DNA of 64,000 nt. Origin: Squalus acanthias. Taxonomy: Eukaryota. Shown here in pieces: positions 1 through 64,000 of this stretch (position 1 is its first letter; the number at the start of each line of letters is the position of its first letter). Position numbers and translations under genes: made by a program. The notes below the pieces were generated by a model. It ran no database searches. It was given only the letters and a program-made list of their open reading frames with translations, and had not been told where the DNA came from. The DNA is taken from the NCBI GenBank assembly GCA_030390025.1, contig JASTWF010000034.1, forward strand, positions 1-64,000. The letters run 5' to 3'.

Positions 1-37
1 TCTCTTTCTTAAATCTATTTGATTTCCAGCTCTTCCC

Positions 38-74
38 AGTTCTGATGAAAGGTCATCGACCTGAAACGTCAACT
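38..74 (+). ncRNA. Minimal type I hammerhead ribozyme (5' pseudo-LTR)
   Basis: AGTT-CTGATGA-A-AGGTC-ATC-GACCT-GAAA-CGTC-AACT: conserved core, 5-bp stem II, loopless stem III, stem I AGTT/AACT. Confidence 0.85.
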
Positions 75-209
75 CTCTTTCTCTCTCCACGGATGCTGCC
101 TGGCCTGCTGAGTTTTTCCAGCGTTTTCTGTTGTTATTTCGGATTTCCAGCATCTGCAGTATTTTGCTATCGTATTAGTGTTTGGTTCACTGCCACCTCT
201 CTTCTTGGA

Positions 210-2961
210 ATGCCTACCTTGAAGAAGTTCTGCTCTTCTCTTCGACGGGATTTCCGTTTGGCTCTTCAACCTTGTTCATCTTCATTGATTTCAGTTTCCC
301 TTCTCGTGTTTGATCAGGTATCTGCCAAGACTCGGTTTCACAGCCACATTACTTTCCTCAGCAACTGTCTCCGGTTCCGACTTATCCCACGTGGATTCCA
401 ACTAAACTTCCACCCTTCGTGTTTCGGATCCACCCAGGATTACAAATATCTCCAAGATATTCATCGTTCCTCGAACTACTGCTCTCGCCGCATCTTGAGA
501 TCCACGCTCAATGCCATGCGGCGCCACATGAACACTCTCGACATCTCTCTTCAGCAGCACCAACGCACTCTATCTCAAAGCTGTCCGGGTCCACAGTTCC
601 ATTTCATCCTTAGACTCATCCGACGCTTCAACAAAAAACTTTTCTTCTTCCTTTCCGATGTCAAGGATCGCAAGCTTCAACAACTCTTGGACACTAAAGC
701 CCCTCCGGAACCTTCTTCCCCTTCACTTTCCTCTGACCCCCCTTCTCCCAATCTCACCCCCTGCCGCGTTTTCACTATCCCCTCTGACCTTCCCCTCTCT
801 GACTCCGAACGATCAGTCCTCAGCAAAGGCCTGAGCTTCATCCCCTTACGCCCCCATCTCAATGAATTTCGAGCTCGGCACGATGCTGAGCTCTTTTTCC
901 GCCGCCTCCGTCTCCGTGCCCACTTCTCTGGCCAGGAGTCTTCCCCCCGCACGGCTGACCCTTTCTCCCGCTTTCAGAATTCTCGTTCCACCTGGACCCC
1001 TCCCTCTGGCCTCTTACCCTCTCTTGATCTTTTCATTGCTAACTGCCGCCGTGACATCGGCCAGCTCAATTTCTCTGCTCCCCTCACTCACTCCAACCTA
1101 CCTCCCTCTGAACTTGCAGCACTCCATTCTCTCCGATCCAACCCTGACATTGTCATTAAACCTGCTGACAAGGGTGGCGCTGTTGTTGTTTGGCGAACCG
1201 ACCTCTACCTAGCGGAAGTTGAACGCCAACTCTCTGACACCTCCTCCTACCTCCACCTGGACCATGACCCCACTACCGAACATCAAGCCACCGTGTCCAA
1301 GACTGTCACTGACCTCATCTCCTCTGGAGATCTTCCCCCCACGGCCGCCAACCTCATAGTTCCCCAACCCCGCACAGCCCGCTTCTACCTCCTTCCCAAG
1401 ATCCACAAACAGGACTGCCCCGGTAGACCCATCGTTTCAGCCTGTTCTTGCCCCACGGAACTTATCTCTTCCTATCTCGACTCTATTTTTTCTCCCCTTG
1501 TCCAGTCTCTTCCCACCTACATCCGCGACTCTTCCGATGCCCTCCGCCATTTTAACAGTTTCCAGTTTCCCGGCCCCAACCGTCTCCTCTTCACTATGGA
1601 CGTACAATCCCTCTACACCTCCATTCCCCACCAGGATGGCCTGAGGGCGCTCCGCTTCTTCCTTGAACAGAGGCCCAACCAGTCCCCATCCACCACCACC
1701 CTCCTCCGCCTGGCTGAACTTGTTCTCACATTGAACAACTTCTCCTTTGACTCTACCCATTTCCTCCAAATTAAAGGTGTTGCTATGGGTACCCGCATGG
1801 GTCCTAGCTATGCCTGCCTTTTCGTGGGATATGTGGAACACTCTTTGTTCCAGTCCTACTCGGGTCCCCTCCCTCACCTCTTTTTCCGGTACATTGATGA
1901 CTGTATCGGTGCCGTCTCCTGCTCTCGCCCTGAACTAGAACATTTCATTCACTATGCTTCCAATTTCCACCCTTCCCTCACCTTCACATGGTCCATCTCC
2001 GACTCTTCTCTTCCCTTCCTCGACTTCTCCATCTCCATCTCTGGGGATAGGTTATTGACTAACATTCACTACAAGCCCACCGACTCCCACAGCTACCTGG
2101 ACTACACTTCCTCCCACCCCGCCTCCTGTAAGGACTCTATTCCATTCTCCCAGTTTCTCCGTCTCCGCCGCATCTGCTCTGATGATGCCACCTTCCATAC
2201 CAGTGCTTCCGACATGTCTTCCTTTTTCCTCAACCGAGGATTCCCCTCTACCGTGGTCGACACGGCCCTCGACCGTGTCCGTTCTATCTCCCGCACATCC
2301 GCCCTCACCCCTGCCCCTCCCTCCCGGAACCACGATAGGGTTCCCCTTGTCCTCACCTTTCACCCCACCAGCCTCCACATTCAACGGATCATCCTCCGCC
2401 ATTTCCGCCACCTCCAGCGTGATCCCACCACCAAACACATCTTCCCCTCACCTCCCCTTTCAGCATTCCGCAGGGACCGCTCCCTCCGCGACACCCTAGT
2501 CCACTCCTCTACCACCCCCAGCACCCCTTCCCCTTCGCCCTGGCACCTTCCCGTGCACGCGCAGGAGATGCAACACATGCCCTTATACCTCCCCTCTTCC
2601 CACTGTCCAGGGCCCCAAACACCCCTTCCAGGTGAAACAGCGATTTACTTGTACTTCCTGCAATTTAGTATACTGTATTCGCTGCTCACGATGTGGACTC
2701 CTCTACATTGGGGAGACCAAACGCAGATTGGGTGACCGCTTTGCGGAACACCTCCGTTCAGTCCGTAAGGGGGACCCCGAGCTCCCGGTGGCCTGTCACT
2801 TTAATTCACCGCTTCACTCCCACTCTGACCTCACCGTCCTCGGCCTAATACACTGTTCCACGGAAGCTCAGCGTAAGCTCGAGGAACAGCACCTCATCTT
2901 TCGTTTAGGCACGCTACAGCCCTCTGGACTCAATATCGAGTTCAACAATTTTAGATCATAA
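210..2961 (+). CDS. Penelope RT-GIY-YIG endonuclease polyprotein with one frameshift near 2525-2540
   Basis: RT motifs IKPADKG, FYLLPKIHK, GRPIVS, DVQSLYTSIP, GVAMGTRMGPSYA and YIDD in the 45..2735 frame; likely start ATG at 210. From about 2539 the next frame reads PGTFPCTRRRCNTCPYT (Cys linker), then LVYCIRCSRCGLLYIGETKR...GLN (GIY-YIG) to the stop at 2961. Confidence 0.88.
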
Positions 2962-3237
2962 CCTCAGCTCCAATCACATTTATATTTTATTTTATCTACC
3001 CTTTTATTTGTCCCCCCCACCTTTTTTTTCCTCCTAGAAGCTGGCAGCTGTCCTTCATTCTGCCAGTAGATTTCACACTTCATTCAGCCTTAATCTGTCA
3101 CATTAACACCACCTCTAGCCTTGCATATCTCTTAATGTCTCTTAATGTCTCTTCATCTCCTCCTTTGTTCCTTTATCCCCTCCCCCTTTTCCCAGCTTTA
3201 CCCTGGCCTTAAATCTATTTGATTTCCAGCTCTTCCC

Positions 3238-3274
3238 AGTTCTGATGAAAGGTCATCGACCTGAAACGTCAACT
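3238..3274 (+). ncRNA. Minimal type I hammerhead ribozyme (3' pseudo-LTR)
   Basis: Identical to 38-74. Confidence 0.85.
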
Positions 3275-3338
3275 CTCTTTCTCTCTCCACGGATGCTGCC
3301 TGGCCTGCTGAGTTTTTCCAGCGTTTTCTGTTGTTATT

Positions 3339-3752
3339 CCGCTCACTCTCTATTGGTCGGAAGCTCCCGTCAATCAGGCCGTGGGCCCTGGTCACGTGTC
3401 CCCGAGGAGATCACGTGCTCCGTCCAACTGACTCCGCTCGGTCCGGGGCCTCGCGGACTCTCAGGTTTTTCTATTTCTCTTTATTCTCTCCCTATCCACT
3501 CCTCCCCCCACCCCGCGCGATTCATCACCCAATCGGAGCGGAGAAAACTCACTTTGCGTCACCGATCGCGACTCTGTAACCGACACAAAGGCCTTTCCCC
3601 GGAATGCCTCGCGCCGACTCCGATCGGCAGGATCCGACCGCGCAGGCGCAGCTCCGAGTGGGGGAGGGTTTGGTGTCCTCTGGGCATGCGCCGTTGTTGC
3701 CCTTGGTGACCGGGAGGGGTCGCTGTGTCGCCGCTCCGTGTGCGCATGCGCC
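3339..3752 (+). promoter_or_regulatory. GC-rich promoter module, truncated on the left by the Penelope element
   Basis: ATTGG (CCAAT), two CACGTG E-boxes and GCGCATGCG (NRF1-like). Paralogous to 12290-12790 and 34940-35580. Confidence 0.6.
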
Positions 3753-4930
3753 TTATCTACCTGGCCCGCACCCTTCAGGGATCTGTGGACATGCTCTCCA
3801 AGGTCCCTCTGATCTTCTGCACTTCTCAGTGTCCGACCATTTATAGTGTATTCCCAAGTCTTGTTAGACCTCCCCAAGTGCATTACCTCACACTTCTCCA
3901 GATTGAATTCCATTTCCCACTTGTCTGCCCACCTGACCAGTCCATTGATATCTTCCTGCAGTCTGCAGCTTTCTTCTTCATTATCAACCACACGGCCAAT
4001 TTTTGTGTCATCTGCAAACTTCTTAATCATACTTCTTACATTCAAGTCCAAATCATTGATATATACCACAAAAAGCAAAGATCCCAGTACTGAGCCCTGC
4101 GGAAACCCACTGGAAACAACCTTCCAGTCACAAAGATACCCTTCGACCATTACCCTTTGTTTCCTGCCTCTGAGACAATTTTGGATCCAACTTACCACTT
4201 TGCCTTGGATCCCATGGGCTTTTACTTTCGTGACCAGAATCAAAAGCCTTGCTAAAATCAATATAGACTACATCAAACGCACTACCCTCATCGACCCTCC
4301 TTGTTACCTCCCCATAAAATTCAATCAAGTTAGTCAGACACGACCTTCCCTTAACAAATCCATGCTGACTGTCCCTGATTAATCCGTGTCTTTCTAAATG
4401 AAGATTTATCCTGTCCTTCAGAACTTTTTCCAATAATTTTCCCACCACCGAGGTTAGGCTGACTGGCCTGTAATTACTTGGTCTATCCCTTTCTCCATTT
4501 TTAAACAACGGTACCACGTTAGCAGTTCTCCAGTCCTCTGGCACCACACCTGTAGCCAGAGAGGATTAGAAAATGATGGTCAGAGCCTCTGCTATTTCCT
4601 CTCTTACCAGTCTGGGATACATTTCATCCAGGTGATTTCTCCACTTTCAAAGATGCTAAACCTCTTAATACTTCCTCTTTCACTATGTTTATTTCATCTA
4701 ATATTTCACACTCTTCCTCCCTGATTGCAATGTCTGCATCGTCCCTCTTGTGAAAACAGACGTAAAGTATTCATTAAGAACCATACCCATGTCTTCCACT
4801 TCCACACACAGGTTACCTTTATAGTCCCTAATAGGCTCCACTCTTACTTTAGTTATCCTCTTGCTCTTAATGTATTTATAAAACATCTTTGGGTTTTCCT
4901 TGCCAATATTTTTTCATGTCCTCTCATTGC
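3753..4930 (-). mobile_element. CR1 LINE ORF2 fragment
   Basis: Minus-strand ORFs with [31 protein letters not shown] and KFADDTK. Confidence 0.88.
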
Positions 4931-4932
4931 GT

Positions 4933-5168
4933 TGCTTTTCTTCTTCGAAATACTGCCATCGGATCTTTGACGTCCACCTGAGAGAGCAGACGGGACCTCG
5001 GTTTAACGTCTACTCCAAAAAACAGCACCTCCGACAGTGCCACACTCCCTCAGCACTGCACTGGAGCGTCAGCCTAGATTTTTGTGTTCAAGTCTCTGGG
5101 GTGGGACTTGAACCCACAACTTTCTGACTCAGAGGCGAGAGTGCTACCCACTGAGCCACTGGCTGACA
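4933..5168 (-). mobile_element. tRNA-derived DeuSINE (SacSINE1-like), 5' part
   Basis: A box TGGCTCAGTGG and B box GGTTCAAGTCC on the minus strand; same family as 11634-12077 and 34522-34937. Confidence 0.75.
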
Positions 5169-5177
5169 CTAAAGGAC

Positions 5178-5281
5178 GAACAGTTCTGACGAAAGGTCAT
5201 CGACCTGAAACGTTAACTCTGTTTCTGTCTCCACAGATGCTGCCTGACCTGCTGAGTATTTCCAGCATTTACTGTTTTTAT
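5178..5281 (+). mobile_element. Solo Penelope pseudo-LTR fragment with hammerhead (5182-5218)
   Basis: AGTT-CTGACGA-A-AGGTC-ATC-GACCT-GAAA-CGTT-AACT followed by sequence similar to 75-138. Confidence 0.82.
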
Positions 5282-5289
5282 TAAAGAAA

Positions 5290-5610
5290 CGAGGGAGTGA
5301 TTGCTGACAGGAAGAATGTTGGGTAGTCCTGCGCATGCGCACCTCCCTGGCAGATGAGGCGAAACACCGACTCGCCCCCACCTGAGCCGCGCACGTGTAC
5401 CAGATGTTGCGGCTCCGCATGCGCGTCCGATGTTCCAACCGCGGGGTTTTGTGCGCTGAGCATGCGCGTTGTGGACCGATCGGGACGGGCGATTGTGGAG
5501 CAGGAGGGAGAGCGCGGGGGCCATGAGCACATGGGCGGGACTCAGAGTCAACAGAGCGCTTTCTGGAGCGCCGGGGCTTGTGGGTATTGCAGCCGCCATT
5601 ACTGCTGATC
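5290..5610 (+). promoter_or_regulatory. ZNF-A CpG-rich promoter / first exon
   Basis: GCGCATGCGC at 5331 and further CATGCGC motifs (NRF1-like); GCCGCCATT at about 5592 (YY1-like). Confidence 0.6.
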
Positions 5611-5730
5611 CTTTCAACCAACCTGTGCAGCAGCTGGAGCCTGAAAATCAGCTTCACTGCCCCTCGGCTGGGAAAGGGGAAAATTAAACAACAGTTTGCT
5701 TCTGATCCTTTTCTGAACTCGATTTACAGG

Positions 5731-6551
5731 GTTATAGAAGTGGAGCAGTTACAGGCGGGAAGCTCAGACCAAACATCACGTCAAGATCTGACAGAGTCGC
5801 TCGATTCATCCGGACCTGAATATCATCGGTCTTTGCACAGGGAAGGAGAAAGCAGCGGTCGCAGCGATGACAAACCGCACACGTGTTCGGTGTGTGGACG
5901 CGGATTCAGCCGATCGCCTGACCTGGCGAGACACATGCACCGTCACACCGGGGAGAAACCGGGTAAAGGTGGGGACGGTGGGAAGGGATTCAGTTCCCCG
6001 TCTGCACTAGAAGTTCAACGGCGCAGTCACACCAGGACAGTCCGTTCACCCGCTCCGTGTGTGGAAAGGGATTTGTTTGTTCATCCCACCTGCAAATACA
6101 CCAGCTTGTTCACACTGATGACAGGCCGTTTACGTGTTCTGACTGTGGGAATAGCTTTAAATGCTCTGGGGATCTGAAGCGACACCAGCTTGTTCACACT
6201 GCGGAGAGGCTGTTCACTTGCTCTGTGTGTGGGAAGGGATTCTTGCAGTCCTCCACCCTGCTGACACACCAGCTTGTTCACACTGACGAGAGATCCTTTA
6301 AATGTTCTGACTGTGGGAGGAGCTTTAAAAGCTCTGGGGATCTGAAGAGACACCGGCTCCTTCACACTGGGGAGAGGCCGTTCACCTGCTCCGATTGTGG
6401 GAAAGGATTCACTGAGTCATCCACCCTCCTGTCACACCAGCTTGTTCACACTGACAAGAGACCCTTTAAATGTTCGGACTGTGGGAAGAGCTATAAAAGC
6501 TCTAAGAACCTTAAGAGACACCAGCGTCTTCACACTGATCATAGAATCTAA
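5731..6551 (+). pseudogene. ZNF-A: C2H2 zinc-finger gene, about 8 finger units, frameshift near 6035
   Basis: Acceptor TTTACAG at 5724-5730; GPEYHR leader; ORFs 5578..6177 and 6057..6551 with TGERPF/TDERPF linkers. One nt is missing relative to paralog ZNF-B. Confidence 0.8.
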
Positions 6552-9135
6552 CAGCACAGAAGGAGGTGATTCGGCCCATCGTGTCTGTGCCGGCTCTTTG
6601 AAAGAGCTGTCCAATTTAGTCCCAAACCCCAGCTTTATCCCCAGAACTTTGCAAACTAGTCCTCTTCAAGTACACGTCCAATCACCGTTTGAAAGTTCAT
6701 AGAAACATAGAAGATAGGAGCAGGAGTAGGCCATTCAGCCCCTCGAGCCTGCTCTGCCATTCAATGAGATCATGGCTGATCATCCAAATTCAGTACCCTG
6801 TCCCTGCCTTCTCTCCATATCCCTTGATCCCTTTAGTTTTAAGAAATATATCTATCTCCTTCTTGAATATATTTAGTGAATTGGCCTCAACTGCCTTCTG
6901 TGGTAGAGAATTCCACAGGTTCACCACTCTCTGGGTGAAGAAATTCCTCCTCATCTCAGTCCTAGGGCAACACGGTGGCATAGTGGTTAGCACTGTTGCC
7001 TCACAGCGCTAGGAACCCGGGTTCGAATCCAGCCTTGGGTGACTGTCTGTGTGGAGTTTGCACCTTCTCCCCGTGTCTGCGTGGGTTTGCTCCAGTTTCC
7101 TCCCACAGTCCAAAGATGTGCGGGTTGATTTGGCTATGATAAATTGACCCTTAGTGTTAGGGGGGATTAAATACGTGGGGTTACGGGGATAGGGTGGGAT
7201 ATGTGTCGGTGCAGGCTCGATGGGCCGAAATGGCCTCTATCTGCACTGTGGGGATTCTGTGATAAATGGCTTACCCCTTATCCTTAGACTGTGACCACTG
7301 GGTCTGGACTCCCTGGCCATCGGGAACATCCTTCCTGCATCTAGTCTGTCTAGTCCTGTTAGAATTTTATAAGTTTCAATGAGATCCCCTCTCATTCTTC
7401 TAAACTCCAGTGAGTACAAGCCCAATCGACCCAATCTCCTGTGGAACCTGATTCCAGCATCCTTTCAGATGGTGCGTTCCAGATCTCAACAACCCTCTGA
7501 GTGAAAACAATTCTCCTCATTCACCTCTAGTTCTTTTAGCAACTATTTTAAATCTGTGACCTTTGGTTACCGACCCACTTGCCAGAGTGAACAGTTTCTC
7601 CCTACTTGCTTGATCAAAACCCCTCATCATTTTGAACACCTCTATTAGGTCTCCTCTTAACCTTCTCTGCTCTAAGGGGAACAATCCCAGCTTCTCCAAT
7701 CTCTCCACATAACTGAAGTCCCTCATCCCTGGTACCATCCTGGTCAACCTCCTCTGCACCTTCTCCAAGGCCTTGACATCCTTCCTAAAGTGTGGTGCCC
7801 AGAACTGTACACAAGACTCCAGCTGAGGCCAAAACCCTGCAGCAACACAAAACCCTGGTTAGACCACACCTGGAGTACTGTGAGCAGTTCTGGGCATCAC
7901 ACCTTAGGAAGGATATATTGGCCTTGGAGGGAGTGCAGCGCAGGTTTACCAGAATGATACCCGGACTTCAAGGGTTAAGTTACGGGGAGAGATTACACAA
8001 ATTAGGGTTGTGTTCCCTAGAATTTAGAAGGTTAAGGTGTGATCTGATCGAAGTTTTCAGGATATTAAGGGGAACAGATAGGGTAGATAGAGAGAAACTA
8101 TTTCCGCTGGTTGGGGATTCTAGGACTCGGGAGCATAGTCTAAAAATTAGAGCCAGACCTTTCAGGAGTGAAATTAGGAAACACTTCTACACACAAAGGG
8201 TGGTAGAAGTTTGGAACTCTCTTCCGCAAACGGCAATTGATGCGAGATCAATTGTTAATTTTAAATCTGAGATTGATAGGTTTTTGTTACCCAAAGGTAT
8301 TAAGGGATATGGGCCAAAGGCGGGTGTATGGAGTTAGGTCACAGATCAGCCATGATCTCATTGAATGGCGGAACAGGCTCGAGGGGCTGAATGGCCTCCT
8401 CCTGTCCTATGTTCCTAACTAGTGATTTGTAAAGGTTTAGTGTAACTTCCTTGTTTTTGTATTCAATGGCCCTATTTACAAAGCCAAGTATCCCATACGC
8501 TTTCTGAACCGCCTCACCAACTTGCCGTGGCACTTTCAAAGATTTGTGAATATGGACCCCCAGGTCCCTCTGCTCTTGCACCCCCTCAAAATAGTCCCAT
8601 TTAGATTATACGGCCTCTCCCTGTTGTTTCTCCCAAAGTGCATCACTTCACACTTATCCTCATTTAATTTCATCTGCCTTGTGTCTGCTCATTTCACAGT
8701 CTGTCTCTGTCCTCTGAAGTCTGCTACTACTATGCTCACTATTTACTACGTTGCCAAGTTTTGTATCATCTGTAAACTTCAAACTTGTACACCTATACCC
8801 AAGTCCAGGTCAGTTATATATAACAAGAAAAGCAATGGTCCTAATCCCGACCCCTGGGGGAACCCACTGCATACTTCCCTCCAGTCAGAAAAACATCCCT
8901 CAGCACTGCTCACTGTCTCCTCTCCCTTAGCCAATTATATACCCAAATTACCATCAGCCCTTTAATTCCCTGTGCTTCTATTTTCCGAGGAAGTCTCTTA
9001 TGTGGTACTTTATCAAATGCCTTGTGAAAGTCCATATAAACAACATCTGCTGCACTACCTTCATCAACACTCTGTTACTTCATCAAAGAACTCAATCAGG
9101 TTAGTCAGACATGATTTACCTTTAACAAATCCATA
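6540..9135. mobile_element. Nested CR1 3' fragments in both orientations
   Basis: ORF2 C-terminal motifs (RPHLEYC, RRLRGDL, FFTQRVV..WNSLP) and CATAGAA tails. 6699-7437 is absent from the duplicated copy at about 32575. Confidence 0.82.
6964..7262 (+). mobile_element. V-SINE (HE1-like)
   Basis: tRNA-like head GGTGGCATAGTGG...GGTTCGAATCC and central GTGGAGTTTGCA..TTCTCCCCGTGTCTGCGTGGGTTT; inserted in a CR1. Confidence 0.8.
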
Positions 9136-10853
9136 GTGCCCGCCGAGGCACTAAAGCATGGCGGAGAAGCACTACTGGCGCGAATTCATTGACTCATTTC
9201 TCTTATCTGGAAGGAGGAGAGCATGCCAGGGGATCTCAGAGATGCCGTAATTGTGACCATCTTCAAGAAAGGTGAAAAGTCCGATTGCGGTAATTACAGA
9301 GGAGTTTCCCTGCTGTCTGCCACAGGGAAAGTCATTGCAAGAATCCTCCTCAATTGCCTTCTCCCAGTGGCCAAAGAGCTCCTCCCAGAGTCGCAATGCG
9401 GATTCCGACCACTAAGGGGCACAATGGACATGATCTTCACCGCACGTCAATTACAAGAGAAATGCAGGGAACAGCACCAACCACTGTACATGGCCTTCTT
9501 TGATCTCACAAAGGCCTTCGACACTGTTAACCGTGAGGGATTATGGAGTGTCCTCCTCAAATTCGGCTGCCCTCAAAAGTTTGTCACCATCCTCCACCTG
9601 CTTCACGACGACATGCAAGCCATGATCCTGACCAACGGTTCCACCACAGACCCAATTCACGTACGACCCGGGGTCAAGCAAGGCTGTGTCATCACACCAA
9701 CGCTATTCTCGATCTTCCTGGCTGCAATGCTCCATCTCACCCTCAGTAAGCTCCCCACTGGAGTGGAGCTAATTTACAGAACAAACGGGAAACTGTTCAA
9801 CCTCCGTTGCCTCCAGTCCAGATCCAAGGTTGTCCCATCCTCTGTCGTCGAATTACAGTATGCAGACGACACTTGCGTCTGCGCTCACTCAGAGGTCGAA
9901 CTCCAAACCATCGTCAACATCTTCACCGAAGCATACGAGAGCATGGGCCTTACACTAAACATCCGTAAGACAAAGGTCCTCTAACAATCTGCCCCCGCCA
10001 CACAGTACTGCCCCCCGATTATTAAAATCCATGACAAGGCCTTGGACAATGTGGACCACTTTCCATACCTCGGGAGCCTACTGTCAACAAGGGCAGACGT
10101 CGATGACGACGTCCAACACCGCCTTCAGTGTGCCAGTGCAGCCTTCGGTCGTCTGAGGAAGAGAGTGTTTGAAGACCAGGACCTCAAACCCAGCACTAAG
10201 CTCATGGTCTACAGAGCAGCACTGATACCCGCCCTGCTGTGTGCCTCAGAGACATGGACCATGTACAGCAGGCACCTGAAAGCACTGGAGAGGTACCTCT
10301 GCAAGATCCTGCAAATCCATTGGCAGGATAGGCGCACCAACGTCAGTGTTCTCGCTCAGGCCAACATCCTCAGCATCGAAGCTTTGCCCACACTCGATCA
10401 GCTCCGATGGACGGGTCACATCGTCCGCATGCCCGATACAAGACTCCCAAAACAAGCGCTCCACTCGGAGCTCTGGCACAGCAAGAGAGCCCCAGGTGGG
10501 CAGAGGAAATGCTTCAAGGACACCCTCAAAGCCTCCTTGAAAAAGTGCAACATCCCCACTGACACCTGGGAATCCCTGGCCCAAGACCGCACAAAGTGAA
10601 GGAGAAGCATCCGCGAAAGTGCCAAACACCTCGAGTCTCTTCGCCAGGAGCAAGCGGAGCCAAGCGCAAGGCGCGGAAGGAGCGCACGTCAACCCAAGCA
10701 CTCCACCCACCCGCCCCTTCAAGCACCGTCTGCCCCACCTGTGACAGAGACTGTAGGTCCCGCATTGGACTCCTCAGTCACCTGAGAACTCATTTTTAAT
10801 GTGGAAGCAAGTCATCCTCGGTTCCCAGGGACTGCCTAAGAAGAAGAAGAAGA
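9136..10853 (+). mobile_element. RTE-clade LINE, 5'-truncated
   Basis: NYRGVSLL, LPESQCGFR, FFDLTKAFD, GVKQGC, YADD, QLRWTGHIVRM; C-terminal CPTC..H..H; (AAG)n tail; several stops. Confidence 0.88.
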
Positions 10854-11630
10854 CTGGCTATCCCTTATTAACCCATGCTTCTCCAAGTGAGAATAAATTT
10901 TGTCCTTGACAATGGTCTCTAGTCGTTCACCCATCACTGACATTAGACTGATTGGCCTGTAGTTACCAGGTTTATCACTCCCATTTTTTAAACAGGGGTG
11001 TAACATTTGCAATCCTCCAGTCTTCTGGCACCACTCCCATATATCTGAGGGAGATTGAAAGATTGTGGTCAGAGCTTCTGCTGTCTCCACCCTAGCTTCC
11101 CTCAACAATCTAGGATGATCCCATCTGGACCGGGTGACTTGTTAACTTTGAGTGATGACAACCTATTGAGCACCTCCTTTCTATCCATTTTTATCCTATG
11201 CAATTTCTCTACTCCCCCTCCTCTACTGCGACATTAACTTCATCCTCTTCTTTCGTGAAGACAGATGCTAAGTACTCATTCATACCTCAGCCATGCACTC
11301 TGCCTCCGTATGATGAGCTCCTATTTGGTCCCTAATCGGCCTCACCATTCCTTTAACTATCCTTTTACTTTTCATGTTTATAGAAGATTTTTGGGATCCC
11401 TTATATGTTACCCGCTAATCCTTTCTTGTATTCTCTCCCTTCATCCTTCATCAATTTCCCCCACACTCTCTGTATTCTCCTGGTTTTTGACTGTATTCTC
11501 CTGGTTTTTGACTGTATTCTGTACCTGACATTTGTCGTAAAACTCCCTTTTTCTGTTTTATTTTAACCTCTATATCCTTTGAAATCCAGGGAGCTCCAGC
11601 TTTGGATGCCCCATCTTGCCTCCGTATGGG
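10854..11630 (-). mobile_element. CR1 LINE fragment, continuing the copy interrupted by the RTE
   Basis: NYRPISL motif; joins the CR1 sequence ending near 9135. Confidence 0.72.
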
Positions 11631-11633
11631 AAT

Positions 11634-12077
11634 ATGAAAGACTTGCATTTATATAGCGCCTTTCACCACCACTGGACGTCTCAAAGCGCTTTACAGCCAA
11701 TGAAGTACTTTTTGAAGTAGAGTCACTGTTGTAATGTGGGAAATGTGGCAGCCAATTTGCGCTCAGCAAGCTCCCACAAACAGCAATGTGTTAATGACCA
11801 GATAATCTGTTTTTGTTCTGTTGATTGATGGATAAATATTGACCAGGACACCAGGGATAACTCCCCTGCTCTTCTTCAAAATAGTGCCATGGGATCTTTT
11901 ACATCCACCTGAGAGAGCAGACGGGGCCTCGGTTTAACATCTCATCCTAAAGATGGCACCTCTGACAGTGCAGCACTCTCTCAGCACTGCACTGGAGTGT
12001 CAGCCTAGATTTATGTGCTCATAAATCCACAACCTTCTGACTCAGAGAGAGTGCGACCAACTGAGCCACAGTTGACA
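11634..12077 (-). mobile_element. DeuSINE (SacSINE1-like), near full length
   Basis: tRNA-like head, conserved central domain and GAAAGGCGCTATATAAATGCAAGTC tail. Confidence 0.78.
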
Positions 12078-12289
12078 TATGCTTGGTTTATACCCGGTGT
12101 CAAATTTTGTTTTATAACACTCCCGTAAGCTGTTGGGACGTTTTACTACGTTAAAGACGCTATTTAAATACAAATTGTTATTGTCTGAAACTAACAAATA
12201 GCCCAGAGGGAATAACTCCCAAATATAAAATATTTTGTTCCACAGAAGCACGAGGTTTATCTGCTTTTATTCATGAATTTAAAAGTCTG

Positions 12290-13078
12290 TATTAAAACCT
12301 GAGCCAGTGTGTTGTGAGACAAAGAGCCTTGTGTCCAATAAGGGGAATAAAGGCCCACAGCCTCCCCTGGCCCCGGGCCCTGAACAAGGGACTGGAGAAC
12401 GATAGCAAAATACTGCGGATGCTGGAAATCCGAAATAACAACAGAAAACGCTGGAAAAACTCAGCAGGCCAGGCAGCATCCGTGGAGAAAGAAAGAGAGT
12501 TAACGTTTCAGGTCGATGACCTTTCGTCAGAAACTCGCTGCCCCGCGGATCAGACAATCAGCCGGCGCTAGTCCCGCCCCTCGGGCTCCCCGATTGGTTG
12601 GAGGACCCGCCGCCGGCTCGGTCCTCCAGCCCCTCCCCGCTCGCTCCCTATTGGTCGGAAGCTCCCGTCAATCAGGCCGGGGTCACGTGTTACTCGAGTG
12701 CATCCGCCAAACTGAAGAAGCTCCGCTCGGGGCCCGGATCCGCGGACTCTCAGGTTTGTGTTTCTCTTTATTCTCTCCCCCACTCTGATCTCGGGGTAAA
12801 CTCACTTTCCCTCACTGATTGCGGCGCTCAACCAACAGCGACTTGACAAAGAAAGCCTCCCGCGGCGGCCTACGGCTCCGGGGCCCAGTGCGAATGCGCA
12901 TGGGAGAATGATTGAGAAGTCCCAGGGTGTGTGTCCTGAGCATGCGCGGTGCGGACCCCGGCGGGGGGGGGGGGGGAGAGGGTCACGTGGGGCTGAGCAG
13001 GGGCGGGGCCTCCGGGAGGTGTGACCGGAAACGGCGGATGCAGAGCCCGCCCACTGGGCGCGTGTCAGAGCAGAGTGA
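12290..13078 (+). promoter_or_regulatory. GC-rich promoter module (third copy) and possible first exon
   Basis: Two ATTGG boxes, GC box, CACGTG, GCGCATG and CCGGAAA motifs. 12290-12790 is homologous to the reverse of 35210-35580. Confidence 0.6.
12400..12535 (-). mobile_element. Solo Penelope pseudo-LTR fragment with hammerhead core (12498-12535)
   Basis: Reverse complement of about 40-172. The paralogous site at about 35470 is empty; AGAA is duplicated at the junctions. Confidence 0.85.
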
Positions 13079-13102
13079 GGTCACTGAGGGATGAAGGAGG
13101 CG

Positions 13103-16100
13103 AGCCCGACCCTGACTCTCCACTGCACACTCGCCACCTTCATCACCCAGTGACCTAGCCCGACCCTGACTCTCCACTGCACACTCGCCTCCTTCATCAC
13201 CCAGTGACCTAGCCCGACCCTGACTCTCCACTGCACACTCGCCTCCTTCATCACCCAGTGACCTAGCCCGACCCTGACTCTCCACTGCACACTCGCCTCC
13301 TTCATCCCTCAGTGATCTAGCCCGACCCTGACTCTCCACTGCACACTCGCCTCCTTCATCCCTCAGTGACCTAGCCCGACCCTGACTCTCCACTGCACAC
13401 TCGCCTCCTTCATCACCCAGTGACCTAGCCCGACCCTGACTCTCCACTGCACACTCGCCTCCTTCATCCCTCAGTGACCCAACCGGACCCTGACTCTCCA
13501 CTGCACACTCGCCTCCTTCATCCCTCAGTGACCCAGCCCGACCCTGACTCTCCACTGCACACTCACCTCCTTCATCCCTCAGTGACCTAGCCCGACACTG
13601 ACTCTCCACTGCACACTCGCCTCCTTCATCCCTCAGTGACCTAGCCCGACCCTGACTCTCCACTGCACACTCGCCTCCTTCATCCCTCAGTGACCTAGCC
13701 CGACACTGACTCTCCACTGCACACTCGCCTCCTTCATCCCTCAGTGACCTTGCCCGACCCTGACTCTCCACTGCACACTCGCCTCCTTCATCCCTCAGTG
13801 ACCTAGCCCGACCCTGACTCTCCACTGCACACTCGCCTCCTTCATCCCACAGTGACCCAGCCTGACCCTGACTCTCCACTGCACACTCGCCTCCTTCATC
13901 CCTCAGTGACCTAGCCCGACCCTGACTCTCCACTGCACACTCGCCTCCTTCATCCCTCAGTGACCTAGCCCGACCCTGACTCTCCACTGCACACTCGCCT
14001 CCTTCATCCCTCAGTGACCTAGCCCGACCCTGACTCTCCACTGCACACTCGCCTCCTTCATCACCCAGTGACCCAACCCGACCCTGACTCTCCACTGCAC
14101 ACTCGCCTCCTTCATCCCTCAGTGACCCAGCCCGACCCTGACTCTCCACTGCACACTCGCCTCCTTCATCACCCAGTGACCGAGCCCGACCCTGACTCTC
14201 CACTGCACACTCGCCTCCTTCATCCCTCAGTGACCTAGCCCGACCCTGACTCTCCACTGCACACTCGCCTCCTTCATCCCTCAGAGACCTAGCCCGACCT
14301 TCACTCTCCACTGCACTCTCGCCTCCTTCATCCCTCAGAGACCTAGCCCGACCTTCACTCTCCACTGCACTCTCGCCTCCTTCATCCCTCAGTGACCTAG
14401 CCCGACCCTGACTCACCACTGCACACTCGCCTCCTTCATCCCTCAGTGACCTAGCTCTACCCTGACTCTCCACTGCACACTCGCCTCCTTCATCACCCAG
14501 TGACCGAGCCCGACCCTGACTCTCCACTGCACACTCGCCTCCTTCATCCCTCAGTGACCTAGCCCGACCCTGACCCTCCACTGCACACTCACCTCCTTCA
14601 TCCCTCAGTGACCTAGCCCAACCCTGACCCTCCACTGCACACTCACCTCCTTCATCCCTCAGTGACCTAGCCCGACCCTGACTCTCCACTGCACACTCGC
14701 CTCCTTCATCCCTCAGTGACCGAGCCCGACCCTGACTCTCCACTGCACACTTGCCTCCTTCATCCCTCAGTGACCTAGCCCTACCCTGACTCTCCACTGC
14801 ACACTCGCCTCCTTCATCCCTCAGTGACCGAGCCCGACCCTGACTCTCCACTGCACACTCGCCTCCTTCATCCCTCAGTGACCTAGCCCGACCCTGACCC
14901 TGACTCTCCACTGCACACTCGCCTCCTTCATCTCTCAGTGACCTAGCTCTACCCTGACTCTCCACTGCACACTCGCCTCCTTCATCCCTCAGTGACCTAG
15001 CCCGACCCTGACTCTCCACTGCACACTCGCCTCCTTCATCCCTCAGTGACCTAGCCCGACCCTGACTCTCCACTGCACACTCGCCTCCTTCATCCCTCAG
15101 TGACCTAGCCCGACCCTGACTCTCCACTGCACACTCGCCTCCTTCATCCCTCAGTGACCTAGCCCGACCCTGACTCTCCACTGCACACTCGCCTCCTTCA
15201 TCCCTCAGTGACCTAGCTCTACCCTGACTCTCCACTGCACACAAGCCTCCTTCATCCCTCAGTGACCTAGCCCGACCCTGACTCTCCACTGCACACTCGC
15301 CTCCTTCATCCCTCACTGACTAAGCCCGACCCTGACTCTCCAATGCACACTCGCCTCCTTCATCACTCAGTGACCTAGCCCGACCCTGACTCTCCACTGC
15401 ACAGTCGCCTCCTTCATCCTTCAGTGACCTAGCTCTACCCTGACTCTCCACTGCACACTCGGCTCCTTCATCCCTCAGTGACCTAGCCCGACCCTGATTC
15501 TCCACTGCACACTCGCCTCCTTCATCCCTCAGTGACCTAGCCCGACCCTGACTCTCCACTGCACACTCGCCTCCTTCATCCCTCAGTGACCTAGCCCGAC
15601 CCTGACTCTCCACTGCACACTCACCTCCTTCATCCCTCAGTGACCTAGCCCGACACTGACTCTCCACTGCACACTCGCCTCCTTCATCCCTCAGTGGCCG
15701 AGCCCTACCCTGTCTCTCCACTGCACACTCGCCTCCTTCATCCCTCAGTGACCGAGCCCGACCCTGACTCTCCACTGCACACTCGCCTCCTTCATCCCTG
15801 TGACCTAGCCTGACCCTGACTCTCCACTGCACACTCACCTCCTTCATCCCTCAGTGACCTAGCCCGACCCTGACTCTCCACTGCACACTCGCCTCCTTCA
15901 TCGCTCAGTGACCTAGCCCGACCCTGACTCTCCACTGCACACTCGCCTCCTTCATCCCTCAGTGACCTAGCCTGACCCTGACTCTCCACTGCACACTCGC
16001 CTCCTTCATCCCTCAGTGACCGAGCCCGACCCTGACTCTCCACTGCACACTCGCCTCCTTCATCCCTCAGTGACCTCGCCCGACCCTGACTCTCCACTGC

Positions 16101-17330
16101 ACACTCGCCTCCTTCATCCCTCAGTGACCTAGCCCGACCCTGACTCTCCACTGCACACTCGCCTCCTTCATCCCTCAGTGACCTAGCCTGACCCTGACTC
16201 TCCACTGCACACGCGCCTCCTTCATCCCTCAGTGACCTAGCCCGACCCTGACTCTCCACTGCACACTCGTCTCCTTCATCCCTCAGTGACCTTGTCCGAC
16301 CCTGACTCTCCACTGCACACTCGCCTCCTTCATCCCTCAGTGACCTCGCCCGACCCTGACTCTCCACTGCACACTCACCTCCTTCATCATTCAGTGACCT
16401 CGCCCTACCCTGACTCTCCACTGCACACTCGCCTCCTTCATCCCTCAGTGACCTAGTCCGACCCTGACTCTCCACTGCACACTCGCCTCCTTCATCCCTC
16501 AGTGACCTTGCCCAACCCTGACTCTCCACTGCACACTCGTCTCCTTCATCCCTCAGTGAACTAGCCCGACCCTGACTCTCCACTGCACACTCGCCTCCTT
16601 CATCCCTCAGTGATCTTGCCCTACCCTGACTCTCCACTGCACACTCGCCTCCTTCATCCCTCAGTGACCTCGCCCGACCCTGACTCTCCACTGCACACTC
16701 ATCTCCTTCATCGAGGGCAACACGGTGGCATAGTGGTTAGCACTGTTGCCTCACAGCGCCAGGGAATGGGTTCGAATCCGGCCTCGGCTGACTGACTTTG
16801 TGGAGTTTGCACATTCTCCCCGTGTCTGCGTGGGTTTCCTCCGGGTGCTCCGGTTTCCTCCCACAGTCCAAAAGATGTGCGGGTTAGGTTGATTTGGCTA
16901 TGATAAAAAATTGACCCTTAGTGTTAGGGGGATTAAATGCGTGGGGTTACGGGGATAGGGTGGGACATGTGCCGGTGCAGGCTCGATGGGCCGAAATGGC
17001 GTCTATCTGCATTGTGGAGATTCTGTGATTCTGTGATCCCTCAGTGACCCAGCCCAACCTGACTCTCCACTGCACACTCGCTCCTTCTTCCCTCAGTGAC
17101 CTAGCCCGACCCTGACTCTGCACTGCATACTCGCCTCCATCATCCCTCAGTGACCTAGCCCGACCCTGACTCTGCACTGCACACTTGCCTCCTTCATCCC
17201 TCAGTGACCTAGCCCGACCCTGACTCTGCACTGCACACTTGCCTCCTTCATCCCTCAGTGACCTCGCCCGACCCTGACTCTGCACTGCACACTTGCCTCC
17301 TTCATCCCTCAGTGACCTAGCCCGACCCTG
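13103..17330. repeat. 54-bp minisatellite, about 70 copies, interrupted by a SINE
   Basis: Unit CTAGCCCGACCCTGACTCTCCACTGCACACTCGCCTCCTTCATCCCTCAGTGAC. Confidence 0.97.
16714..17036 (+). mobile_element. V-SINE (HE1-like) inserted in the minisatellite
   Basis: Same family as 6964-7262; GATTCTGT tail repeats. Confidence 0.82.
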
Positions 17331-17381
17331 AATTTAACTACTTGAACTACTTTTGGTGCAGAGTGATGAGCCATTGTCCTT

Positions 17382-18592
17382 GTGTCAGGCCATGGCTCAG
17401 TTGGTAGCACCCTCGCGTCTGAGTCAGAAGGTTGTGGGTTGAAGTTCCCACTCCAGAGACTTGAGCACAGAAATCTAGGCTGACGCTCCAGTGCAGTGCT
17501 GAGGGAGTGCTGCACTGTCGGAGGTGCTGTCTTTTGGATGTGATGTTGAACTGAGGTCCCGTCTACTCTTTCGGGTGGACGTAAAAGATCCCAGGGCTGT
17601 ATTTCGAAGAAGAACAAGGGAGTTCTCCCTGGTGTCCTGGCCAATATTTATCCCTCAATCAACATCACAGAAACAGATTCCAAAAATTCATCCCGCGACG
17701 CGAGAGTACGCACTGCGTACTCTCGCGTATTCTCTCTCCAATTGCTGGTTTTCTGCATGCCCTGCGCATGCGCTGAAAACCGGCACTTGGTCTTTTGAAA
17801 AGGGGGCGGTTCCTCGGTGCATCGCGTGCACGCTACAGGCTGCGCGCACGCTGTGCACTTCGTGCTTTGGACGCGCAGGTAAGTACGGAAGATTTTAGAA
17901 ATGGAAAAAGGAGGAGTAAGACCCACTTTTAACAAGGTAAGTAGTGAATTAAGTATTTTTTTGAATTTTTTTTAACAGGTATATCTTTTTTAGAGACTTT
18001 AAAGACAGGTAAGTTTATTTTTATAACTTTTTAAAAGATTTTAAATGTTTTCAAAAATTTAATTTTTTATTTAAAATGGTTAATTTATTTAACTATACTT
18101 ATTTTATTAATGTGATGGTTTTTTTTTAAATTTAATTGAGGTTTAGCTGTTATTTTGGGGGGGTGTAAGATTCATAGATTTCACAGCACGTATGTGAAAC
18201 TTGTGAATGGAAGATGGTGTGCTGCCATTGGCTCTAACTGAGTCACGTGATCCCACAGCTCGCACGAATTCACTACGCCGCTGGGATACGCAAGCACTGC
18301 CCAGCTGATGTCTAGAACATCAAGTTCGTGTGAGCTGGATCTGAAAAAGCACAGGCGGAGTGAGAGACCGCGGGGAAGCCTTACCCCCGCGGGAACAGAG
18401 CGAGATGAATTTCTGAGCCATTATCTGGTCATTATCACATTGCTGTTTGTGGGAGCTTGCCTGCGCTCATTGGCTGCTACGTTTCCCACATTACAACAAT
18501 AGCTACACTTCAAAATTTACTTCATTGGCTGTAAAGGGCTTTGGGCGGTCCGGTGGTCGTGAAAGGCGCTATATGAATGCAAGTCTTTCTTT
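17382..18592 (+). mobile_element. DeuSINE split by a MITE (SINE parts 17382-17679 and 18420-18592)
   Basis: The SINE sequence ACAGATT|ATCTGGTCATT resumes after a 740-bp insert. Confidence 0.78.
17680..18419. mobile_element. Non-autonomous DNA transposon (PIF/Harbinger-like MITE)
   Basis: Imperfect TIRs CAAAAATTCATCCCGC / GCGAGATGAATTTCTG, 3-bp duplication ATT, subterminal hairpins and an AT-rich core. Confidence 0.65.
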
Positions 18593-18699
18593 CTCTAAAT
18601 ATCACAAACAGATGCACAATAAGGGAAATCAATCTCCGTACCTTTAACTAACAGCGACATGGAGCGAGGGCAATGAATGAGCTTTAAACACCTGGTCCA

Positions 18700-19150
18700 C
18701 TTGGCACTGAAGTGTCTGAAACTCAGAACCGGAACTCCAGGGAAACACAAAACCGAACATGGCGGATGCCCTTACCCAGAGTGCCCAGCGCCGGTGAATA
18801 CGGCCTATCTTCATCAGCAGGGGCGCAGCGCGCAGGCGCGGGAAGGGCTGGACCCCGGAGCCCGCCTTCCTGCGCGGAGCATGCGCGGTGCGGCTCCAGG
18901 AAACTGAGCGGGGGCGAGCGCGGCCTCAGCAACACCGAGTGCGCGTCTCAGGCCCCGAATCAGAGCGGCCGGGCCCGGCACCAGGAAACCCAGGGTGCAG
19001 CGCCTCCCCCAGACAGGAGAAACCACAACTGGCATCGACACAGCAGAGCCGCCAATCCAGAGCCGGCTTGTATCAGGGCGGGCGCTGGATGCGGAAGTCG
19101 GTCCCTGGCCGCCTGTGTCGGTCTTTTTGTTGCTTCAGTTTGAGCTGGAG
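18700..19150 (+). promoter_or_regulatory. ZNF-C CpG-island promoter
   Basis: AACATGGCGG (YY1-like), GCATGCGC, CCAAT and CGGAAGT (ETS-like). Confidence 0.55.
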
Positions 19151-19354
19151 TGGAGATGGAGGAGAAGCTGCTGGGTTTAACCCCCAGTACTTCTGAGCCC
19201 AGGAGGACCCAACAATTTCCAATGTGAGACTGTCAAGGGAGGTGGATTCTGGGGGAGATTAGGTTGTTAAACAGACACAGTCCCTACAATGTAAAAGAGT
19301 ATTGTTTTAGAAACAAGTATTTCTCGAGAGGCTTTTAATCTATTTTACACATAC

Positions 19355-19600
19355 AGATTTTTTTCATTCATTCTTGGGATCTGGGCGTCACGGGCAAGGC
19401 CAGCATATGTTGCCAATCGCCAGTTTCCCGTTGAGAAGGTGATGGTGAGCCTTCGTCATGAACCACTGCAGTCCGTGTGGTGAAGGTACTGACTTAGAGG
19501 GGAACTGGGCGGTGATGTTGTTCCCATACACCTGCTGCCCTCGTCCTTCTAGGTGGTGGAGTTCGCGGGTTTTGGAGGTTCTGTCAAAGTTCAGGTCGAG
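19355..19600 (-). mobile_element. 3' end of a second CR1/L2-group LINE family
   Basis: Similar to the reverse of 43700-43970. Confidence 0.55.
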
Positions 19601-19903
19601 TTGCAGATGTATAAAATCCCTTTCTTTTGACCCTTCCACGCGTCCCGTCCCCCCCCCCCCAACGACAACCTCTCTCTCTCCTCCCATCGAGGCTAGACTC
19701 GTGTGTCGGCCCAGACCGGGTGGTGGATTCCCTTCCCTGAAGGACATTAGTGAACCAGTTGGGTTTTTATGACAATCCAGCAGCTTTCATGGTCACTTTT
19801 TTCTAATGACCAGATTCATTGAGCTCAATTTCACAACCTGCCTTTGTTTTTTTGTGGGTTCTCTCTCATGCTCCCTTTTTCCTGTTTTAAATTCATTTTA
19901 CAG

Positions 19904-21200
19904 GGTATTAGAAGAGGAGGATTAGTAGACGGGAAGCTCAAACCAAACATCGCATCAAGACCTGACGAAGTCACTCGATTCATCGGACCTGAATATCATC
20001 GGCCTTTGAACGCGGAAGCAAAAAGCACCGTTCACAGCGGGGAGAAACCGTACACGTGTTGTGTGTATGGTCGAGGATTCAGCCGATCCTGTGGCCTGTC
20101 GAGACACAAGCGCAGTCACACCGGGGAGAAACGGTGTAAATGTGGGGATTGTGAGAAGGGATTCAAATATCCGTCTGAGCTGGAAACTCAACGGTGCAAT
20201 CACACCGGGTGAGGCCGTTCACCTGCTCTGTCTGTGGCAAGAGATGCACTTATTTCTCTGCCCTGCTGATACATCAGTGGGTTCACACTAACGAGAGAGA
20301 GTTTAAATGCATCGAGTGGGTGAAGAGCTTTAAACGCCCTGAGACACTGATAGAGTACCAGCACATTCACAGCGGTTACACATTGTTCAACTGCTCTCAC
20401 TGTGGGAAGAGGTTCAGGGCATCATCGCACGAGTTCACACCAGTGAGATGCCATTCACCTGCTCCGTGTGTGGGAAGGGATTCACTCGTTCATCCACCCT
20501 GCTGACACACCAGCGAGTTCACACTGGGAAGAGGCCGTTCACCTGCTCAGTGTGTGGGAAGAGATTTACTCAGTCATCCCACCTGCTGACACACCAACTT
20601 GTTCACACTGATAAGAGACCTTTTAAATGTTCTGATTGTGAGAAGAGATTTAAAAGCAGAAGTGATCTGCTGAGACACCAGCGCAGCCACTCTGGGGCGA
20701 GACCCTTCACCTGCTCCGAGTGTGGGAAAGGATTTATTAATTCATCCACTCTGCTGAAGCACTGGCGAGTTCACACTGACGAGAGACCTTTTAAATGCCC
20801 GGACTGTGGGAAGTGCTATAAAAGTTCCGGGGACCTAACATGCCATCAAACTGTTCACACTGACGAGAGACCATTCAGGTGCTCTCACTGCGGGACTGGG
20901 TTCAGGCGATCATCTGGACTCACTGTACGCCAGCGCACTCACACTGGGGAGAGGCCGTTCACCTGCTCCGTGTGTGGGAAGGGATTCACTCACTCATCCA
21001 GCCTGCTGACACACCAGCGAGTTCACTCTGATGAGAGACCTTTTACATGTTCTGACTGTGAGAAGAGATTTAAAAGCAAAAAGGATCTGCTGGGACACCA
21101 ACGTATTCACACTGGGGAGAGGCCGTTCACCTGCTCTGAGTGTGGGAAGGGATTCATTCGGAAAGCCCACATGCTGACACACCAGCGAGTTCACAAGTGA
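19904..21200 (+). pseudogene. ZNF-C: C2H2 zinc-finger gene with frameshifts near 20210 and 20430; last 9 fingers open
   Basis: Acceptor TTTTACAG at 19896-19903; GPEYHRPL leader; ORFs 19844..20212, 20194..20505 and 20448..21200, ending HQRVHK*. Confidence 0.82.
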
Positions 21201-22519
21201 CTGCAGGGGTTGGATTCTGCTGTTATTGCTGCTGTTAATCACATCCGGGACTGAACCATGTTCATTCTGACAGTTGGGGTTTGTTTCTACTGATAAACTC
21301 CAGCCCAGTTACAGGGGTTATTAATATTTTGGATAGATGTCAAATAAATCAGCTTTGTGTTAAACTCATTGATGTAGATTTTTGTCTTTCCCACCTGAGT
21401 GTTTAGCATCACCTGGCTGGAGCTCAGAAAGGACAATCTGGGGGAGGATCGTACGGCGGGAACAGAACTACAGCCTGGACACAGTCCTTCAGGGCCACAC
21501 TGAGAGGGGCAAACGGCACTTTGGTCTTTCTCGTCTCTCTTCACTGACAGCAAAGTCGCCGTGTGGGTTAATCTTGAGGCCTGTAAGAAATGTGTCCCAG
21601 CCGCTCTCTCCCATGGTTCAGAGCTCCTAGGCACGGAACAGAAGGCTCCTTTCCAACTGTGTTTAGAGTCAGGAAGAACAACGGTGAATGCTGGAAACAT
21701 GCTGTCAAATCAGAGATTGGTGTAAAACTGCGATCTGTTCCTGACTGAAAGTGAAACAGCAGGTTTAAGTTTCCAGTCTAAAATGACTGTGGTAATTATT
21801 CTGTGAAGATTTACCGTGTTTGTGTGACAGTCCTGAGTCTACCAGTTTAAGGCAGGTGTTAACCCATTTAAAATAAACCGTTTAAAATAAATTAGTTAAA
21901 GTCCATATTAAAATAACAGAGGGAGGAGTTCACAGGAGCCTGTTAACTGCTGGTACAATTATACAACAGACATTTGATCTCCAGATAAAGAAGGATCTGC
22001 AGAGTGTTTCCAGGAATTCCCTGTTTTATTGATGTGCGTGTTAGTCACCAGGATAACTAAAAATACACGACCCGGAACATCCACGGGGATGCGATCCCGA
22101 CAGTTACTCTGGGATTACTCCGGCTGTGGAACTCCATCACTGACCCTGCTGAAGCTTGTAGGCTCAGGGAGTGGGGCCTCCAGGGATGGACGGTAAGAAA
22201 GCTGGGTTTCAGTATCCTGACAAATATATGGTGAGGAACCAGAGGAATCCTTACTGAGGAACCGTCGGGGGTTTTAGCTGCCAGCGTAGGTCTCTGGGTG
22301 AATGATGCCTGACTCCCCGAACTGTCTCACATTGAACCCAGTTCAGATCAAGGTGAGTTCAGTTTACAGGAGAATAGGGACAAATATCACCCACAATTGA
22401 GGGAGTCAAAAGCAGCCATTAGAGAAGCTCAGAGATATTTGGAAAAGAAGATGGTGCACCATTGTGGTAATAATAGTAAAAGCTTTTCCAGCTGTGTCAG
22501 GAGTCAGAAGACATAGTTA

Positions 22520-23600
22520 CACAGAGTTACATCGAATTACAGAGTCTACAGCACAGGAACAGGCCATTTGGCCCAACTGGTCAATGCCGGTGTTTCTGCT
22601 CCACACGAGTCTCCTCCCACCACTCTTCATCGAACCCTATTAGCATATCCTTCTATTCCTTTCTCCCTCATGTGCTTATCTACCTTCCCCATGAATGCAG
22701 CTGTGCTATTCGCCTCAACTACTCCTTGTGGTAGCACGTTCCACATTCTTACCTCTCTTTGGGTAAAGAAGTTTCTCCTGAATTCCCCATTGGATTTATT
22801 AGAGACTGTGTTATATTTATGACCTGCAGTTTTGGACTCCCCCACAAGTGGAAACATTTTCTCCAGGTCCACCCTCTATAACCTTTTCATAATCTTAAAG
22901 ACCTCGATCAGGTCACCCATCGGCCTTCTCTTTATTCTGGAGAAAAGAGCCCCAGCCTGTTCAGCCTTTCCTGATAAATATATCATCTCAGTTCTGGGAT
23001 CATCCTTGCAAAGCCTTTTTCCATCTTCTCCAGTGCCTCTATATCCTTTTTATAATATGGTGACCAGAACTGTTCACTGTATGCCAAGTGTGGTCTAACC
23101 AATGTCCTATACAAGTTTAACATAACTTCACTGCTTTTCAATTCAATCCCTCTAGAAATGAGCCCCAGTCCATTGTTTGCTCCTGTTATGGCCTCATTAA
23201 CCTGCGTCGCTACTTTTAGTGATTTGTGTATCTGGACCCCGAGATCCCTTTGCTCTTCTACCCCATTTAGATTCTTATTTTCCAGTAGTTTGTGGCCTTC
23301 TTATTCTTCCTACCAAAATGCATCACCTATCTTAAAATTAATTTGCTAATTACCCTCCCATTCTGCAAGTTTATTAATGTCTTCTTGCATGTTGTCGCAG
23401 TCTTCCTCAATATTAACTCTTCCTCCCAATTTGGTGTCATCGACAAATTTTGAAATTGTACTTCTGATTCCCGAGTCCAAATCGTTTCTGTAAATGGTGA
23501 ACAACAGTGATCCCAGCACCGATCCCTGTGGAACACCACTTCCCACCTTTTGCCACTCTTAACCCCTACTCTGTTTTCTGTTTTGTAACCAGCTTGCTAT
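22520..23600 (-). mobile_element. CR1 LINE 3' fragment
   Basis: [10 protein letters not shown] and FRRNFFTQR motifs. Confidence 0.8.
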
Positions 23601-24239
23601 CCATAACAGTTTGTAAGATCTAGAAGATGACCAAAGTCAGGCCGTATGGAGTGAAGGGCCCGGCAGCAGAATGGATGGAAAGCTGGCTACAAAACAGAAA
23701 TCAGAGGGTTGGAGTTAAGGGAAGTTTGTTGCGATCTTTCCATCCATTCTGCTGCCTGGCCCTTGACTCCACACGGCCTGACCGTGGTCATCTTGTAGAC
23801 CGTACATACTGCAGACACAGTGCACCAGTGGTGGAGGGGGTGGATATTGAGTCCTGTGGCAGGGGCGCTGATGAAGTGGATTTCTCTGTCCGTGAGTTTT
23901 GAGGCATCGCTAGTGGTGTTTTTCACCACTTTCCACCTTTAAAAAAAACCTTGCTGCCAGTTTATTAAAGCCATTAACAGCCGCTCGGGTGGGACACACC
24001 AATAAATGAGGCCTTGTAAGTTTCCCTCAGAATGACAGGCCTGAATTCGAGTTAGAAAACATTTAGTAATTAAACCAGACTGGGCGGGGCCTGAGGTGTG
24101 AGTTAGTGACCGAAAAGTGGCAGCCAGCGTACTTCACACCAGGGCTGAGGACCCGGGGACTCGGGTTTCTGTATCATTTATTGATTAATTTAGTTTATTA
24201 CCCAATCTCAATCAGACTGGTGGGTCATCTTGCTGTCTG

Positions 24240-24790
24240 ACGGAGGCGAGGTTCCCCAATGGAGTGCTCTCTACGCGGGGGTCCTTCCCTGCACCATTGG
24301 GGATCTGGGGTGGAGACTGTTGCAAGGAGCTGTCGTGTGCAACAGTTTTTAAACTCCTCTAAGGCCAGATGTATTTTTTGTGGCCTAGAGGAGTCCATGG
24401 GCCGTGTATATATTCAGTGTGAGAGGTTGCAGCCCCTGTATAGTTATCTGAAGGGTCTGCTCCTCAACTCTTGGTTACACTTTAGCCCCACGCTCCTAAT
24501 CTCTGCCCGCCCGGTGCGGAGGGGGGTGGGTAAGTCGGAGGATCTTCTCCTGGACCTGCTCTTGGGCCTGGCAAAAACAGCAATTTGTAGGTCCAGGATG
24601 GGCGGGGCCCATGGGGGGGGGATCGCTCTGGCTGCCTGCCTCTCTCCCGTGGTCTTGTCCCTGCCCGGGTGGCCCTGCAGAGGGAGCAGGTGGTGTCCAC
24701 CGATTTACTTGATACCTTCCTCGACCGCTGGGCACGGAAGGTATCAAGAGGCGATAATCGATCCTCACAATCACATTGTGATTTAATTAT
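24240..24790 (+). mobile_element. Tx1/L1-clade LINE ORF2 C-terminal remnant
   Basis: CIFCGLEES...IQCERL zinc-knuckle-like motif followed by LLLGLAKTAI, as at Tx1-type ORF2 ends. Confidence 0.6.
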
Positions 24791-26049
24791 TAATTGTGTG
24801 TGTGTCACAAATACATTTCTTCTATTTTGATACAAAAGCTCTACTAGACATGTTAAACTACTAGTTATTTAATCAGGGCTGCAGCTGCTGAAAGGTTGAC
24901 TGTACTGAGGTTTGTGGCCAGAGCTGGCAGACGTGTTGTTCTGAAGTCTGATGTCTCACACCTGAAGAGTCTGTTTATGTCGTGTTGTAATGACCTTTTT
25001 CTGTTGCCTGCTGTCAGAAATAGAAATCGAAGGGAGATGATGCCTCACTCTGTTAATCAACTCTTTGACACATTTCCATGCATTTCCTTTCTTAATTTAC
25101 AAAGATCACAACTCCATTAGTGAACAATGGATTGCCAGTCTGCCACTTTTTAGTGAGGCTTGAAAGGATGCGCTGTGAAGCTACACCTGCCCATCTGTCT
25201 GTGTGTCACTGAGTTTGGATTGTGTTAGACAACAGTCCTAATATCTCGCCTACATCTATTACAATTTTTGAAGTGTTAGATTGTACTTGGAAGAAGTTGA
25301 GTTTGAATCTGAAAATTCTGAAATTGGGAGCTTTTAATGATTTGTTTTCACATAACTATATCGTGATGTGATCAGTCAAAGCAAATTAAAAGATGATGCT
25401 ATTTACTGAACACAACTGAATAATTCTACAAGGATGCTATCACAGTCTTCCTCAGTATTAACTACACCCTCCAATTTAGTGTCATCAGCAAATTTTGAAA
25501 TTGTACTTCTGATTCCCAAGTCCAAATCATTGATGTAAATGGTGAACAACAGTGGTCCCAGCACCGATCCCCATGTAACACCACTTCCCACCTTCCGCCC
25601 ATCTGAGTAAATACCTTTAACTCATCCCGTTACTATAACTGGACTTGTCTCCATTCCCGTGCCGAGGGGATTGCTGTACCAGACGGGAGGGGCAACATTT
25701 GGGGACTCTCGATTCTCCACCAATTCCCATTCCCCTTCTTTCTGGTGGATAATGGAGGTGCCACTGTGTGTAATATGCAAGTCAGTAAGAATTGTCAGCG
25801 AGGATTAATCAGCACTTTCTAATTGGAGATGTTAATCAGTGGAACCTTTCAGACACTGAATTGTAGATTTTGTACCAAAGATTAATTTAGGATTGAAGTA
25901 AAAGTTCATAATTTTATTGTAAAATAATTTCTGATGAAAGATCACAGACAGCAGTTCTTAAAAGGACACTGCAGCCCCGAGAATACAATCAGCTATATAT
26001 CCAGAACATTAAACTCCAGCCCAGTTATAGGGGTTATTAACATCAGCAG

Positions 26050-26730
26050 AATCATAGAAAGTTACAGCACAGAAGGAGGCCATTTCAGCCCATTGTGTCC
26101 ACGCTGGCCGACAAAGAGCTCTCCAGCCTAATCCCACTTTCGAGCTCCTGGTCCGTAGCCATGTAGGTTACGGCACTTCAAGTGCACATCCAAGCACTTT
26201 TTAAATGTGGTGAGGATCTCTGCCTCTACCACCCTTACAGGCAGTGAGTTCCAGAGCCCAACTACCCTCTGGGTGAAGAAATTTCCCCTCAAATCCCCTC
26301 TAAACCTCCTACCAATTACTTTAAATCTATGCCCCCTTGTTGTTGACCCCTCTGCTAAGGGAAATAGGTCCTTTCTGTCCACTCTCTCGAGGGGCCAAAT
26401 GACCTACTCCTGCTCCTACATCTTATGTCTTATGTTCTTATCTAGGCCTCTAATATTTTTATACACCTCAATAAGGTATCCCCTCAGCCGCCACTGTACC
26501 AAAGAAAACAACCCCAGCCTATCCAGTCTTTCCTTGCAGCTAAAATTCTCCAGTCCAGGCAACATCCTCGTAAATCTCCTCTGTACCCTCTCTATCGCAA
26601 CCACATCTTTCATGTAATGTGGTGACCAGAACTGCACACAGTACTCTAGAGCTGTGGCCTAACTAGTGTTTTATACAGTTCAAGCATAACCTCCCTGCTC
26701 TTGTATTCTGTGCCTCAGCTAATAAAGGCA
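26050..26730 (-). mobile_element. CR1 LINE 3' end
   Basis: QFWSPHY and RGNFFTQRVVGLWNSLP; same subfamily as 59550-60630. Confidence 0.85.
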
Positions 26731-26824
26731 AGAATCAGAAACAAACCCCAACTGTCAGAATGAACATGGTTCAGTCCTGGATGTGATTAACAGCAGCAAT
26801 AACAGCAGAATTCAACCCCTGCAG

Positions 26825-27463
26825 TCACTTGTGAACTCGCTGGTGTCTCAGCAGGTTCGATAATCGATTAAATCCCTTCTCACGCATGGAGCAGGTGAAT
26901 GACCTCTCCCCAGTGTGAATTCGCTGGTGTGTCAGAAGCTCGGATGAACGAGTGAATCCCTTTCCACACACGGAGCAGGAGAATGGCCTCTCCCCGGTGT
27001 GAACTCGCTGGTGTGTCAGCAGGTGGGATAAGTGAATGAATCCCTTCCCACACACTAAGCAAGTGAAGGGCCTCTCCCCAGTGTGAATTCGCTGGTGTAG
27101 TATGAGGTTGGCTGACTGCTTGAACCTCTTCCCACAGTGAGTGCAGCTGAATGGTCTCTCGTCAGTGTGAACTTGCTGATGTGTCTGCAGAATGGACGAG
27201 TGAGTGAATCCCTTCCCACACACGGAGCAGCTGAATGGCCTCTCTCCCGTGTGACTGCGTTCATGATTTTTCAGCTCAGATGGGTAATTGAATCCCTTTC
27301 CACACACACAACAGGTGAACAGCCTCTCCCCAGTGTGACTGCGTCGATGAATTTCCAGCTTGGATGGATTATTGAATCCCTTCCCACAGTCTCCACATTT
27401 CCAGTTTCTCCGTGGTGCAGGTGACCTTATGACCTTAAACAGACAAACATTTCTCCTCCACAT
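26825..27463 (-). CDS. ZNF-D: 7-finger C2H2 protein (last finger degenerate)
   Basis: Open 212-aa ORF with TGERPF linkers, ending HQRVHK*; shares the family 3' UTR. Confidence 0.7.
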
Positions 27464-27599
27464 TCAGAGACCGATGATATTCAGGTCCTGATGAATGGAG
27501 TGACTCTGTCAGATCTTGATGTGATGTTTGGTGTGAGTTTGCGGTGTGTAAATGCTGCCCTTCTCACAGCCTGTAAAAGGAGTTTACAAAAGCCATGAC

Positions 27600-28080
27600 T
27601 GAGAGTCCAGGATAGAAATTGACAAGATTCTCTCCTCCTGGTTCCTGGCCAAGGGGGCCGCGCATGCGCCCTGCTGCCCCCTGAGCCTGTCAAGATGGCG
27701 GCCGTTAACCCGGGCCTGTCACCGGGAGAAAGCCCCGCTCGGGGCAAACGCCCGGCCCGGAGGCTCTTGTTCGGGGCCTGAGGCCCACCCCGGGTGTTTG
27801 TGAAGCGGATAATGTGGAGTGTTTTAATAATGGGGCCTGGGGCCGCACTCGGGGTGTGTGCAGCCCGCGTCCCCCCGGGGTTTATTAACCCGCTCCCTGA
27901 GCTCTCTCACCTGATGTATCAGTGGCTGCTGCCACGGTCCGCGCATGCTCAGCTTACACTGCCCGGGTGATTGACGGGAGCTCCGGACCAATAGGAAGAG
28001 CGGGGCGGGACTGGAGGACCGAGCGGGCGGCGGGTCCTCCAACCAATGGTGGTGCAGCAAGGGGGCGGGGCCTGGTGAGC
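27600..28080 (-). promoter_or_regulatory. ZNF-D promoter
   Basis: GCGCATGCGC, AAGATGGCGGC (YY1), two CCAAT boxes and GC boxes; direct paralog of 62020-62525. Confidence 0.65.
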
Positions 28081-28345
28081 AGCTCAGGTGCGCTGGGGCC
28101 GATTGTGATGCGCTGTCCCCAGGTGAGAGCAGCTCAGTCAGCACAGAGCTGGGGCTGGAATCTGGGAGAGGGGCCACAGTCAGCGGGCCTGGCAAAGGGC
28201 CAGAGCGACAGCAGCTTCACTAAAGAAGATTATTTAAAGACAAATGCCTGCAGTTTTAGAGACAGCCCTGGTCACTGCAATAATTTCTTAAATGTTTAAT
28301 AATTAAATCAAAAGCATCAAAAAGGAAGAGAGTAGCAAAAGTAAA

Positions 28346-28815
28346 GAAAGAAGAAAGACTTGCATTTATATAGCGCCTTTCACCACCACCGGACGTCTCA
28401 AAGCTCTTTACAGCCAATGAAGTACTTTTTGAAGTGGAGTCACTGTTGTAATGTGGGAAACGCGGCAGCCAATTTGTGCTCAGCAAGCTCCCACAAACAG
28501 CAATGTGATAATGACCAGATAATCTGTTTTTGTTATGTTGGTTGAGGGATAAATATTGGCCAGGACACTGGGGAGAACTCACCTACTCTTCTTCGAAATA
28601 GTGTCATGGGATCTTTTACATCCACCTGAGAGGGCAGACGGGGCCTCGGTTTAACGTCTCATCCGAAAGACGGCACCTCTGACAGTGCAGCACTCCCTCA
28701 GCACTGCACTGGAGTGTCAACCTAGCTTTATGTGCTCAAGTCCCATGGAGCGGGACTTGAACCCACAACCCTTTGACCCAGAGACGAGTGTGCTATCAAC
28801 TGAGCCATAGCTGAC
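28346..28815 (-). mobile_element. DeuSINE, full length
   Basis: Same family as 11634-12077. Confidence 0.8.
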
Positions 28816-30980
28816 ATTGGTCCCTTAGAAGTAGAGACAGGAGAAATTATTATGGGGAATAAGGAAATGGCAGAAACGTAGAAGACACAAAAGCTTACCA
28901 AAGATGGTGGGGAACCGAGGGTCTAATGAGGGTGAGGAACTTAATGTAATTAATATAAGTACGAGAATACTAGAGAAACTAATGGTACTAAAAGCCGACA
29001 AATCCCCTGGATCTGACGGCCTACATCCTATGGTTCTAAAAGAGGTGGCTGAAGAGATAGTGGATGCATTGGTTTTGATCTTCCAAAATTCCCTAGATTC
29101 TGGAATGGTCCCAGCGGATTGGAAGGTCATAAATGTAACACCGCTATTCAAGAAAGGAGGGAGTGAAAAAACAGGGAACTACAGGCCAGTTAGCCTGACA
29201 TCAGTCGTTGGGAAAATGCTGGAATCCATTTTTACGGAAGTGGTATCAAGTCACTGAGAAAATCATAACATGATTCGACAAAGTCAACATGGTTTTATGA
29301 AAGGGAAATCATTTTTGAGTTTTTTGAGGATGTAACTAGCAGGTTAGATAAAGGGGAGTCAGTGGATGTAGTATATTTGGATTTCCAAAAGGCATTTCCA
29401 AAAGGTTATTGCTCAAGATTAGGGCTCATGGGGTTGGGGGTAATATAGTAGTGTGGATAGAGGACTGGTTAACAGACAGAAAACAGAGAGTAGGGATAAA
29501 CGGATCTTTTTCAGATTGGCAGGCTGTAACGAGTGGGGTGCCGCAAGGATCAGTGTTTGGGGCCTCAGCTATTTACAATCTATATTAATGACCTAGATGA
29601 AGGGACCGAGTGTAATGTATCCAAGTTTGCTGATGATACAAAGCTAGGTGGGACAGTAAGCTGTGAGGAGAACACAAAGAGTCTGCAAAGGGATATAGAT
29701 AGATTAAGTGAGTGGGCAGTAAGGTGGCAGATGGAGTATAATGTAGGGAAATGTGAGGTTATTCACTTTGGTAGGAAGAATAGAAAAACAGAATATTTTT
29801 TAAATGGTGAGAAACTTTCAAATGTTGGTGTTCAGAGAGATTTGGGTGTCCTCGTGCAAGAAACACAGAAAGTTAGCATGCAGGTACAGCAAGCAATAAG
29901 GAAGGCAAATGGCATAGAAACATAGAAACATAGAATCTAGGAGCAGGAGTAGGCCATTCGGCCCGTCGAGCCTGCTCCGCCATTCAATACGATCATGGCT
30001 GATCATCCAAATCCAGTACCCTGTCCCTGCTTTAATCCCCACAGTACACATATCCCACCCTACCCCCGTAACCCCACGTATTTAATTCCCCCTAACATAT
30101 CCCATCCTATCCCCATAACCCCACATATTTAATCCCCCCTAACACACTAAGGGTCAATTTATCATAGCCAAATCAACCTAACCCACACATTTTTGGACTG
30201 TGGGAGGAAACCGGAGCACCCGGAGGAAACCCACGCAGACACGGGGAGAATGTGCAAACTCCACACAGACAGTCACCCGAGGTCAGATTCGAACCCGGGT
30301 CTCTGGCGCTGTGAGGCACCAGTGCTAACCACTATGCCACCGTGTTGGCCTTTATTGCAAGGGGGTTGGAGTATTAGAGTAAGGAAGTCTTGCTACAATT
30401 GTACAGGGCCTTGGTGAGACCACACCTGGAGTACTGTGCACAGTTTTGGTCTCCTTATCTAAGGAAGGATATACTTGCCTTGGAGGCGGTGCAACGAAGG
30501 TTCACTAGATTGATTCCTGGGATGAGAGGGCTGTCCTATGATGAGAGATTGTGTAGAATGGGCCTATACTCTCTGGAGTTTAGAAGAATGAGAGGTGATC
30601 TCATTGAAACTTATAAGATTCTGAAGGGGATTGACAGGGTAGATGCTGAGAGGTTGTTTCTCCTGGCTGGAGTGTATAGAACTGGGGGGCATAGTCTCAG
30701 GATAAGGGGTCGGCCATTTAAGACTGAGATGAGGAGGAATTTCTTCACTCAGAGGGTTGTGAATCTTTGGAATTCTCTGCCCCAGAGGGCTGTGAATGCA
30801 GAGTCTTTGAGTATATTCAAGGCTGAGATCGATAGATTTTTGGACTCTGGGGGAATCAAGAGAAATGGAGATCAGACAGGAAAGTGGAGTTGAGGTCGAT
30901 GATCAGCCATGATCTTATTGAATGGTGGAGCAGGCTCGAGGGGCCGTATGCCTACTCCTGCTCCTAATTCTTATGTTCTT
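28816..30980 (+). mobile_element. CR1 LINE ORF2 with nested CR1 tail and SINE
   Basis: [26 protein letters not shown] and RPHLEYC motifs; 3' tail TTCTTATG. Confidence 0.87.
30035..30350 (-). mobile_element. V-SINE (HE1-like)
   Basis: Reverse complement of the 16714-17036 family. Confidence 0.75.
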
Positions 30981-32719
30981 ATGGACTTTCACAAGGCATT
31001 TGATAAAGTACCACACAACAGACTTACTCGGGAAATAGAAGCACAGGGAATGAAAGGCCTGATGGTAATTTGGGTATAATTGGCTAAGGGAGAGGAGACA
31101 GTGAGCAGTGCTGAGGGATGTTTTTCTGACTGGAGGGAAGTATGCAGTGGGTTCACCCAGGGGTCGGGATTAGGACCATTGCTTTTCTTGTTATATATAA
31201 CTGACCTGGACTTGGGTATAGGTGGACAATTTCGAAGTTTACAGATGATACAAAACTTGGCAACGTAGTAAATAGTGAGCATAGTAGTAGCAGACTTCAG
31301 GAGGACAGAGACAGACTGTGAAATGAGCAGACACAAGATGAAATTAAATGAGGATAAGTGTGAAGTGATGCACTTTGGGAGGAACAACAGGGAGAGGCCG
31401 TATAATCTAAATGGGACTATTTTGAGGGGGTGCAAGAGCAGAGGGACCTGGGGGTCCATATTCACAAATCTTTGAAAGTGCCACGGCAAGTTGGTGAGGC
31501 GGTTCAGAAAGCGTATGGGATACTTGGCTTTGTAAATAGGGCCATTGAATACAAAAACAAGGAAGTTACACTAAACCTTTACAAATCACTAGTTAGGAAC
31601 ATAGGACAGGAGGAGGCCATTCAGCCCCTCGAGCCTGTTCCGCCATTCAATGAGATCATGGCTGATCTGTGACCTAACTCCATACACCCGCCTTTGGCCC
31701 ATATCCCTTAATACCTTTGGGTAACAAAAACCTATCAATCTCAGATTTAAAATTAACAATTGATCTCGCATCAATTGCCGTTTGTGGAAGAGAGTTCCAA
31801 ACTTCTACCACCCTTTGTGTGTAGAAGTGTTTCCTAATTTCACTCCTGAAAGGTCTGGCTCTAATTTTTAGACTATGCCCCGAGTCCTAGAATCCCCAAC
31901 CAGCGGAAATAGTTTCTCTCTATCTACCCTATCTGTTCCCCTTAATATCCTGAAAACTTCAATCAGATCACACCTTAACCTTCTAAATTCCAGGGAACAC
32001 AACCCTAATTTGTGTAATCTCTCCCCGTAACTTAACCCTTGAAGTCCGGGTATCATTCTGGTAAACCTGCGCTGCACTCCCTCCAAGGCCAATATATCCT
32101 TCCTAAGGTGTGGTGCCCAGAACTGCTCACAGTACTCCAGGTGTGGTCTAACCAGGGTTTTGTACAGCTGCAGGGTTTTGGCCTCAGCTGGAGTCTTGTG
32201 TACAGTTCCGGGCACCACACTTTAGGAAGGATGTCAAGGCCTTGGAGAGGGTGCAGAGGAGGTTGACCAGGATGGTACCAGGGATGAGGGACTTCAGTGA
32301 TGTGGAGAGATTGGAGAAGCTGGGATTGTTCCCCTTAGAGCAGAGAAGGTTAAGAGGAGACCTAATAGAGGGGTTCAAAATGATGAGGGGGTTTTGATCG
32401 AGCAAGTAGGGAGAAACTGTTCACTCTGGCAAGTGGGTCAGTAACCAAAGGTCACAGATTTAAAATAGTTGCTGAAAGAACTAGAGGTGAATGAGGAGAA
32501 TTGTTTTCACACAGAGGGTTGTTAAGATCTGGAACGCACCATCTGAAAGGATGCTGGAATCAGGTTCCACAGGAACTTTCAAACGGTGATTGGACGTGTA
32601 CTTGAAGAGGACTAGTTTGCAGAGTTCTGGGGATAAAGCTGGGGTTTGGGACTAAATTGGACAGTTCTTTCAAAGAGCCGGCACAGACACGATGGGCCGA
32701 ATCACCTCCTTCTGTGCTG

Positions 32720-33962
32720 TTAGATTCTATGATCAGTGTGAAGATGCTGGTGTCCCTTAAGGCTCTTAGAGCTTTTAAAGCTCTTCGCACAGTCAGAACA
32801 TTTAAAGGGTCTCTCGTCAGTGTGAACTCGCTGGTGTCCCTTCAGCTCCCCGGGGCTTTTTAAGCTCTTCCCACAGTCAGGACATTGAAATGGCCTCTTA
32901 TCAGTGTGAACTCGGTGGTGTGCCTTCAGATCCTGAGGGCTTTTAAAGCTCTTCCCACAGTCAGGACATTGAAATGGCCTCTCATCAGTGTGAACTCGCT
33001 GGTGTACCTTCAGCTCCTGGGGGTTTTTAAAGCTCTTCCCACAGTCAGAACATTTAAAGGGTCTCTCATCAGTGTGAACTTGCTGGTGTCTCAGCAGGTG
33101 GGAAGGACAAAGAAATCCCTTTCCACACACGGAGCAGGTGAACGGCCTCTCCCTAGTGTGAACTCGCTGGTGTCTCAGCAGGTGGGATGAATAAACAAAT
33201 CCCTTTCCACACACGGAGCAGGTGAACGGCCACTCCCCAGTGTGTAGGTGTTGGTGTCTCTTCAGCTCCCCGGGGCTTTTAAAGCTCTTCCCACAGTCAG
33301 AACATTGAAATGGTCTCTCCCAGTGTGAACTCGCTGGTGTCTCAGCAGGTGGGATGAACAAACAAATCCCCTTCCACACACGGAGCAGGTGAACGGCCTC
33401 TCCCCAGTGTGAACAAGCTGGTGTGTTTGCAGGTGGGATGAACAAACAAATCCCTTTCCACACACGGAGCAGGTGAACGGCCACTCCCCAGTGTGTAGGT
33501 GTTGGTGTCTCTTCAGATCCCCGGGGCTTTTAAAGCTCTTCCCACAGTCAGAACACTGAAATGGTCTCTCCCCAGTGTGAACTCGCTGGTGTGCCCGCAG
33601 GTGGGATGAACAAACAAATCGCTTCCCACACACGGAGCAGGTGAACGGACTGTCCCTGGTGTGACTGCGCCGTTGAACTTCTATTGCAGACGGGGAACTG
33701 AATCCCTTCCCACCGTCCCCATCTTTACCCGGTTTCTCCCCGGTGTGACGGTGCACGTGTCTTGCCAGGTCAGGCGATCGGCTGAATCCGCGTCCACACA
33801 CCGAACATGTGTGCGGTTTGTCATCGCTGCGATCGCTGCTTTCTCCTTCCATGTGCAAAGGCCGATGATATTCAGGTCCGGATGAAACGTGCGACTCTGT
33901 CAGATTTTGACGTGATGTTTGGTCTGAGCTTCCCGCCTGTAACTGCTCCACTTCTATAACCC
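32720..33962 (-). pseudogene. ZNF-B: C2H2 gene, about 13 finger units, one frameshift near 33320
   Basis: ORFs 33262..34113 and 32720..33484; paralog of ZNF-A with the same TDHRI* end. Confidence 0.8.
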
Positions 33963-34409
33963 TGTAAAATGAGTTCAGAAAAGGGTCAGAGGCAAAATGT
34001 TGTTTAATTTTCCCCTTTCCCAGCCTAGGGGCAGTGAAGCTGATCTTCAGGCTCCAGCTGCTGCACAGGTTGGTTGAAAGGATCAGCAGTAATGGCGGCT
34101 GCAATACCCACAAGCCCCGGCGCTCCAGAAAGCGCTCTGTTGACTCTGAGTCCCGCCCATGTGCTCATGGCCCCCGCGCTCTCCCTCCTGCTCCACAATC
34201 GCCCGTCCCGATCGGTCCACAACGCGCATGCTCAGCGCACAAAACCCCGCGGTTGGAACATCGGGTGCGCATGCGGAGCTGCAACATCTGGTACGTGTGC
34301 GCGGCTCAGGTGGGGGCGAGTCAGTGTTTCGCCTCAGCCGCCAGGGAGGTGCGCATGCGCAGGACGACCCAACATTCTTCCTGTCAGCAATCACTCCCTC
34401 GTTTCTTTA

Positions 34410-34512
34410 ATCAAAACAGAAACTGCTGGAAATACTCAGCAGGTCAGGCAGCATCTGTGGAGAGAGAAACAGAGTTAACGTTTCAGGTCGATGACCATTC
34501 GTCAGAACTGCT
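34410..34512 (-). mobile_element. Solo Penelope pseudo-LTR fragment with hammerhead (34473-34509)
   Basis: Duplicate of 5178-5281 with one substitution at the base of stem II. Confidence 0.78.
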
Positions 34513-34521
34513 TGTTCTTTA

Positions 34522-34937
34522 GTGTCAGCCAGTGGCTCAGTGGGTCACACTCTCGCCTCTGAGTCAGAAAATTGTGGGTTCAAGTCCCACTCCAGAGACT
34601 TGAGCACAGGAATCCAGGCTGACACTCCAGTGCAGTGCTGAGGGAGTGCAGCACTGTCGGAGGTGCCGTTTTTTGGATGAGACGTTAAACCGAGGCCCCG
34701 TCTGCTCTCTCAGGTGGATATGAAAGATCCTATGGCACTATTTTGAATAAGAGCAAGGGAGTTATCCCCAGTGTCCGAGCCAATGTGTTTATCCCTCAAT
34801 CAACATAACAAAAAACATAGATTATCTGCTCATTATCAGATTGCTGTTTGTGGGAGCTTGCTGTGCGCTAATTGGCTGCTGCGTTTCCTGCATTACAACA
34901 GTGACTGCACTCCGAAACTCCTGCATTGGCTGTAAAG
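34522..34937 (+). mobile_element. DeuSINE
   Basis: A and B boxes plus central domain. Confidence 0.78.
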
Positions 34938-35719
34938 CATGCGCACGCGGAACGGCGGTTTGGGCCGAGTCCGGCACAGCGCCCCCTCCCGGTCACCAAG
35001 GGTAATAACTGCGCATGCCCAGAGGACACCAAACCCCCTCCCCCACTCGGAGCTGCGTCTGCGCGGTCGGATCCTGTTGGACAGAGTCGGCGCGGGGCAT
35101 TCCGGGGAAAGGCCTTGGTGTCGGTTACAGAGTCGCGATCGGTGACGCAAAGTAACTTTTCTCCGCTCTGATTGGGTGGAGAATCACGCGGGGTGGGGGG
35201 GAGGGGTGGATCGGGAGAGAATAAAGAAAAATAGAAAAACCTGAGAGTCCGCGAGGCCCCGGACCGAGCGGAGTCAGTTGGACGGAGCACGTGATCTCCT
35301 CGGGGACACGTGACCCGGGCCCACGGCCTGATTGACGGGAGATTCCGACCAATAGGGAGCGAGCGGGGCGGTGCTGGAGGCGCGAGCCGGCGGCGGGTCC
35401 TCCAACCAATCGGGGAGCCCGAGGGGCGGGACTAGCACCGGCTGATTGTCTGATCCGCGGGGCAGCGAGTTTCTCCAGTCCCTTGTTCAGGGCCCGGGGC
35501 CAGGGGAGGCTGTGGACCCTTATTCCCCTTATTGGACACAAGGCTCTTTGTCTCACAACACACTGGCTCAGATTTTAAAAATAGGTTTACAGGAAATAGT
35601 GAATTGAAAATTGCAAAACTGAGATTGTTAGTTTTACACAGGATTACACAGGATATACGGCACAGAAACAGGCCATTCGGCCCAACCAGTCCATGCCGGC
35701 GTTTATGCTCCACTCGAGC

Positions 35720-37855
35720 ATATACACAGTTATACATTCCTTTCTGGCGCAAAAACACAAAAGGAAAAGCGGCCCAACCATGGCTAACAAAAGAAATTAA
35801 GGACAGTATTAGATACAAAGAGGAGTCATATAAAGTTGCCAGAACAAGTAGCAAGCCTGAGGATTTGGAGCAGTTTAGAGTTCAGCAAAAACGACATTGA
35901 TTAAGAGGGGCAAAATAGTGTATGAGAGTAAACTTGCAAGGAACATAAAAGCGGACTGTAAAAGTTTCTACAAGTATGTAAAAAGAAAAAGATGTGTGAA
36001 GACAAATGTAGGTCCCTTACAGTCAGAAATGGGAGAATTTATAATGGGGAACAAGGAAATGGCAGAGCAATTAAACAAATACTTTGGTTCTGTCTTCACA
36101 GAAGAGGACACAAATAACTTCCCAGAAATGTTAGGGAACCAAGGGGGAGAAATTCAGTATCGCCTCATTTGGGGCGCAATTATCGGCCGGGCGCAAAGAT
36201 TAGCGCCTGGCGCTAATTATCGCCACCGACTGCAAACTTGACTTTTATCGCCCCTGGAGGTGATTGGAGCGCTAAATCAGGCGCTTCACACCTGTCTTAA
36301 GGCGCAAAGGCCGAGGAGCGAGGCGCTACCTCAGAGCACTGGCGAAACTCATGTGATGTCAGTCAGCAATGGAACACACACACAATGGCATGGGCCAGTT
36401 CTTAAAGGGAATGGTTAATATTGCTTTCGATCCACATCCTGCTCATTGCAGCCTTGAATCTCGGCCTGGAGAGACCTGTACATCAAATCTGCTGGAAAGA
36501 ACAATGGAGAGAACCAGGGAAAGAGCTCAGAGTGCAGCCCCCACAGTCTCTTCTAAATCGATACAAGGAATGGCAAATCAAAATGAACCTGCAAAGTGCT
36601 GCTCAGTACCCAAAACTCCTTCACACAACGTTGAATCTCTCCAGAAGTCTCTCTCTCTCTCTCTCTCTCTCAGAATGCGTGGTTCAAAAATGGCACCAAC
36701 AATAAAAGGCAGGAAGCGGTCACCTTTAAATAGCGCTCCCCCACTCCCTTCATGACTGCAAAACGCTCCCCTCAACCTGTCGTTGCTAGCGTCAGGCGGT
36801 AAGGCAGGGGGCGCCACTCAATTTCCGCTCCGGGAAGTTACCGGAGCGTTGCGCACTCGACTGACGTCACGATCTGCCGGCGCAGGAGATCGTGGCGGTA
36901 GTGTTTAGCGCCGCCGCAAAATGTCTAGTTAATTTCGCGAGCGGCGCAAACTTCGCCGCGCCTGGGCGCTAGATGCTTTGCGCCCCATTAGCGCCCTCTT
37001 AAGGCGCTAACGGGAGGCGAAACCAACTGAATTTCCCCCCCCAAGGGTCTAGTGAGAAGGAGGAATTAAAGGAAATTAGTATTAGTAATAACTGGTGCTG
37101 GAAAAATTAATAGGACTGAAAGCTGATAAATCCCCAGGGCCTGATAATCTGCATCCCAGAGTACTAAAAGAGGTAGCCATGGAAATAGTGGATGCATTGG
37201 TTGTCATCTTCCAAAATTCTATAGATTATGGAACAGTTCCTGCAGATTGGAGGGTGGCAAATGTAACCCCACTATTTAAAAAAGGAGGGAGAGAGAAAAC
37301 AGGGAACTACAGACCGGTTAGCCTAACATCAGTAGTACGGAAAATGCTAGAGTCTATTATTAAGGATGTGATAACAGGACACTTAGAAAATATCAACGGG
37401 ATTAGACAAAGTCAACATGGATTTATGAAAGGGAAATTGTGTTTGACAAACCTACTGGAGTTTTTTGAGGATGTAACTGGTAGAATAGATAAGGGAGAAC
37501 CAGTGGATGTGGTGTATTTGGATTTTCAGAAGGCCTTTGATAAAGTCCCACAGAAGAGGTTAGTGTGCAAAATTAAAGCACATGGGATTGGAGGTAATAT
37601 ACTGGCATGGATTGAAAAGTGGTTAACAGACAGGAAACAGAGAGTAGGAATAAATGGGTCTTTTTCGGGGTGGCAGGCAGTGACTAGTGGGGTACTGCAG
37701 GGATCAGTGCTTGGGCTCCAGCTATTCACAATATATATCAATGATTTGGATGAGGGAACCAAATGTAATATTTCCAAGTTTGCTGACGACACAAAACTAG
37801 GTGGGGTTGTGAGTTGTGAGGTGGATGCAAAGAGACTTCAAGGCGACTTAGACAT
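35720..37855 (+). mobile_element. CR1 LINE ORF2 fragment interrupted by a MITE
   Basis: ORFs 35897..36241 and 37095..37865 ([19 protein letters not shown]). Confidence 0.88.
36143..37041. mobile_element. PIF/Harbinger-like MITE
   Basis: TIRs GGGGGAGAAATTCAGT / ACTGAATTTCCCCCCC (15/16 match), 3-bp TSD CAA; the CR1 is continuous across the site. Confidence 0.82.
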
Positions 37856-38875
37856 TCTCCTGTAAACTGAATTGATCTTGATCCGAACTGGATTCAATGT
37901 AAGACAATTCGGCGAGTCAGACATCATTCACCCCTAGACCTACATAAAACCCCACACGGTTCCTCAGTAAGGATTCCTCTGGTTCCTAGGCATATATTTG
38001 TCAGGATACTGAAGCCCAGCTTTCTCACAGTCCACTCCTGGAGGCCCCACTCCCTGAGCCTACAACCTTCAGCAGGGTCAGTGCTGGAGTTCCGCAGCGG
38101 GAGTGATCCCAGAGTAACTGTCGGGATCGCACCCTGTGGATGTTCCGGGTCGTGTATTTTTAGTTATCCTGGTGTCTAACACACACACATCAATAAAGCA
38201 GGGAATTCCTGGAAACACGCTGCAGGTCATTCTTTATCTGGAGATCAAATGTCTGTTGTATAATTGTACCAGCAGTTAACAGGCTCCTGTGAACTCCTCC
38301 CTCTGCTATTTTAATGCAGACTTTAACCAACTTATTTTAAATGGGTTAACACCTACCTTAAAATGGTAGACTCAGAACTGTCAGACAAACACGTTAAATC
38401 TTTGTAGAATAATTACCACAGTCATTTTTAGACTGGAAACTTAAACCTGCCGTTTCACTTTCAGTCAGGAACAGATCGCAGTTTGACACCAATCTCTGAT
38501 TTGACAGCACGTTTCCAGCATTCACCGTTGTTCTTCCTGACTCTAAACACAGTTGTAAAGGAGTCTTCTGTTCCATGCCTAGGAGCTCTGAACCATGGGA
38601 GAGAGCGGCTGGGACACATTTCTTACAGGCCTCAAGATTAACCCACATGGGGACTTTGCTGTCAGTGAAGAGAGATGAGAAATCTACAACAAGGTGTTGA
38701 AACCAAAGCCGAGTTATTTGACATATATCCAGAATATTAAACTCCAGCCCAGTTATTGGGGTTATTAACATCAGCAGAAACAAACCCCAACTGTCAGAAT
38801 AAACATGGTTCAGTCCTGGATGTGATTAACAGCAGCAATAACAGCAGAATCCAACCCCTGCAGTCACATGTGAAC

Positions 38876-39970
38876 TCACTGGTGTCTCAGCAGGGTGGAT
38901 GACCGAGTGAATCTCTTCCCACACACTGAGCAGGTGAACGGCCTCTCCCCAGTGTGAATAGGTTGGTGTTTCAGCAGATAATTTCTGCTTTTAAAGCTTT
39001 TCTCACAGTCAGAACATTTAAAAGGTCTCTTATTGGTGTGAACAAATTGGTGTGAAGTGAGGTGGAATGAGTGAGTGAATCCCTTCCCACACATGGTGCA
39101 GGTGAACGGCCTCTCCCCAGTGTGGGTGCGCTGGTGTACAATGAGTTCAGATGATCGCCTGAACCCAGTCCCGCAGTGAGAGCACCTGAACGGTCTCTCG
39201 TCAGTGTGAGCACGTTGATGGAATGTCAGTTCCCTGGAACTTTTATAGCACTTCCCGCAGTCCGAGCATTTAAAAGGTCTCTCGTCAGTGTGAACTCGCT
39301 GGTGTGTCAGCAGGTTGGATGAATTAGTGAATCCCTTCCCACACTCGGAGCAGGTGAACGGCCTCTCCCCGGTGTGAGTGCGTTGGTGTCTCAGCAGACC
39401 ACTTGCACTTTTAAAGCTCAGCTCACACTGAGAACATTTAAAAGGTCTCTTATCAGAGTGAACAAGTTGGTGTTTCCGTAGGGTGGAAGAATGAGTGAAT
39501 CCCTTCCCACACATGGAGCAGGTGAACGGCCTCTCCCCAGTGTGAACATGCCGGTGTGTCAGCAGGTTGGATGACCGAGTGAATCCCTTCCCACACACGG
39601 AGCAGGTAAACGGCCTCTCCCCGGTGTGACTGCGTCGATGAATATCCAGCTCGGACAGGCAACTGAATCCCTTCCCACAGTCCTCACATTTCCACGGTTT
39701 CTCCGTGGTGCGGGTGTCCTTGTGTCTCTCCTGGTCGAACGATCAGTTGAAGCCTCGTCCACACACAGAACACGTGCACGGTTTCTCCCCGCTGTGAACG
39801 GTGCGATGTTTTTTCAGGCTGTGTAACTGGTTAAAGCTCTTTCCACAGTCAGTGCAGTGGAACACTCTCACTCGGGTGTGTGTCTCGGTGCTTTTCCAGT
39901 CACAATGATGTTTGAAATCTTTTTGAAAATGTTGAGACACCCGCTGTGTGCAGAGTGAGAATAAAATCAA
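38876..39970 (-). CDS. ZNF-E: about 10 open C2H2 fingers downstream of an in-frame TGA (39745-39743); start uncertain, possibly a pseudogene
   Basis: ORFs 39743..39970 and 38876..39598 are in the same frame. ACG at 39706 lies in ACCACGG context. The last finger is cut by a TGA. Confidence 0.62.
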
Positions 39971-39989
39971 TGAGTCAATGATTGTCTCT

Positions 39990-40450
39990 CCTGGTCACTG
40001 GAGATGGCCACGCAGGCGCCGTGATCCCGGCCTGTCCAAGATGGCGGCCAGTGACCCCGCTGACCCGGGCGGCCGGGCCTGTCACCGCGGGGCAAACACG
40101 GGGCCTGTGGGCTCTTATTCGGGGCCTGAGGCCTACACCGGGTGTTGATGAAGCTTCGCAGCCCACCCGCGGGTCCAATTCCTCCCCGAGCCCACAATCT
40201 CCTGCAGCCTCCCGGGAGCGTGTCTTCCGCTTCAGACCATCGCCAACACTCACACAGCGCATGCTCAGAGCACAGCCCAGTCCCGCGCCTGTGCACTGGG
40301 TTCCTGTAGTCATTGATAGGGCACATTCTGCCACGCGGAGGATTCTGGGCAAACACCCCGCCATTGAAAGATCCAATTGGGGACCAGAACATATTTTATC
40401 ATCCCATCGAGATTGGGGCCGGAGTGGCAATAAACAAAATTAATTATTAA
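39990..40450 (-). promoter_or_regulatory. ZNF-E promoter / first exon
   Basis: AAGATGGCGGC (YY1), GCGCATG and CCAAT; inverted paralog of 54290-54800. Confidence 0.6.
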
Positions 40451-40464
40451 ATTATACAGAAACC

Positions 40465-41512
40465 CACATGCGAAGTGATACATTTTGGTTGAAAGAATGG
40501 GGAGAGGACATATAAACTAAATGGTACAATCCGAAAAGGGGTTGCACGAACAGAGTTTATGTGCACAAATCGTTGAAGGTGGCAGGGCAGGTTGAGAAAG
40601 CAGTTCAAAAGGCTTACGGGAGCCTGGCCTTCATGAATAGAGGTCATGATGCGGAGATGCCGGCGTTGGACTGGGGTGGACAAAAATGAGAAGTCGCACA
40701 ACACCAGGTTATAGTCCAACAGATTTATTTAAAATTACAAGCTTTCGGAGCTATCGCCCCTTCCTCAGGTAAAATTACAATGAGTGAATCTACAAAAGTT
40801 CACAGAATATAAACACTGCAGTTTCTGTGTTTATATTCTGTGAACTTTTGTAAATAAATCTGTTGGACTATAACCTGGTGTTGTGCGACTTCTCATTTTC
40901 ATGAATAGAGGTATACAGTACAAAAGTGTGGAAATTATGATGAACCTGTATAATACACTGGTTTGGCCACAACTGGAGTATTGTGTCCAATTCTGGGCAC
41001 CACACTTTAGAAAGGATGTGACGGCCTTAGAGAGGGCGCAGAAAAGATTTACAAGAATAATTGCAGGAAAGAGGGACTTCGGTTACGTTGATAGACTGGA
41101 GAAGCTGGGGTGGTTCTCCTTAGAGCAGAGAAGGTTGAGAGGAGATTTGATAGAGGTGTTCAAAATCACGAGGGTTCTGGACAGAGTAGATAGAGAGAAA
41201 CTGTTCCCATTGGCGGAAGGGTCGAGACCAGAGGACACAGATTTAAGGTGATTGGCAAAAGAATCAAAGGCGACATGAGGAAAAACTTTTTTATGCAGCG
41301 AGTGGTTCGGATCTGGAATGCACTGCCTGAAAGGGTGGTGGAGGCAGATTCAATCACGGCTTTCAAAAGGGAATTGGATGAGTACCTGAAGGAAAGAAAC
41401 TTGCAGGGCTACGGGGAAAGGGTGGGGGAGTGGGACTAGCTGAAGTGATCTTGCAGAGAGCCGGCACGGGCTCGACGGGCTGAATGGCCTCCTTCTGTGC
41501 TGTAACCATTCC
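40465..41512 (+). mobile_element. CR1 LINE 3' fragment
   Basis: PQLEYCVQFW and FFMQRVVRIWN motifs. Confidence 0.82.
40645..40897 (-). mobile_element. Short Penelope-type foldback element with a second-family hammerhead (40735-40772)
   Basis: 15-bp TSD TTCATGAATAGAGGT (40630-40644 and 40898-40912); 48-bp inverted repeat; minus-strand TTAC-CTGAGGA-A-GGGGC-GATA-GCTCC-GAAA-GCTT-GTAA. Confidence 0.8.
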
Positions 41513-41974
41513 ATGCCCGGGCCCTCGGACATCGTGCGAAGTACGCTGGCCGCCACTTTAACTGGTACCTAAGGCCCCGCCCAGTCTGGTTTAATTGCTA
41601 AATGTTTACTAACTATGTTTTCGAACTTCAGTGCAGACCTTTTATTCAGAGGGAGAATTCCGAGGTCCCATTTTTTGTATGTCTTACTTGAATAAACTGG
41701 CAGCAATTTCTTTTCAAGGTGAAAAGATGTGAAAAACGCCACGAACGATCCATGAAAACACATGGGACAGAGAAATCCGCTTCATCAGCACACCTGCCAG
41801 CGGACTCAATATACACCTGCTCCACCACTGGTGCACTGTGTCTGCAGTATGTATGGTCTACAAAGATGACAAGGTCAGGCCATGTGGGGTCAAGGGCCAG
41901 GTAACAGAATGGATGGAAAGATGGCTACAAAACAGAATTCAGAGGGTAGGAGTTAAGGGATGTTTCTACGGTGT

Positions 41975-42330
41975 GAATTAATGCTTGGACCTTCCGCCAG
42001 GGATGGCGTAATGCTCCAGTTTATGGGGTCACAGAGGTGGATTAATGTTTGGGCTGACAGTGCCCTTACCCAGGGAGAGGATTAATGCTCGGGACTACAG
42101 GATCCTTACACAGGGGGTGGATTAATGCTCGGGCCTAGGGACCCCTTCCCCGGGGGTCAATTAATGCTCAGGTCTCCGAGACACTTATTCAGGGGGTGCA
42201 TTAATGCTCGGGTCTCCGAGACACTTATTCAGGGGGTCCATTAATGCTCGGGCCTACGAAGCCCTTGTCCAGGGATCGATTAATGCTCAGGCCTCCGAGA
42301 CCCTTACCCATGGTATGGATTAATGCTCAT
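41975..42330. repeat. Degenerate 40-bp tandem repeat, about 9 copies
   Basis: ATTAATGCTCGGG recurs about every 40 bp. Confidence 0.85.
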
Positions 42331-42419
42331 AAGAACATAAGAAATAAGAGCAGCAGTAGGCCATAGGGCCCCTCAAGCCTGCTCCACCATTCAATAAGAT
42401 CATGGCTGATCATCGACCT

Positions 42420-43975
42420 GAGCGCACTGGATACAGCCAAGGCTATGGGCCCCGACAACATCCCGGCTATCGTGCTGAAGACTTGTGCTCCAGAACTAGC
42501 CAAACTGTTCCAGTACAGCTACAACACTGGCATCTATCTGACAATGTGAAAAACTGCCCAGGTATGTCCTGTCCACAAAAAGCAGGACAAATCCAATCTG
42601 GCCAATTACCACCCCATCAGTCTACTCTCAATCATCAGCAAAGTGATGGAAGGTGATATCGACAGTGCTATCAAGCGGCACTTACTCACCAATAACCTGC
42701 TCACTGATGCCCAGTTTGGGTTCCGCCAAGACCATTCAGCTCCTGACCTCATTACAGCCTTGGTCCAAACATGGACAAAGGAGCTGAATTCCAGAGGTGA
42801 GGTGAGAGTGACTGCCCTTGACATCAAGGCAGCATTTGACCGAGTGTGACATCAAGGAGCCCTAATAAAACTGAAGTCAATGGGAATCGGGATGGGGGGG
42901 GGGGGCGGGGAGGGGGAACTGTCCACTGGCTGGAGTCATACCTAGCACAAAGGATGATGGTTGTGGTGGTTGAAGGTCAATCATCACAGCCCCAGGACAT
43001 CACTGCAGGAGTTCCTCAGGGCAGTGTCCTAGGCCCAACCATCTTCAGCTGCTTCATCAATGACCTTCCCTGCAACATAAGGTCAGAAATGGGGATGTTC
43101 GCTGATGACTGCAGTTCAGTGCCATTCGCAACTCCTCAGATAATGAAGCAGTCCATGCCAGCATGCAACAAGACCTGGACAACGTTCAGGCTTGGGCTGA
43201 TAAGTGGCAGGTAACATTCACGCCACACAAGTGCCAGGCAATGACTATCTCCAACAAGCGAGAGTCTAACCACCTGCCCTTGACATTCAATGGCATTACC
43301 ATCGCCGAATCCCCCACTATCAACATCCTGGGGGTTACCATTGACCAGAAACTTAACTGGACCAGCCACATAAATACTGTGGCAAAAAGAGCAGGTCAGA
43401 GGCTAGGTATTCTGCGGTGAGCGTCTCACCTCCTGACTCCCCAAAGCCTTTCCACCATCTACAAGGCACAAGTCAGGAGTGTGAAGGAATACTCTCCACT
43501 TGCCTGGAAGAGTGTAGCTCCAACAACACTCAAGAAGCTCGACACCATCCAGGACAAAGCAGTCCGCTTGATTGGCACCCCATCCACCACCTTAAACATT
43601 CACTCCCTCCACCACCGGCGCACCGTGGCTGCAGTGTGTACCATCTACAAGATGCACTATGGCAACTCGCTGAGGCTTCTTCGGCAGCACCTCCCAAACC
43701 CGCGACCTCTTCCACCAAGAAGGACAAGGGCAGCAGGCGCATGGGAACACCACAACCTCCAAGTTCCCCTCCAAGTCACACACCATCCTGACTTAGAAGT
43801 ATATCGCCGATCCTTCATCATCGCTGGGTCAAAATCCTGGAATCCCTCCCTACTGTGGGAGAACCTTCACCACACGGACTGCAGTGGTTCAAGAAGGCGG
43901 CTCACCACCACAATTAGGGATGGGCAATAAATGCTGGCCTTGCAGTGACGCCCACATCCCATAAACAAATTAAAA
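42420..43975 (+). mobile_element. CR1/L2-group LINE (second family), degenerate RT to 3' end
   Basis: [25 protein letters not shown] and EYSPLAW motifs; tail GGGCAATAAATGCTGGCC. Confidence 0.8.
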
Positions 43976-43979
43976 AAAC

Positions 43980-44552
43980 CTCCACTTTCCCGCCCAATCC
44001 CCCTTGATTCCCCTAGAATCTGAAAATCTATCTATCGCAGCCTTGAACATATTCAAAAACTCAGCATCCACAGCCCTCTGGGGCAGAGAATTCCAAAGAT
44101 TCACAACCCTCTGAGTGAAGAAATTCCTCCTCATCTTGGTCTTAAATGGCCTGCAACTTATCCTGAGACTATGCCCCCTAGTTCTAGACACTCCAGCCAG
44201 GGGAAACAACCTCTCAGCATCTACCCTGTCAATCCCCTTCAGAATCTTGTATGTTTCAATGAGATCACCTCTCATTCTTCTAAACTCCAGAGAGTATAGG
44301 CCCATTCTACACAATCTCTTATCATAGGACAGCCCTCTCATCCCAGGAATCAATCTAGTGAAGCTTCGTTGCACTGTCTCCAAGGCAAGTATATCCTTCC
44401 TAGATAAGGAGACCAAAACTGTGCACAATACTCCAGATGTGGTCTCACAATTGTACAATTGTAACAAGACTTCTTTACTCTTATACTCCAACCCCCTTGC
44501 AATAAAGGCCAACATGCTATTTGCCTTCCTTATTGCTTGCTGTACCTGCATG
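43980..44552 (-). mobile_element. CR1 LINE 3' fragment abutting the ERV 5' LTR
   Basis: ORF2 C-terminal motifs; same subfamily as 30350-30900. Confidence 0.85.
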
Positions 44553-45062
44553 TGTGGAAGTGCAGTTTTTGTCTCGGACAACATGGCTTCCTTGAATTTA
44601 AACTGATACAAAATGGCCGACTCTGACTTGTTTGGAAAGCAGGAATCCGTTGTTATGTTTCTCATTTAAACTTGCAGACTATGTTGTTTTGCATTGTACA
44701 GAACATAACAGGCTTCTTCTAATCAACTTGAGATTTAACCAAGGGCTAGTGAAGTAAACAACCAGGCGCCTTGGCCTTGGTGAGAGAAGAACAGACAGAC
44801 AGACTCCATCATGTCGAGATTAGTTAGTCTCACCGTAAGGCATTTCTATGTTGTTTTATCTTTTAACTTAGCTTACCTTAAACAACATGTCATGTGATTG
44901 TATTATCAGTGTATAAGAATACTCCATTTTCTGTGATTTTTCAGTCTGTCATCGTAGCTAATTGGGCTATGGTTGCATTCTCCTTGCAAGTAAAATATAA
45001 TAATAAAGCCTTCTTTGACGATATTGTTTAAAGAGTCTTACTCGGAAGTCGAAACTTCAACA
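44553..45062 (+). repeat. ERV 5' LTR
   Basis: Starts TGTGGAAG, ends CTTCAACA; TATAAG at about 44912 and AATAAA at about 45002; homologous to 52103-52634. Confidence 0.9.
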
Positions 45063-45070
45063 GTATTTCT

Positions 45071-45088
45071 TGGAGGTTCCGCCGAGAT
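45071..45088 (+). promoter_or_regulatory. Primer-binding site, tRNA-Gln
   Basis: TGGAGGTTCCGCCGAGAT matches the complement of the vertebrate tRNA-Gln 3' end (TGGAGGTTCCACCGAGAT, as recalled) at 17 of 18 positions. Confidence 0.78.
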
Positions 45089-45811
45089 CGCTTGCTACCT
45101 TTCGGTAAGTCACGGACAAAAGACACCATGAATTTCTAGTGACAAATCCTGAATGGCCACAGTGATGTTTTATCACAAAAAAAAAGGATTTCTCATTAGA
45201 TGAATTGGTGTGGTCTGTTTCTTCCGACGGGAGCACTGTGATTGTTAAGACTTGTGTTTGAGTTGAATCTTGTAGCTTTTGATTTTTAACGTTACAAAAA
45301 AGGGAGGATACTGACAGCTCAAGTTTCAAAACTATCGGGCAAAGGAGGCAAGGGAAAAAGTCGACAGGGTTGTATCCCGGACTGAGTAAAGGTACCAGGT
45401 TATGAGAAAGCGCTGAGATTAAAACTGCAGTATCAAGGGTGGGTCCCTTGAGACGTGAGATTAAAACTGCAGTATCAAGGGTGGGTCCCTTGAGCCGTGA
45501 AAAGAAAACTGAGAATCTCGCGGCAGAGTATAGAGTATAAGTTAAATGTTAAGGACTCAGTTTGTAGTGGAGAACAATGCAAAACTGAGAATTGACTATT
45601 TGTTTAGTTTAAAGTATAAGGTTAAATGTTTGATTACTTGATTTGTTTGCCTGTTTGGGCTTTTACATCTTACTTATAATTGTCTTGATTGTTGTTAGTT
45701 CTTGTTATTGTCTTGTAGAACTTTGGATGGTCAGAAATAATCGTAAGGGGGTAAAGGGTGAAACTTGCGATTTAGAAGAAGAGTGCCTAGTATAATTAAA
45801 ACTTTACTAAG

Positions 45812-46234
45812 ATGGGAGCTTCACAGAGTAAGACCCAGAAAAAGGAACTCCAGCTTTTTACATCTTCCAGAACTGTGGTCGGACATCCACAAGGGATTTG
45901 TCTGATTGGTCTAAATGGACCAAGAATGACAAACACCCGTTCCCCATTGATGGAACTTTTAACCTAGACAGAATTACATGTCTAGAGGACTGTCTCGCAA
46001 ATTGGAATGACCAAAGAAAACTACCAGATTCCTTTAATCAATGCCCTCGTAAATGGTCTCAGAACAGAACTTAAAGAACCACTGACTCTAGTCTGCCTAG
46101 ATTGGAGACATAAAACAGCTCCTGAATTAACACAAATTCTGAAAGGAATTCAGGAGAGAAATAGGGACCAAAAGAATAAAGTTTCCCTCTTAATGGAGCA
46201 AGCAGCTTCCGCAACACCGACGGACCAGAATTGA
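45812..46234 (+). pseudogene. gag: gag remnant (matrix fused to a capsid C-terminal piece)
   Basis: MGASQSK myristoylation-type start, frameshift to PEKGTPA...WTK...FPIDGTFNL, then LVNGLRTELK...LDWR. Confidence 0.6.
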
Positions 46235-49200
46235 AATCTGAAACTCAAGCAAAAAAAAGAAGGGATTTGGAAAGCCAGGAAAAGCTGCTGAGAAAAGTTT
46301 TACCGGCATGGAAGTTATTAATGTCTGTGCCGAGATAAAAGCTAAGATACAAGATTTGTTGAGTGAAAGGAATCTTAAAAGGAATACTGGGATCTCAGTT
46401 GTGTGAAAGTGTGAGTGAAAAGTGTGAAAAATTTCTGGCTGTGAATGTTTAAGTTTGTTAAGTTACAGTATTTTGTCTGAAAAAAAATCTGCCTAAAAAA
46501 AGGTGTCTGTCATTTTGTTTATGTTTTAGCTCCACCCACTCTTTTGTACAGAGAGTTAAAAGCTGTTTAACTCTTTGAAGACTTGTCTTGAATGATAATT
46601 TAGCGTGTGTTGGTTTAAGTTTGTTAATTGTTTTACAAAAGAGGTATAAGCTTCAGCCTTGAAGTCACAGTTGCCAATGTGCCTGGAAAGAAAATTAATT
46701 TGAATGTTTACAAGGCATGGGTAATTGTTTCTTTGTTAATGTGACTATGGTTTCTTTCTTTTCCAACTGACACTGGTTAGTTTTTTTTAAAAATTGATCT
46801 GGATTGAATTGGAGTCATTGAGGTTAATTAACCTATTAAAAAAACCAGACTTTCATTGTGCACGGTGAAATTCTGGTTGGTGTAAATTTGTGTAGACCAC
46901 ATTGAATAAGATATTTAATGGTCTGAAACCAGATTTTGAAATATTTACAGTCTTGGATTTTGGAAAGACATCTGAAGAAAGGACAGTAAGAAATATGATG
47001 TAATTTACTGGTTCTGCAAGCATGTGCTATTTTGTTTTGTTTTATCTGTTCTGTTCGTGTTTAGTTAAAGTGTGAAAACACAACTGTCTTTTTCGATCGG
47101 GAAAGTTTTTTTTAAAATTTACGTAAAGTGACGCAATTGCGTGCGCCTGACAATGTTTCGCTCCACCTTCTTAAAAACCTGCAAAGGAGTTAACCCTTTC
47201 CACTGACAGCTGATTAAGCTCACCAAGCAACAAATTTAGTATGAAACTTAAAAGATATTGGACATTATTAATTTTAAGTTAATATTTCCCCACAGTGACA
47301 GAAGGAAAATTATGATTTGATAAATTAACCCCTTGGGCTCTAACCAGGGTCACAATGGAGTCTCTTCTTTCCTTTGTTATATGGAAGTTACCCTGTAAAC
47401 TAATTGCAGCACTTCTGTCTCTAATGTTAAAACACTGTGTAAGCCACCTAGCCTGGAAATCATTTGTTTCTGAAATTGGAAATGGAAGATAAATTGATAG
47501 AAATGAAATTGAACATTGACAAAACTTGTCAGTTCAACAGTACTGCTGTTTGGATTTTGGGATAATTTTGAAATAACAAAATGGACTCAGGCACTATATA
47601 TATATTGGGTTACTTTTGGGAAAATAAAAGATCCTCTAAAATAATGATAAATAAAAAAGTTTTAATAACTTGGACCAAGTGAGAATGTTTGATCTATGTT
47701 TTCAATCTTAAATATTGTACTGGACAGTAAAGTTCCTCCAGGGCTCATGAATGAGATATGAATAGTAATTAAAGGGATGTGTAAAATGGAGAGAGGACGT
47801 GATTGAAGGTGTAAGATTGAAACAGGAGAATTACACTGCTGAATGGGAATTTTAAAAACTTGCTAGTGAAAGTCAGGAAAGCGTAGCTAAGAATAGTAAA
47901 TTGATCGCTTTCTCTTGGAGACATTTGTGTCCCTGCCTATAATGAACTTTTAAGAAAACTGAATTTGATAGCCTGGCCACTACCCAAGACATCGGGACCA
48001 TGCAGAGGAAGATGAACAAAGACAATCTTTTGATAAGATACCTGAAAGCCCGAGAAAGGCACATGTGGCATGATATTGAGATACCGGTACGAGTGTGCAA
48101 ATGTGATTTGTTACGTATGAAGCAATTACCATCTGGAAATGTATGTTGAATTTGCACTGAAGAACGGGTCTCAGACATGCTCAGTTACTTGACAACAGCA
48201 AAACATGAAATGGTTAATGTGGCTCAGGAGAGCGAGACAACTTTTAAAGCATTGACACAAACTCCATCGAGAAACTATCTAATTAATGAAACAATCAGAA
48301 TAGAGACACTGGTACCTGTTAGAGGGATTGAAATTGAAGTTGAAGTGGAGAGTTACCTGGAATCTGGATTGGGACAATTGAGGGTTAAGGAAAAATCATG
48401 TTTAGTAAGAACTATCCACAATATGGATACGAGTAAAAGAGCGATCTGGAGAATCTTTTAAGTCCATGATTTGTTGATTAGATGTTAAACTGTAATGTTG
48501 CTTGAAATGATTGTAAGACTGAATTTAACTGTGACTGTAATAATTGTGTTTTGTAGGTAACAGAGCGTGGGAAAAACCAGTGCGAATCCAGTATGAGGTG
48601 GTTTTGGTGGTGCCTCCTGTGTCACTACTACTGCAACTACCATGCTTTACGGGTCTAACAGGACCTGTCCCATCAACCAACACATTTTACATAATATCGA
48701 AACCTATGCTCAAGTGAAACGGACAGTAAATGAGGTACTTAAGTATGAGCTGCACAATTATGTGGCACAATTCGGATACGACATTCCCCTGTTGTCTAAA
48801 GTTATCAGTGAGCTCATGATGCGACTGAACTCCTCCCTAAAGCATTTTTATGTTCTGAAGCAAGACAACTCGAGAATAGATATTGAAATTGACAGCATGG
48901 GGACAACTGGGCTTAATATATCAGCACACACTTAGATTTGTATTATTTCACACGCTCTGGTAGTTCTCCAACTTGTAATGATAGTGTATTTGATATATGT
49001 AACCTATGTAGTAAGATACACAAGCCAATTGGGTACTCATGCCCATGACTAACCAGCACAAACAAATTGAGCACACCGAAAGAGAAGATCCGAAGCAATG
49101 TAGAGGAGACCCCAGGCGGGGTAACATCAGGAAAGATAGAAGAAACAGAGGATACCCCAGGCGGGGCAGAATTGGAACACCGGAATGGACTATTGGAAGG

Positions 49201-49344
49201 GAGAAATCTTCAAGACTCCCTACTAACTAACGCCCAAGTTGAAAGAGAGCAATAAGAACTAACTAGATTAGTCAAGAGCCGATTGTGAGAAGTCAATAAG
49301 GGTTATTTCCTTCTCAAAGAAGGGAATTGTAAGAAATAGCTGTT

Positions 49345-49985
49345 AGATTCAAAGATGGGTTGAAGCTTTTCCATGCAAAAAGAATGATGCTGTAACAGTT
49401 GCAAAGTGTTTGTTAAAAGAAATCATACCAAGGTTTGGAATACCTATGCAACTTTCATGCGACAACGGATCACATTTTACTGGAATGATCATAAAGGAAC
49501 TATGTAAGGCTTTGCAGATTAATCAGCATTTCCACTGCAGTTATCATCCGCAATACTAGTAGAAAGATATAACGGAATGCTGAAGAATAAACTTTCTAAA
49601 CTTTGCAATGAAACTGGACTAAAATGGGTCGAACTGTTACCCTTAGCATTGATGGTAATGCGAGCAGCAACTAACAAGGCAACTGGACTGTCGCCACATG
49701 AGATTGTTATGGGACGACCCCAAAGGCTGCCATTCTCAGCACCCTTTACGGTTAAACAAATGGACATTCATAAAATGGATGAAAATATGCTAAACTATTG
49801 CATTGCATTAACTAGATGTATTTCCAGCTTTCACCAACAGGTAAAGGAAGCTCAAACGGAACTGGCCGAAGGAAAGTGCCATAATTTGGAACCAGGAGAT
49901 GACGTCTACATAAAGGTCTTTAAGAGGAAGAACGGTCTGCAGCCACGCTTTGAAGGGCCATATCAAGTACTCTTGACAACAAATT
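49345..49985 (+). pseudogene. pol: Integrase C-terminal half
   Basis: RWVEAFP, IIPRFGIP, CDNGSHF, YHPQ / frameshift / VERYNGMLK, GLSPHEIVMGRP, FEGPYQVLL. Confidence 0.88.
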
Positions 49986-51438
49986 TACGTTTTACCTACT
50001 AATCGGACTGATATGTATAGCCTGCCAAGGGAGAAGAAAAGAACCCCGAAAGAAACGAGAATTACATATGAACACCTTTTTGCATATGTCATATAAGTAC
50101 GCCAAAAAAAGTGGGATAAACGCCTGTTGGGTATGTAGCCATATTCCTACCCATGTGAAAGGAGGAATACCTCTGCGACTGATACCCTTGAACCTCACAG
50201 ATATGGCAGAATGGATAATTAATAAAAATCATACGAAACAGAAAGATACCACCCTATCCACCTTCGGGAAAGAATGGGAACAAAAGTGGTCTAGCCTAAG
50301 AAACGAGTTTAAGGGGGGAGGATATTCGTTAGAAAATTTTAAGGGATGGTACAAGCCGACGTATGATTATACGAAAGAACCTCCTTTTCTAGCCCTTACC
50401 AATACATCGGGAAAGGGCCGACCGATCGGGGATATATGCTGGGAACGCGATCTAGGACAGACTAAAGGGAACAGAGTTAATATGGGGAAAAGTCGTTGCA
50501 TACAAAAGTTCATTACGTACGAGGCAGGAAGTTCCATGGAAAGCTGGTGGTTCAATACTACCAGTTTGATGAATTTGACTAATAACAGACCATGGAATGG
50601 GACTAAACGATTGAATACTGACAATCAGATGGGTTTTACCGTTTTCCGCACCAACGCAAAACCTGATCAACCGGGACAGATAGTGACAGCCTATAACGGG
50701 ACGTACTTCATATGCGGTCACAGAGCATACCCTTGGCTACCAGAGAATTGGGCAGGATCATGCTATTTGGGGTATGTAGTACCATACATACACCCCATAA
50801 AGGAATTGAAAGACCACCATAAGCATAGCTGTAAGAAAAGAGAACTCCCCACATGGAAGATGTTAGTTGGAGCTATGTTTCCCCCTGCTGGAATAGCGTT
50901 TACTTCCCAAGAAATACTGTTACTGTCAGCATTAATCGAGGGGGTAGCTAATGACACGGTTAAATCCCTGAGGGAGGTGAGCGCTGAAATGGTAGCCCTG
51001 AGAACCGTCGCCCTACAAAATAGAATGGCACTAGATTACCTACTAGCTGCAAAGGGAGGTACATGTGCCATGATCGGAGCAGAATGCTGCACATATATCC
51101 CAGATAGCTCTGAAAATATAACTAACTTAGCGGACCATATTCAGAAACAGGTTGCCCTGCTCCATCAATCCAGGACCAAAGGCGGCTGGGTTGATTGGAT
51201 ATTAGGGGGATGGTTGGGATCAATGGGACAAGTATTATTGCATGGATTAGTAGTAGTAGTAGCCGCGATTGTATGTATCATTTTGGTTGTCACAATGATT
51301 AAGTGTTGTTGTGATAGGTTAGGCAAGGTAGTCATACCTGAAGTAAGTATGATGATACAGAAAGAAATAAATGACGAAGAAGAAAAGTATGGTCCCTTCG
51401 GGGAGGAACTGAGGCGATTGAATAAAATACAATTTTAA
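49981..51438 (+). CDS. env: Gamma-type envelope glycoprotein, open frame; first ATG at 50068
   Basis: Signal-like FYLLIGLICIAC upstream in frame, CWVC (CXXC), CKKR at the SU/TM junction, ISD LQNRMALDYLLAAKGG, CX6CC and a TM helix. Confidence 0.9.
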   Translation, partial: KFTFYLLIGLICIACQGRRKEPRKKRELHMNTFLHMSYKYAKKSGINACWVCSHIPTHVKGGIPLRLIPLNLTDMAEWIINKNHTKQKDTTLSTFGKEWEQKWSSLRNEFKGGGYSLENFKGWYKPTYDYTKEPPFLALTNTSGKGRPIGDICWERDLGQTKGNRVNMGKSRCIQKFITYEAGSSMESWWFNTTSLMNLTNNRPWNGTKRLNTDNQMGFTVFRTNAKPDQPGQIVTAYNGTYFICGHRAYPWLPENWAGSCYLGYVVPYIHPIKELKDHHKHSCKKRELPTWKMLVGAMFPPAGIAFTSQEILLLSALIEGVANDTVKSLREVSAEMVALRTVALQNRMALDYLLAAKGGTCAMIGAECCTYIPDSSENITNLADHIQKQVALLHQSRTKGGWVDWILGGWLGSMGQVLLHGLVVVVAAIVCIILVVTMIKCCCDRLGKVVIPEVSMMIQKEINDEEEKYGPFGEELRRLNKIQF

Positions 51439-52102
51439 GGATTAGACAACCTAGACAAAATATACATATATATATACATTTTTGCATGCTCCCCACTTTC
51501 GGTAAACATATTCTTCCACCCAAATGGGATCTGCAGGCTAGGGAAAGAGAGAGGACTCCTTTCAACTGCCGGTGACGTCGACCTTGTATACCACTTGGTC
51601 TGCACTCTGGAGGCTCACGTAGAAGCACTTGTGCTTAGGAGAACCCCACAGGTTAGGTATAAACTGTGTGGGTCATGAATCAGTTCTCCTCTATAAGCTG
51701 CAGTTCCCTAGGAGAACCCCACAGGTTAGGCATAAGCTGTGTGGGCCATGGCTGTACCCTATCTCCTTAGAGGGTGTATAGCGACACCCGAACTGCAGGC
51801 TAGTATAAGCTGCAGGAAAAGTTAGAGAACAGCAGACTAATGAACCACAAAAGTACGCCACAGTCACCAAAACACAACTAAAACCCCTACAAGAACATAC
51901 GCCCAAACACCGAGAATAGACAGAGAAGAAGGACGATCTTAAATAAGGTCAGCCATCAATACAGGTATAATCCCGAGGATGGTTAAAACAGAAAAGAAGT
52001 TGGCATCCCTGGCCAAAATCCAAATTTGGTACAGGAACCGACAAGAAAGACCGAAAGGGTTAAATTGAGCTATTTTGTCCTTGAAGGACAAAAAGGGGGG
52101 AA

Positions 52103-52634
52103 TGTGGAAGTGCAGTTTTTGTCTCGGACAAAATGGCTTCCTCGACACAAAGAGTGATCTAAAATGGCCGACTCTGACTTGTATTGAATAAAGAAAGAAT
52201 CCGTTGTTATGTTTCTCATGAAACTGAATTTAAAGTTTCAGACTATGCTGTCAGCAAAGTCTGCCAGCACAAAGAAACAACAGGCTTAAATTGAGATAAC
52301 CAAGGGCTAGTGAAGTAAACAACCAGGCGCCTCGGCCTTGGTGAGAGAAGAACAGATAGATAGACTCCATCTTGTAGAGATTAGTTAGTCTCACCGTAAG
52401 GCATTTCTTACGTGTTTTTTAACTTTTAACTTAGCTTACCTTAAACAACATGTCATGTGATATGGGAAGCTTGTGTTTTCAGTGTATAAGATCTTCCATT
52501 TTCTGTGATTCTTCAGTCTGTCATCGTAGCTAATTGGGCTATGGTTGCATTCTCCTTGCAAGTAAAATATAATAATAAAGCCTTCTTTGACGATATTGTA
52601 TCAAGAGTCTTACTCGGAAGTCGAAACTTCGACA
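52103..52634 (+). repeat. ERV 3' LTR
   Basis: Follows the PPT; starts TGTGGAAG and ends CTTCGACA. Confidence 0.9.
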
Positions 52635-54190
52635 CTGGTCCAGATGGCTTGCATCCCAGGTTGCAAAGTGAATTGGGGGAGGAGATAGCAGAAGGGCTTG
52701 CCATAATTTTCCAATCTTCCCTAGATGCAGGGGAGGTGCATGAGGATTTGAAAGTGGCAAATGTGACACCATTGTTCAAGAAAGGGTGTAAGGACAATCC
52801 TAGTAACTACAGGCCGGTCAGTTTAACATCAGTGGTGGGTAAAGTTTTAGAAACAATAATCAAGGAAAAAATGAACGGGCACTTGGAGAGGTTTAAGCTA
52901 ATTAAGAAGCGCCAATACGGATTTGTGAAAGGCAGATCGTGTTTGACTAATCTAATTGAATTTTTTGATGAAGTAACAGAGAGGATTGATGAAGGGAATG
53001 CAATGGATGTTGTCTACATGGATTTTCGGAAGGCGTTTGACAAAGTACCACATAGAAGGCTGGTTAACAAAATTGAGGCTCATGGAATAGGTGTGTCAGT
53101 GACAGCTTGGATAAGGAATTGGCTTAAGGACAGAAAACAGCGAGTTGTGGTAAATGGCTGTTATTCAGACTGGAGGATGGTAGACAGTGGTGTTCCCCAA
53201 GGGTCAGTGCTGGGGCCACTGCTTTTTTTGATATATATAATTGATCTGGCTATTGGAATACAGAGTAGAATTTCTAAATTTGCCGATGACACCAAACTTA
53301 GGGGTGTGACAAACAGTGAGAATGATACCAATCGACTGCAACAGGACATAGAAAGGCTAGCAGAATGGGCAGACAAGTGGCAGATGGAATTTAATACATA
53401 GAAGCGTGAGGTGATGCATTTTGGCAGATGGAACAGGGAGAGGCAATATACACTTAATGGCACAGTTTTAAAGAGTGTACAGGGACAGAGGGACCTGGGA
53501 GTTAATGTGCATAGGTCCCTGAAGGTGGCAGGACATATTGATAGAGTGGTTAGCAAAGCATATGGGATTTTGGGCTTCATAAATAGATGTATTGAGTACA
53601 GAAGTAGAGAAGTTATGCTGAAGCTTTATAAAGCGCTGGTTAGGCCACAACTGGAGTATTGCGTCCAGTTCTGGTCACCACACTTTAGGAAGGATGTGAA
53701 GGCCCTTGAGAGGGTGCAGAGGAGATTTACCAGAATGGTTCCAGGGATGGGGGATCTTAGATACAAGGACAGGTTGGAGAAGCTGGATTTGTTTTCATTA
53801 GAGCAAAGGAGGTTGAGGGGTGATTTGATAGAAGTGCACAAGATTATGACGGGTTTGGATAGGCTAGATGGAGAAAGGCTGTTCCCACTAGTTTATGGTA
53901 CACGGACTAGGGGACACAGATTTAAGGTTTTGGGCAAGAGATACGGGGGGGACGTGAGGAAAAACTTTTTTACGCAGCGAGTGGTGAGGACCTGGAATTC
54001 GCTGCCGACGGAAGTGGTGGAAGCGGAGACACTCAATGTTTTCAAGGGGAGACTGGATAGGCACTTGAGGGAAATACATTTACAGGGCTACGGGGATAGC
54101 GCGGGGAATGGGACTGACTGGATTGCTCTCCAGAGAGCCGGCACGGATTCGATGGGCCGAATGGCCTCCTTCTGTGCCGTTATGACTCTA
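52635..54190 (+). mobile_element. CR1 LINE RT to 3' end
   Basis: GPDGLHPR...FADD...WNSLP; one in-frame TAG at 53399-53401. Confidence 0.9.
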
Positions 54191-54289
54191 AACCAGACTG
54201 GGCGGTCCAGAGGTAGGAGTTAGTAAAGGAATCGTGGCGGCCAGCGTAATTCGCACGGAGGCTGAGGACCCGGACACTCAGGTTTCTGT

Positions 54290-54800
54290 ATAATTTATTG
54301 ATTCATTTTGTTTCTTGCCCCTCCAGCCCCAATCTCAACGAAATGACAAAAAAATGTTGTTCTCACCAATTGGGGATTTCAATGGCGGGGTGTTTACCCA
54401 GAATCCCCCGCGAGGCAGAATGTGCCCCATCAATGACTACAGGAGCTGAGTGCGCAGGCGCGGGACCGGGCTGTGCTCTGAGCATGCGCAGTGTGCGTGT
54501 TGGCGATGGTCTGCAACGGAAGAGACGGTTCCGGGAGGTGGTAGGAGATTGTGGGCTCGGGGAGGAATTGGACCCGCGGGTGGGCTGGGAAGCTTCATAA
54601 ACACCTGGTGTAGGCCTCAGGCCCCGAATAAGAGCCCACAGGCTCCGTGTTTTCCCCGCGGTGACAGGCCCGACCGCTCGGGTCATCGGGGTCACTGGCC
54701 ACCATCTTGGACAGGGCGGGATCACGGCGCATGCGCAGCCAACTTGGGCAGGAACAAAGAGTGGGCGGGTCTTCAGGGTCCCAGTGACCAGGAGAGACAA
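54290..54800 (+). promoter_or_regulatory. ZNF-F promoter / first exon
   Basis: CCAAT, GCATGCGCA, GCGCATGCGC and CCATCTTG; paralog of the ZNF-E promoter. Confidence 0.58.
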
Positions 54801-54859
54801 TCATTGACTCAATGACTCTATTCTCACTCTGCACACAGCGGCTGCCTCACCATTTTCAA

Positions 54860-55770
<911 letters not shown>

Positions 55771-56554
55771 TCACTGCAGGAGTTGGATTCTACTGTTATT
55801 GCTGCTGTTAATCACATCCAGGACTGAACCATGTTCATTCTGACAGTTGGGGTTTATTTCTGCTGATGTTAATAACCCCTATAACTGGGCTGGAGATTAA
55901 TATTCTGGATATATGTCAAAAAAATCTGCTTTGTTTTAAACACATTGTTATGGATTTCTCATCTCTCTTCACTGACAGCAAAGTCCCCGTGCGGGTTAAT
56001 CTTGAGGTGTGTAAGAAATGTGTCCCAGCCGCTCTCTGCCATGGTTCAGAGCTCCTAAGCACGGAATAGAAGGCTCCTTTACAACTGTGTTTAGAGTCAG
56101 GAAGAACAACGGTGAATGCTGGAAACGTGCTGTCAAATTGCGATCTGTTCCTGACTGAAAGTGAAACAGGTTTAAGATTCCAGTCTAAAGATGACTGGTA
56201 ATTATTCTATGAAGGTTTAATGTGTTAGTCTGACAGTCCTGAGTCTACAACCCATTTAAAATAAACCCGTTTAAAATAAATTGGTTAAAGTCTGCTTTAA
56301 AATAGCAGAGGGAGGAGTTCACAGGAGCCTGTTAACTGCTGGTACAATTATACAACAGACATTTGATCTCCAGATAAAGAAGGACCTGCAGCGTGTTTCC
56401 AGGAATTCCCTGTTTTATTGATGTGTGTGTGTGTTAGACACCAGGATAACTAAAAATACACGACCTGGAACATCCACGGGGGTGCGATCCCGACAGTTAC
56501 TCTGGGATCACTCCCGCTGTGGAACTCCACACTGACCCTGCTGAAGGTTGTTTA

Positions 56555-56905
56555 TAGAGATGGGACGGTGCTCTGTGAGCCCCTTGCCCGGATCATCAAC
56601 AGCTCCACAGAGTCAGGGATTGTTCCCTGAGATTGGAAGGGAGCTCACCTGGCTCCCATTTTCCAAATCGGGGACAGATCAGAGCCGGGGAACTACAGGC
56701 CCATCAGTGTGACCTCGATCACAGGGAAGATGCTTGAAGTGATCCTGAGAGATGCTGTTTATGATCACTGGGGAAAGGGAAGGAGCCATTCGAGAGACTC
56801 AACACGGCTTCAGAAAACAAGGTCAGGTCTACAAACTAGCTGGAGTTTTGTGACGAGGTTGCGAGGTTGGTGGATGAGGGGAATCCGGTTGACATTGTTG
56901 ACCTC
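56555..56905 (+). mobile_element. Old CR1-like RT fragment
   Basis: Degenerate NYRPISVTS region. Confidence 0.55.
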
Positions 56906-57534
56906 AGGGGTGTCAAACTCATTTTCTACGGTGGGTCTGATCCGATATCCTGGCACTTGGTGTGGGCCACATTCAGCAAAAGTTATTAAAATAGGAATAA
57001 ATGAAGATAAACTATATCAGTGATTATTTACAGTTAGATTTTACTTACAGCTGCTGCTGCTCCCGATCCCTGGCACCTCTCAGCTTGAACCATTGCATCA
57101 ACATTTGGAGCTAGTGACTGGGCTGAGGCCTGTCCTGGATAAAAACATGAGGATCACTTGTCACCACAGAACCTTGTTCCCCAACCTCTGACCCTGGAAG
57201 AGAATTCCACAGCATCGTCAGTGACATCACAATGACTATCGTTAATAACAACTCTCTGTGTGAAGAAGGTTCTCTCAATCATTGTTCTAACTCTCCTACA
57301 TTTAATCTTGTATCTGTGGCTCCTTGTCTTGACCCCTCAACCACTGGAAACAGCCTGCTTCTATCAACCCCATCCCACCTTTCATCATTTTAAACATTTC
57401 TATCATATCGCCCTGGAATATGTGCTGAATATGAGAAGGACGAGTCCTAACAGAAAGGACACAAAGTCAGAATGGGCCTGAGACTGAGCCACCTACCATT
57501 CTGGTCAGGAATGCACCTGTACTTCCTGTACTCC

Positions 57535-59207
57535 TTTTTGTCTGAGATGTGGGCGTCGCTGGCAAGGCTGGCATTTATTGCAATTATTGCCCCTCCCCAA
57601 TTGCCCTTGAGCAGGTAGTGGTGAGCCACCTTCTTGAACCGCTGCAGTCCGTGTAGTGAAGGTACTCCCACAGTGCTGTTAGGGAGGGAGTTCCAGGATT
57701 TGACCCAGCGACGATGAAGGATCGGCGATTATATTTCCAAATAAGGATGGTGTGTGACTTGGAGGGGAACTTGGAGGTGGTGGTGTTCCCCTGCGCCTGC
57801 TGCCCTCGTCCTTCCAGGTGGTAGAGGTCATGGGTTTGGGAGGTGCTGCCGAAGAAGCTTTGGCGAGGTCATGGGTTTGGGAGGTTAACCAAAGGTTTTT
57901 AGGGATATGGGTCAAAGGTGGGTATATGGAGTTAGGTCACAGATCAGCTATGATCTCATTGAATGGCGGAACAGGCTTGAGCGGCTGAATGGCCTTCTGT
58001 TCCTATGCTGCCGAAGAAACCTTGGCGAGTGCTGCAGTGCATCTTGGTGGTGGATGGGCTGCTGATCAAGCGGGCTGCTTTGTCCTGGATGGTGTCGAGC
58101 TTCTTGAGTGTTGTTGGAGCTGCACTCATCCAGGCAAGTGGAGAGTATTCCATCACACTCCTTACTTGTGCCTTGTAGATGGTGGAAAGGCTATGGGGAG
58201 TCAGGAGGTGAGACACTCGCCGCAGAATACCCAGCCTCTGAGCTGCTCTTGATGCCACCTCCTCACAGCACACACGCCCACCCAGCTTTGTGTCATCTGC
58301 AAACTTGGAGATATTACATCTAGTTCCCTCGTCTAGATCATTAATATATATTGTGAATAACTGGGGTCCTAGCACCGATCCCTGCGGTACCCCACTAGTC
58401 ACTGCCTGCCACTCGGAAAAAGACCCATTTATTCCAACTCTTTGCTTCCTGTCTGCCAACCAGTTCTCTATCCAAGTCAGTACCTTACCCCCAATCCCAT
58501 GTGCTTTAACTTTGCACGCTAATCTCTTATGTGGGACCTTATCGAAAGCCTTCTGAAAGTCCAAATCCACCACATCCACTGGTTCTCCCTTATCTATTCT
58601 ACCAGTTACATCCTCAAAAAATTCCAGTAGATTAGTCAAGCACGATTTACCTTTTGTAAATCCATGTTGACTTTGTCCGATCCTGTCACTGTTTTCCAAG
58701 TACTCTGCTATTACATCTTTTATAATGGACTCTAGCATTTTCCCCACTACCGATGTCAGGCTTACCGGCCTATAATTCCCCATTTTCTCTCTACCACCTG
58801 TTTTAAATAGTGGGGTTACATTAGCTACCCTCCAACCTATGGGAACTGTTCCAGAGTCTATAGAATTTTGGAAGATGACCAGCAATGCATCTACTATTTC
58901 TAGGGCCACTTCCTTAAGTACCCTAGGATGTAGATTATCAGGCCCTGGGGATTTATCGGCCTTCAATCCCTTCAATTTCCCGAACACCATTTCCCTACAA
59001 ATACTGATTTCATTCATTTCCTCCCTCTCATTAGACCCTATGTTCCCCAACATCTCTGGGAGGTTATTTGTGTCCTCCTTTGTGAAGACAGAACCAAAGT
59101 ATGTATTTAATTGGTCTGACATTTCTTTGTTCCCCATTATAAATTCCCCTGATTCTGACTGCAAGGGACCTATGCTTGACTTCACCAATCTTTTTCTCTT
59201 CACATAT
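57535..59207 (-). mobile_element. Composite of a CR1 ORF2 fragment (58250-59207) and second-family LINE 3' pieces
   Basis: ORF 57956..59203 switches from CR1 RT (to [10 protein letters not shown]) into [11 protein letters not shown]...EYSPLAW. Confidence 0.8.
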
Positions 59208-59282
59208 CATCATCGCTGACATCACAATGACTGTTGGCAACGCGGCCATCCTGCATCATCGGTGACATCACAATGACACTGA

Positions 59283-59468
59283 ACGGTTTAGGGTTCGTGG
59301 TCGGGGCCTTGGGGTTCGGGGCTGGTGTTACACTTCGGGGTTTGTGGTGGTGGTTATGGGTTAGAGGTTAGGGTTAGGACTAGGTGTTAGGGTTAGAGGT
59401 TAGTGGTTATGCTGTGGGTTAGGATTCGTGGTTAGTGGTTTGGCGTTAGGAGACAATGATTAAGGTTA
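59283..59468 (+). repeat. Degenerate telomere-like (GGGTTA)n tract
   Basis: GGGTTA, GAGGTTA, GTGGTTA and GGGTTC variants. Confidence 0.65.
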
Positions 59469-59549
59469 CAAACCACTATTGACAACGCCAGTGTCACTGG
59501 ACACGTCCTTTTTCTTTTCATTTTTTGATGTGTGCTCGATACACACATC

Positions 59550-60632
59550 GAAGGTGAGGAAGAAGCAGAGGGTAATGGTTGATGGGTGTTTTTGTGACTG
59601 GAAGGCTGTTTCCAGTGGGGTTCTGCAGGGCTCAGTACTGGGTCCCTTGCTTTTTGTGGTATATATCAACGATCTTGACTTGAATATAGGGGGTATGATT
59701 AAGAAGTTTGCAGATGATACTAAAATCAGCTGTCTGGTTGTTACTGAAGAAGGAAGCTGTAGACTGCAGGAAGATATCAATATCAATAAATTGGTCAGGT
59801 GGGCAGAACAGTGGCAAATGGAATTCAATCCGGAGAAGTGTGAGGTAATGCATTTGGGGAGGGCTAACAAGGAAAGGGAATACACATTAAATGGTAGGAC
59901 ACTGAGTAGTGTAGAGGAACAAAGGGACCTCGGAGTGCATGTCCACAGATCCCTGAAGGTAGCAGGCCAGGTAGATAAGGTGGTTAAGAATGCATACGGA
60001 ATGCTTGCCTTTATTAGCCAAGGCATAGAATACAAGAGCGGGGGGTTATGCTTCAACTGTATAAAACACTGGTTAGGCCTCAGCTAGAGTACTGGGTGCA
60101 GTTCTGGTCACCACATTACAGGAAAGATGTGATTGCACTAGAGAGGGTACAGAGGAGATTTACAAGGATGTTGCCGGGAGTAGAGAATCTTAGCTATGAG
60201 GAAAGACTGGATAGGCTGTGTCTGTTTTCCTTGGAACAGAGGAGGCTGAGGGGAGACCTTATTGAGGTGTGTAAAATTATGAGGGGCATAGATAAAGTGG
60301 ATAGAAAGGACCTATTTCCCTTAGCAGAGGGGTCAAAAACCAGGGGGCACAGATTTAAAGTAATTGGTGGAAGGTTTAGAGGGGATTTGAGGGGAAATTT
60401 CTTCACCCAGAGGGTTGTGGGGGTCTGGAACTCACTGCCTGAAAGGGTGGTAGAGGCAGGAACCCTAACCACATTTAAAAAGTACTTGGATGTGCACTTG
60501 GGATGCTCTAACCTGCAGGGCTACGGACCAAGAGCTGGGAAGTGGGATTAGGCTGGATAGCTCTTTGTTGGCCGGCGCGGACACGATGGGCCGAAATGGC
60601 CTCCTTCCGTGCTGTAACTTTCTATGATTCTA
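59550..60632 (+). mobile_element. CR1 LINE 3' fragment
   Basis: QGSVLGP, KFADD and RPQLEY motifs; tail TTCTATGATTCTATG. Confidence 0.88.
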
Positions 60633-61030
60633 TGCTGTGGGGCACACGCTGAAAGTGATTAACAGACTGGGTTTTGTGTTTAGTGATCCCAGGCGTGTTA
60701 CCAATACCTTCCCTGGATACCAAGGCTGGGAGAGGCACTCTGGAATGTATGGGGAGCTGGGACTTGTCCATGAGAGTAACCGAAGGTCTGAGAACTGAAA
60801 TAATCTAGAGTTAGAAAGGAGAAAAGGCCCAAAAATGGAACAGTTGGTAACAGAACATCAATTAGTCTCCTCTTATCTTACAGAAATAAAGAACACAACA
60901 GTGTGTGTTTACACCAAAACTGGCTTGACAGATATCCAGAAACTTAAACTCCAGCCCAGTTAAAGGGGTTATTAACATCAGCACAAACAAAAGAAGGATG
61001 TGATTAATGGCAGAATCGAACCCCCTGCAG

Positions 61031-61990
61031 TCACTTGTGAACTCGCTGGTGTCTCAGTAGGTGAGATGATCGACTGAATCCCTTCCCACACATGGAGCAG
61101 GTGAATATCCTCTCCCCAGTGTGAACACGCTGGTGCGTTCGAAGATTGGATGCATGAGTGAATCCCTTCCCACATACAGAGCAGGTAAACGGCCTCTCCC
61201 CGGTGTGAACTCGCTGGTGCGTTCGAAGATTGGATGCATGAGTGAATCCCTTCTCACATACAGAGCAGGTAAACGGCCTCTCCCCAGTGTGAACTCGCTG
61301 GTGTTGAATGAGGTGAGACGACTGCCTGAAGCTCTTCTCGCAGTGAGTGCAACTGAACGGTCTCTCGTCAGTGTGAACAAGCTGATGTTCAATAAAATCT
61401 GCAGAGATTTTAAAGCAGTTCCCACAGTCAGAGCATTTAAAAGGTCTCTCGTCAGTGTGAACTCGGTGGTGTAACTGGAGGCTGGACAGCAGAGCGAATC
61501 CCATCCCACACTCGGAGCAGGTGAACGGCCTCTCCCCGGTGTGACTGCGTCGATGAATTTCCAGGTGGGATGGGGAACTGAATCCCTTCCCACAGTCCCC
61601 ACATTTCCACGGTTTCTCCGTGGTGCGGGTGTCCTTGTGTCTCTCCAGGTTGGACGATCAGTTGAAGCCTCGTCCACACACAGAACACGTGTACGGTTTC
61701 TCCCCGCTGTGAATGGTGCGATGTTTTTTCAGGCTGTGTAACTGGTTAAAGCTCTTTCCACAGTCAGTGCACTGGAACACTCTCACTCGGGTGTGGGTGT
61801 CTCGGTGCTTTTCCAGTCACACTGATGTTTGAAATCTTTTCCCACAGACAGAACAGACAAACATTTCTCCTTCCACATTCAAAGGCCGATGATATTCAGG
61901 TCCTGATGAATGGAGTGACTCTGTCAGATCTTGATGTGATGTTTGGTTTGAGTTTGCGGTGTGTAAATGCTGCCCTTCTCACAGCCTGTA
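61031..61990 (-). CDS. ZNF-G: 7 intact C2H2 fingers from ACG 61621 to stop 61031, preceded by stop-containing fingers; start uncertain
   Basis: In-frame TGAs at about 61820 and 61660-61658; open frame from there to HQRVHK*. Confidence 0.65.
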
Positions 61991-62233
61991 AAAGGAGTTT
62001 CCAAAAGCCATGACTGTGAGTCCAGGATAGAAATTGACAAGATTCTCTCCTCCTGGTTCCTGGCCAAGGGGGCCGCGCATGCGCCCTGCTGCCCCCTGAG
62101 CCTGTCAAGATGGCGGCCGTTAACCCGGGCCTGTCACCGGGAGAAAGCCCCGCAGCTGCCGCCCCGCTCGGGGCAAACGCCCGGCCCGGAGGCTCTTGTT
62201 CGGGGCCTGAGGCCCACCCCGGGTGTTTGAGAA

Positions 62234-62678
62234 GCGGATAATGTGGAGTGTTTTAATAATGGGGCCTGGGGCCGCACTCGGGGTGTGTGCAGCCCGCGTC
62301 CCCCCGGGGTTTATTAACCCGCTCCCTGAGCTCTCTCACCTGATGTGTCAGCGGCTGCTGCCAAGGTCCGCGCATGCTCAGCTCACCTTCTGTTGTTCAG
62401 GTTTAAAGGTCAAGCCCCGCCCCTCACACACTGCGATTGGTTGGAGGACCCGCCGCCCGCTCGGTCCTCCAGACCCGCCCCTCTCTTCCTATTGGTCCGG
62501 AGCTCCCGTCAATCACCCGGGCAGTGTGAGCTGAGCATGCGCGGACCTTGGCAGCAGCCGCTGACACATCAGGTGAGAGAGCTCAGGGAGCGGGTTAATA
62601 AACCGCGGGGGGACGCGGGCTGCACACACCCCGAGTGCGGCCCCAGGCCCCATTATTAAAACACTCCACATTATCCGC
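62234..62678. repeat. 153-bp inverted repeat (62234-62386 / 62526-62678) around a CCAAT/GC-box promoter core
   Basis: Arms differ at one position by eye; the 139-bp spacer has two ATTGG boxes and GC boxes. Confidence 0.93.
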
Positions 62679-62749
62679 CCGCCGCTTCCCGGTTTCTCCC
62701 GATTCGCTCAGCAAAGGGGCCCCGCGCCAAACTCCGGGACAGACAGGAA

Positions 62750-63282
62750 GTCAGGGAGCGTCTGTAAATGGAGGAGAAATGGTGAATGGTCAGGGAGCGT
62801 CTGTAAATGGAGGAGAAATGGAGACTGGTCAGGGAGCGTCTGTAAATGGAGGAGAAATGGAGACTGGTCAGGGAGCGTCTGTAAATGGAGGAGAAATGGA
62901 GGCTGGTCAGGGAGCGTCTGTAAATGGAGGAGAAATGGTGAATGGTCAGGGAGTGTCTGTAAATGGAGGAGAAATGGAGACTGGTCAGGGAGCGTCTGTA
63001 AATGGAGGAGAAATGGAGGCTGGTCAGGGAGCGTCTGTAAATGGAGGAGAAATGGAGGCTGGTCAGGGAGTGTCTGTAAATGGAGGAGAAATGGAGACTG
63101 GTCAGGGAGCGTCTGTAAATGGAGGAGAACTGGAGACTGGTCAGGGAGCGTCTGTAAATGGAGGAGAAATGGAGACTGGTCAGGGAGCGTCTGTAAATGG
63201 AGGAGAAATGGAGGCTGGTCAGGGAGCGTCTGTAAATGGAGGAGAAATGGTGATTGCTCAGGGAGCGTCTGTAAATGGAGGA
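62750..63282. repeat. 39-bp minisatellite, about 14 copies
   Basis: Unit GGTCAGGGAGCGTCTGTAAATGGAGGAGAAATGGAGACT. Confidence 0.95.
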
Positions 63283-63504
63283 TAAATTATTTATTATTTT
63301 GCGGCTTGGTTTGTGTGAAACCTACATCACAAATTTCAATTAGACTCTTTTCCTTGCCCCAGCTCCTGTAAATACTGGCTGGAAAGGGGCCGGACTCTCA
63401 GGAGGCTCCACACCGCTGGCTGATCGTGTGTCAGTGATCTCCATTCAGATTAATGTGCATCTGCTGTGTGTGTGTTTAACAAAGTGCCCGAAGCAGTTCA
63501 TAAG

Positions 63505-64000
63505 GTGGGGAACCAGTGAGTGTAGAACTGAACCCATTCAGATTCAGCACCTTCAGGGGAGGAGAGGGAGGGGAACCAGTGAGTGTAGAACTGAATCCAT
63601 TCAGAGTCAGCACCTTCAGGCGAGGAGAGGGAGGGGAACCAGTGAGTGTAGAACTGAATCCATTCAGAGTCAGCACCTTCAGGCGAGGAGAGGGAGGGGA
63701 ACCAGTGAGTGTAGAACTGAACCCATTCAGATTCAGCACCTTCAGGGGAGGAGAGAGAGGAGAACCAGTGAGTGTAGAACTGAATCCATTCAGAGTCAGC
63801 ACCTTCAGGGGAGAAGAGGGAGGGGAACCAGTGAGTGTAGAACTGAATCCATTCAGAGTCAGCACCTTCAGGCGAGGAGAGGGAGGTGAACCAGTGAGTG
63901 TAGAACTGAATCCATTCAGAGTCAGCACCTTCAGGCGAGGAGAGGGAGGGGAACCAGTGAGTGTAGAACTGAATCCATTCAGAGTCAGCACCTTCAGGGG
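63505..64000. repeat. 63-bp minisatellite, about 8 copies, running off the window end
   Basis: GGAACCAGTGAGTGTAGAACTGAATCCATTCAGAGTCAGCACCTTCAGG... with period 63. Confidence 0.95.

Follow-up and report, generated by a model that had tools for sequence, protein, structure and literature searches.

The inverted repeat upstream of the C2H2 zinc-finger gene ZNF-G (62234..62678 of the window, the whole 64,000-nucleotide stretch of Squalus acanthias DNA analysed here) appears to be a CpG-island promoter core with two faces, each of which adjoins its own copy of the 5' module shared by a very large C2H2 family. The arrangement has probably arisen by passive inversion of the spacer together with homogenisation of the arms, either through an inter-strand template switch or through recombination between the arms; an imperfect arm-core-arm cassette is probably old, the arms of ZNF-G having been made alike recently. 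The repeat itself, the opposite orientation of its core in the related locus ZNF-D, and the occurrence of each type of inner join in copies that have diverged are observed directly, in an evidence base made up of the window and 4 of 21 listed public sequencing runs (X3, X8, X15, and X17).

ZNF-G lies on the minus strand of repeat-rich vertebrate DNA, the window holding seven C2H2 finger arrays, LINE reverse-transcriptase fragments, a retroviral remnant, and minisatellites. Its finger exon (61031..61985) contains nine C2H2 patterns and is preceded by an acceptor-like AG that ends at 61986. The leader carries two in-frame TGA codons, a 208-aa open stretch spans 61031-61657, and the first in-frame ATG falls some 50 codons inside that stretch, so that there may be little at this locus to regulate. 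Between finger exon and repeat is the gene-side flank X (61986..62233, minus strand), a CpG-rich candidate intron 1 with a full NRF1 palindrome at 62075-62084 and a YY1-like motif at 62107, which is 98% alike in ZNF-G and ZNF-D (27575-27804) apart from a 14-bp indel. The NRF1 palindrome and YY1/ATG-like motif of X (62075-62116; also at 27660-27701, 40038, and 54708) point away from the finger exon, and by the rule of motif orientation X may start an overlapping opposite-strand transcript that passes through arm and core.

The left arm (62234..62386, minus strand), which is the family 5' module, and the right arm (62526..62678, plus strand), its mirror copy, are inverted relative to one another and identical at 152 of 153 positions, the sole mismatch being a substitution at arm position 74 (62307/62605). 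The 139-bp spacer that separates them consists of a 24-bp end, S (62387..62410, minus strand), and the core proper (62411..62525), in which the motifs run GC - CCAAT - GC - GC - CCAAT, with CCAAT at 62440 and 62495 and GC boxes on the minus strand at 62422, 62458, and 62480. Each arm has an NRF1-like GCGCATG, at 62370 on the plus strand and 62542 on the minus strand, that of the left arm being part of an NRF1-like motif at 62369-62381. The first-pass annotation had described 153-bp inverted arms with about one mismatch and a GCGCATG apiece, enclosing a 139-bp core with two CCAAT boxes and GC boxes, and all of this is borne out. CCAAT, GC, NRF1, and YY1 motifs and a CpG island are all present in the ZNF-G promoter region, where CpG observed/expected is 0.75 and GC content 0.65. 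Among the 53 inverted pairs no more than 2 kb apart in the window, 25 of which were listed, the ZNF-G arms are the top-scoring pair, and the fold of the cassette has a z of -32, with equal stability in 0 of 100 shuffles. The cruciform that had been proposed is unlikely with a 139-bp loop.

Beyond the right arm lies the far flank Z (62679..62749), which is unmatched elsewhere in the window. Its opening, and with it the outer join of the right arm, is a CCGC/CCGCTTC echo of the X-side join, short and therefore weak as switch-point homology. No target-site duplication surrounds the cassette, and X and Z are dissimilar; the idea that Z descends from a sequence shared with X, or with the far flank of ZNF-D, was rejected because its scores are those of chance (500/1000 and 427/1000 shuffles, respectively, were equally good). 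An Rfam search of 61900-63500 gave 0 matches, and exact-motif scans gave 0 matches in viral contigs and 0 in prokaryote genomes. The sole exact-motif match, metagenome contig L001, was rejected as a 21-base chance match with nothing else alike.

Several other repeats accompany these parts. A repeat scan places a 39-bp minisatellite of 13.8 copies (62750..63287) immediately behind Z, and minisatellites of 54, 39, and 63 bp (13103-17331, 62750-63287, and 63507-63998) all stand directly behind promoter-like modules, possibly within first introns. The end of X (62202-62229) and the outer arm (62261-62289) form a diverged tandem pair of about 59 bases. Nine contigs of run X8 turn back at 62333 into letters resembling the arm, which suggests that the X-end/outer-arm unit has turned into a minisatellite in other copies. 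A second arm-spacer-arm structure lies inside a LINE fragment at 40683-40899, with 52-bp arms 98% alike and a 113-bp spacer containing a nested inverted repeat; it is a probable fold-back insertion, and arm-spacer-arm forms are thus not rare in the window. Within the retroviral remnant (49523-51438), a fragment of the integrase C terminus precedes an open frame of 494 aa that is envelope-like (Pfam TLV_coat). A 910-aa open frame at 3-2961 has a weak reverse-transcriptase match and then a GIY-YIG match, a frame that we take to resemble Penelope-type elements.

What the arms are can be read from a motif of 13 bases at their inner end, which has nine matches in the window against 0.01 expected (0 of 100 shuffles): one upstream of each of the seven finger arrays, one at 12936, and one in the ZNF-G right arm. 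In both ZNF-G arms a CAG/GTGAG donor stands 47 bases from the inner end, between 62340 and 62339 on the left, where it closes a 47-nt candidate exon 1 (62386-62340, minus strand), and after 62572 on the right; a GTGAG-type start is present at both inner faces in ZNF-D and ZNF-G alike. A single contig of run X17 has a joint from 61897, in the finger exon, to 62339, with 20 letters on its short side, that fits the arm donor within a base. Family motif, donor position, and this joint point to the arm being, most likely, exon 1 of the family together with the start of its intron rather than a recombination site. Records 6 and 7 of run X15 cover X and the acceptor unspliced, contrary to a simple intron. 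Both X15 and X17 are RNA by guess, and contigs give neither strand nor start.

The two faces of the spacer differ. The TATA-like TTTAAA of S (62407-62402) is 33 bases from the nearer CCAAT, and S has no counterpart in ZNF-D; the flip has put a TATA-like face before ZNF-G in place of a TATA-less one. By bin arithmetic, cover of S is about 21 in X15 and about 0 in X17, and Z has none in X15 and little in X17, while the DNA runs continue. These figures hint, weakly at best, at normal use of the TATA-less face; contig depth cannot rank the parts. The earlier suggestion of a bidirectional promoter is plausible from the motifs and from the candidate exon 1 and donor on each face, but the RNA hint concerns one face only. 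If both faces work, a switch of the bacterial on/off type is impossible, because both enter the same exon and donor.

When ZNF-G 62411-62678 is reversed and aligned with ZNF-D 27805-28074, the two are 93.7% alike over 270 columns. The core of ZNF-D does therefore lie in the opposite orientation relative to its gene, as had been claimed, but a counterpart exists for only 115 of the 139 spacer bases: S is absent, and divergence affects some 14 bases beyond the distal CCAAT. The 5' module of ZNF-D (27438..28047, minus strand) is 610 bp long and comprises exon start, X, arm, and core, the core beginning at 27958 in opposite orientation; its arm (27805-27957, minus strand) matches the ZNF-G arm at 149 of 153 positions and carries the left-arm letter at the sole ZNF-G arm mismatch. 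The two loci are 95-98% alike in this module and 79% alike in their finger arrays, so that the paralogy proposed for them holds as close kinship for the module only. They have the gene-side flank alone in common, and their outer flanks differ. The ZNF-D exon is without leader fingers, the promoter module having been swapped onto another array (27438-28047 versus 61851-62525).

ZNF-D had been called single-armed. It does have one full arm, but its far flank (28075..28142, plus strand) resembles the inner arm, and appears to be a decayed arm-like piece with a CAG/GTGAG donor at 48 nt, compared to 47 nt in the arm. Alignment of this flank to the ZNF-G inner arm scores 38 (1/1000 shuffles as high), and to ZNF-D's own arm 31 (19/1000 as high, of moderate significance). 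Of 4262 window tiles, only those of the three arms and of the paralog A and E 5' ends rank above it.

Further copies of the core bear on which orientation is older. A third copy (12570..12674, plus strand, 85%) is oriented with its ATTGG side facing the family motif at 12936-12948, a fourth (35329..35433, minus strand, 82%) with that side facing the motif of gene E at 34223-34235, and a partial fifth of 38 bp (3339..3376, plus strand) with it facing the motif of gene A at 5456-5468. With ZNF-D, the ATTGG face is thus directed to the nearest family motif in 4/4 other core copies of the window; three of these are independent, because 35329 and 3339 adjoin a duplicate gene pair (A and E, 95% alike). 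In ZNF-G the ATTGG face is turned from the gene and meets the right arm instead. Because all four other copies hold the opposite orientation, that of ZNF-G is, on this comparison, probably the derived form, and the earlier claim that the core has flipped at least once is supported. Arm-like flanks were absent beside the cores at 12570 and 35329 (193-712/1000 shuffles as good). The flanks of the other cores (12675-12950, 35050-35328, and 3377-3650) have an E-box CACGTG and a splice-donor-like site where ZNF-D and ZNF-G have the arm. By its sequence context, the core is a module combined with several flanks. Genes A and E themselves belong to a large inverted segmental duplication (4939-6036/33655-34752 and 7561-8675/31336-32450; 95-99% alike, about 23-28 kb apart).

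The public runs extend these comparisons to other copies. Of the 21 listed, 20 consist of short-word contigs, which cannot link both sides of a 153-bp arm, and one of paired Illumina reads from another organism; contigs were placed on 61990-62745 at 90% likeness. Part of this interval is contained in 20 runs from 13 studies, with a best word share of 0.81; in seven further organisms the share is 0.64-0.66, against 0.40 for the remaining window, ZNF-D included. Between 1956 and 5999 records were placed per run, and the cassette parts therefore belong to large families. Among 32 listed of 18,008 pieces, the X-arm join is found in X8 record 29 (15 differences in 183), core and arm are joined in X8 record 32 as well as in X3 records 23 and 24, and the S-core join occurs in X3 record 22. 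The arm-S-core join occurs in X8 record 30, a single contig of depth 13.6 with 10/119 differences (8%). A word share of 0.66 corresponds to about 1.3% divergence for the closest copies in the organism of record 30, and record 30, at 8%, is therefore an older paralogue. Since the arms of ZNF-G differ at 1/153 positions and record 30 at 10/119 (Fisher p = 0.0014, from one contig), the ZNF-G arms appear much younger than the join of arm and far face. Run X3 contains, at low depth, the rare letters of ZNF-G at 62230, 62433, and 62482. Z is covered in X3, X8, and X17, though not in X15, and among the 32 listed of 18,008 pieces none bridges right arm and Z and none spans the cassette. S and Z both stand at high depth in X3, so that this cassette is probably not the only one of its kind, and the order seen in ZNF-G could be a common or subfamily norm. 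At arm position 12 a possibly derived letter is shared by both arms and ZNF-D; the other letter makes up nearly all the depth at 62245, where contigs fit either arm.

From these observations we infer an ancestral order, a mechanism, and promoter activity for either face. The ancestral order would have been gene-X-arm-core-S-arm'-Z, with arm' an older diverged homologue of the arm; that arm' existed is argued by the far flank of ZNF-D, which keeps a decayed arm with its donor at 48 rather than 47 nt. In the lineage of ZNF-G the spacer would then have been inverted and arm' overwritten from the gene-side arm. A single inter-strand template switch could have accomplished both, the nascent strand leaving where the left arm meets the spacer, copying spacer and arm backwards for 292 bases, and returning at the CCGC microhomology. 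Alternatively, crossover and conversion between the arms would give the same product, indistinguishable here from that of a template switch. Either route would be a passive mutation, needing no recombinase and perhaps recurring on rare occasions, and its outcome would be that ZNF-G faces the TATA-like end of the core with exon 1 unchanged.

Events of this kind have precedents. An inverted repeat with an inverted spacer accounts for 23% of 794 human-chimp template-switch events (PMC5453318), and in yeast the perfection of arms together with inversion of the spacer does occur, in 1/10 spacer inversions (PMC8604942). The longest copied tract reported is 318 bp, with tracts of 97-180 bp outside repeats (bioRxiv 2021.11.26.470150). 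At 292 bases, the tract at ZNF-G comes close to the reported maximum and is long for a local switch, which counts against spacer inversion with arm homogenisation, as does the fact that the listed contigs show joins singly, a phased X-arm-core-S-arm'-Z copy not being among them. The four arm differences between ZNF-G and ZNF-D were rejected as a means of dating the event: X15 record 7 has the ZNF-G letters at the three that it covers, and because an independent ZNF-G-like contig shares these letters, the differences are probably ZNF-D's own. The contrast of 1/153 with 4/153 arm differences is in any case not significant (p = 0.37).

Two alternatives, each of them unlikely and to a similar degree, would dispense with a single past inversion. 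The arms may recombine often, with the result that ZNF-G and sister loci hold the two orientations as segregating or somatically arising forms, a TATA-like face being swapped for a TATA-less one in front of an unchanged exon 1 and expression being altered. Such toggling would account for arms that still match at 152/153 despite the age of the arm-S join, and for a ZNF-D module 97-98% like that of ZNF-G yet reversed, with both isomers within about 2-3% divergence; an arm of 153 bp falls within the 50-250 bp given as the minimum for eukaryotic homologous recombination in PMC8755829, and the flip/flop region of yeast (PMC9731477) is a precedent for homogenised arms and repeated re-inversion. Against it, a single orientation is known at the ZNF-G locus, where the arms already differ by one substitution, and the same exon and donor stand behind both faces; the two leader stops and late ATG leave perhaps little to regulate. 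There was also no strand-changing joint among 15 of 46 listed, in contigs that could not reveal one. The other possibility is that nothing flipped locally, ZNF-D and ZNF-G being mosaics of paralogues in which the shared arm served as crossover block for ectopic recombination or conversion, an exchange that put X next to opposite faces of the core in different copies. Module exchange does happen here, as the 610-bp 5' module of ZNF-D (95-98%, against 79% for the finger array) attests, every part of the cassette is covered by thousands of contigs, and the core is present with three other flanks in the window. A mosaic nevertheless needs an extra step to give arms that match at 152/153 up to the X-side boundary, a likeness that one local copy event explains at once; microhomology with the X-side join also marks the end of the right arm.

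That the second arm was instead made de novo, by a one-off inverted duplication (a 3-1-2-4 template switch) at a place where no homologue stood, is very improbable. The geometry fits event 3-1-2-4 as described in PMC5453318, and short microhomology is found at both joins, but the supposedly new join of arm, S, and far face is present at 8% divergence in another organism (X8 record 30), and ZNF-D has an arm-like far flank. The simple template-switch duplication offered by the first-pass annotation is thus less apt than the perfecting of an older imperfect repeat. Even less credence attaches to an assembly artefact, whether a foldback chimera or a spacer misoriented between near-identical arms. 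The best run holds 0.81 of the sampled words, and a record bridging right arm and Z is absent among the 32 listed of 18,008, as an artefact would have it; a foldback would, however, mirror X past the right arm, where Z is unrelated (500/1000 shuffles) and the spacer single. Both inner joins occur in public runs, the rare ZNF-G letters at 62230, 62433, and 62482 recur in X3, and a window without N that resolves a 3.6-kb 54-bp satellite suggests assembly from long reads. Least credible of all is an enzyme-driven programmed switch, or a small DNA transposon with the arms as terminal repeats, with which the ZNF-G locus shares the arm-core-arm outline only. No recombinase or transposase family was found in 83 of the 91 window ORFs of at least 120 aa (eight satellite frames were left out), and RAG signals gave 1 and 5 window matches at up to 3 mismatches, none of them within 10 kb of the arms. 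A transposon is further opposed by the lack of a target-site duplication and by the arm being joined to X in ZNF-D, ZNF-G, and a diverged copy, a join whose own age shows in X8 record 29 (15 differences in 183). The arm motif is moreover the 5' end of all seven genes, and the phase-variation cassette that had been envisaged finds no support, given the absence of a recombinase family from those 83/91 ORFs and arms that are ordinary gene 5' ends.

Promoters inverted by site-specific recombinases are familiar from bacteria, with fimS and FimB/FimE in E. coli and Hin/hix in Salmonella. ZNF-G is like them in having a promoter between inverted repeats and two orientations among related sequences, and unlike them in that the window has no recombinase gene, the arms are far longer and are transcribed 5' sequence, and both faces are promoter-like. 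Template-switch spacer inversion (the Ripley model; events 1-3-4-2 and 3-1-2-4 of Loytynoja and Goldman 2017, PMC5453318; yeast, PMC8604942) matches ZNF-G in its near-perfect repeat, inverted spacer, lack of a recombinase, and short switch-point homology. The scale is different, with arms of 153 bp and a spacer of 139 bp compared to yeast template-switch arms of at most 16 bp and spacers of 2-5 bp (PMC8604942), and a tract of 292 bp compared to a human maximum of 318 bp (bioRxiv 2021.11.26.470150); the ZNF-G spacer is also a whole promoter core, and its comparator is a paralogue, unlike the orthologues of template-switch studies. The FF flip/flop region of Saccharomyces chromosome XIV (PMC9731477) likewise has gene-family arms and no dedicated enzyme, and its arms are more alike than their age implies, as those of ZNF-G may also be, but there the arms are 4 kb, the segment is 24 kb, and re-inversion has recurred across strains, whereas ZNF-G has 153-bp arms and one known orientation. 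Vertebrate bidirectional CpG-island promoters (CCAAT/NF-Y, GC box/Sp1, NRF1, and YY1; PMC4730256) agree with ZNF-G in motif set, CpG richness, and an outward first exon, in ZNF-G a candidate one, on each side; in ZNF-G, however, the two candidate first exons are homologous copies, and no partner gene lies rightwards before the window ends. By analogy, the ZNF-G cassette would act like a template-switch spacer inversion, and like the yeast flip/flop if recurrent, rather than like a recombinase-driven switch.

A search by listings found no description of a vertebrate invertible promoter core, or of a cassette of the ZNF-G type, in the open-access literature. On the best reading, the locus would be an unusually large and clean case of a known type of mutation reversing a whole promoter core, and ZNF-G and ZNF-D would be a sign of 5' module shuffling in an expanding shark zinc-finger family. 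Its importance would be much greater if both orientations existed at one locus and the faces differed in output. In zebrafish embryos, zinc-finger genes form an early class with TATA 'sharp' promoters and a later class with TATA-less 'broad' ones, as mentioned in PMC10547256 in a passage that draws no link to sharks. It is doubtful, though conceivable, that the shark family holds many passively invertible two-faced promoters, in which homogenised exon-1 arms allow TATA-like and TATA-less faces to be swapped with the transcript unchanged and both orientations segregate at single loci. If true, this would amount to a heritable, recombinase-free shift of genes between expression classes.
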